Assembly: GCF_022045235.1 (NCBI RefSeq)
Contig: NW_027266297.1
Coordinates: 20,646,001-20,710,000, forward strand
Source of the DNA: Haliotis cracherodii
Taxonomy: Eukaryota
Direction: 5' to 3'
Length of the DNA stretch: 64,000 bases
Shown: positions 1 through 64,000 of the stretch, piece after piece
How positions within the stretch are numbered: the stretch's first letter is position 1
Layout of the letters: each line of letters starts with the position of its first letter
The notes under the pieces: generated by a model
What the model was told of the DNA's origin: nothing
Databases searched by the model: none
The model's input: the letters and a program-made list of their open reading frames with translations, nothing else
Program-made: the position numbers and the translations under genes

Positions 1-99
1 CTAAAGCTACATTGTAGTACATGTACAGTAGGACAGTGCAACCATGTATGTTGCTTCCAGTCCATTTGTCGTGCAAGCTATACTGTTCTTCATATACAG

Positions 100-411
100 G
101 TATTATCTACTGCAAAGTGTAAGCGTTGCGGAGAGATGAATTTTCCTCACACAACTGAGCGTCTGGTGCAGGATATCCGTGATCAAGTGAGCAGGAGCAG
201 GAGCGGAGGTCTCTGCTACAATCCCTCTTACAGACCAGACGATCATTCCTACAGCTCTGGAAGCGACAGTGAACACCACTACGACGACATCTATGAGGAT
301 CGTCAACAACCGAAACACAAGAAGAAGCTCGATAGACGCAACGATGGCGACGAATGTCATCAACCACGGAAAAGAAGGGCCAAGAGAAACAAAGATTACA
401 ATTACGATTAA
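100..411 (+). CDS. Last exon of a ZAR1-like (zf-3CxxC) paralog A; upstream exon lies outside the window; C-terminal half of the finger replaced by a charged low-complexity tail
   Basis: Acceptor ...cttcatatacag|GTA at 99/100. Reads VLSTAKCKRCGEMNFPHTTERL..., aligning with exon 2 of the 4949-9234 gene (VVYRQGCKTCGTSSFPYQTDYL). Stop at 411. Confidence 0.7.
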   Translation, partial: VLSTAKCKRCGEMNFPHTTERLVQDIRDQVSRSRSGGLCYNPSYRPDDHSYSSGSDSEHHYDDIYEDRQQPKHKKKLDRRNDGDECHQPRKRRAKRNKDYNYD

Positions 412-1619
412 CACCGGATGTGGTGATGTGCACGGACCTTACTCTTTAAGGTTTAAAAATAGATTTATCGTAAAAATAAAACAAAACTGTTTCAAGTTTT
501 ACCCCGTAGTATGTGCCCAGTTCAGATGCATTTTACAAAGTAATATATATAACCTAACTCCAGACTGTAATAAATAAAAATATTAAAAAATAAAAATTAA
601 AAATTAAATAAAACATAGCTTGCCACAAAAATTACACTGCTTTGAAAAAGTTCAGGCGAAAAATATCTGGTTTTGTAGCTGTAGCTGAAAAAGATCTATT
701 CTCGATACAAAATCCCGGCCGCCGCACCCCAAAATATGAAATGGTCGGACCCTTAAGGCCCTTTTCTCCATATGTCTCCCCCTCTCTCTTCACCTGTCGC
801 TCTATCACACTGGGATAAAATGCATGCGGCAGCGGGGGAGAGAAGGGGTGTTATATTTCAGTTTCGGCGTCAAGACAACGTGACATTCCTCACTTCCGCC
901 TTGGTTAGTGTCACGTTCTTCATTTCTAGGCAACAAGGAGATAATTATGTGTCAGTGTTAGGTATATATTGACTTTGTAACGTGTTTCATGACTGATATT
1001 TATAGCAGCAGAAGAAGTGAGGTTTGTTTAGTTTGCCGGTGTAAAACAAAATTCGTTTATGATATTTGCCTGTCAATTACGTTTTGTAGTATTGTGTAAA
1101 TAAACTTAAAATTCCACTGAAAAATCATTATATGCTATTTTGAACCTGTATCATTTATGTCATTTGTTGTTTACTTTTGTTATTGTACCTGTCAACACGG
1201 ATCGCAAAATGACCAGGAAAGGAGCCTTTATTGAAGTGTAGGAAACCGTACTACAAGATTAGTAAATATACTAATACAGTTAGTAAAGTATGAGAAGAAG
1301 ATCTATTAAATTAGTATAATTCACTACCTCAATCAGTATTTCAGAAAGTATGACAGTAATCTCAAGTAACTGATCAGTAAATTGTTTTATTCTACGATAG
1401 GCCATATAAGCCACATAACCGTGTCATCTGTACATCAACTATCATTTATATATCATTCATCCATATATAGCTCCACGTTTATACAAATCCCGTCATTTAA
1501 TGATTTTCTCATCATATAACAAGCCACATGGTAAATGATTCTAATGTTAAGTAATGAACAATAATTTTACACCTCCACAGACATAATCTCAAAGCAGTTG
1601 AACAGGAAACTATAAAACT

Positions 1620-2025
1620 TACACTCACACTTACACTTAAAGTCACACTCACACTTACACTCATATCACACTCACACTTACACCTACACTTACACTCATA
1701 TCACACTCACACTTACACTTACACTTAAACTCACACTCATATCACACTCACACTTAAACTCACACTTACACTCATATCACACTCACACTTATATCACACT
1801 CACACTTACACTCATATCACACTCACACTTACACCCACACTTACACTTACACTAACACTCACATTTACACTTAAACTCACACTTACACTCATATCACACT
1901 CCCACTTACACTTTTATTACACACACACTTACACTTACACTCATATCACACTCACACTTACACCCACACTTACACTCATATCACACTCACACTTACACTT
2001 ACACTTAAACTCACACTCACACACA
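1620..2025. repeat. (ACACTC/ACACTT)n compound microsatellite
   Basis: Directly visible hexamer-based repeats with interspersed ATATC variants. Confidence 0.95.
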
Positions 2026-3277
2026 TCTGGTCTTCTGAAAATTTACTAAAGCCCGTCCTGGAACTTGAGTGTGTGTGTGAGTTAAAAATTCACATCGGCA
2101 ACATTTCAGCCATATCATGACAATCAAAGGTTAAACATAATAAATACCGTAACACAACCTACCAACGAAGGGCAGTAAAATAACTACACGTATCACAGAA
2201 ATGGATCATAAACAAATATAGTACTGTACATAACATTAATATGATGAAAACGGGCTATAGATCGCCACCCACTGTAGGTAGATCACCAAACTGGGTACCA
2301 TGGGGACTTACAGTACCTTTGCTACCTGCATCCTGGAACTTCGAAATGAGTGGGACTAAAGTTTGATCATTACCAAGACGGATTCAAGTTTTTCTGCTGC
2401 TAAACATGACAAAAGTTCAAACTATCGTTTGATTTGAATGGTATGGGGTATGAAAACTGTGTGACTGTGACAGTCACAATGCCCTCCAACCACAGATCAT
2501 GTTTATATAATAATAGATATTACCTCAGTTACCATTCAAGACAGACACGGTACATCAGATTGACTTTTGTTTACCGTTGTTAAGCTACAGCAAAAATATA
2601 CATTGATCTCTTCAACACACAGGCACTACCCTCAAATATGTATTCACCAAGCTTGCATCTTCCCGAGGCAAGAGAGTTAACTTACTATAAAAGTCCAGTT
2701 TCCACCATTGTCGACATATGCTGGTATTATGGAGTTACATTTTGGCTGGACTAACGAGTCTATGTATAGTCCAATCAAAATCGCGCACCGAAATCGAATC
2801 CGGTTCGTAAACTGTCGTGCAGATTTCGATCGATTGCAGGATTTGCAAAGCATGTGCACCGCCAACTCGTTGTCAGCAGATATTTTCCAAATCTGTTCAT
2901 GTTTTTAATCAAGGTGCTCACGTCAATGATGCATTTCGCGATGAAAGACCCGTTTTATCACAATATAGATCCTGATTATCGATCAGATCGTCTTGACTGA
3001 AGCAAACGCAAGCGATACGAGAGGTGGAACCTGATTGGTAGGCTTAGAAGGGACATAACTGGTAATAGCCAGCGGTGGCGCTACGATCTAGCCCAGTAAT
3101 TCCAGCTTAGTTCGGCAAGGGTGGAAACTAGTTAACTCTCTTGCCTCGCGAAGGTGCCAAGCTTGGATACGGTCTATTTATTAACCGTTACGTGGCTCGG
3201 AGGAAGTACTATAAAGGTGTAGCGTATTCTGTGTCCGGTGTCCGTGAGTGTTCTGCATCTCGAAGGACGTGTCCATC

Positions 3278-3886
3278 ATGACGAGACAACCGAGGTTGGA
3301 AAAGGTTCTTGGGAAGTTCAGGTGCAAGATTTGTGCCAACTGCTGGGAAGATTCTGTGTTCCGCGTGGAGGGGAACAACTCGGGTGGGTCAAGTCGCATT
3401 CTATTCAAATCATGAATACACAATGGGCCCGTTCTCATATGCATACGAGTACAATGTAGATACAGATTTAAGACGGCCACATACGAAATGACTATATGAA
3501 ATTTAATTGAGTGAGTGAGTGTCAAGTATAGTTTAAAAGCAACATACTTTCAACGATGTCCTTTAAATCGGTTTACCATTCAAACAAATTTGGGTTATGC
3601 TTTCAAGGTACGACTGGGAAAAGAGTGTACAGTGTGTGACGAGATAACTCTACCCTACTTCACTAAGAGGTCGGAGGCTGACTTTGATGACCAACGCCGC
3701 TTCCACGGCGGTCAGAAACCTTACCAAGGCGGAGGTCACGTCCAAGGCGGCTACAGGGTCGACCATCACGTTGGACTCGGGGTTTCCTGGAATAAGAGTG
3801 TCCGACACTTTTCACACCGGAATTGGGATCCTGTGTCAACCACATTTTCACTACAGAAAGATGGAGAAAGAATAATTGACGGATAA
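3278..3886 (+). pseudogene. ZAR1-like paralog B, two exons (3278-3383, 3608-3886), with an apparent 1-nt frameshift (pseudogene or homopolymer error)
   Basis: TATAAA at about 3210. Exon 1 MTRQPRLEKVLGKFRCKICANCWEDSVFRVEG matches PTLERVYGWFHCKNCRRGWESSHVYCIEG. Donor GTGGGT at 3384; acceptor ttcaag|GTA at 3607/3608; exon 2 VRLGKECTVCDEITLPYFTKR. Donor is phase 1 and acceptor phase 0; removing one G from GGGG 3370-3373 gives EGTTR|VRLG in frame. Confidence 0.7.
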
Positions 3887-4782
3887 ACTTCCCTCAGTAC
3901 CTTTACTAGAATACATGTATACCACCAGGTCTATTAACAAACAAATGTAATATGTAACCACACTCGGTTATGGTGACTAGGAAAATTGACGACAACAGTC
4001 CGTAGCACAGGTGCTGCAAATAAAAAGGTTACAGGTTCGAATCTTCACGACTTTTCAACATATTTGTGTGCATAAATGTGTTATTGTTGTATGGCTAGTA
4101 GTATTTCTCTCACACAGGAAGGTGACAATGAAAGTATATCTGTTTACTAGGATAGAGCCTTAACCTTTTTTCGTTACCATCACCCACTCATTCCCAAATT
4201 AATTGTCCCAAATTTTGATTAATTTTTACCCTGTGTGGTATAGTTGTTTAGTTGAAATCCAAAGAATATCAAAATGGTGTAAATTTTAACGGAAGAGTTG
4301 TCTTTCCCTGCCTAATGGCTGAGGCAATTATTGGTGACGAGTTTTAAGTCGTTTTCAGCTTACTGATGTAAACGTCTTGTACATTTTGAAAATAAACTGA
4401 TGGAAAAAACCTTTATTTATCATGTTTTCCTTGGTAAAATTGGCCACCAGTAGCCATGGCACTTTGAATGTCAGCGTACTCCAAAGATGTGGGGCGTTGC
4501 TCTTAATATCAACCACCAGTTTGACTGTTCCAGACTCGAATACAGGCCGCAGTGTTGTAAAGTAAATATCGCAGACTGCTGTGTAAAACAACAGAGAAAC
4601 AAACCTGCTTCATATAGAGGCAATCATACATTTTAACGGCACAAGCTTTTACGTCACTTCATTCAAATAAACGCATGCTACAAGTCATTTATCTTGACTT
4701 GTGCATTCAACCAAAACATAACACGTCATAATGCTCCTCATTGACAAGACAAAGCGCGAAACAGCACGAGCAGCAACATGTG

Positions 4783-4878
4783 GTCACATGACAGCCAAAA
4801 AAACGGTTACACTAGTCATATGACAACCAATCATTATCTGTTATCTCGCTTCCGGGAAAGCTGAGCGCTTTCCCAGAA
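4783..4878 (+). promoter_or_regulatory. Putative promoter of ZAR1-like paralog C: E-box palindromes, CCAAT and two GAS (STAT) consensus sites
   Basis: GTCACATGAC 4783-4792, GTCATATGAC 4815-4824, CCAAT about 4827, TTCCGGGAA 4850-4858, TTCCCAGAA 4870-4878; all 70-170 nt upstream of ATG 4949. Confidence 0.45.
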
Positions 4879-4948
4879 AACCTACACGCAAAACAGAAAC
4901 AACAGTTGGTGTGCATGGTATCACGAGAGTGCAGTGAGTCAGCTAGCG

Positions 4949-7900
4949 ATGTCGAAACGGCGAGGGGGGCGACGACGCCCGACATTGGAACGCGTGTACG
5001 GGTGGTTTCATTGTAAAAACTGCAGACGAGGCTGGGAGAGTTCTCATGTATACTGTATAGAGGGGACTTTGAAGGTACGTGTTGATCTATGTATCTACCG
5101 ACATGTCTATGTATTTATTGACAACTGTGTTCATGAACGGGATGTGCAGATTTAAAGCTATTTGTTAACACACTCTTTTTGATAATGACACTTATACATA
5201 GAGAGGTGTCACAGTGACCTTCGTTATCAGCTTTCTGCATTCGCATTATGCACCATTAAAGGTACATTCTCGTGTTTTTAAAAATAATTCTTGTTATATT
5301 CTATATAGGAGAATAAATCCCGGAATATGACATTATAGTCCTGTCCTGGCCTGTCCTGTGTAGGATAAAATAGATTTATCATAACAATTTGACTAGAATC
5401 TGCCTCCTACACGGCACACCCACGTGGATCTGCAACAACTACCTGCCAAGAATCAGGCTGTGTAAGAATAAATTCACTGTCACACCTAGGCTTGTGAGTT
5501 CCAGAACAGGTGGCCCAGTCGTCTAAAACGCCGCAATTCGCTGCCACTGGGCACGCCAGAAACCTAGGATTGTGAGTTCCAGAACAGGTGGCCCAGTCGT
5601 CTAAAACGCCGCAATTCGCTGCCACTGGGCACGCCAGAAACCTAGGATTGTGAGTTCCAGAACAGGTGGCCCAGTCGTCTAAAACGCCGCAATTCGCTGC
5701 CCCTAGGCACGCCAGAAACCAAGGATTGTGGGTTCCAGAACAGGTGGCCCAGTCGTCTAAAACGCCGCAATTCGCTGCCACTGGGCACGCCCGATCGGAG
5801 AAACCGCATTATCGGTGGTTCGAGAAGGGAGCATACTCTGTTTGCCTAATCGAAAGTTCGAGGTTGACCCACATTTGTAACTAAACGGACTTATTGTTGA
5901 GAATATGTACTACGTAAACGAACCCGCATTACGAACTGCTATTTTGTCTATTGAAAATACGTATTATGACTTATAGTTGGATTAGAATGTACAAATGTGA
6001 TGACGATACGTATGCGCCATGTATCCCCACTAAAACGTATACTGGAAAAGGTAGAATGAGTGGTATTGCCTCTGTAAATTTAATTTGAGGCAGATCTAAG
6101 TTTCTTGCTTTGTAACTATTTTTACAATTAGTCAGCTATGATGACGTTATTCAAACTTTAAAGACTTTGTGTGCCTTTCGTGGAATTAACGTCACACTAA
6201 ATAATTTATAAAGACATTTCCCATCAATATTACAAAATGAGAATAATATATAATGTCACATACCCATTCAAAGTAATGACAAATGTGAGCCCAATAACCT
6301 CAATGACTTAGTCAACCCAATGAAGCCCAGCGATTTACAAATGTTGGCTCACCTGTTTCGATCACTATCAAACGAGAACAATGTGGGCCACATTTTAGAA
6401 AATGGTTATTAGTAAGCCAAGCTAATGAAGCTTAGCGATTTATAAATGTGGTCCCGCCTGTTACAATCACTATGACGGAAGAACGCCTACCCACTAGGCG
6501 ATATACAAATGTGGGCTAACTTGTTTCGATCACCATATATGACGGGAACAATGTGGGCCCACATTTGAGAAAATGATTATCAATATTTAAGTAGAATTTC
6601 GCGATTGATAAATGTGGTCCCTCCTGTTGCAATCAATATGACGGAAGAACGTCTGCCCACATGTAGGAATTGATTATCGTCACTAATTAAGCAACCTAAC
6701 GAATCTAGACCATATACAAATTTGGGCCCAATTGTTTCCATCACCATAGATGATGGGAACAATGTCGATCCACATTTTAGAAAATGGTTATCAGCACTAG
6801 ACCAATCTAAGAAGATGTACGGATGGAAACATAAATATATAACACATTCAAACATTTAATTAAGAATACGTTTTACCTTAGGGATAAGCTGGGCATTTAA
6901 TAGCTGGACCAACAACGAACAGCGTGACTGACGCAATTTCTCGCAAACACGAAAACAACGGAGATATCTCCCGTTTGAAATTAGAGTGACCTCCCTTTCC
7001 CAATATGAACCACTGATAATGTGGTTTCGCCTCCGAAACCTAGGATTGTGGGTTCCAGAACAGGTGGCCCAGTCGTCTAAGACGCCGCAATTCGCTGCCC
7101 CTGGGCACGCCAGAAACCTAGAATTGTGAGTTTCAGAACAGTTGGCCCAGTCGTCTATGACGCCACAATTCGCTGCCCCTAGGCACGCCAGAAACCTAGG
7201 ATTGTGGGTTCCAGAACAGGTGGCCCAGTCGTCTAAGACGCCACAATTCGCTGCCACTGGGCACGCCAGAAACCAAGGATTGTGAGTTCCAATACCGGTT
7301 TGTTCCTTTTATGTTTTTAAGTTTGTCAGCACCATATCCGTGCTGATTGTTTTCTCCAAGTGGAAAACGTCTGAGACCTGCATCACTTCAGGCCTCCTCC
7401 CACATCAAGCTGACACGCCGCGACTGGAATACTGTTATAAGAGGCGTTAAACCCAAATTACTCTCCGTAGGTCTACGCAAACGGTCAAATCCCAGCGCGG
7501 ACATAGATGAACCAATATGCGTACACATAAAACATTTATTACAACTACAGTTAGTGCATATAACTGATGACTGAGTAGGCTTGAGGTGGCTTTACCTAAA
7601 TATCTCTCTTAGTTCGAATATAAGAGAAAACTTCTGAAAATGTCTATAATTTGCAAACGTTACACTTTGTTCTGTTGTAAGTAAGAACCATGGGAGCGCT
7701 GACAGGTACCTGGCCAAATTTTCATTCACATGAATACGTATGATAACTTTCACAACGAATTCAAAGACTGTCCAAACTAGGGCTGGGACGAGTCCAAATT
7801 TACTACTCGGGTACCTATCCCCCCATTACCTGACCCTACCCGGGTACCCACTGTATACGTAGGTCTCAAGAGATACAAAATGTCCGATACGGAAATTGTT

Positions 7901-9234
7901 TTTTCCACAGCAATTGCAAAACATATTTAGATACATGTATAAAACGATCTGGTTATGCATACACTGAAGTTGACTTAAGTTATATCTTTATTCAACCATA
8001 TGAAAAATCAGAAGGAATGGGTGCATGGTCAGAAAGAAATGCGAACATTAGTGACTTGTAGTGTAACCATAGAGGTTTTTTTTTAAGCTAACCGCGGGTC
8101 CGGGTAGTCCTGTGGGTACCCGGGTCCTACTCAGTACACATCCGACCCGAGTACCCGAGTTACCCGTCCCAGCCCCATCATGGATACATGCAAGCAGACA
8201 GGAACTATTCTCTGACAAAATCTGGCAACAGTCGCAAACTTTAAAAACTTTTCAAATTGTATCCGTGTGTGTTGTCAAAATAAAGTGAATACCCAATTTC
8301 TGTTTAGAACGGAATAACACGTCTTCGGTGTCATGTTATGCGAACTGCATGCGGCAGTAAGACATGTTTGGTCGCACTGATAATCATTGCATGAATACAT
8401 CACATGACGTTGGTCAACACTGTAAAAGTGTTTACATCTTAAAAGACAACCCTAAACAGGTTCCTTGACCCATACATTTGACATGATTAGGATTAGGATT
8501 AGGTGTTTGGGGTCTGAAAATGTGAAAGAACATGTCTGCCACAAAGATGACACTATGAATACACAGTGCCTTTCAGAAAGTGGTCAAATGGAACAAATGT
8601 TATATACACCCTCACACCCTGGGTTCGACTCCCAGATGTGACTTAAATAAAAAGAGCTCGAATTTGTACTTCACTGAGATAGTGTTATCCCAAATATAAC
8701 ATTTGTTAAAAATGACATTGTTGGAAGCTGTTGTTCTTTAAAACATATTCCAACTCACAGTTTTAATAACAAACATATTTGGTTTTGCAGCTGTAACTGA
8801 AAAAAATATTGAATCTCAAGACAAAATCTCTGTACCCCCGTGATATCACTGAAATACCGTTCACAGCGTTAAACCAAACTCACTCACGTCCAAGTGATGT
8901 AGATTATTTTTAAATGATATTAAAGTTATGAAATATATCCCGACATTCTCCATTGTTGCAGGTTGTTTATCGTCAAGGATGTAAGACATGTGGCACCTCT
9001 AGTTTCCCATACCAGACGGACTACCTCATCTGTTCCGAGTGTGGGGAACAACAGTGCCAATGTGCATTGATATACGACTCCTACGACGACGATGATGACG
9101 CATACGACTCTGACGACGATGGAGACTTACGAACATCCCGGAACGGCCGAGATCGCCATGTTGATGCAAAGAAGCCACATCTTACACATCTCTGTCAGAA
9201 GTGTCAGGCAGGATACTTGTGTGCAAGGGCGTAG
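4949..9234 (+). CDS. ZAR1-like: ZAR1-like zinc-finger (zf-3CxxC) protein, paralog C; exons 4949-5074 and 8962-9234; 132 aa, finger domain only
   Basis: Donor AAG|GTACGT at 5074/5075, acceptor ttgttgcag|GTT at 8961/8962, phase 0. Spliced protein ...YGWFHCKNCRRGWESSHVYCIEGTLK|VVYRQGCKTC...FPY...ICSECGEQQCQC...RHVDAKKPHLTHLCQKCQAGYLC follows the ZAR1 C-terminal pattern (YGYYHCKDC..WESAYVWCVQGTNKVYFKQFCRTC...CQSC...CSC...RHVDPKRPHRQDLCGRC). AATAAA at 9349-9354. Confidence 0.9.
5485..5791 (+). repeat. 78-bp minisatellite (about 4 units) made of a tRNA-like SINE head
   Basis: Units start at 5485, 5563, 5641, 5719; each has an A-box-like GGTGGCCCAGTCG and a B-box-like G(A/G)GTTCCA. Confidence 0.9.
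6280..6810. repeat. Degenerate tandem repeat region in the intron
   Basis: Recurring ACAATGTGGGCCCACATTTTAGAAAATGGTTAT and AAATGTGG(T/G)C..CCTGTT motifs near 6377, 6547 and 6759. Confidence 0.7.
7035..7465 (+). mobile_element. tRNA-derived SINE (family S2) whose head is tandemly triplicated (78-bp units 7039, 7117, 7195, 7273)
   Basis: Last unit runs into the body ...GTTTGTCAGCACCATATCCGTG...GAGACCTGCATCACTT...CCTCCCACATCAAGCTGACACG...GGCGTTAAACCCAA, shared with the copy at 21717-21984. Confidence 0.8.
7778..8177. mobile_element. Non-autonomous DNA transposon (hAT-like MITE)
   Basis: Terminal inverted repeats TAGGGCTGGGACG ... CGTCCCAGCCCCA (1 mismatch); subterminal ACCCGGGTAC/CGAGTACCCG motifs; no TSD visible. 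Confidence 0.7.
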
Positions 9235-10358
9235 GGCGGGGTCGCAGTGTCTAGCACGACTTTTGACCTTGACCTTTATTGTCCGTTGACAGCAAACGCT
9301 ATATCTGGGCCGTATGAACGAATATGATTTGGGTTATCAGATGGATGAAATAAATGATTTGTTTGTACGTTTTATTGCCTTTTTCCTTGGTGACTTACAG
9401 AGATATTTCAATTGATGATCTTAAAAAAAAGTCCCTTCATTAAAATTAACTGGCTGGAAGACTATTGAAAATTCATTTAATAATCATAGACAGATTTTAC
9501 TTTGATGACGAGAAGCTAATTCACACCAAGTCTGTTATTGAAATGTACAATATTGTACATAAGTATAAACAATTTTGCTAACTTAAATATTTTCGAAGGT
9601 ATGTACCTTGATACGTTATATTACGTTTCCTTAAGAGCCAAGATGTATTCCCTTGAACAGTATTTATTATAAGATTATTAGTTTCCCTTTGACATTCTAG
9701 CGATTATTTTCATAATATTCTGTACGCTAGTTTTTTTGGTTAATTTACAAAAATGTGTTTTGTATAACGCAGCTTGAAACAGTATTTAAGTTATTTTATG
9801 GTGTCTCAGTTTTATGTGAGATGAAAACCAAAGTGATGCATGTCTCAGATGTTGACAAATAAGTAAACACTCGATCACGGGGATATGACGTCGGCAAACC
9901 AAACACCAACTAAAACTTACGACCACAGGACTCCTATTCGGTGAAGTAATAGTATGATGTACACACAAGCTGCTTCTAACTAATAAACATAAGTCGCATC
10001 AAATAAACAGAGGGTGCCCTAAAAAATATCGTCCACCTCTCGCGCAAACACATGCACAGAAACACATTACCTACCCCGAACTAAACACTAATACCGTTAT
10101 ATTATCGACATGCACCTGAATCTTATAAGGATAGCCCTCATCCAGTTTGATAGAATTAACTTGACACTCACCAATATCACACTCTTTGACGTTTAAGCGT
10201 TAACAAAAGACAGATATTTCAAAATAAGAATATAATTTTATTATGATATAAGAATCCCCGGAAGATGTTGAAGTGTACCAAAATAATACATTATAAAGTG
10301 TTATACATCATGGTATGTTATCCACATATTATATGCAAGTTACCGCCAGTGATGTGAT

Positions 10359-10963
10359 GCTGATATCTCAACTCGCGTGTTGCCATGGTTAATAGGGCGA
10401 GTGATTGATTCCAGGTTGTCGTACACGGCCATACTGATGGAGTTGCCTTGTGTAGGCGACGTCACAACGACGTGGATTGCTCCCGAAGGAGGCGTCAACA
10501 TAAACACGGGACGTTGGGAGGAGGAGACGGTGAGATCAGTCAGGCTCTCGCTGTTAGGTAGCGTATCCATGAAGGTTGCCCCTTACACCCACTGAAAGTG
10601 ACTCCTACCGCCTCGAAGCATGTTTTTTCCCCCGCGAGATAGTCGTAGCCTAGGTCGTAGCAAGCAGCAAGACGTCACATGGTCCTTCCACAAAGGTCGT
10701 TGAACGACCCCAAGGAGATGATGTTTACTTTGGAAAGCACTCGAACACTTCTGATTGGCCTATTGTTTTTCTTTGCGATCTGATGGCGTGGTTGAACCAT
10801 TTTATATAACCATACGCGCAGGTATGGTGCTAAGGTTGTTCCAATTTGTACCATGGTTTAAGTCCACCACTTTGACTTAGGCGTTTTCCAGAGCGCAGGT
10901 GGAGCCACTGACGATGGTGTTGAAGCGGAGAAGAGGTACGCCATACACGTATTTGCCGACCCT
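10359..10963 (-). pseudogene. Degenerate M4 protease copy (3' part), internally deleted and 5'-truncated
   Basis: Nucleotide homology to 18570-19670 (e.g. [43 protein letters not shown]); frameshifts; TAC>TAA stop at about 10878; about 500 bp including HELAH missing at about 10800. Confidence 0.9.
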
Positions 10964-10964
10964 C

Positions 10965-11800
10965 TCGTTGCAGACGGACTATTGGTGAGGCTGTGGACGC
11001 GGCTATGAATGTAAGGACGGAGACGCTGAGATACCTGTGTAACCAAGGACGGGGTTCCCCTACTACATCAGACTACCACCACCAAATAGTCCACTCTCTG
11101 TATGCAGTTTCGTGCATAACGTTGCTTGCCACGCCTGTAAACACGACTTCTACCATCCACACGGCGAAGCATAAAACGTGACTCGTCAGTAAGCCAAACT
11201 TGTCACCATCACAGTTGTGGCCATACTCTGTGACCTTGACACCATTGTCGTCGCAGCAGACGATGCAGGCTCATCAAAATGACACCTCGAACTGGTCGTC
11301 TAGCACGAATACCTACAGCGCTTAAACGGTTCCTCACTATCTGGGCTGATATCATGCGCAGTCGTGGGCCCACTTGCACAAAACGACCTTAGCGCTGCGA
11401 CTATTGTCAGCCTATGTTAAAGTATGGGCGTTACGATATCATCTGAGTGCTAAGATCGCTCTGTGCAAGTATTGCCGTAGTTGTAGCGGTGGTCATGGTG
11501 TCTTTCACGCAAGTGACGTAGCCGTAGAAATCTGTCCTGTGCTCTAGTAGTGACACGTGGTCAACCGGATCTGGCAAGGTCACGTGTTGCCCCGTGTGTC
11601 GTCTCCAAACGGTTTCACAGTAATGGTGCTTGGTGCTACGTTGAAAACCCTGGCTTCAGCTGAAGATGATTCTCCTCTTTGCAGTTGGCCTATGTCGTTG
11701 TTGCGTTCCGTAAGTCGTGGCATGTTTTCGCTGTTCACTTGCGGTAAAATTGTGATGGCATGCATATGAAAACCCAACGTTTTTAATAGCACAACAGGTG
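10965..11800 (-). mobile_element. Degenerate Tc1/mariner transposon fragment
   Basis: Minus-strand remnants MPRLTERNNDIGQLQ..ARVFNVAPSTI, RSG*PRVTTRAQDRFLRLRHLRER, DESRFMLRRVDGRSRVYRR. Confidence 0.85.
11372..11470. mobile_element. About 100-bp palindromic MITE-like element nested in the Tc1 relic
   Basis: ACTTGCACAAAACGACCTTAGCGCT ... AGTGCTAAGATCGCTCTGTGCAAGT inverted repeats; related copy at about 60815-60915 (CTATGTTAAGGTATGGGAGTTACGA core). Confidence 0.7.
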
Positions 11801-11829
11801 ATATTGTACGTACATGTCATACTGGGGTG

Positions 11830-12000
11830 TTTCGGCGCCAGGCTCTCATCTGGTTGTGTTTTTGCGATCTTTTCACCAAATTACTGCAGTACATCATCCT
11901 TTTCACACAAATCAATCCCAATCCACGCAGAAAGGACCAATTAAATTTTGGTATTAATTTAGCATGGATGTCGGCAACACTCTGTCAAACATGAACGATG
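11830..12000. repeat. Dispersed repeat shared with about 57110-57290
   Basis: GTTTCGGCGCCAGGCTCTCA...TTTTCACCAAATT.CTGCAGTAC...ACACAAATCAATCCC...ATGGATGTCGGCAACACTCTGTCA present at both sites. Confidence 0.8.
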
Positions 12001-12783
12001 TTACTACGTTTGCGTTTTTTTTTGTAGAGTCTACACCCAAATGTTGGGATGTATGTCAGTGTTCTGAAGAACAGGTATTATTTGGTTTCAACACTGAATG
12101 TCTTAATTGTTCTTGAGGGAATTCGGTATGGCAGTATAAGTTTAATGTTTAATCTGTTTCTGTTGACTATTTCAATCTATATTTGGTTTAGAAACATACA
12201 TTGGTTGTAAACAATTTAGACGTAGTTCATACCGTTGATATATGTTATTTGTTATAGTTGTAAGTATGCCAAGAGACCATAGCATTTGCGTATATGCAAT
12301 ACATTGGATATATGGATTATGAATACCATTTATTAATATACAGGACATATGGTGATGTTTGCTTGCTTACTTGCTATCATGTATTTAAAATTTATATCTG
12401 TTACTCCATAGAAGCTTAATATGCTACAACAGTGCAAAACATACTGTAAACGCAATGATCCATTTAGATCATTATGTGAGTAAAAACCAACCTTCTCTGT
12501 GAAACTTACAGTCTTAACAGTCTTAACTAAAAAAAATGTTGGTATAATTGAGTATTAATTGAGTCCGGAAATATAGTCTACGTGTAAACTAGACCGATAA
12601 TAAGCTCTTATAGTCATCTGAAAATGAACTCGTTTCCTAGTTCGTTTGGAGTTCCTAAATCATAGCTAACTTTTAAGACATCATACATATGGCGTAACAC
12701 TGCACACAGCAGGGGCTTATACATGTCGGAGGAAGGATAACTCAACACAATGTAGTAGACACAGGTTTGTGTTTACTTGGAGT

Positions 12784-13560
12784 TTACACGCAGCAGATAT
12801 AGTATTGTGGACAAGTGTGGTGTGTTGGCACTATTTGCGTCTCCTGCAGCCCACATGGCTGTTTACAATTCCCCTGTTCGTGATCACCACATGGTTCTGA
12901 TGGAGGGTTAAGGTGATAACAGAAAATACAAGATCGTGATGAATATTGCCGAATCTGTACGAACTGTTAATTGTGTATTGAAGAAAGAAGTCATAGACAC
13001 CATCTAGTTGCCAGCAACAGTTCTTGATGCTGTCTGTGTCTACATATCATTGTTCTTTTGTTCACCATAGAACGGGCTTATCTATGACTCAAACTTTCAT
13101 ATGACCTTCAGAGGCAACTCGATGTGCAAACTGAATCACACTTATTATAATCTGAAATATGAAAACAGATTATTAAAATAATGACAATGGATTGAAAAGA
13201 AAGGGTACGGGGTGTTGTTGTAGGGAAGGTAAACGTCAATGTTTCCCCTGTGGTGGTTGACGGCTCAGGCTGTTTTTGTACAGCTTGTGCGCCAACGTGT
13301 GTCAGTATCTGATGAGCGGTTCCTGCAGCTACAGCGCCAACACCAGCACCTACAACAGCGGAGCCAAGTTCAGTACTCAAAGCACCACCTACAGCTGATG
13401 TTCCTAAGTCCGCGAAGAGGTCGACGAGTAAGGGAATCAACAGACTTTCGCCAAACTGTCGCTTCTCTGGAACTCGCTCATTCTGAGCTATGTGCCGGGC
13501 GCCCACCAGCACAGGGGCAAGCAAAACGGCAGCACACACAAGCAGAAATCCAACCTTCAT
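12784..13560 (-). CDS. Big-defensin-like precursor; coding exons 13560 to about 13209 and 12896-12784 (about 154 aa)
   Basis: Acceptor ttcttacag|ATTCGGCA ATG(13560). Signal peptide MKVGFLLVCAAVLLAPVLVGA, pro-region ending EKR, hydrophobic Q-FGESLLIPLLVDL...GSAVVGAGVGAVAAG, Thr-rich linker. Separate phase-1 exon after ccttaaccctccatcag| encodes xPCGDHEQGNCKQPCGLQETQIVPTHHTCPQYYICCV* (C-X7-C-X3-C-X13-C-X5-CC). Best in-phase donor C|GTACCC at 13209/13208 is weak. Confidence 0.72.
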
Positions 13561-13899
13561 TGCCGAATCTGTAAGAACAATGGAATGAACATAGTCATGA
13601 CTAACATATAATTTATAGATTATTGACTTTAGGATTATAATTAATAATAACTTTCCGAAATACACTGTACAATCTCCATTTGTTTGGTTGAACAAAAAAT
13701 ACATGCACAAATAAAGTACATATGTTTCGATGTACAACACACGACAGCCTCCATACCCCTTACCCTCAGATATGGTGTCACATGCTAGTGAACTTGACCT
13801 CCAAACTCATTGACGGTAAATATTAGGAAAAGGACGCAAAAATACGCTTAACCTACATAGTCCTTACCCTTAGTATACTTCAACTGGCACTACGACCTT

Positions 13900-13949
13900 T
13901 ACTACTACTGCTAGTACTGCTGCTACTACTACTACAACTACAACAACGG

Positions 13950-13998
<49 letters not shown>

Positions 13999-14000
13999 CA
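13900..14000. repeat. (CTA)n / (TAG)n microsatellite
   Basis: Directly visible. Confidence 0.95.
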
Positions 14001-15907
14001 TTCTTTATCACTACACTAGTTACGGAAAAGACACTCAGCACATCTCGTGTGATATTGTATGTGCCCCATTTCATGTTGGCTTGCAGGCCGGGAGTTGAAA
14101 GGTTTGATATTGTTTTAATTTAGATCTTGCATGGGTAGACATCCAATATGCCATATGTACGTCTCCATACAGAGGCGCGACCTGTGGGATGTCATCGTAA
14201 GAGTTCTCTTAAACTGCATCTAAGTACTGTGCACCAACACGTTAAAAAACAACAACAACTTGCAAGTATTTTTAATCTCCTCCATGTGTCAATACATTAT
14301 GCTATCTATGAAACAGTTCATCATTATCTGTTGGGAGGCCATGGTAATGTTAACATTCTGTAAACTCTAGAAGCTCTAATTTGAACAAAGTTAAAACTGT
14401 CACAGTTCACCAAAATGAATTAGCAATAGCTGAATATATGACTTCATCTGGAAAGTACTATACGAATCTCAGGACATCCTGTCTTTGAATATATTCGATA
14501 ATCATAAATCACGGACAAATTTTAAAATATTATTAATTTTAATTTACTTAATGGGACTTCCCGAAAGGTTTTTAATCCGTCCCATTGCGGTATTTATGTG
14601 CATTATATTAGATAAACATAAGCATGCATGATTGATTAATGTCGCTTTTTCAGAAAGATATATCAAGAGTTATATAACACGATTTACATGTTGGACGCAC
14701 CGGGACCTTCATTGTGGTAAGCGTCGCCCGTTAACATGTAAACCCTCACCACCAATATTGCTAAAACATGTGAATAAATAGCCATGGATCATTGTTTGAG
14801 AGTTTCTATAAACGTTTGCATATGGAATGTTTTCTTGCCGTATCGACGTTAGCAGACTTGTGGCTAGTGTTACTTACACAACATTGATGAGGTGAGTCAA
14901 GGTGATGCTTTATAAATTCTCTTCTCAGTTGATCACCAATCGTAAATGCTTTACAATAATAGCTGTACAGGTATAATATCTCAAAGTCTAACGGTTCGAG
15001 GAATTTTACAGGAGGCAAACACTCTTCCGATCTGAACATTGGTGAACAGGTATTATTGCGGAGGTAATTACAGATGAAGAGTGTATTTTAGTCCACGAAG
15101 AGTGATGAGGATATATGCTTCCTCTGTTTTCAATGGATAGGTCATGTTAGTGCTACATGCAACTTTGGCAGTGCTAAGTTCATTTTGAAACCGCACGCGT
15201 TGCTTCTACAGGTAACATGGTTCCACTTTGAAACAGTGGGTTCCACCATGGACAGTTCAAATCTGTGGCGGAGCAGTATCAGTCCAGCCGTGCGTCCAGT
15301 TAGGTTACGACCATTTCTTTGGAGACAGCAGTACTGCTCCGTGGCGTCACACACTTACTTTTTATGAAACTTGTGGTAGTGGCTGATGCTGTCGGTGGGT
15401 CGGGACATGCTTACCCATTTCGTGAACACCTGGTGTCATCACAGATTTTCAGCGATCAATTCATATAATTTTTCGAGTACTTTTCGCCATATAATCGAGA
15501 CTGGTTATTATCTGTCGTTGATGTTTCATATTTAGAAACGGCTACTCGCAGACTCATCTATAAAGATGACAGGTACTGTCATGGCAGCCATAATGAACGT
15601 TTAGTCCATGCACTTTGTCAAAAATTATGCAGATATATATTCATCGAATGGGATGAGAGTCATATTTATATACTTTCACATGACACGGGTAAACTATTGT
15701 CCATGCTGTAAACTATTTACACATTGAACTAAATAATCTATCAGTTGTACACAAGAGCGCCGTTTTGAATCAATTATGAAGTAACCTTGAAGGATGCTCA
15801 AGTGTTTGTTTCTGTTATATCTTTAGCTCCGTTTCACTGTTTATTTAGGTGACGATGAAAGTAATAAAACGCTTTAGAAGACAAAGTTCCTTCACACAAC
15901 ACAACAT

Positions 15908-16012
15908 ACTTACCCTAAGGCACAGCAGACTTACAATATGACAGAATTCCAGTTTGGCAGTATTTATGTAATAGTTTATGTAATATTAACATCTGTTGTT
16001 TGCTATATATAA
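15908..16012 (-). promoter_or_regulatory. Candidate promoter and non-coding first exon of the big-defensin-like gene
   Basis: TATA-like CATAAATA (15968-15961) and TATATATAG (about 16010); GTAAGT donors at 15934 and 15913; the coding exon has an acceptor 8 nt before its ATG, so a 5'-UTR exon is required. Confidence 0.35.
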
Positions 16013-18477
16013 CATAATTTTGTTCAAAAACATATGCATAGACAGGTGCAGAAAGATAAACACTCCCGGTTTAATTTCATTTTCTAATATTTTTAGCATT
16101 ATGATTACGTTACCCAGAAAAATATATAGATACATAATTTAAAGATGCCGTGTTATTCTATGAGGCTATGACAATTTTAGACATTGGATAACATGGGTAA
16201 TTGAATGCGAAATTCATTCGTCTGAAGTTAACGTGTTTGATGTGCTATACATGGAGTCCAGAAAAAAATATCAAGTATATTTTTTAAGACGCCTTGAATT
16301 TCATATTTTTTTCATGAAACAGTTCGCAACAATAATAACAAGGTGACATTGTTCCGTACAGCGACGAGAAAATTCAAAACGATATTTTAAGTGACTGTTC
16401 ATTTCCGGGGCATAACCCATTAGCTGTTCAATATTTATTATGACATTTTGTATACATTCAAGGCAAGTGCTGCCTTGTGCCTTATGTGTTGTTATTTATT
16501 TGATGTATGTTGTTATTTAATACATGTATGTGAAAATGGGGGTATGGTTCATTTCCTTAGTATACGCTGTTCAGTATTAACTATGAATCTGTACAGATCA
16601 GACTCTGCCGAACTGATGCCCTTTGCTAAATATGAATCGAGAACAATTGTTTGCGTTTCCAAGGCAACACGTCGTCTTTGTGGCGCCGTTTGCTTTTCAT
16701 TTTTAGATTTTGCGTTTCATGCAACACGTTGGATTTCGATTCAAATGCAGATAAGGATCAAGTACAAAGCTAACTCATAAAGTGTTATCAGTTATTGATA
16801 TTCAGGTCACACAAACTAGATAAAACTACTTGTATTTCATACATTTCGCATTTGTGAGGGAAATAGCAAACTGAAAAAAACAACTCTTGCAACCGAAGCT
16901 GAAAGAACTATAGCGAATATTGCTGACTGCCAGTTAAAACAAATATATATACTTGTGTAGTTAGCAAAATGTCTTCTATTTCCATAGACATGTCGACGCT
17001 TATGTTGACAGGGAAATTAGCTAAAGTTGGAGACGAAGAATACGTTGAGTCCAATTTTTTTCGGTTGGCAGAAAAACAAACAAATACAAATACTAATAGA
17101 AATATGTCGAGGGGTGATTCCAATTCTACTATAAATCAAGTCCAGCAAGCAGGCTTATCCCACTCCCGGCTAACCTATACAGGTGCTGTCGGAATACCTA
17201 ACTAACAGTAGAGATGTAAACATATATATACACTATTGGACAACAATGGACAGACAAAGAGACAATGGCGTTGCCCTGGATATGGGACTTAGGATGTGAT
17301 TAGAGACATGGCCTAGGGGAATATGGTTAAAATGTCATAATGTGAAATGCTGTGTTAGACAATGGCACAATTGACCGCTGTTACGCGTGAAGTACAGCAT
17401 AAGATAAAACGTTGTCCAAACAGAGTGATATTAAGGCACTCTGTGACAGACACATGATATGAATGGGGATCATGGGTTAGGATAGATCCCAAGCAAGCTA
17501 TGCTGGTCTAAAGATTTGATGCAATTCATCGGGTGGTTAGGTCGGTGAAGTGGTTGATTGCACGTCGTCTTACCCTAGCAGTCGTCACAGTAGCAGTCTG
17601 TCCGCTATCCCGAGAGTTATATGCATATCCGCTGATAAACTGAACACAATTAAGCAATACAAAACCACGCCACAAACATGTGAAAATTAAGTACTGTTTC
17701 AATCTCATGCATTAGGACCCATTGCATCAACCAGTGTGGTTCTCTATAATTGTATGCGAACACAAATGGAAGAATCGGTGAAGCAGCGGAGACACCATAT
17801 TGTGGTGGAGCGCGCATTATTTTGAGTGTATTGTGTTAATGTGTAGATGTGGTGCTTATGTAAACGATCCAGTTTAAAGCATCGTTATTAAGAACTAGCT
17901 GTGGATCAAACATTTCCGCATGTTACATTTTTTAAATATTTTTATTGAGTGAGTGAGTGTTATATAATGATTGTAAAAGGAAACTCCGACACGAAGCCAC
18001 AAAGGACCACGGACACGGCGCTGACAAGCCGATGATCACAATCAGGGCGAATCTCGGATTTAAAGCCAACATTGTCGGATCATGCCACGCCGAAGGCACA
18101 TAAGTGCAGCGAATTACGGAGCTTCAGGCGATTGGGCCTCCCGGGTCCCCATACCACGGCTACAGCAATATTGCCAACCAATAGTATATCTCCTATAAAA
18201 ATGTCTCTTAATAATGATCACAATCAGGGCGAAGCTGGGTTTTGAAGCCAACATTGTCGGATCATGCCATGCCGAAGGCTCACAAGTGCTGCTTCAGGTG
18301 ATTGAGCCTCCTGTCTCCCAATAAAACGGCTACATCAATATTACTAACCAATAGTATATCTTCTGTTAAAATATCACATAATAATTGTTCATTTCATGGA
18401 AACCAACTTAAATTTGAACTTGTATATACTTTAATCAATGAAAGCTACAGAGCATATTTTCTGCAATAAATTGACGA

Positions 18478-20797
18478 TCATTCATACGTGATTTGAACGT
18501 TGACGTCAGTGATGTCGTTACCCGATTCAGCAGATACACGCAGGTACAGCGACGGGGACCCAGATGGAAGCTGATATCTCAACTCGCCTGTCGCCATGGC
18601 TAGTGGGGCGGGTGATTCCAAGTTGTCGTACACGGCCATGTTGATGGAGTTGCCTTGTGTAGGTGACGTCACAACGACGCGGGCTGCTCCCGATGGAGGC
18701 GTCAACATAAACACGGGACGATGGGAAGAGGAGACGGTGAGACCAGTCAGGGTCTCGCTGTCAGATAACGTCTCCATAAAGGTCGGCTCCTGACACCCAC
18801 TGAAAGTGATTCCTACCACCTGGAAGGATTTTTTTACCTCCAGATAGTCGTAACCGAGGTCGTAGCAAGCACGCATGACGCCACAAGCGCCTTCCTCAAA
18901 GGTCGTTGATCGAGCCCAGTAGATGACGTTAGCTCTGAGGAAGCATTCGAACGCTTTTCTGATGGGCATTTTGTTGACCTCCACGAGCTGGTAGAAGGCG
19001 TGGTTGAAGATGCCGCTGCTGTAGTGAACGTCGACGTTGTTGTTGTAGTCTCTGGTGTGCTTGAGTGAACCCCCATCTCGAGAAGGATCTTGAAAGTAAC
19101 GCAGGGCCCCATTGCTGCTTTTAAAGATTTCAGCTCCAACGAACCAGTCGTTAGAGCCACGAGCAAACATCTCAGTTGTCTCCCCTGTTATATCCGAGAA
19201 GGCTTCGTTGATACCACCAGACTGATCGTCGTAGATGAGGTTGGAGTTTTGTTCGGTGACACCATGGGCAAGTTCATGAGCAATAACGTCTTGGTTAACC
19301 AGTGGGTAGAAAGTGCTTCGACCATCGCCGAAAGTCAGGCTGCTGCCGTCCCAGAAGGCGTTCTCGTAGTTCCTGCTGTAGTGAACAAAGAGCACTGGCT
19401 TAAAGTTGAGGGGAGTCATCGTGTACCATTCGATAAACATACGGGCTGATTTGGTGCCAAAGTTCATGGCGTCCAGAACGGGGGAGTAAGCACCGTTGAT
19501 GGCGTCGTCATAACCGTTGGCACATGTGTAGGAAGAGGCGGCGCGGTTGTTCCTATTTGTACCCTGGTTTAAGTCCACCACTTTGACGTAGGCGTTTTCC
19601 AGAGTGCATGTGGCGCCACTGACGGTGGTGTTGAGGCACAAAGGAGGAACGCCATAAACGAACTTTCCAACTTTAAGATTTCCACCCTCCCCTTTAGCAG
19701 TATTGCCGCAGGTTGTTGGGCCTGCTGTTGTTGGTGCAGCTGTTGTTGGTCTTGGTGTTGTTGGTGCGGCTGTAGTGGGGCCTGCCGTTGTTGGTGCGGC
19801 TGTTACGGATTCTTGAGTTTGTGGGTCTCCGCCACAACTGTCAGTTGTAGTTTCTGGTTCAGGTGTGGTGTTCTCGCCAGGACACTCATCATCCCCAGGA
19901 GACTGTCTTCGGTGTCGTACAACAGCTTGACGTCTCTCTACTGCTTTGTTCTGGATGTTGTTGAAGGAACGGACAGTGGTAAGGTCACAGGCGTCGATAA
20001 AGTAGCAAGGACGGCTGGGTCTGTTGCCCTTCATGTAAAAGAAGTTGATCTCATAGGTCAGACGAGCCACGCCGTCCTTCTTGACGTAGACGTTCTTCTT
20101 GACGTTGACTTTGGTGACTTGAGACGCTCGGACCCCCTCCTGTGTGAAAGCTACCCTCTTGACGGTGTCATGTGTCTGCTCACAATCCTCAGGGTTGGGA
20201 ATATCTTCCTCCAGTGATGTGAAAAGTTCACCGCTGACGACGCCTGTGTAACCTAGGCTGGGGTTGACGTCGGCTGCCACGCTCCCTCCCACTACTTCCA
20301 GACCACCATAGGTCTGCTGTAGACGTTGCTTGATCTTGCCTCGCACTGTCTTGAGGGATTCCCCGGGGACGATAGCGCTTATGCCGCGCAGCCCCAACTC
20401 TGCACGCAGTTCCTCACGAGTGGCGTGGAAATGAGACCGAAGCTTCAAACGTCGAGTGATGCCAGCAACGTTAAAGCGACGTGCGGCCTCAGTCGTGTAC
20501 ACTGTGAGGGACAGCAGTCCTGAAAAACGAAGTAAAGTAGAATATATCAGATATCTATTTGAAACCTCAAATTGATATTACATGAAACCCGTTTTCTATT
20601 CCTTTCTAATTTTTACTCTGAATGCAATTTGATTGAAATGAATTACGTTGCAATTAATATCTAGTCAGCGAAATTGTACGATGGATGCATTTATTCTGAC
20701 ACGGAAAGTCCCCGTTCCAACACAATGACTGGGAGCATATATGTGTCTTCATATAATGTTACAATTACTTACCCAGCAGGATGATTTGACACTTCAT
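18478..20797 (-). CDS. Peptidase M4 (thermolysin/vibriolysin/LasB-like) preproprotein, copy 1; exons 20797-20773 and 20519-18478
   Basis: Exon 1 ATGAAGTGTCAAATCATCCTGCTGG|GTAAGT; acceptor cgtttttcag|GA; gives signal [23 protein letters not shown]-like ([13 protein letters not shown]) and PepSY-like (YFIDA) propeptide; [37 protein letters not shown] (19278-19264), [23 protein letters not shown]; C-terminal PPC-like domain. TATATAA 20849-20843; ATTAAA 18435-18430. Confidence 0.95.
20703..20713 (-). promoter_or_regulatory. Canonical NF-kappaB site in intron 1 of M4 copy 1
   Basis: GGAAAGTCCCC on + = GGGGACTTTCC on the coding strand; variants in copies 2-4. Confidence 0.4.
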
Positions 20798-21165
20798 GTT
20801 GTCCTCAAGTGTATGAGATGACCAGTGACCAATAGCCTGGACTTATATACACATGGACATCACGAAACACGCACCTGTCCTCATATTAATTTGTCCGAGA
20901 ACAATGCATAATATCATAACCCCAGGACATAATCTCATACGCCACACTCCGCTCTTGTGTTACAAAGCACAAAGATACTCGATACATAAGACACGTGCGG
21001 ATTACATAAGTTTCTCATCATTTGTACGTGCTGGGGGAAATATGTACGATCTGTTTGTGCTGTCATTAGTGATAACAGCTATAGTCCTCCAGCATGACAA
21101 CGCTAGAACCATGCATTCTGGTAAACTGACACGGGAGTTCCTCATCAACATGAAAGTTATTATAT

Positions 21166-22700
21166 ATACTCGTCAAAAAAGGAGGGGGCCATGAAATATA
21201 AATATTAATATCAAGCATAAGAACAAATATAAGTGTTGACGACCAACATCTTGTTCAAGAAAGTTTATGTCTGTAAAATTTAACACCAAAACACATCCTA
21301 TAGTTGGCACGTGCCTCACGATGAAGCTCCAACCACGTGCTTAGGGTGTCATTCCTGACATTGACACCTTCCTGGAAGTTTAACTAATCTGTGGGTCTCA
21401 TACGTTCTGTCAATTCTATTGATTCTGCGTATCGATTTACTTGTTCACCTTCATTTTTAGTGTGTGAATAGCATCTTCGGGCTATTTTCATGCTGGGAAC
21501 AGGTAGCGCGCAACGTTGAATATTTCAGCCTGTGATTAGCAGACTATGGAACAGATGCCTACAAACCCAAAATGTTGACGATCGACCCGTTCAGGGTGTC
21601 CCAGGGCAACGACAAGAGTACAGGATCGATTGATCCTAAACCCGGCTCTACGAAATTGAACTCAAACGGTGACTCAAATTGCTGCATACTTTCATCAGAC
21701 TACTGGACTACGAGTTAGTGAGTGAGTGAGTGAGTTGGGTTCTACGCCGCTTTTAACAGTATGCCAGTTATATCCCGGCGTGTCAGGTTAATGTGGGAGG
21801 AAAGCCCCAAGTGATGCAGGTCTCAAACGTTTGCCACTTCGGTAAAACCCATGAGCACGGGTATGGTGCTGACAAACCTAGAAATATAATCGGGGCGAAC
21901 TGGGATTCGAACCAACTTTGGTTTCTAGCGTGCCAAAGGGACGCAACTCTGCACAGCGAATCGCGGACTGGGCACCCGTGCCCCCTATTGCCAACAGGCG
22001 TCAAAGATATAGACAACGTCAAATTGGGGTAATCATCGTTGGTCACGTGTCATGTTTTCACATGAGTCTCGATTCACTTTGATAGGCATGATCGCGTCTG
22101 ACTTCCTTGATATGCGTGGTCGTGTCTGGCGACGTCGAAAGTCAATATAAACCTGAGACCTCATGGCAGATTTGGGGGTTGATCGGTTGTGGTGTGGGGT
22201 GGTATCACTATAACTGAGCGAACCCCACTCCATATTGTGAAGGAAGGGTCACTGAACAGTACCATCGGGACAACATACTGTCACCCTTTTTCCCCGTTTG
22301 CAAGGCGTGTGGGTCGACGTTTCGTCTTTTAGGACGACAACGCTGTGTTCACCATGCACGAATTGACAATGCTCTCCCCAAGCAGCACAACGTCCATAGA
22401 CTGCCTGGCAGCACTGATTCATGACCTTTCCCTCACTGAACACGTCTGGGACATGATAGGAAGACGTGTGCGTGATAGGTCGCTGACCACGTTGGCTGAA
22501 CTTGGCCAGGCGCTGCAAGAAGAGTGGGACAAACTCCCTCAAATCGCCATTCGGAGACTCATACGCATAAACACCTCGTCAAGTGAATGAAAGTTTGACA
22601 AATCGTAGCGGTATTACGCACGACTGATCCAAAAACGTCAACTTTGAAACTTTGGTCACATCTTACACCTAGCGGTCATAACATCCGCTGTACGACAACT
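21166..22700 (+). mobile_element. Degenerate Tc1/mariner element interrupted by a SINE
   Basis: TA-TACTCGTCAAAAAAG-type terminus; transposase remnants incl. ESRF, VVVWGGI, DDNA, DLSLTEHVWDMIGRRVRDR...LQEEWDKLPQIAIRRLI. Ends approximate. Confidence 0.75.
21717..21984 (-). mobile_element. tRNA-derived SINE (family S2) with (ACTC)n tail
   Basis: Minus strand: GGGTGCCCAGTC A-box-like, GGTTCGAATCCC B-box, body shared with 7290-7465, tail of (GAGT)n on +. Confidence 0.85.
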
Positions 22701-24452
22701 ACCGGTTGTAATGTGTCCCAAATTGGTTCATTATTATCATATACTAGTATAAGATAGCTGCGTGATAAATCGCAAAGAATAATGAAGAACGAAGCTTGGT
22801 GTACTCGTATTTCACGATAAAACATTGTTCTATCATGACGCCATTTCTGGAGACTCGAATATGCGCTCGAAACTTGTTGACATCATATATTGGACGATGT
22901 TATTATTGAGAGGGAAGTGTCTAGTAAGTTCTTCCCATAGATGTAGCTGGGCTACGCAAGTAAACGCAGTGGCCGAACAATCGCATCCAAAAGGCGGGAG
23001 AGATATGACAATCGGTATTGGGAGTAAAAGGTACAGATAATCGACGTGAGACTATGCGGGAAATACCAAACTGAACCCCATCTGTTCGTAAAATGGACTT
23101 GTCCGACATTTCCTTTGTCGGAATCTATTCAGAGAGGCATCATTATTATAATTTTGGTAAATATATTTTAACCTGGTACATTTTATCAGCATCCTTAAAG
23201 ATGCACCCTCATGGTTTATTCTCCCTGCAGTGTTTTATTGTACGATAAACAACTCCCACTCGTCGTTTATTTCTTAAACACTGTACAACTCTTACTAGCA
23301 ACAAATATCTCATAGGGTTATGGAAATTTGAAGTTATGTCCGCATATAATAATGTTTTTCCATGGCCTGCATGTTCATCTGACATGAACCCCATCGAACA
23401 TTTGAGAGATCATCTTAACAGGCAAGGCAGAAGGCGACCGGTACCGACAGTCAGTCGTTAGGAACTGGAGTGGTGTAAATATACTAGCATATGAAGACAA
23501 AAACCAATCCACACTCTAGCATCTTATAGGTAATTAACTGTAAGTGACGTGAAAGCAAGGGAGACAGGCGAGTCTGTAGATTCACATCCCTATATAACCT
23601 TACAGGATGTCTAGGAGGATTTTATGTAAGATTTTTATGTTTTTGAAATAAACATCCATCCTGTAATTAAAACTAACCATGTTTTTCTGTATTTAGTGCT
23701 GTCTTTTTCAACGTGATGACTCATGCTTAATGTGACCACGGATACTTTGAAGCAAGGGACATTTGGTGCGGAACTGGGAGTAATGTGTTTAGCTTCCGGT
23801 ACTTGGAAAAGGAGCTGGCTCACCTAGTCAATTTCGTTGTTTTTATTGCTGCTCTAAGGCCAAACTGTGCACACACGTAGAGGTAATAGCTTTTTAATGA
23901 TTCGTTATTTTTAAAATAAATATAACGTGACTATAGGAGTCAATGGGAAAACATTTGTTTGTGTGTAACCTCTAAAGGCTCAACAATTATTTCCCTTTGT
24001 TATGAACACAACATGCCGCTAGGATAAAGTAGATTCCTTTGAAAAAGGACGAAAAAACATTTATCATGAAATAAACTTGATTATTAATCATATTTAAAGC
24101 AGTCTCTTCATCACTTATCTCAGAAAGATGACCAAACATAAATAACGGGAGCATAGCATGGGTGAGTGAGTGAAATGTTAATAACGTCGAAGATAAACTA
24201 ACGGGCAAAAGAAACGCAACCAAATCATTTTCTGGTCTAAAACAAAAAAGACGCAAAATTTAGTAACAGTTGATGTTTAATTATGAAAAAAACACAATTA
24301 TTCAAAAACGGTATTTGAAAATGACAAGATCAAAGACCGTGTACTTAAAGTTTTACAGACACGTTTATCATGCTGGGTGCACTGTCCAGTATTCGATCGC
24401 ACCCACAGAATCGACGCCGATCTCTTTTCAAGTCCCGTGCTACACACATGGC

Positions 24453-37934: not shown

Positions 37935-39304
37935 GTTGTCCTCAAGTGTATGAGATGACCAGTGACCAGTAGCCTGGCCTTATATACACCATGGACATCA
38001 CGACACACGCACCTGTCCTCATTAATTTGTCCGAGAACAATACATAATATCATAACCCCAGGACATAATCTCATACGCCACACTCCGTTCTTGTACTACA
38101 AAGCACAAAGATACTAGATACATAAGACACGTGCTGATTACATAAGTTTCTCATCATTTGTACGTGCTGGTGGAAAATATATATGTAATCATTACTTGTT
38201 ATCTCTAAACATCAGCAACGTAGTGTAAACACTGTCAGCGGGTGTGCCTTGTTTTCAAAAATATGTTTCTAGCCTATCTCAGATCCCGGGTTACACGGGT
38301 GGCCCAGTCGCACCGTACTTCGTTGTGCAGAGCTTCGTAACAGAATCACACCAAAAAACTAAAATAGGGTTCGAATCTCAGATACGTTTTGATATGTTAC
38401 TCGGTTTGTCGGCACCATACCCGTGCTCGTCGATTTCACCAAAGTAGTAAACGTCTGGGACCTTCACTTCAGGATTTCCTCCCACATCAAGCTGACACGA
38501 TGTAACATAACAGAAGATGTTGAAATTGACGAACATCCCAAGTCACTCTATCTTTAGTCACTTAGCTATATAAAAACCTGTATAAAGGGGTTAACCATTG
38601 GTACTACTATAGGACAATAAACGACGGTTGTTAATAACCTTGAATATAGGCCAGTGTACGAGAATATGATGAAATTTAAACAAAGGATGTATGACTGTCT
38701 TTCTCAAAACTGGCATCTCTTCATGGAGCTCTCATCTAAATGCAAATATTACTCACAGTACAAATATCTCCTTTATATGGAAAAAAACTTATTATCATGT
38801 GAAATATCTGCTTATCATAAAAGATCAATATGTATGTTCAGGTGTAACAACTTTAAACTTGCATTTGAAACTGGAAGACATTCTAAAATCCCATATGAAG
38901 AACGTGTGTGCGTGTATTGCCACTCCAAAGGTTTAACTCTAATTGAGGATGAGTATCATGTATTGTCAATCTGTGACAGATACCGAGCTGCAAGAAGAGA
39001 ATGCTTTGCTGAAAGTGAAATCAACTTTACCACATTTCAACAGTTTTTAAACCTTATGTCAACAAACTCCACAAGAACTTTAAAACACATTGGACTATTC
39101 TTACCCAAAGATATGAATATACGTATCTCATCACTGTTCTAACGTATTCTAAAACTATTTGTCTTAACATAACGCCATAGTATATAAGCATGTATGATCT
39201 ACATTATGTCAACATGTATTATGGGCTGGAGGCCTGATTACTGAATAAATCTGTCTGTCTGTCTGTCTGTCTGTACGAGAATAGTCTATCATCACGAACG
39301 TTAG

Positions 39305-42130
39305 GGGCAAAACGAGGATGGTCTATAAGCTTGAAAATTGGACAATACACCTGGATGGTATATAAGCTTGAAGATTTGTCGATAAACGAGGGTAGTGTGT
39401 AAGATTGAAGATTGGACAATACACGTGGATGGTCTATAAGCTTGAAGACTGGACAATAAACGTGGAGGGTCTATAAGCTTGAAGGCTACACAATAAACGA
39501 GGATGGTCTATAAGCTTGAAGATTGGACAAAAAACGTGGATGGTTTATAAGCTTGAAGACTACACAATAAACGAGGATGGTCTATAAGCTTGAAGACTGG
39601 ACAATAAACGAGGATGGTCTATAAGCTTGAAGGCTACACAATAAACGAAGATGGTTTATAAGCTTGAAGATTGGACAGTAAACGAGGATGGTCTATAAGA
39701 TTGAAGACTACACAATAAACGAGGATGGTCTATAAGCTTGAATGCTACACAATAAACGAGGATGGTCTATAAGGATGAAGATTGGACAATAAACGAGGAT
39801 GGTCTATAAGCATGAAGATTGGGCAATAAACGAGGATGGTCTATAAGCATGAAGATTGGACAATAAACGAGGATGGTCTATAAGCATGAAGATTGGACAA
39901 TAAACCTGGATGGTCTATAAGCTTGAAGGCTACACAATAAACGAGGATGGTCTATAAGCTTGAAGATTGGACAATAAACGAGGATTGTCTATAAGCATGA
40001 AGATTGAACAATAAATGAGGATCGTCTATAAGATTGAAGACTACACAATAAACGAGGATGGTCTATAAGCTTGAAGGCTACACAATAAACGAGGATGGTC
40101 TATAAGCTTGAAGACTACACAATAAACGAGGATGGTCTATAAGCTTGAAGATTGGACAAAAAACGAGGATCGTCTATAAGATTGAAGACTACACAATAAA
40201 CGAGGATGGTCTATAAACAAGAAGATTGGACAATAAACGAGAATGGTCTATAAGCTTGAAGATTGGGCAATCAACGAGGATGGCCTATAAGCTTGAAGAC
40301 TACACGATCAACGAGGATGGTCAATAAGCATGAAGACTGGACAATAAACGAGGATGGTCTATAAGCATGAAGATTGGACAATAAACGAGGATGGCCTATA
40401 AGCTTGAAGACTACACAATAAACGAGGATGGTCTATAAGCGTGAAGGCTTCACAATAAACGAGGATGGTCTATAACCATGAAGATTGGACAATAAACGAG
40501 GATGGTCTATAAGCTTGAAGACTACACAATAAACGAGGATGGTCTATAAACAAGAAGATTGGACAATAAACGAGGATGGTCTATAAGCATGAAGATTGGA
40601 CAATAAACGAGGATGGTCTATAAGCATGAAGATAGGACAATAAACGAGGATGGTCTATAAGTATGAAGACTACACAATAAAACGAGGATGGTCTATAAGA
40701 TTGAAGACTGCACAATAAACGAGGGTGGTCTATAAGCTTGAAGATTGGACAATAAACGAAGATGGTCTATAAGCATGGAGATTGGAAATAAACGAGGACG
40801 GTCTATAAGGATGAAAATTGGAAATAAACGAGGATGGTCTATAGGCTTGAAGACTACACAATAAACGAGGATGGTCTATAAGCTTGAAGATTGGACAATA
40901 AACGAGGACGGTCTATAAGCCTGAAGATAGGACAATAAACGAGGACGGTCTATAAGCATGAAGATAGGACAATAAACGAGGATGGTCTATAAGTATGAAG
41001 ACTACACAATAAAACGAGGATGGTCTATAAGATTGAAGACTGCACAATAAACGAGGGTGGTCTATAAGCTTGAAGATTGGACAATAAACGAAGATGGTCT
41101 ATAAGCATGGAGATTGGAAATAAACGAGGATGGTCTATAAGGATGAAAATTGGAAATAAACGAGGATGGTCTATAGGCTTGAAGACTACACAATAAACGA
41201 GGATGGTCTATAAGCTTGAAGATTGGACAATAAACGAGGACGGTCTATAAGCCTGAAGATAGGACAATAAACGAAGATGGTATATAAGTATGAAGACTAC
41301 ACAATAAACGAGGATTGTTTATAAGCTTGAAGATTGGACAATAAACGAGGATGGTCTATAAGCTTGAAGACTACACAATAAACGAGGGTTGTCTATAAGC
41401 TTGAAGATTTGACAATAAACGAGGATGGTCTATAAGCTTGAAGGCTACACAATACACGAGGATGGTCTATAAGCTTGAAGATTGAACAATAAACGAGGAT
41501 TGTCTATAAGCAAGAAGATTGGACAATAAACGAGGATGGTCTATAAGCTTGAAGATTGGACAGTAAACGAGGATGGTCTATAGGCTTGAAGATTGGACAA
41601 TAAACGTGGATGACCTTTAAGCTTGAAGATTGGACAATAAACGAGGATGGTTTATAAGACCACACAATAAACGAGGGTTGTCTATAAGCTTGAAGGCTAC
41701 ACAATACACGAGGATGGTATATAAGCTTGAAGATTGAACAATAAACGAGGATTGTCTATAAGCATGAAGATTGGACAATAAACGAGGATGGTCTATAAGC
41801 TTGGAGATTGGACAATAAACGAGGATGGTCTATAGGCTTGAAGATTGGACAATAAACGTGGATGACCTTTAAGCTTGAAGATTGGACAATAAACGAGGAT
41901 GGTCTATAAGCATGAATATTGGACAATAAACGAGGATGGTCTATAACCATGAAGATTGGACAATAAACGAGGATGGTCTATAAGCATGAAGATTGGACAA
42001 TAAACGAGGATGGTCTATAAGCTTGAAGACTACACAATAAACCTGGATGGTCTATAAACTTGAAGATCGCACAATGAACGTGGATTGTCTATAAGCTTGA
42101 AGAGTGGACGATAAACGAGGATTGTCTAAA
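39305..42130. repeat. 37-bp minisatellite, about 76 units
   Basis: Same unit as 31522-32428. Confidence 0.95.
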
Positions 42131-44095
42131 AGCAACCCTGGTAAAGATACAGACACTAAAAATCTAAGATACAAATTAAACGCAACCAATATTATAAATT
42201 TTTCAAAAAGTCTACCAAAAAAATAAAAATAAGAATAAGTTAAATATTTTTTAAAGAAACAATTATTGAAAGACAACAAATTCTAAGAAAAAGATCCTTA
42301 ATAGATGAAAAAATCATTGAACTACAGTAGGTTAGGGTTATAAGGGACTCAAAGGGGCCACTCATTTCAGTACGTTATAACCGTAGTTTGTTATAAGCAC
42401 ATGCAGTAAATGTACAGGAAATGATCGGAACAAAAAAATAGGTTCGTTATATCCGTCAGTTCGTTATACACTTAGTTTACTGTATTCTGAAACTGAACTG
42501 AGGTGTAACGTGGCACAAATCGTATCACTGGCTATCCATTGGCAGGAGAAAGGAACTATATTTTTATCCTTAAACTAGTTGAGGTTAGTTTTGTTTAATT
42601 GGTTGTTTGTTTTCATTTTCATTTTTCTGTATATCCGATGATAAACTGGACACAATTAAGTCATACAAAACCATGCCACAAACATGTGAAATTAAATTAA
42701 GAGTCTAATGTCATGCATGAGGACCCATTGCTTCATATCAACCAGTGATTGGGAATTGACAAATTGGTTAGAACACCCTACCCTCATGTGTAAAATTAAT
42801 AAAACATAAGAGTGAGTGAGTGAGTGAGTGAGTATGGTTTTACGCCACTTTTAGCAATATTCCAGCAATATCACGACGGGGGACACCAGAAATGGGCTTC
42901 ACACATTGTAACCATATCGGGAATCGAACCCGGGTCTTCGGCGTGACGAGCGAACGCTTTAACCACTAGGTTACCCGATCGCCCTAATACATAAGAGAAC
43001 ATTTAACCATGACACCACATGTGTGAGTATGTGTGTGTCTCGGTTTGTGTGCGTGCGTGCTTGAGTATGTGTGCGTAAGTGTGAATGCGTGTGCGTATAT
43101 TGGAGCAAACAAACCGCGTTGTGTGAGTTGCTTCCACATGTCGTCTGGCCTTGATTAGTTTGAAAAAAGTAAAAGCTACGGACATCTCATGATTTGGTTC
43201 GTTATGATTTCGAAGTATTCAACCATGTAGTAAAAATAGCGATGGTAAGTATTCTATAGCATCGATAGATGTAAAGATAACTTGGGAACATGTGGTACAA
43301 GTCAAAAAAGGGAATAGCGTCGGACATCAGTTTTGTCACTGATGGTCCTATTTGGAAATGTCCTCCACATCAAACGTTTTTAAACCTCTACATGAGACCT
43401 TGATGGTTTTAACCTTGATCAAACAACAATAGTCGTAAAACCTAAAAACACGTTTCTTGTTTGACGAGACTCGTGACGCGCTATACTTTTGTTATAGAAG
43501 AGAAGTAATAATATTTCCCTCACTGAACATGCAATGCCTTTCCCTCGAAAGCTGGAGCCGAAGAATCTTTTCAATTGTTCAAAACACATTTTTTTGAGGC
43601 CATCAAGTATATCTGCGGACAATTTTTTTTTTTCAATTTTAAAGCAATTTCTGTATTAAGTAATCAATAAATAGATGCCCTTGTCTTTAATTGTATGCGA
43701 ACACACATGGAAGAGTCGACGAGGCAGTGAAGAAACCCTGTTTTGGTATTGCGTGTATTATGTTATTGTGTATAATGTTAATATAAAGCTCATGGAAACG
43801 ATCCTATTTAAAGTATTGTTATTATCAACTACACGTAGATCACATGTTAATTTACTTATGCGTGGAGTATATTTTGAGTGAGTGAGTGAGTGAGTGAGTG
43901 AACAGGGACATGGCGCTTACAAGCCGATGATCCCAATCAGGGCGAAGCTATGTTTTGAAGCCAACATTGTCGGATCATGCCATGCCGAAGGCTCACAAGT
44001 GCTGCGAATAGCTTCAGGCGATTGGGCCTCCCGTGTCCCCATACACCGGCTACATCAATATTACTAAGCAATAGTATATCTCCTGTTAAAATATC

Positions 44096-44260
44096 GGGGC
44101 GGTCGGGTAGCCTAGTGGTTAAAGCGTTCGCTCGTCACGCCGAAGACCCGGGTTCGATTCCCGACATGGGTACTGTGTGTGAAGCCAATTTCTGGTGTCC
44201 CCCGCCGTGATATTGCTGGGATATTGCTAAAAGCGGCGTAAAATAATATTCACTCACTCA
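44096..44260 (+). mobile_element. Young S1 SINE with 13-bp TSD (duplicate of 35300-35464)
   Basis: TSD CTGTTAAAATATC at 44083-44095 and 44261-44273. Confidence 0.95.
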
Positions 44261-44380
44261 CTGTTAAAATATCACGATGATAATATTTTTTTCATTTCAT
44301 GAAAAACAACTTGAATTTCAACTTGTATATACTTTAATCAATGAAAGCTACAGGGCATATTTTCTGTAATGTATTGACGA

Positions 44381-46730
44381 TCATTCATACGTGATTTGAA
44401 CGTTGACGTCAGTGATGTCGTTACCCGATTCAGCAGATACACGCAGGTACAGCGACGGGGACCCAGATGGAAGCTGATATCTCAACTCGCCTGTCGCCAT
44501 GGCTAGTGGGGCGGGTGATTCCAGGTTGTCGTACACGGCCATGTTGATGGAGTTGCCTTGTGTAGGTGACGTCACAACGACGTGGGTTGCTCCCGATTGA
44601 GGCGTCAACATAAACACGGGACGATGGGAGGAGGAGACGGTGAGACCAGTCAGGGTCTCGCTGTCAGATAACGTCTCCATGAAGGTCGGCTCCTGACACC
44701 CACTGAAAGTGATTCCTACCACCTGGAAGGATTTTTTTACCTCCAGATAGTCGTAGCCGAGGTCGTAGCAAGCACGCATGACGCCACAAGCGCCTTCCTC
44801 AAAGGTCGTTGATCGGCCCCAGTAGATGACGTTAGCTCTGAGGAAGCATTCGAACGCTTTTCTGATGGGCATTTTGTTGACCTCCACGAGCTGGTAGAAG
44901 GCGTGGTTGAAGATGCCGCTGCTGTAGTGAACGTCGACGTTGTTGTTGTAGTCTCTGGTGTGCTTGAGTGAACCCCCATCTCGAGAAGGATCTTGAAAGT
45001 AACGCAGGGCCCCATTGCTACTTTTAAAGATTTCAGCTCCAACGAACCAGTCGTTAGAGCCACGAGCAAACATCTCAGTTGTCTCCCCTGTTATGTCCGA
45101 GAAGGCTTCGTTGATACCACCAGACTGATCGTCGTAGATGAGGTTGGAGTTTTGTTCGGTGACACCATGGGCAAGTTCATGAGCAATAACGTCTTGGTTA
45201 ACCAGTGGGTAGAAAGTGCTTCGACCATCGCCGAAAGTCAGGCTGCTGCCGTCCCAGAAGGCGTTCTCGTAGTTCCTGCTGTAGTGAACAAAGAGGACTG
45301 GCTTGAAGTTGAGGGGAGTCATCGTGTACCATTCGATAAACATACGGGCTGATTTGGTGCCAAAGTTCATGGCGTCCAGGACGGGGGAGTAAGCACCGTT
45401 GATGGCGTCGTCATAACCGATGGCACATGTGTAGGAAGAGGCGGCGCGGTTGTTCCTATTTGTACCCTGGTTTAAGTCCACCACTTTGACGTAGGTGTTT
45501 TCCAGAGTGCATGTGGCGCCACTGACGGTGGTGTTGAGGCACAAAGGAGGAACGCCATACACGAACTTTCCAACTTTAAGATTTCCACCCTCCCCTTTAG
45601 CAGGATTGCCGCAGGTTGTTGGGCCTGCTGTTGTTGGTGCAGCTGTAGTTGGTCTTGGTGTTGTTGGTGCGGCTGTAGTTGGTCTTGCTGTTGTTGGTGC
45701 GGCTGTAGTTGGTCTTGGTGTTGTTGGTGCGGCTGTTACGGATTCTTGAGTTTGTGGGTCTCCGCCACAACTGTCAGTTGTAGTTTCTGGTTCAGGTGTG
45801 GTGTTCTCGCCAGGACACTCATCATCCCCAGGAGACTGTCTTCGGTGTCGTACAACAGCTTGACGTCTCTCTACTGCTTTGTTCTGGATGTTGTTGAAGG
45901 AAAGGACAGTGGTAAGGTCACAGGCGTCGATAAAGTAGCAAGGACGGCTGGGTCTGTTGCCCTTCATGTAAAAGAAGTTGATCTCATAGGTCAGACGAGC
46001 AACGCCGTCCTTCTTGACGTAGACGTTCTTCTTGACGTTGACTTTGGTGACTTGAGACGCTGGGACCCCCTCCTGTGTGAAAGCTACCCTCTTGACGGTG
46101 TCATGTGTCTGCTCACAATCCTCAGGGTTGGGAATGTCTTCCTCCAGTGATGTGAAAAGTTCACCACTGACGACGCCTGTGTAACCGAGGCTGGGGTTGA
46201 CGTCGGCGGCCACGCTCCCTCCCACTACTTCCAGACCACCATAGGTCTGCTGTAGACGTTGCTTGATCTTGCCTCGCACTGTCTTGAGGGATTCCCCGGG
46301 AACGATAGCGCTTATGCCACGAAGCCCCAGCTCTGCACGCAGTTCCTCACGAGTGGCATGGAAATGAGACCGAAGCTTCAAACGTCGAGTGACGCCAGCA
46401 ACGTTGAAGCGACGTGCGGCCTCAGTCGTGTACACTGTGAGGGACAGCAGTCCTGAAAAACGAAGAAAAGTAGAATATATCAGATATCTATTTGAAACCT
46501 CAAAGTGATATTATATGAAACCCGTTTTTCATTCCTTTCTAACTTTCACTTTGAATGCAATTTGATTGAAATAAATAACGTTGAAATTTATATCTAGTCC
46601 GCGAAATTGTACGATGAATGCGTTTATTCTGATAGAGAAAGTTCCCGTTCAAAAACCATTACTTGGAGCATATATGTGTCTTAATATAATGTTACAATTA
46701 CTTACCCAGCAGGATGATTTGACACTTCAT
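44381..46730 (-). CDS. Peptidase M4 preproprotein, copy 4; exons 46730-46706 and 46452-44381
   Basis: Same structure and catalytic motifs; intact frame. Confidence 0.95.
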
Positions 46731-48036
46731 GTTGTCCTCAAGTGTATGAGATGAACAGTGACCAGTAGCCTGGCCTTATATACACCCATGGACATCTCAA
46801 CACACGCACCTGTCCTCATATTAATTTGTCCGAGAACAATACATAATATCATAACCCCAGGATATAATCTCAAACGCCACACTCCGTTCTTGTGCTACAA
46901 AGCACAAAGATACTCGATACACAGGCATGCACGTGCGGATTACATAAGTTTCTCATCATTTGTACGTGCTGGTGGAAAATATATATGTAATTATTACTTG
47001 TTATCTCTAAACATCAGCAACGTAGTGTAAACACTGTCAGCGGGTGTGCCTTGTTTGCAAAACAATGTTTCTAGCCTATCTCAGATCCCGGGTTACACGG
47101 GTGGCCCAGTCGCACCGTACTGAGCTTAGTAACAGAGTCACACCAAAAAACTAAAATAGGGTTCGAATCTCAGATACGTTTTGATATGTTACTCGGTTTG
47201 TCGGCACTATACCCGTGTCTCGTCGATTTCACCAAAGTAGTAAACGTCTGGGACCTTCACTTCAGGATTTCCTCCCACATCAAGCTGACACGATGCAACA
47301 TAACAGAAGATGTTGAAATTGACGAACATCCCAAGTCACTCTATCTTTAGTCACTTAGCTATATAAAAACCTGTATAAAGGGGTTAACCATTGGTACTAC
47401 TATATGACAATGAGCGACAGTTGTTAATAACCTTGAATATAGGCCAGTGTACGAGAATATGATGAAATTTAAACAAAGGATGTATGACTGTCTTTCTCAA
47501 AACTGGCATCTCTTCATAGAGCTCTCATCTAAATGCAAATATTACTCACAGTACAAATCTCTCCTTAATGTAGAAAAATACTCATGTGAAATATCTGCTT
47601 ATTATAAAAGATTAATATTTATGTTCAGGTGTAACAACTTTAAACTTGCATTTGAAACTGGAAGACATTCTAAAATCCCATATGAAGAACGTGTGTGCGT
47701 GTATTGCCACTCCAAAGGTTTAACTCTAATTGAGGATGAGTATCATGTATTGTCAATCTGTGACAGATACCGAGCTGCAAGAAGAGAATGCTTTGCTGAA
47801 AGTGAAATCAACTTTACCACATTTCAACAGTTTTTAAACCTTATGTCAACAAACTCCACAAGAACTTTAAAACACATTGGACTATTCTTATCTAAAGATA
47901 TGAATATACGTATCTCATCACTGTTCTAACGTATTCTAAAACTATTTGTCTTAACATAACGCCATAGTATATAAGCATGTATGATCTACATTATGTCAAC
48001 ATGTATTATGGGCTGGAGGCCTGATTACTGAATAAA

Positions 48037-48069
<33 letters not shown>

Positions 48070-48102
48070 ACGAGAATAGTCTATCATCACGAACGTTAGG
48101 GG

Positions 48103-48825
48103 CAAAACGAGGATGGTCTATAAGCTTGAAAATTGGACAATACACCTGGATGGTATATAAGCTTGAAGATTTGTCGATAAACGAGGGTAGTGTGTAAGAT
48201 TGAAGATTGGACAATACACGTGGATGGTCTATAAGCTTGAAGGCTACACAATAAACGAGGATGGTCTATAAGCTTGAACATTGGACAAAAAACGTAGATG
48301 GTTTATAAGCTTGAAGGCTTTACAATAAACGTGGATGGTTTATAAGCTTGAAGACTACACAATAAACGAGGATGGTCTATAAGCTTGAAGACTGGACAAT
48401 AAACGTGGATGGTCTATGAGCTTGAAGGCTACACAATAAACGAGGATGGTTTATAACCTTGAAGGCTACACAATAAACGAGGATGGTCTACAAGCTTGAA
48501 GATTGGACAATAAACGAGGATGGTCTATAAGCATGAAGATTGGACAATAAACGTGGATGGTCTATAAGCTTGAAGACTTCACAATAAACCTGGATGGTCT
48601 ATAAGCATGAAGATTGGACAATAAACGAGGATGGTCTATAAGCTTGAAGACTTCACAATAAACATGGATGGTCTATAAGCATGAAGACTGGACAGTAAAC
48701 GAGTATGATCTATAAGCGTGAAGACTACACAATAAACCTGGATGGTCTATAAGCTTGAAGATCGGACAATAAACGTGGATTGTCTATAACCTTGAAGATT
48801 GGACAATAAACGAGGATTGTCTAAA
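48103..48825. repeat. 37-bp minisatellite, about 19-20 units
   Basis: Same unit as above. Confidence 0.95.
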
Positions 48826-49014
48826 AGCAACCCTGGTAAAGATACAGACACTAAAAATCTAAGATATAAATTAAACGCAACCAATATTTTAGAATTTACA
48901 AAAAGTCTACAAAAAATAAAATTATGAATAAGTTAAATATTTTTTAAAGAAACAATCATTAAATGACAACAAATACTAAGAAAAAGATCCTTAACAGATG
49001 ATGATTTGAAATAA

Positions 49015-49315
49015 GTATCCCTTGTGAAAAATCAATGCAGTCAAGCAAGACATGCTTGACTGTGATTCTTTCATTGCAAGGGATGCAGAGCATCCTAAAA
49101 TTTCAACAATATTCATGGATATAAGGAGAATGGCCAATACGACATCGCGCTAAAATGACCTCTTCAAATCTGAACTGGCAACCCAAGTAGGTTTAACCAA
49201 TATTTGGTTATATTTCATGTAATATATTAATACCTACTAGGGTGTCCACACTTCTTTTGCATAAGATCTCTAAAGTGGGATCTAATTACTGGTTTATAAT
49301 CACTGTCTGGGATAA
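49015..49315 (-). mobile_element. 3' fragment of an I-group LINE
   Basis: Matches about 53655-53960 (AATCAAT.CAGTCAAG..GACATGCTTGAC, AATGACCTCTTCAAATCTG.ACTG, CCACTTCTTTTGCATAAGAT). Confidence 0.75.
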
Positions 49316-49316
49316 G

Positions 49317-49650
49317 GTGAGGTGAAATGGGGTTTAACGTCGCGTCCAAGATTATTGCACTTATAAAGCGACGTGCATGCACGTGTGTGTGTGGGTGTGG
49401 CTGCTTGTACTGGTCCGGACTTTGTCGATTTATAGTGCTAACTCACTGAGATACCATGCCGCAGTTTACCCCACTCAGACACAGTATACTGACTCCGAGC
49501 CGACCAGTCCTTGTTTTAGCCCCTTAATGCCGAGCGCCAGACAGGGTAACAACAAGTACCATCTTTTAACGGTTTTGCGGTATGACGCGTCCGGGGAACG
49601 AACCACCGACATTCCACCCTCTGGCCAGACGCTCTATCCACTCTTACACG
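49317..49650 (-). mobile_element. tRNA-derived SINE (family S3) with (CCTCA)n tail; also 62709-63063 and head fragment 53317-53380
   Basis: Shared TTTAACGTCGC.TCCAAGATTATTGCACTT...GCCGAGCGCCAGACAGGGTAACAACAAGTACC; tRNA-like head GGTCTAGTGGTAGAGCG...GGGTTCGATC on minus. Confidence 0.8.

Positions 49651-64000: not shown

What the first reader, a model, noticed from the sequence alone, without database searches (positions are those of the whole stretch)
12784..13560. Cryptic big-defensin-like gene with extended Gly-zipper N-terminus and an anionic beta-defensin domain
Seen: signal peptide, KR, Gln-initiated hydrophobic region, then a separate phase-1 exon too short for the ORF track with C-X7-C-X3-C-X13-C-X5-CC. 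Known: mollusc big defensins have a prepro region, dibasic cleavage, often N-terminal pyroGlu, a hydrophobic domain and a separately encoded C-X6-C-X3-C-X13-C-X4-CC domain. Unusual here: longer N-domain with GxxxG repeats (GSAVVGAGVGAVAAG), a Thr/Pro spacer, altered Cys spacing, and more acidic than basic residues in the defensin domain. Possibly a divergent subfamily with a different mechanism.
Basis: partly seen in the sequence, partly recalled or inferred. Interest (0 to 1): 0.8.

Follow-up and report, generated by a model that had tools for sequence, protein, structure and literature searches.

The report
Unannotated abalone big-defensin-like secreted peptide gene
A real, spliced and so far unannotated abalone gene encodes a secreted peptide laid out like a "big defensin" (hydrophobic front half, six-cysteine defensin-like back half). 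It shows no detectable sequence kinship to true big defensins, one of which sits elsewhere in the same genome, so it may be a new lineage-restricted defence-peptide family.

Summary
On the minus strand, an ATG at 13560 opens a 352-nt coding exon: signal peptide, a 13-residue propiece ending in KR, then Gln and a Gly/Ala-rich hydrophobic region followed by a Thr/Pro linker. A 312-nt GT..AG intron (13208-12897, phase 1) joins it to a 113-nt terminal exon (12896-12784) with C-x7-C-x3-C-x13-C-x5-CC. Contigs from runs of two organisms carry exactly this junction, so the refutation test "never spliced" fails.

The gene is single-copy. Its only database relative is one unspliced congener ORF, and it is not among annotated Haliotis proteins. 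The genome is an abalone and carries a canonical big defensin on another contig. That protein matches solved big defensins at E 3e-17, whereas neither exon of the candidate matches them (E>10), and BLASTP and hhalign against the canonical gene are null. The only family signal is a sub-threshold Pfam beta-defensin hit (E 0.0012).

Structure prediction failed (pLDDT 44.5), so the fold is untested. "GxxxG repeats" is overstated, because there is one strict GxxxG. Anionic big defensins are already known.

Verdict: a real, abalone-restricted gene with big-defensin-like architecture. Family membership is unproven and a defence function is inferred. The scan had not reported this locus or a copy before.

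The parts
13561..13568 (-). Short 5' untranslated stretch of the first coding exon. It is preceded by a polypyrimidine-AG acceptor (ttgttcttacAG, AG at 13570-13569), which hints at an upstream non-coding exon.
   Evidence: Sequence. The X1 contig stops matching the genome at 13569 and carries 4 foreign letters beyond it. In organism B, contigs run on unspliced to 13898. This is a hint only.
13498..13560 (-). Start codon and signal peptide (aa 1-21, MKVGFLLVCAAVLLAPVLVGA).
   Evidence: It is 100% identical in the congener ORF P0001. The cleavage site after VGA is inferred from the -3/-1 rule.
13459..13497 (-). Basic propiece RHIAQNERVPEKR, ending in a Lys-Arg processing site.
   Evidence: It is identical in P0001. 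Cleavage is inferred.
13276..13458 (-). Hydrophobic, anionic Gly/Ala-rich N-domain (aa 35-95), starting with Gln.
   Evidence: AlphaFold at low confidence predicts two helices, 41-59 and 65-95. No relatives were found among 1.84 billion representative proteins other than P0001.
13209..13275 (-). Thr/Pro-rich linker (aa 96-117) plus the first base of the split codon.
   Evidence: It is predicted disordered. Its length varies between species, with net in-frame indels of -6 nt in X2 and +15 nt in X16.
12897..13208 (-). Phase-1 intron, 312 nt, GT..AG.
   Evidence: A joint skipping 312 nt (ends CT..AC on the + strand) is seen in X1. The same joint is seen in X2 with one changed base. A minor intron-retaining form is also present.
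12784..12896 (-). Terminal coding exon: six-Cys beta-defensin-like domain C-x7-C-x3-C-x13-C-x5-CC, with stop TAA at 12786-12784.
   Evidence: Pfam Defensin_beta_2 scores E 0.0012 and 19.6 bits, below the 22.2 cut-off. All six Cys codons are unchanged in organisms B and F.
12765..12783 (-). Short 3' untranslated stretch; the apparent transcript end is near 12765.
   Evidence: RNA-type contigs give no depth below about 12765. The X2 contig carries an adapter directly at 12765. An AGTAAA lies at 12777-12772. This is a hint only.

Best explanation
This is a single-copy gene, so far seen only in abalones (Haliotis), for a secreted two-domain peptide built like a big defensin.

Inferred processing:
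- Signal peptidase removes residues 1-21.
- A prohormone-convertase-type enzyme cuts after Lys33-Arg34.
- The new N-terminal Gln may cyclise to pyroglutamate.

Inferred structure of the mature product (about 120 residues):
- a hydrophobic, Gly/Ala-rich helical N-domain;
- a Thr/Pro linker that is probably flexible and may be O-glycosylated;
- a C-terminal three-disulfide beta-defensin-like (trans-defensin) knot encoded by its own phase-1 exon.

By analogy with big defensins, the most likely role is as a host-defence or microbe-interacting effector. The hydrophobic N-domain would drive self-association or membrane contact, and the Cys domain would supply target specificity. The mature peptide is anionic (about -7) and contains His, so any activity is unlikely to be simple cationic membrane attack. 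It may depend on pH, metal ions or assembly.

What is shown: the gene model, splicing, expression in several organisms, conservation of frame and of the cysteines, and absence of detectable relatives. What is inferred: processing, fold, ancestry and function.
For: Splicing and expression:
- The exact junction is found in contigs of two organisms, with depths of 93 and 665.
- Parts of the locus are held by runs of six organism labels in seven studies, and presence differs between runs of one study.

Coding constraint:
- The prepro region is 35/35 identical to P0001, while the mature part varies. Two indels are in frame.
- Linker indels in X2 (-6 nt) and X16 (+15 nt) are net in frame, and all six Cys are kept.

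Defensin-like features:
- The Cys array fits the general beta-defensin spacing.
- Pfam Defensin_beta_2 gives E 0.0012.
- The array is absent from 200 shuffles of the window.

Parallels with big defensins:
- The layout and phase-1 intron match the big-defensin gene structure described in PMC7203481.
- Against the canonical abalone big defensin, the Cys residues align with two one-residue indels, sharing CG, GxC, Y and CCV.
- Shuffle tests give p=0.054 for the C-domain and p=0.028 for signal end, propiece and N-domain together.
- A shared ARH[IV] follows the signal peptide, and an LIP motif sits at the start of the hydrophobic domain.

AlphaFold at low confidence gives helices 41-59 and 65-95 and a disordered linker.
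Against: No statistically significant homology to any defensin was found:
- phmmer against the PDB gave nothing at E<=10 for either exon, while the genome's canonical big defensin scores 3e-17.
- BLASTP and hhalign against the canonical gene were null.
- The Pfam hit is below the gathering score.

The fold is untested, because the model had pLDDT 44.5.

The peptide is anionic, unlike most antimicrobial peptides.

Phase-1 boundaries are the rule for shuffled extracellular modules, so the intron phase is weak evidence of ancestry.

Exon 2 diverges between species about as fast as the intron: 9 differences in 113 nt, with 5 residue changes against 3 silent. This fits either diversifying or relaxed selection.

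Tissue, inducibility and activity are unknown.
Confidence: 0.45

Rival explanations
1. It is a secreted cysteine-rich peptide with a non-immune role, such as a reproductive, pheromonal, neuro-endocrine, mucus or shell-matrix protein. On this reading it only resembles big defensins through convergent layout or exon shuffling of a small six-Cys module.
For: There is no significant homology to big defensins even though a canonical one exists in the same genome. The peptide is anionic. Its mature part evolves fast, which abalone reproductive proteins also do (established knowledge). Presence differs strongly between runs, suggesting tissue-specific expression. Other beta-defensin-like six-Cys modules on phase-1 exons have been reported on proteases in this genome (earlier notes, unchecked).
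Against: The combination of a prepro region with a KR site, N-terminal Gln, a hydrophobic domain and a CC-ended six-Cys exon is the specific big-defensin layout (PMC7203481). A conserved prepro region with a variable mature part is typical of mollusc antimicrobial-peptide genes. No similarity to any other named family was found.
Confidence: 0.33
2. It is a true but extremely diverged paralogue of the abalone big defensin. That would make it a family member by descent, with an expanded N-domain, a longer linker and one extra residue in each of two Cys loops.
For: Both genes have the phase-1 intron just before the Cys domain. The Cys residues align with only two single-residue indels and share CG, GxC, Y and CCV. 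Shuffle tests are marginal at p 0.03-0.05. ARH[IV] after the signal peptide and LIP at the start of the hydrophobic domain also occur in the canonical abalone and horseshoe-crab sequences.
Against: Every standard homology test is non-significant. The mature N-domain alone scores no better than shuffles, p 0.64. The genes lie on different contigs (C34 and C23). The iterative HMM screen of abalone data in PMC7203481 reported only the canonical type.
Confidence: 0.35
3. It is a young lineage-specific transcript under little constraint: expressed and spliced, but with no important peptide function.
For: There are no relatives outside one congener ORF among 1.84 billion representatives. Exon 2 diverges as fast as the neighbouring intron. 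It is unannotated in Haliotis proteomes, as shown taken.
Against: The reading frame is kept through at least four independent indel events. All six Cys and the whole prepro region are conserved across species. Contig depth is high in some runs.
Confidence: 0.12

Closest known systems
Canonical gastropod/abalone big defensin (this genome: G000 contig C23, N exon L020:1449-1679(-), C exon L023:4241-4378(-); P0002 'big defensin-like [Haliotis rufescens]'; Table S1 of PMC7203481)
   Same: Both are secreted precursors with a hydrophobic N-domain on one exon, a phase-1 intron, and a six-Cys domain ending in CCV on the next exon. The Cys residues can be aligned with two one-residue indels. Both have ARH[IV] after the signal peptide and an LIP motif.
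   Different: There is no significant sequence similarity. The candidate has C-x7...C-x5-CC against C-x6...C-x4-CC. LIP lies about 77 residues before the first Cys, against 40 in the canonical gene. The linker is Thr/Pro-rich. The net charge is negative. The start codon lies in the same exon as the N-domain. The intron is 312 nt against about 18 kb. The genes are on different contigs.
Bivalve and horseshoe-crab big defensins with solved structures (Cg-BigDef1 6QBL, Cg-BigDef5 8BGK, Tt-BigDef 2RNG)
   Same: They share the domain order. Possible shared mechanisms are N-domain-driven assembly into nanonets or membrane insertion, with salt-stable activity (PMC7203481). An N-terminal Gln after a dibasic site also occurs in oyster big defensins (own knowledge).
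   Different: The canonical abalone protein matches these at E 3e-17 to 4e-9. The candidate matches none. The candidate is anionic and much longer between the propiece and the Cys domain.
Vertebrate beta-defensins (Pfam Defensin_beta_2, PF13841) and non-canonical big defensins / panusins
   Same: The six-Cys array falls within general beta-defensin spacing. There is a phase-1 intron before the Cys exon. The Pfam hit is weak, at E 0.0012.
   Different: The hit is below Pfam's cut-off (19.6 against 22.2 bits). The candidate is not cationic and carries a long hydrophobic N-domain. Its fold is unverified.
Moricin (lepidopteran alpha-helical antimicrobial peptide, PDB 11tg/11tj moricin-6)
   Same: There is a local match of GVGAV-AAGTAHQILTHV to GLGVISAAGTAHEVYSHV.
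   Different: The E-value is only 0.13 against the PDB. There is no Pfam Moricin hit. The taxon is unrelated, and moricins are cationic and lack a Cys domain. The match is probably chance or convergence.

Membership tests
Big defensin | Precursor with signal peptide and a propiece ending in a (di)basic cleavage site | tested here: met
   MKVGFLLVCAAVLLAPVLVGA followed by RHIAQNERVPEKR|Q. Read from sequence; the cleavage itself is inferred.
Big defensin | Conserved hydrophobic N-terminal domain homologous to that of other big defensins | tested here: not met
   The domain is hydrophobic (GRAVY 0.92). However, phmmer against the PDB found no big defensin at E<=10. BLASTP was null, hhalign gave probability 0.1% and the shuffle test gave p=0.64 for the mature N-domain. 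The control P0002 N-domain aligns to 2RNG and 8BGK. Only a short LIP motif is shared.
Big defensin | C-terminal domain with the array C-x6-C-x3-C-x13(14)-C-x4-CC | tested here: not met
   The candidate has C-x7-C-x3-C-x13-C-x5-CC. The canonical gene of the same genome has x6/x3/x13/x4. Other gastropods in Table S1 of PMC7203481 show x5 in the first loop but always x4 in the last.
Big defensin | Phase-1 intron immediately upstream of the Cys-rich domain | tested here: met
   The junction 13209|12896 is seen in contigs of two organisms, with one base of the split codon in the upstream exon. The canonical gene is also phase 1. The position relative to the first Cys differs by 4 residues.
Big defensin | Detectable sequence homology to the family (profile or pairwise E<1e-3, the criterion used in PMC7203481) | tested here: not met
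   Searches were all null. The positive control P0002 gives E 3e-17 to 2RNG. The Pfam PF14862 miss is uninformative, because the canonical abalone protein also misses it.
Big defensin | Beta-defensin fold with C1-C5, C2-C4, C3-C6 disulfides | tested here: inconclusive
   Single-sequence AlphaFold of the exon gave pLDDT 44.5 and no usable model. No orthologue alignment could be obtained, so no fold search was run.
Big defensin | Salt-stable antimicrobial activity / nanonet formation | not testable with these tools
   This needs peptide synthesis and assays.
Beta-defensin (Pfam PF13841 Defensin_beta_2) | Score at or above Pfam's gathering threshold | tested here: not met
   19.6 bits against a cut-off of 22.2, E 0.0012, residues 6-35 on profile positions 5-30.
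Beta-defensin (Pfam PF13841 Defensin_beta_2) | Six-Cys array within C-x4-8-C-x3-5-C-x9-13-C-x4-7-CC (general consensus, own knowledge) | tested here: met
   The spacing is x7/x3/x13/x5. This is the only match in the six-frame translation of the window, and there were none in 200 shuffles.
Beta-defensin (Pfam PF13841 Defensin_beta_2) | Cationic mature peptide | tested here: not met
   The domain has D+E = 3, K+R = 1, 3 His and pI 5.75.

The most novel reading that the evidence does not exclude
Abalones carry a second peptide family unrelated in sequence to big defensins. It would have re-created the big-defensin design independently by joining a beta-defensin-like six-Cys exon to a new Gly/Ala-rich hydrophobic helical domain through a mucin-like linker. 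Being strongly anionic and His-containing, it would act by a mechanism other than cationic membrane attack, for example pH- or metal-dependent self-assembly on microbes at mucosal surfaces.
Probability: 0.25. Interest if true: 0.7.

Novelty: new variant of a known kind. Interest (0 to 1): 0.55.

Why it matters
Big defensins are regarded as the ancestors of vertebrate beta-defensins. Their hydrophobic N-domain is said to have no homologue outside the family (PMC7203481).

A second gene with the same layout but no detectable sequence kinship, sitting beside a canonical big defensin in one genome, has two possible readings. It may be an extreme case of divergence within the family, or it may be an independent assembly of the same design from a defensin-type exon. 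Either reading bears on how two-domain defensins arise and on what the N-domain is for.

There is also a practical side. Abalones are farmed, and black abalone is endangered by a bacterial disease. An unannotated, strongly expressed candidate effector is worth adding to immune-gene sets.

The case also shows that homology-based screens and current annotation miss short two-exon peptide genes.

Tried and rejected
- **Pfam Defensin_big (PF14862) as a membership test: rejected.** The bona fide abalone big defensin (exons and full-length P0002) also gives no Pfam hit. The whole-genome PF14862 scan returned only chance hits.
- **Whole-genome PF13841 scan.** It returned only low-complexity or chance hits and no paralogues.
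- **Paralogues.** Exon-wise protein searches of the whole 1.18-Gb genome found only the locus itself. The weak hits L003 and L004 are not Cys domains.
- **Word search with exon 2.** The 36-aa exon was too short. Extending it with 4 in-frame intron codes to reach 40 aa found no candidates.
- **Structure prediction.** Exon 2 alone gave pLDDT 44.5. Exon 1 with P0001 gave pLDDT 55. Both are too poor for a fold search, so none was run.
- **The look-up of encoding contigs.** Closed, so the DNA around P0001 could not be read.
- **First degenerate motif for the canonical big defensin C-terminus.** No match, because the local sequence ends CCVS. A second motif (LGPETYGWL) found the gene.
- **The 'beta-defensin' qPCR marker of H. 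discus hannai in PMC8465606.** It is accession FJ864724, a different gene. Its forward primer encodes VTCDLL, the hallmark of arthropod/mollusc-type defensins (own knowledge).
- **Literature search for a peptide fragment.** No hits.
- **DNA relationship between the linker and the mucin-like linker of the neighbouring M4 protease.** Not supported.
- **Joined (spliced) protein.** All searches and folds were done exon by exon.

Full report
**What is in the sequence**

On the minus strand an ATG at 13560, with G at -3, opens a 352-nt coding stretch. It encodes, in order:
- a classical signal peptide, MKVGFLLVCAAVLLAPVLVGA;
- a basic 13-residue propiece, RHIAQNERVPEKR, ending in Lys-Arg;
- a 61-residue hydrophobic but acidic Gly/Ala-rich region starting with Gln (QFGESLLIPLLVDLFADLGTSAVGGALSTELGSAVVGAGVGAVAAGTAHQILTHVGAQAVQ; GRAVY 0.92, net charge -4);
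- a Thr/Pro linker, KQPEPSTTTGETLTFTFPTTTP.

A GT at 13208-13207 follows one base of a split codon. An AG at 12898-12897 precedes a 113-nt terminal exon, 12896-12784. That exon reads PCGDHEQGNCKQPCGLQETQIVPTHHTCPQYYICCV-stop, which is exactly C-x7-C-x3-C-x13-C-x5-CC. It has 3 acidic residues, 1 basic residue and 3 His (pI 5.75).

This is the only such array in the six-frame translation of the window. None appeared in 200 shuffles.

**Is it transcribed and spliced as predicted?**

Yes, as far as contigs can show.
- Nineteen listed runs, carrying six organism labels from seven studies, hold parts of the locus.
- Laid on 12200-14000, run X1 (organism A, 99+% identical, probably the window's species) has a contig joining 12896 directly to 13209. 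It skips 312 nt whose ends are CT..AC on the plus strand, that is GT..AG on the gene's strand. Depth is 93.
- Run X2 (organism B, 95-99% identical) has an 807-nt contig with the same joint at depth 665. One neighbouring base is changed, 13210 G>A, which is a silent change.
- A minor intron-containing form is present in X1 (depth 23) and X2 (depth 3.5). In X3 the assembler followed the intron-containing path.
- The runs are only guessed to be RNA, but a form lacking a GT..AG intron is itself the signature of RNA.

- The X1 contig stops matching the genome at 13569, at the AG of ttgttcttacAG, and carries 4 foreign letters. This suggests a non-coding upstream exon. In organism B, contigs continue unspliced to the microsatellite at 13899.
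- RNA-type coverage ends near 12765, about 19 nt after the stop codon.

**Coding constraint**

The only database relative of exon 1 is P0001. It is a 178-aa ORF called on an unspliced Logan contig of a congener or variant. Against it:
- the signal peptide and propiece are 35/35 identical;
- the mature part carries seven substitutions and two in-frame deletions of 3 and 4 residues.

In the linker, organism B shows deletions summing to 6 nt and organism F insertions summing to 15 nt, both net in frame.

In exon 2, organism F differs at 9 of 113 nt. Three changes are silent and five change residues (P13L, Q17L, Q20R, V22T, I33F). Organism B has H26N. No Cys codon is touched.

A conserved prepro region with a fast-changing mature peptide and a fixed Cys framework is the pattern typical of mollusc effector-peptide genes. 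Two caveats apply:
- Exon 2 diverges about as fast as the adjacent intron, so relaxed constraint cannot be excluded.
- The table of differences was truncated ('30 more not shown').

**Which genome, and does it have a real big defensin?**

Earlier notes of this scan call the genome black abalone. I checked this independently.
- A short degenerate motif for LGPETYGWL found one site on contig C23.
- Its exon (L020:1449-1679, minus strand) is 99% identical to NCBI's 'big defensin-like [Haliotis rufescens]' (P0002). It also matches the abalone entries in Table S1 of Gerdol et al. 2020 (PMC7203481).
- Its Cys exon lies about 18 kb downstream (L023:4241-4378). It reads C-x6-C-x3-C-x13-C-x4-CC and is also entered through a phase-1 intron.

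So the genome is a Haliotis with one canonical big defensin on another contig. The candidate is a different gene.

Because annotated H. rufescens proteins are in the searched collection, the absence of any annotated hit for exon 1 indicates that the candidate is unannotated there. 'Cryptic' is fair.

**Is it a big defensin?**

By architecture it resembles one. By sequence, membership is not shown.
- As a positive control, P0002 matches the solved big defensins 2RNG (E 3e-17), 8BGK (9e-12) and 6QBL (4e-9) across both domains.
- Neither exon of the candidate matches any of them at E<=10.
- BLASTP against the canonical exons finds nothing at E<=100.
- hhalign gives probabilities of 0.1-0.3%.
- The Pfam Defensin_big miss carries no weight, because the canonical abalone protein misses it too.

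The positive signals are weak.
- Pfam Defensin_beta_2 gives E 0.0012 at 19.6 bits, under the 22.2 cut-off.
- A MAFFT alignment puts all six Cys in register with two one-residue indels, sharing CG, GxC, Y and CCV.
- Shuffle tests give p=0.054 for the C-domain and p=0.028 for the segment from signal end through propiece and N-domain. The mature N-domain alone gives p=0.64.
- By eye, ARH[IV] follows the signal peptide in both abalone genes. An LIP motif opens the hydrophobic domain in the candidate, the canonical abalone protein and the horseshoe-crab protein.

The phase-1 intron is shared. However, phase-1 boundaries are usual for mobile extracellular modules, and earlier notes report other beta-defensin-like modules on phase-1 exons of proteases in this genome (unchecked). 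Exon 2 has no detectable similarity to anything else in the genome.

The iterative HMM screen in PMC7203481 reported only the canonical abalone type.

I put descent from a big defensin at roughly one in three.

**Fold**

Single-sequence AlphaFold of exon 2 gave pLDDT 44.5. Exon 1 with P0001 gave pLDDT 55, with helices at 41-59 and 65-95 and a disordered linker. These models are too weak for fold searches. The beta-defensin fold and disulfide pairing remain untested.

No orthologue alignment could be built with the tools available:
- the collections hold no other mollusc genomes.

Everything was done exon by exon, and the junction codon was only read by eye.

**Most likely function**

The best-supported reading (confidence about 0.45) is a secreted, convertase-processed, two-domain host-defence-type peptide that works like a big defensin.
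- A hydrophobic helical N-domain would promote self-association or membrane or microbe contact.
- A flexible, possibly O-glycosylated linker would connect the domains.
- A disulfide-knotted beta-defensin-like domain would confer specificity.

The overall charge of about -7 and five His argue against simple cationic killing. They suggest pH-, metal- or assembly-dependent action.

Rivals:
- a non-immune secreted peptide, for example reproductive, signalling or mucus-associated (0.33);
- a young gene under little constraint (0.12).

An artefact is essentially excluded.

**Novelty and score**

The locus is a real, expressed, unannotated gene. It is single-copy in this genome. No relatives were found beyond one congener ORF among 1.84 billion representative proteins.

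It is best filed as a new variant of a known kind, meaning trans-defensin or big-defensin-like two-domain peptides, and not as a proven family member. Function and fold are open.

The scan had not noted this locus or a copy of it before.

Noticed in passing
window 18478-20502 (-) and 10340-10570 (-): A 674-aa uninterrupted ORF encodes a thermolysin-like (HEXXH: [10 protein letters not shown]) metalloprotease with a mucin-like Thr/Pro linker. A 76-aa ORF about 8 kb away repeats its C-terminal segment (…LTVSSS[QH][12 protein letters not shown]…). The candidate gene lies between the two. blastn found no DNA relationship between the protease linker and the candidate's linker.
   Followed up: partly
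window 12945-12964 vs 13559-13578: A 20-nt stretch spanning the 5' acceptor and the start-codon region (…acagattcggcaat…) is repeated at 95% identity inside the coding intron. The within-window E-value is 0.02. It may be chance or a relic of a small duplication.
   Followed up: no
window 13899-14010: A (CTA/GTA)n-type trinucleotide microsatellite lies just upstream of the gene. All contigs break here.
   Followed up: no
G000 contig C23: L020:1449-1679 (-) and L023:4241-4378 (-): The canonical abalone big defensin gene has a phase-0 acceptor before the N exon, a phase-1 donor after it and an intron of about 18 kb. It is 99% identical to H. rufescens 'big defensin-like'. Pfam's Defensin_big model (PF14862) fails to detect it or the full-length H. 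rufescens protein even at E<=10, although phmmer links it to solved big defensins at E 3e-17.
   Followed up: yes
window 13296-13349 (-), aa 71-88 of exon 1: There is a local resemblance of GVGAV-AAGTAHQILTHV to the lepidopteran helical antimicrobial peptide moricin-6 (GLGVISAAGTAHEVYSHV). The E-value is 0.13 against the PDB and there is no Pfam Moricin hit. It is probably chance or convergence.
   Followed up: partly
window 13239-13574 (+): A 111-aa antisense ORF overlaps coding exon 1. It has no support and is most likely a by-product of the codon composition of the sense strand.
   Followed up: no
whole window: The window contains 202 N letters.
   Followed up: no

What the first reader, a model, noticed from the sequence alone, without database searches (positions are those of the whole stretch)
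18478..46730. Domesticated bacterial-type M4 metalloprotease amplified as a tandem gene array in an animal genome
Seen: four intact copies with FTP/PepSY-like propeptide, complete catalytic motifs (HELAH, NEAFSD, DVHYSSG) and a PPC-like tail, embedded among SINEs, LINEs and Tc1 elements. Known: M4 is a mainly bacterial family; GxGGNxKxGxxxYG, NGAYSP and LRYFxxPSxDG are signatures of the Gram-negative vibriolysin/LasB subgroup rather than Bacillus thermolysin. Inference: ancient horizontal transfer from a (gamma)proteobacterium followed by expansion, with a possible role in mucus, digestion, matrix remodelling or antibacterial defence. Automated annotations of such genes may exist in molluscs; I cannot check novelty.
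Basis: partly seen in the sequence, partly recalled or inferred. Interest (0 to 1): 0.9.

Follow-up and report, generated by a model that had tools for sequence, protein, structure and literature searches.

The report
Bacterial-type M4 protease genes in abalone
Four nearly identical, expressed copies of a secreted zinc protease of a mainly bacterial family (M4, vibriolysin type) lie head-to-tail in an abalone chromosome; they belong to a mollusc-wide gene family that most likely began as one old gene transfer from a proteobacterium.

Summary
Four intact M4 metalloprotease genes (98-99% identical) lie in tandem on the minus strand at 18478-46730, and a decayed fifth copy lies at about 10351-10969. 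Each gene has a TATA-like box, a 25-nt first exon, a 241-253-nt phase-1 GT-AG intron inside the signal peptide, one long exon and an ATTAAA poly(A) signal. Transcriptome contigs from other runs cover only the exons, join exon 1 to exon 2 and end in poly(A). The copies are under purifying selection (dN/dS 0.10-0.18). The fold is an FTP/PepSY-type propeptide, a disordered Pro/Thr linker, a vibriolysin-like catalytic domain (TM 0.97 to MCP-02) and a β-domain that is PPC-like by fold only. The genome, very likely Haliotis cracherodii, has 13 intact paralogues. Every named eukaryotic homologue I saw is a mollusc (gastropods, bivalves, cephalopods). They form one clade (100/97-98) inside the proteobacterial vibriolysin-type radiation, far from the Bacillus and Streptomyces M4s. 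The donor is unresolved: an AU test does not reject simple sisterhood to the sampled bacteria. RefSeq already carries automatic names for these genes. Nine literature searches found no paper on them. Tissue and substrate are unknown. This is a well-supported new example of a known kind of event.

The parts
18478..20519 (-). Copy 1, exon 2 (stop codon included): end of the signal peptide, propeptide, Pro/Thr linker, catalytic domain, β-tail
   Evidence: ORF; Pfam; 3' splice site ...tttttcag|GA read
20520..20772 (-). Copy 1 intron, 253 nt, GT...AG, phase 1, inside the signal peptide
20773..20797 (-). Copy 1 exon 1, 25 nt, encodes MKCQIILL plus the first base of Gly
   Evidence: matches the N-terminus of RefSeq protein P0001
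20842..20850 (-). TATA-like box GTATATAAG, 45-53 nt upstream of the ATG; also at 30261-30269, 37979-37987 and 46775-46783
   Evidence: function inferred
27856..27920 (-). Copy 2 3'UTR, 65 nt, with ATTAAA at 27873-27878; poly(A) is added at 27856
   Evidence: an RNA contig ends at 27856 followed by 23 T on the + strand; sequence read
27921..29962 (-). Copy 2, exon 2 (stop codon included)
   Evidence: RNA contigs cover 27856-29963 only
29963..30203 (-). Copy 2 intron, 241 nt (12-nt deletion relative to the other copies)
   Evidence: no depth in runs X1, X3, X5, and a contig runs from 29963 straight into exon-1 letters
30204..30228 (-). Copy 2 exon 1
   Evidence: its reverse complement is the loose end of the X3 contig
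35585..37656 (-). Copy 3, exon 2, with one extra 30-nt linker repeat ([10 protein letters not shown])
37657..37934 (-). Copy 3 intron (37657-37909) and exon 1 (37910-37934)
44381..46452 (-). Copy 4, exon 2, with the extra linker repeat
46453..46730 (-). Copy 4 intron (46453-46705) and exon 1 (46706-46730)
10351..10969 (-). Decayed fifth copy: fragments matching residues 275-319 and 499-630, in three different frames with stop codons; 84-85% DNA identity to the live copies
39310..42133 (.). 37-bp satellite, about 77 copies, upstream of copy 3; shorter arrays at 31525-32426 (about 24 copies) and 48105-48828 (about 20 copies) upstream of copies 2 and 4; part of the duplicated unit
24476..25350 (-). 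Decayed Tc1-like transposase (HTH_Tnp_Tc3_2 and DDE_3 in two ORFs) between copies 1 and 2
   Evidence: both scores are below the Pfam cut-offs

Best explanation
This is a tandem array of four functional nuclear genes in an abalone. Each encodes a secreted zymogen of a vibriolysin-type M4 zinc endopeptidase. The gene family most likely entered a mollusc ancestor once from a proteobacterium, and it then gained a eukaryotic promoter, a 5' exon and an intron inside the signal peptide, and a poly(A) signal. It has since duplicated many times; this array is a recent local amplification. Inferred mechanism of the protein: the signal peptide directs it into the secretory pathway. The FTP/PepSY-type propeptide folds and inhibits the enzyme until it is removed, by autoprocessing and/or at the RHRR site that precedes the linker. 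The Pro/Thr-rich linker is probably O-glycosylated. The catalytic domain (zinc ligands H409, H413, E433; general base E410; H493 and Y424 as transition-state helpers) cuts peptide bonds outside the cell. The diverged PPC-like β-domain either binds a substrate or matrix, or is trimmed off as in bacterial vibriolysins. Shown here: gene structure, transcription, splicing, polyadenylation, purifying selection, fold, and a single mollusc clade. Inferred: enzyme activity, processing, glycosylation and biological role. My best guess at the role is extracellular digestion or mucosal proteolysis, but the tissue is unknown.
For: Four intact copies with all M4 motifs. Eukaryotic gene anatomy conserved in all four. 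Contigs of runs X1, X3 and X5, from two studies and two species labels, cover only 27856-29963, run into exon-1 letters at 29963 and into a T-run at 27856, and have no depth in the flanks or the intron. dS is 0.03-0.06 with dN/dS 0.10-0.18 among the copies; against the C45 cluster dS is 0.70 and dN/dS 0.18. The model has pLDDT 83.5 and pTM 0.85. The catalytic domain matches MCP-02 at TM 0.97 and rmsd 1.0 Å, the propeptide at TM 0.79, and the tail matches a PPC domain at TM 0.68. The window sits at 20.6 Mb of a contig in a 1.18-Gb assembly that holds 13 intact paralogues. Orthologues lie on 67-73-Mb contigs of other Haliotis assemblies. The same phase-1 intron, 10-12 residues before the signal-peptide cleavage site, occurs in four divergent paralogues from both major subclades. 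The named eukaryotic hits are all molluscs. The mollusc clade has support of 100/97 and 100/98, and Bacillus and Streptomyces are separated from it at 100/99.
Against: The AU test does not reject all sampled ingroup bacteria forming one group (p 0.94), so nesting among them is not shown and the donor is unresolved. With long-branch sequences added, two Legionella M4s attach next to the animal clade; support is weak (81/98) and the tool flags a possible artefact. Each protein search lists only its best 120 hits, so M4 genes in non-mollusc animals could have been missed. An unnamed, eukaryote-like sister family might be molluscs, another phylum, or a second transfer. The run kind is only guessed as RNA; the poly(A) tail, the splice and the exon-only cover make the case. 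No activity, tissue or protein data exist.
Confidence: 0.85

Rival explanations
1. The M4 genes are bacterial contamination or a mis-assembly, not abalone DNA.
For: The coding sequence has 53% G+C against 41% for the window, and the protein is 48-54% identical to gammaproteobacterial enzymes.
Against: All copies have a spliceosomal intron, a TATA-like box and an ATTAAA signal. Transcripts are spliced and polyadenylated. The genes are interleaved with a Tc1-like element and a satellite. They lie 20.6 Mb into a chromosome-scale contig. Orthologues occur in four other Haliotis assemblies. No bacterial genome comes closer than about 54% identity.
Confidence: 0.01
2. Vertical descent: an old eukaryotic M4 gene was kept in molluscs and lost nearly everywhere else.
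For: The AU test allows the mollusc clade to be the sister of all sampled proteobacterial vibriolysins. An unnamed, eukaryote-like sister family exists.
Against: Every named eukaryotic hit is a mollusc. The mollusc enzymes are far closer to proteobacterial vibriolysins (about 50% identity, 300+ bits) than either group is to Bacillus or Streptomyces M4s (28-35%, 100-120 bits). The whole bacterial domain order is kept. There is only one intron, and it lies outside the bacterial-derived body of the gene.
Confidence: 0.05
3. Several independent transfers: different mollusc lineages, or the two subclades, each took an M4 gene from bacteria separately.
For: There are two deep subclades, one holding only gastropods. 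The position of the environmental sequences P0022 and P0099 changes with sampling.
Against: All molluscs form one clade at 100/97-98 with no named bacterium inside it. Both subclades share the phase-1 intron in the signal peptide. They also share a motif straight after the signal peptide, A-A-R-[RK]-V-[DN]-A, that the sampled bacterial precursors lack.
Confidence: 0.06
4. The array is transcribed but no longer makes a working protease, for example dead copies or a binding protein.
For: No activity or protein data exist. A dead fifth copy lies next to the array.
Against: All zinc ligands and catalytic residues are invariant across 22 mollusc-type sequences. The reading frames are intact, dN/dS is 0.10-0.18, and the catalytic domain is modelled with high confidence.
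Confidence: 0.03

Closest known systems
Vibriolysin MCP-02 (Pseudoalteromonas; PDB 3nqx, 3nqy, 3nqz) and PlM4P (7ecc)
   Same: Catalytic domain 47-51% identical, TM 0.97, rmsd 1.0 Å. The propeptide has the same fold (TM 0.79). Same zinc-binding and catalytic motifs.
   Different: The abalone gene has a eukaryotic signal peptide split by an intron, a roughly 75-residue disordered Pro/Thr linker with an RHRR site between the propeptide and the catalytic domain, and one C-terminal β-domain that Pfam no longer recognises as PPC.
Pseudolysin (LasB) of Pseudomonas aeruginosa, HapA of Vibrio cholerae, ProA of Legionella
   Same: Same M4 subgroup: 279-296 bits to LasB and 241 bits to ProA, TM 0.87-0.95. 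HapA falls in the bacterial ingroup of the trees.
   Different: Those are bacterial secreted enzymes, and they autoprocess. This one is a nuclear animal gene family. Nothing here says what its substrates are.
Automatic RefSeq gene models in molluscs ('elastase-like', 'neutral protease-like', 'hemagglutinin/proteinase-like', 'virulence metalloprotease-like'; 'Pseudolysin' in Mizuhopecten)
   Same: These are the same family. H. rufescens LOC124136252 is 96% identical over its full length, and three paralogues of this genome are identical to H. cracherodii proteins in the catalytic domain.
   Different: They are names given by a pipeline. Nine searches found no paper that describes the family, its origin or its function.
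Phage lysozyme genes co-opted by bivalve genomes (PMC5303276)
   Same: A foreign hydrolase gene taken up by molluscs, kept and expressed (title and abstract seen).
   Different: A different enzyme, a different donor and a narrower host range (two bivalve subclasses). I read only the abstract.

Membership tests
Peptidase family M4 (thermolysin family) | Peptidase_M4 and Peptidase_M4_C domains above the Pfam gathering scores | tested here: met
   91-94 bits (cut-off 22.4) and 115-116 bits (cut-off 24.4) in all four copies
Peptidase family M4 (thermolysin family) | HEXXH motif plus a downstream Glu as third zinc ligand (NEXXSD), and the His and Tyr transition-state residues | tested here: met
   H409, E410, H413, E433, D437, Y424 and H493 are invariant in 22 mollusc-type sequences and align to the same residues of 7ecc
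Peptidase family M4 (thermolysin family) | Two-lobed thermolysin fold | tested here: met
   TM 0.97 to MCP-02 and 0.80 to thermolysin; catalytic domain pLDDT mostly above 90
Peptidase family M4 (thermolysin family) | N-terminal FTP/PepSY propeptide | tested here: met
   Borderline by sequence (FTP 20.9 bits against 21; PepSY E 0.13). Matches the MCP-02 propeptide by sequence at E 3.5e-7 and by fold at E 2e-10, TM 0.79.
Peptidase family M4 (thermolysin family) | Zinc-dependent endopeptidase activity inhibited by phosphoramidon or chelators | not testable with these tools
   Needs recombinant or native protein
Vibriolysin/pseudolysin subgroup of M4 | Closer to vibriolysin and LasB than to thermolysin or bacillolysin | tested here: met
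   304-321 and 279-296 bits against 104-123 bits; the trees separate Bacillus and Streptomyces at 100/99
Vibriolysin/pseudolysin subgroup of M4 | C-terminal PPC (pre-peptidase C-terminal) domain | tested here: inconclusive
   No Pfam PPC match at E up to 1. The fold matches PPC 5sv5 at E 9e-4, TM 0.68, and the ColG/ColH collagen-binding domains at TM about 0.6. The related environmental sequence P0022 keeps two clear PPC domains (6e-33).
Gene acquired by an animal through horizontal transfer from bacteria | Physically part of a host chromosome | tested here: met
   The window is at 20.6 Mb of a contig of a 1.18-Gb assembly. The genes are flanked by a Tc1-like element and a satellite. Orthologues lie on 67-73-Mb contigs in other Haliotis.
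Gene acquired by an animal through horizontal transfer from bacteria | Eukaryotic gene features and expression | tested here: met
   Intron, TATA-like box and ATTAAA signal; spliced, polyadenylated contigs; dN/dS 0.10-0.18
Gene acquired by an animal through horizontal transfer from bacteria | Recipient clade nested among donor-group sequences in a tree | tested here: inconclusive
   The clade lies inside the proteobacterial-type radiation relative to the Bacillus/Streptomyces root (100/99). However, the backbone is a polytomy and the AU test does not reject the ingroup bacteria as one group (p 0.94).
Gene acquired by an animal through horizontal transfer from bacteria | Absent from the recipient's wider relatives (other animals) | tested here: inconclusive
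   All named eukaryotic hits in three searches are molluscs. Only the best 120 hits are listed per search, and about 20 clusters from unnamed ENA assemblies remain unidentified.

The most novel reading that the evidence does not exclude
A single bacterial vibriolysin gene, complete with propeptide and PPC domains, entered the germ line of an early mollusc or an even earlier lophotrochozoan. It picked up a host 5' exon and intron for secretion and became a large, fast-duplicating family of secreted proteases. The family spans gastropods, bivalves, cephalopods and at least one further, still unnamed animal lineage. In abalone it is among the strongly expressed secreted enzymes. That would make it the first documented phylum-wide domestication of an M4 'virulence-type' protease by animals.
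Probability: 0.45. Interest if true: 0.7.

Novelty: new member of a known kind. Interest (0 to 1): 0.55.

Why it matters
M4 proteases are usually described as almost exclusively bacterial (abstract of PMC7851659, seen), and they are best known as secreted virulence factors of Vibrio, Pseudomonas and Legionella, including pathogens of shellfish. Here the same enzyme type is a normal, expressed and selected gene family of the animals that those bacteria infect. This gives a clean case for studying how a bacterial gene is fitted with a eukaryotic promoter, secretion signal, intron and poly(A) site, and how it then expands. It raises a practical point for abalone and shellfish work: protease activity, transcripts or peptides of 'vibriolysin type' found in mollusc samples need not come from bacteria. 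It also opens testable questions about mollusc digestion or mucosal defence.

Tried and rejected
A scan of bacterial and archaeal genomes with P0172 found no relative. A scan of JGI metagenome contigs with P0022 found nothing. The protein atlas returned only bacterial M4 clusters.

(2) A Pfam PPC match in the tail: none was found.

(3) Showing that the mollusc clade is nested among named bacteria failed: the AU test gave p 0.94. Adding Legionella, a Vibrio plasmid M4 and a PKD-type M4 only produced a weak Legionella attachment flagged for long branches. I do not read that as a Legionella donor.

(4) Literature: nine searches found nothing on mollusc M4 genes. The 'Peptidase_M4' hit in the Tara Oceans paper was Peptidase_M41. 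The cephalopod venom preprint mentions transfer only for another gene. The metazoan HGT compendium does not mention peptidases in its text, and its supplements are not held.

(5) Tissue of expression could not be determined, because run metadata are coded and give no tissue.

(6) A second, tail-only structure prediction was prepared (alignment A5) but not run, because the whole-protein fold search already gave the PPC match.

(7) The joined exon 1 + exon 2 protein was not sent to any tool. Exon 2 was searched by reference, and exon 1 (25 nt) is too short to search.

(8) The N run at 59627-59828 was left alone.


Full report
WHAT IS THERE. The region holds four long minus-strand open reading frames at 18478-20502, 27921-29945, 35585-37639 and 44381-46435. 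Their products are 98-99% identical. The main length difference is one extra 10-residue unit ([10 protein letters not shown]) in copies 3 and 4.

GENE STRUCTURE. The RefSeq protein of Haliotis rufescens that is 96% identical (P0001) starts 14 residues before the ORF. The DNA upstream explains this. In every copy there is a 25-nt first exon (ATG at 20797, 30228, 37934 and 46730). It is followed by a GT...AG intron of 253 nt (241 nt in copy 2) that splits a Gly codon in phase 1, inside the hydrophobic core of the signal peptide. A TATA-like box, GTATATAAG, lies 45-53 nt upstream of each ATG. Downstream of the stop codon, all copies keep an ATTAAA hexamer. The full coding sequences are therefore 688 residues (copies 1 and 2) and 698 residues (copies 3 and 4). 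I did not send the joined exon 1 + exon 2 protein to any tool. Exon 2 was always used by reference.

EXPRESSION. I laid Logan contigs of four public runs on copy 2 and its flanks. In three of them (X1 and X3 of one study and species label, X5 of another), the contigs cover 27856-29963 only, which is exon 2 plus 65 nt of 3'UTR. There is no depth in the 450 nt beyond the 3' end, in the intron, or upstream. At 29963 a contig of X3 continues with 16 letters that are the reverse complement of exon 1, so the intron has been removed. At 27856 another contig continues with 23 T on the plus strand, which is a poly(A) tail on the gene's strand, 17 nt after the ATTAAA. The runs are only guessed to be RNA, but these three features together are what mRNA looks like. 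The fourth run (X8) has thin cover that enters the intron, consistent with DNA or pre-mRNA. Word depths are in the hundreds to thousands, but contig depth is a poor measure of expression. No tissue is given.

THE ARRAY. A self-comparison shows a gene core of about 2.8 kb shared by all four copies at 95-98% identity. Copies 3 and 4 sit in a longer unit (35081-40032 against 43877-48827, 96.7%). Upstream blocks shared by copies 2, 3 and 4 include a 37-bp satellite of about 24, 77 and 20 copies. A decayed Tc1-like transposase lies between copies 1 and 2. A fifth copy at 10351-10969 is reduced to fragments in three frames with stop codons. Among the live copies dS is 0.03-0.06 and dN/dS is 0.10-0.18. 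This indicates recent duplication, or homogenisation, under purifying selection.

THE PROTEIN. An AlphaFold model built with 22 mollusc-type sequences has mean pLDDT 83.5 and pTM 0.85. It shows four parts:
- a folded propeptide;
- a disordered stretch at residues 187-260 (ORF numbering), which is the Pro/Thr-rich linker and begins just after an RHRR site;
- the catalytic domain;
- an eight-stranded β-domain.

The Foldseek search gave these matches:
- the catalytic domain matches vibriolysin MCP-02 at TM 0.97 and rmsd 1.0 Å, LasB at about 0.95, ProA at about 0.88 and thermolysin at about 0.80;
- the propeptide matches the MCP-02 propeptide chain (E 2e-10, TM 0.79);
- the tail matches a pre-peptidase C-terminal domain (5sv5, E 9e-4, TM 0.68) and the collagen-binding domains of clostridial collagenases.

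By sequence the propeptide is a borderline FTP match and the tail is not recognised as PPC. The zinc ligands and catalytic residues are invariant in all 22 sequences. The likely mechanism is therefore that of a secreted M4 zymogen. The linker and the dibasic site are additions made in the animal. Activity, processing and glycosylation are inferred, not shown.

THE GENOME AND THE FAMILY. The window is at 20.6 Mb of a contig in a 1.18-Gb, 80-contig assembly. Three paralogues of this genome are identical, in the catalytic domain, to RefSeq proteins of Haliotis cracherodii, so the genome is very likely black abalone. It holds 13 intact M4 genes:
- the four in this window;
- two divergent ones 3 kb and 16 kb beyond the window's end, on the other strand;
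- a cluster of four on another contig (78-79% identity; dS 0.70 to the window copies);
- three more distant ones.
It also holds several fragments. RefSeq models mapped onto four divergent paralogues show the same arrangement: a short first exon, then a phase-1 splice 10-12 residues before the signal-peptide cleavage site. Since these four span both major subclades of the family, the intron was probably gained before the family diversified.

ORIGIN. In a single-sequence search and in a profile search, every named eukaryotic hit is a mollusc:
- gastropods: Haliotis, Aplysia, Elysia, Babylonia, Pomacea, Batillaria;
- bivalves: three scallops, Tegillarca, Ruditapes;
- cephalopods: Octopus, Argonauta.
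The best bacterial hits are marine and freshwater Gamma- and Betaproteobacteria, at 45-57% identity over the catalytic half.

A catalytic-domain tree of 82 sequences (IQ-TREE, LG+C20 PMSF, careful search) places all molluscs and the unnamed mollusc-like sequences in one clade at 100/97. One subclade mixes bivalves, cephalopods and gastropods, and the other holds only gastropods. Bacillus and Streptomyces M4s are separated at 100/99. A second tree of 101 sequences with more bacteria gives 100/98 for the mollusc clade.

Two limits must be stated. First, the bacterial backbone is a polytomy, and an AU test does not reject a tree in which all 26 sampled ingroup bacteria form one group (p 0.94). 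The mollusc clade may therefore be the sister of these bacteria rather than nested among them, and the donor cannot be named more closely. Second, when long-branch M4s were added, two Legionella sequences attached next to the animal clade with weak support and a long-branch warning. I give that no weight.

The case for transfer therefore rests on four points taken together:
- the restriction of the family to molluscs among named eukaryotes;
- much greater similarity to proteobacterial vibriolysins than either group has to other bacterial M4s;
- retention of the whole bacterial domain order;
- the near absence of introns.

UNNAMED RELATIVES. The closest sisters of the mollusc clade are sequences without names. 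P0172 belongs to about 20 clusters, all from ENA assemblies with contigs of 0.45-3.5 Mb. Five paralogues of 62-76% identity lie on one 1.19-Mb contig. No bacterial or archaeal species genome encodes a relative close enough to be found. That pattern is what a eukaryotic tandem family looks like, so the animal radiation probably reaches at least one more lineage. It could be an unannotated mollusc group or another phylum.

P0022 and P0099 come from JGI contigs barely longer than the gene. They keep two clear PPC domains. They also share with scallop, clam, apple-snail and argonaut proteins a motif straight after the signal peptide (A-A-R-[RK]-V-[DN]-A, followed by basic residues) that the 25 bacterial precursors I looked at lack. 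Their position in the tree changes with sampling. If they belong to the animal radiation, the abalone tail is a worn-down PPC domain.

WHAT IS KNOWN. RefSeq and UniProt already carry automatic names for these proteins, so the genes themselves are on record. Nine full-text searches found no paper on M4 genes in molluscs, their origin or their function. The library does not cover subscription journals, so this is not proof of absence. Transfers of hydrolase genes into molluscs are known in principle, for example phage lysozymes in bivalves (PMC5303276). I therefore class this as a new member of a known kind: a well-documented, apparently undescribed case of a bacterial secreted protease domesticated across a phylum, with a recent four-copy amplification in abalone.

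VERDICT. Confidence in 'expressed, selected, transfer-derived M4 protease array' is 0.85. The biological role is open: extracellular digestion or mucosal proteolysis are my leading guesses, and neither was tested.

Noticed in passing
window 31525-32426, 39310-42133, 48105-48828: A 37-bp satellite (consensus starts AAACGNGGATGGTC...) in arrays of about 24, 77 and 20 copies. It always lies 1.3-1.6 kb upstream of M4 copies 2, 3 and 4, with strong G-over-C and A-over-T skew in the long array. It is part of the duplicated unit, and array length differs between units.
   Followed up: partly
G000:C34:20713171-20715132 and 20726632-20729088 (3 kb and 16 kb beyond the window's end, + strand): Two more intact M4 genes of a different, old subclade (39-41% identity; open frames of 708 and 892 residues). 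They point towards the array, so the locus is a larger M4 supercluster of old and young duplicates. RefSeq relatives of the longer one carry an extra N-terminal region; P0016 has a PF10106 hit.
   Followed up: partly
window 19700-19935 and the equivalent stretch in the other copies: The Pro/Thr linker is built of 30-nt in-frame repeats whose number differs between copies (3 or 4) and from the H. rufescens orthologue. An RHRR site lies just before it. In the C45 paralogues the site is weaker (ERRQ). This linker and site are absent from bacterial vibriolysins.
   Followed up: partly
proteins P0172, P0147, P0206-P0220 (ENA assemblies, unnamed): A second large M4 family with a eukaryote-like layout (several paralogues per megabase-scale contig) is the sister of the mollusc clade. 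The organism is unknown. The proteins have a longer C-terminal region of about 200 residues without Pfam matches.
   Followed up: partly
window 38654-39142 and 47447-47929 (+ strand): A 160-162-residue ORF is repeated in the units of copies 3 and 4 and has no Pfam match. It may be a chance ORF or a fragment of a mobile element.
   Followed up: partly
The two ORFs I scanned there gave no Pfam match.
   Followed up: no
window 24476-25350 (- strand): A decayed Tc1-like transposase, with its HTH and DDE parts in two separate ORFs, lies between copies 1 and 2. This shows that the spacers have diverged by insertion since the duplication.
   Followed up: partly

What the first reader, a model, noticed from the sequence alone, without database searches (positions are those of the whole stretch)
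20519..20850. Hidden 25-nt first exon and phase-1 intron split the M4 signal peptide
Seen in all four copies: TATATAA, 45 nt, ATG AAG TGT CAA ATC ATC CTG CTG G|GTAAGT ... TTTTTCAG|GA CTG CTG, giving [23 protein letters not shown]. The remaining 2 kb is intronless. Inference: this is the pattern expected when a bacterial ORF captured a host promoter/signal exon, and it argues strongly against contamination.
Basis: seen in the sequence. Interest (0 to 1): 0.75.

Follow-up and report, generated by a model that had tools for sequence, protein, structure and literature searches.

The report
Split signal peptide in abalone protease genes
Four tandem abalone genes for a bacterial-type zinc protease each start with a tiny 25-base exon and a short intron inside the secretion signal, a real but ordinary gene structure that public gene models already contain.

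Summary
All four minus-strand M4 (thermolysin-family) genes carry an identical 25-nt coding exon (MKCQIILL plus one G). It is followed by a GTAAGT...TTTTTCAG intron of 253, 241, 253 and 253 nt in phase 1, then an uninterrupted exon of about 2.05 kb. One detail is wrong: the TATATAA box lies 45 nt before the ATG in three copies and 33 nt in copy 2.

The exon is not hidden. Four RefSeq models named for Haliotis cracherodii match the window exon by exon.

RNA-like contigs cover only exon 2 and the 3'UTR and stop at the acceptor, but no junction-spanning contig was listed.

Every other intact M4 paralog in this genome has a phase-1 intron 9-11 codons before the predicted signal cleavage site, with introns of 241 nt to 27.9 kb. 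The intron is therefore old.

Contamination is excluded. The claim that a host signal exon was captured is plausible but untested, because exon 1 encodes only 8 1/3 of about 20 signal residues. Phase-1 introns near signal peptides are a known regularity (PMC1626468).

The scan noted a spliced bacterial-type M4 gene on another piece of this genome (s1-847928).

The parts
20843..20849 (-). TATATAA box of copy 1, ending 45 nt before the ATG
20773..20797 (-). copy 1 exon 1 coding part, 25 nt: MKCQIILL plus the first base of a Gly codon
   Evidence: equals residues 1-8 of RefSeq model P0124
20520..20772 (-). copy 1 intron, 253 nt, GTAAGT...CAG, phase 1, GC 0.32
   Evidence: zero depth in the RNA-like runs X1 and X5
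18478..20519 (-). copy 1 exon 2 coding part. It holds the rest of the signal peptide, the propeptide, a Thr/Pro-rich linker, the M4 catalytic and helical domains and a C-terminal domain, and ends in a stop.
   Evidence: covered by RNA-like contigs from 18413 to 20520
18430..18435 (-). ATTAAA polyadenylation signal, 42 nt after the stop codon; the same offset in all four copies
   Evidence: an X1 contig ends at 18413
30262..30268 (-). TATATAA box of copy 2, ending 33 nt before the ATG because of a 12-nt deletion
30204..30228 (-). copy 2 exon 1 coding part
   Evidence: P0121
29963..30203 (-). copy 2 intron, 241 nt
27921..29962 (-). copy 2 exon 2 coding part
37980..37986 (-). TATATAA box of copy 3
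37910..37934 (-). copy 3 exon 1 coding part
   Evidence: P0126
37657..37909 (-). copy 3 intron, 253 nt
35585..37656 (-). copy 3 exon 2 coding part
46776..46782 (-). TATATAA box of copy 4
46706..46730 (-). copy 4 exon 1 coding part
   Evidence: P0123
46453..46705 (-). copy 4 intron, 253 nt
44381..46452 (-). copy 4 exon 2 coding part

Best explanation
Each of the four tandem units is a working two-exon animal gene for a secreted thermolysin-family (M4) zinc protease precursor. A TATA-box promoter drives a short 5'UTR and a micro-exon. That exon supplies the only usable start codon, the charged N-region and the first half of the hydrophobic core of a 20-residue signal peptide (MKCQIILL-G). A 241-253-nt GT-AG intron in phase 1 is spliced out. 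Exon 2 supplies the rest of the core and the cleavage site ([11 protein letters not shown]|ARR), followed by the propeptide, linker, catalytic domains and C-terminal domain in one uninterrupted frame, with ATTAAA 42 nt after the stop.

The intron is not recent. All intact M4 paralogs of this abalone genome have a phase-1 intron at the equivalent place in the signal peptide. This includes lineages whose nearest relatives are bivalve and cephalopod genes. The intron therefore most likely dates to the early history of the mollusc M4 family, which looks derived from a vibriolysin-like bacterial gene.

Shown: the exon and intron anatomy, identity to the public gene models, the paralog-wide phase and position, and the coverage pattern of RNA-like contigs. 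Inferred: actual splicing, secretion, the age of the intron and the bacterial origin. How the intron arose stays open. I slightly favour recruitment of a host 5' end, because the only coding intron sits at the extreme 5' end and three paralog lineages also have a 5'UTR intron in front of an ATG micro-exon.
For: Anatomy.

Family: Peptidase_M4 at 93.5 bits and Peptidase_M4_C at 115.8 bits, both above the curated cut-offs. The HELAH and GGINEAFSD motifs are visible.

Haliotis rufescens and H. asinina models start MKCQIILLG... and MKSQIILLG....

Need for exon 1: the first in-frame ATG of exon 2 is at codon 161 in copies 1 and 4 and at codon 119 in copy 3. Only copy 2 has an early one, at codon 5.

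Signal-like N-terminus: the maximum 10-residue Kyte-Doolittle mean is 2.61, starting at residue 5. The hydrophobic stretch spans the exon junction.

Reads: runs X1 and X5 (labelled 'RNA?', a guess) have summed contig depth from 34.7 (the junction bin in X5) to about 4800 over 18394-20527 and zero depth over 20528-21100. X1 record 8 ends at 20520 with 3 further letters that do not fit the intron. X8 and X9 behave like DNA and run through the intron.

Paralogs: the C45 cluster (4 loci) has a 25-nt exon 1, G|GT, and introns of 275, 682, 660 and 412 nt. L011 and L012 have 31 nt, G|CT, and introns of 1629 and 511 nt. L013 has 31 nt, G|TG, 27,897 nt. L014 has 31 nt, T|TG, 10,118 nt. L015 has 55 nt, G|TG, 19,623 nt. 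All are phase 1 and lie 9-11 codons before the ...A|A(K/R/Q) site.

Tree (60 rows): the 22 bacterial rows form one side of a branch (SH-aLRT 98). L013-L015 group with Pecten, Tegillarca, Pinctada, Octopus, Pomacea and Nucella (99).
Against: No junction-spanning read or contig was seen. Table 5 lists no joint across 20520-20772. All four runs were contigs, which cannot show starts or ends, and the RNA label of X1 and X5 is the tool's guess. I could not see what evidence the RefSeq models rest on.

SignalP was not available, so the signal peptide rests on hydropathy and the -3/-1 rule read by eye.

The intron position is not identical in an ungapped comparison. It splits codon 9 in the C34 and C45 genes, codon 11 in L011-L014 and codon 19 in L015. 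Homology of the intron therefore needs small indels in a fast-evolving signal peptide, and parallel gains at g|g sites are not excluded.

The tree is unrooted, built with the quick method, and samples only the nearest bacterial relatives.
Confidence: 0.87

Rival explanations
1. Origin by intron insertion. The transferred bacterial ORF kept its own start codon and signal peptide, and a spliceosomal intron was later inserted at a g|g (glycine-codon) proto-splice site inside the signal-peptide coding region. No host exon was captured.
For: The exon junction is TGG|GA in the window copies and TAG|GT in the C45 copies, that is g|g and ag|g, splitting a Gly codon in phase 1. This is the context described for the known excess of phase-1 introns near signal peptides (PMC1626468, passages). 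The signal peptide is about 20 residues, like the bacterial ones. Its core and cleavage site are continuous with the bacterial-type ORF. No donor gene for exon 1 was found in the genome.
Against: It is the only intron in about 2.1 kb of coding sequence in every paralog, and it lies within the first 25-55 nt. A random insertion would rarely land there. L011, L012 and the C45 copies show a second acceptor just upstream of the ATG, giving an ATG micro-exon flanked by two introns, which looks like a host-type 5' end. The split codon is Ala, Val or Leu, not Gly, in four lineages.
Confidence: 0.4
2. The 25-nt exon is a gene-prediction artefact. The real mRNA starts within or just after the 'intron', and translation starts at an internal codon, giving a protease without a signal peptide.
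For: Copy 2 and the H. rufescens model have an in-frame ATG at ...LSLT-M-YTTEA. No spliced contig was listed.
Against: Three of the four copies have GTG at that codon, and their next in-frame ATG is 119-161 codons downstream. RNA-like runs have zero depth in the intron. Exon 1, its donor and a phase-1 acceptor recur in all nine other intact paralogs despite unalignable introns of 275 nt to 27.9 kb. An M4 precursor with a propeptide is a secreted enzyme by family knowledge.
Confidence: 0.04
3. The M4 genes are bacterial contamination or a very recent insertion in the assembly.
For: The catalytic half is 47-57% identical to proteins named for Aeromonas, Shewanella, Colwelliaceae and Thalassomonas, or unnamed.
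Against: Thirteen intact loci lie on two contigs of 73 and 71 Mb. Each has a spliceosomal intron. The window holds Tc1/mariner relics between and near the copies. Orthologous models exist in four Haliotis species and other molluscs. DNA-like runs of three other organism codes hold the locus including the intron.
Confidence: 0.01

Closest known systems
RefSeq gene models 'neutral protease-like [Haliotis cracherodii]' XP_071119669.1, XP_071119670.1, XP_071119668.1 and XP_071119666.1 (P0124, P0121, P0126, P0123)
   Same: Identical to window copies 1-4 exon by exon, including MKCQIILL, the split Gly and the whole second exon.
   Different: Nothing in the protein differs. I could not see their mRNA evidence, UTRs or transcription start.
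Bacterial vibriolysin / pseudolysin-type M4 metallopeptidases (proteins named for Aeromonas, Shewanella, Vibrio, Colwelliaceae)
   Same: They share the Peptidase_M4 and Peptidase_M4_C domains and the HEXXH and NEAFSD zinc sites. Identity is about 47-57% over about 42-54% of the query. They also have an N-terminal signal peptide and a propeptide.
   Different: The bacterial genes have no introns. Most carry a C-terminal PPC domain (PF04151), which was not reported for the mollusc proteins. They lack the Thr/Pro-rich linker. The (K/R)-(V/I/F/L/M)-(N/D/S)-(A/V) start of the propeptide is present in 27 of 42 mollusc proteins but only 4 of 171 other proteins.
Excess of phase-1 introns around signal-peptide cleavage sites in animal genes (Tordai & Patthy and Vibranovski et al., as summarised in PMC1626468)
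   Same: The intron is in phase 1, in a g|g context, splits a glycine codon and lies inside the signal-peptide coding region.
   Different: Here the intron lies 9-11 codons before the cleavage site, in the hydrophobic core, not at positions -1 to -5. The gene is of apparent bacterial origin.
Horizontally acquired bacterial genes that gained eukaryotic gene structure, for example the bacterial alpha-amylase gene in Basidiomycetes (PMC3584928) and the aerolysin-like biomphalysins of the snail Biomphalaria (PMC8047071). For both I saw only the search listing and the start of the abstract.
   Same: A secreted bacterial-type enzyme or toxin is encoded in a eukaryotic chromosome and expanded into a gene family.
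   Different: The title of the amylase paper reports rapid and massive intron gains. The abalone M4 genes have a single coding intron in all 13 intact loci.

Membership tests
Peptidase family M4 (thermolysin family) | Pfam Peptidase_M4 (PF01447) and Peptidase_M4_C (PF02868) above the gathering scores | tested here: met
   93.5 bits against a cut-off of 22.4, and 115.8 bits against 24.4.
Peptidase family M4 (thermolysin family) | HEXXH zinc-binding motif plus a third ligand Glu in the ...NEAFSD segment (motif names recalled) | tested here: met
   the translations of all four copies read [10 protein letters not shown] and [11 protein letters not shown].
Peptidase family M4 (thermolysin family) | N-terminal FTP-type propeptide | tested here: inconclusive
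   PF07504 scores 18.6 bits, below the cut-off of 21. Relatives such as P0004 carry the precomputed hit.
Spliceosomal GT-AG intron of a protein-coding gene | Consensus donor, polypyrimidine tract with a CAG acceptor, and a reading frame restored only by removing the intron | tested here: met
   GTAAGT and TTCGTTTTTCAG, with G|GA restoring Gly and the frame. The intron GC is 0.29-0.32 against 0.53 for exon 2.
Spliceosomal GT-AG intron of a protein-coding gene | Junction-spanning transcripts | tested here: inconclusive
   RNA-like contigs stop at 20520, with zero depth in the intron, but no joint is listed.
Sec-type cleavable signal peptide | Charged N-region, a hydrophobic core of 7 or more residues, and small residues at -3 and -1 | tested here: met
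   Lys at residue 2, and a maximum 10-residue KD mean of 2.61 from residue 5. The T-E-A|A site was read by eye. SignalP was not available.
Bacteria-to-animal horizontally transferred gene | Animal sequences form one group nested among, or sister to, bacterial ones, and the family is absent from other animals | tested here: inconclusive
   the 22 bacterial rows form one side of a branch (98), but the tree is unrooted and samples only the nearest bacteria. In the 240 rows listed, every row that names a eukaryote names a mollusc. Absence elsewhere was not searched.
Bacteria-to-animal horizontally transferred gene | Integration in a host chromosome with host-type signals | tested here: met

The most novel reading that the evidence does not exclude
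The phase-1 intron is the single scar of the event that domesticated a vibriolysin-like bacterial gene in a mollusc ancestor. A host promoter with an ATG micro-exon was spliced onto a cryptic acceptor inside the bacterial signal sequence. That one junction has been kept in every descendant gene across gastropod, bivalve and cephalopod lineages, while no other intron entered the 2 kb of coding sequence.
Probability: 0.3. Interest if true: 0.5.

Novelty: already known. Interest (0 to 1): 0.25.

Why it matters
The structure shows that these bacterial-type protease genes are true, expressed abalone genes and not contamination. It also shows how they obtain a start codon and a secretion signal. The wider point is modest. 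This is a mollusc-wide M4 protease family of apparent bacterial origin, with 13 intact loci in this genome. Every locus keeps one 5' intron and no other coding intron. Six literature searches did not find this family described. It would make a clean case for studying how a transferred gene acquires a eukaryotic 5' end and how rarely introns are gained afterwards. The exon and intron themselves are already in public annotation, so the finding as written adds little.

Tried and rejected
1. Junction reads. Read laying gave only contigs and listed no joint across the intron.

2. Test of whether the signal/propeptide junction is inherited from bacteria. The motif [KR][VIFLM][NDS][VA] at residues 16-45 occurs in 27 of 42 mollusc proteins, 4 of 16 unnamed proteins and 4 of 171 other proteins that start with M. 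At least one of those four, P0061, has a mollusc-like N-terminus. This gives no support for an ancestral bacterial junction, and the test does not discriminate between the two origin scenarios.

3. Search for a donor of the promoter and exon 1. The 581-nt 5' region matches only the four tandem copies (89-100%) and one degenerate M4 locus on contig C12 (73% over 130 nt). No host donor was found, which is expected if the event is old.

4. Exon 1 of L013-L015. Regular-expression and tblastn scans of 10 kb upstream found nothing credible. One NYITFL hit was a chance match without a start codon. Degenerate patterns from the H. rufescens orthologues then found one unique site each, with zero control hits.

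5. Literature. Searches on mollusc, gastropod or abalone together with thermolysin, vibriolysin, M4 or horizontal transfer found no paper on mollusc-encoded M4 genes. Supplements are closed and were not consulted.

6. The joined exon 1 + exon 2 protein or mRNA was not built or searched.
Full report
WHAT IS THERE. The window carries four minus-strand open frames of 674, 674, 684 and 684 codons, at 18478-20502, 27921-29945, 35585-37639 and 44381-46435. Each matches Peptidase_M4 and Peptidase_M4_C well above Pfam's cut-offs, plus a sub-threshold FTP propeptide match. The HELAH and GGINEAFSD zinc-site motifs are visible in the translations.

Upstream of each frame, the string from ATG to GTAAGT occurs identically four times, with zero matches expected by chance. 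A script gave the exact anatomy:
- Exon 1 coding part is 25 nt, MKCQIILL plus G.
- The donor is GTAAGTAA and the acceptor is CGTTTTTCAG.
- Exon 2 begins GA CTG CTG, so the split codon is Gly and the intron is in phase 1.
- The introns are 253, 241, 253 and 253 nt.

The introns have GC 0.29-0.32 against 0.53 for exon 2. ATTAAA lies 42 nt after the stop in all four copies. TATATAA ends 45 nt before the ATG in copies 1, 3 and 4, but 33 nt before it in copy 2. Copy 2 has 12-nt deletions both after the box and in the intron.

IT IS ALREADY ANNOTATED. The best protein hits are abalone RefSeq models. The H. rufescens model P0001 begins [24 protein letters not shown] and the H. asinina model P0002 begins MKSQIILLG. 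The 90% cluster of P0001 holds four proteins named for Haliotis cracherodii, of 688, 688, 698 and 698 residues, on a contig of 73,386,740 bases. The contig of the window has the same length.

I compared them exon by exon, without building the joined sequence. Residues 1-8 equal exon 1, residue 9 is the split Gly, and residues 10 to the end equal exon 2. This holds for copy 1 = P0124, copy 2 = P0121, copy 3 = P0126 and copy 4 = P0123. The exon is hidden only from a six-frame ORF reading. I could not see what transcript evidence the models rest on.

TRANSCRIPT EVIDENCE. Sixteen runs were listed, and none is on record as RNA. I laid four of them, one from each of four studies, on 18200-21100.
- X1 and X5 are labelled 'RNA?', which is the tool's guess. 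Their summed contig depth is mostly in the hundreds to thousands from 18394 to 20527 (34.7 in X5's junction bin). Depth is zero from 20528 to 21100, which covers the intron, exon 1 and the promoter. X1 also has zero depth below 18394.
- X1 record 1 ends at 18413, which is 17 nt past ATTAAA.
- X1 record 8 ends at 20520, the last base that both the intron and exon 1 would share. It has three further letters that did not fit the genome.
- X8 and X9 have flat depth and run straight through the intron and upstream (records 22, 23, 30, 31), as genomic DNA would.

This is the pattern expected of a spliced mRNA. However, no joint across the intron was listed, contigs cannot show ends, and exon 1 plus its UTR is too short to be laid alone. 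Direct proof of the junction is still missing.

EXON 1 IS NEEDED. In copies 1, 3 and 4 the frame has GTG where copy 2 has ATG (...LSLT-V/M-YTTEA). The next in-frame ATG lies 119-161 codons downstream. The most hydrophobic 10-residue window starts at residue 5 and spans the junction (KD mean 2.61). T-E-A|A fits the small -3/-1 rule, which I read by eye because SignalP was not available.

THE INTRON IS OLD. The window's genome has 27 matches to the protein. Thirteen are intact loci whose main frame runs 633-892 codons without a stop. All nine loci outside the window have a phase-1 intron in the signal-peptide coding region:
- The four-gene cluster on contig C45 is 77-78% identical. Exon 1 is 25 nt (MNFCLIQL or MNFRLIHL, plus G), followed by GTAAGT, with introns of 275, 682, 660 and 412 nt. 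Exon 2 begins GT CTG CTG ... LLALTVY(N/S)IEA|ARR.
- L011 and L012 are about 40% identical. Exon 1 is 31 nt (MQALILAVIA or MRAFILTLIA, plus G), followed by GTAGGT, with introns of 1629 and 511 nt. The split codon is Ala, followed by LCHVM(H/R)VDA|AQV.
- L013, L014 and L015 are 39-41% identical. Their exon 1 was found as unique genome matches to degenerate patterns, with zero control hits. The coding parts are 31, 31 and 55 nt. The donors are GTAAGA, GTGAGT and GTAAGT, and the introns are 27,897, 10,118 and 19,623 nt. The split codons are Val, Leu and Val, followed by AAFTQHEVQS|AKR, LLSVCVHHIEA|AKR and TAVLFSCTKA|AVR. H. rufescens orthologue models give the same N-termini.

The intron therefore always lies 9-11 codons before the predicted cleavage site and is always in phase 1, while intron sequence and length are free to vary. 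Counted from the start codon, the position differs: codon 9, 11 or 19. Calling it one intron requires small indels in the signal peptide, and parallel gain cannot be excluded.

In a 60-row tree, L013-L015 fall in a clade with Pecten, Tegillarca, Pinctada, Octopus, Pomacea and Nucella (support 99). The window genes fall in a gastropod clade with L011/L012, Aplysia, Elysia and Babylonia. If the intron is homologous, it predates that split.

ORIGIN. In the same tree the 22 bacterial rows form one side of a branch (98), and all mollusc and unnamed rows lie on the other side. In the 240 rows listed by the two protein searches, every row that names a eukaryote names a mollusc. M4 is predominantly a bacterial family, which is established knowledge that I recall. 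Together these fit one old bacteria-to-mollusc transfer from a vibriolysin-like donor. But the tree is unrooted and narrowly sampled, and other animals were not searched.

That claim is not tested by the anatomy. Exon 1 holds only 8 1/3 of about 20 signal residues, and the rest of the core and the cleavage site belong to exon 2.

Two histories fit:
- A host first exon spliced to a cryptic acceptor inside the bacterial signal sequence.
- An intron inserted at a g|g site of an intact signal sequence.

The second history is the explanation proposed for the well-known excess of phase-1 introns near signal peptides. Exon shuffling is the competing explanation (PMC1626468, abstract and passages read).

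I lean slightly to the first history for two reasons. The only coding intron sits in the first 25-55 nt of a 2-kb frame in every paralog. L011, L012 and the C45 genes also show an acceptor just before the ATG, that is an ATG micro-exon between two introns.

Neither of my two tests discriminated between the histories. The 5' region has no other copy in the genome apart from M4 loci. The propeptide-start motif is a mollusc feature that is rare in the bacterial set (27 of 42 against 4 of 171).

CONTAMINATION. It is excluded by the following:
- 73-Mb and 71-Mb contigs.
- Tc1/mariner relics at 24473-25081 and 57842-58669.
- Spliceosomal introns in every locus.
- Orthologues in four Haliotis species.
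- DNA-like runs of other organism codes that hold the locus with its intron.

VERDICT. The gene structure is real, correctly read and functionally sensible. It is also already in public gene models and conforms to a known regularity of secreted-protein genes. The added value here is the paralog-wide conservation of the intron's phase and place. No paper on mollusc-encoded M4 genes turned up in six searches, and supplements were closed.

Noticed in passing
window 10380-10990 (-): A degenerate M4 gene fragment with several in-frame stops. It matches residues about 275-632 of the intact copies in pieces (70-77% in the better pieces, 35% in the weakest). It is a dead fifth unit at the edge of the tandem array.
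   Followed up: partly
window 18200-18369 (3' flank of copy 1): A direct repeat of about 170 nt lies just downstream of the polyadenylation site. Contigs of X5 and X8 'go back 170' here, and X5 depth continues over it. This suggests a longer 3'UTR form or read-through.
   Followed up: no
L003 and L006 (contig C45), L028 and L029 (contig C34, just beyond the window's end): The C45 paralogs, L011 and L012 have a polypyrimidine-AG acceptor 13-26 nt before the ATG. The ATG therefore sits in a micro-exon of about 44-51 nt between a 5'UTR intron and the signal-peptide intron. In L003 and L006 an upstream ATATAA...CACTGGTCA...CACAG|GTAAGT segment resembles the promoter and 5'UTR of the window copies, which lack that 5'UTR intron.
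   Followed up: partly
window 19700-19935 and equivalents: The Thr/Pro-rich linker (PTT(A/P)(G/R)PTTAA units) differs by one 10-residue unit between copies 1-2 (674 codons) and copies 3-4 (684 codons). An RHRR site precedes it. The paralog L012 carries a very long GVTSTEEF-type repeat instead (P0017, P0016).
   Followed up: no
G000 contig C12:51783152-51785925: Another M4 locus is broken into pieces, two of the five with an internal stop (44-87% identity). It still keeps a 73% match to the TATA, exon 1 and donor region of the window copies. It is probably a pseudogene with the same two-exon layout.
   Followed up: partly
proteins P0023 and P0061 (unnamed, contigs of about 2.3 kb): These proteins have a mollusc-like start (MWKFVVLVLIGAVLREAQAARRVDAK...) but bacterial-type C-terminal PPC domains. 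P0023 is sister to the bacterial clade in the tree (support 99). They could be an intermediate form or an M4 gene of another eukaryote.
   Followed up: no
window 24473-25081 (-) and 57842-58669 (-): Tc1/mariner-type transposase relics (DDE_3, HTH_Tnp_Tc3_2). One lies between M4 copies 1 and 2.
   Followed up: no
all 13 intact M4 loci of G000: Apart from the signal-peptide intron, none of the main frames (633-892 codons) is interrupted. That is unusually intron-poor for an old gene family in a mollusc genome.
   Followed up: partly
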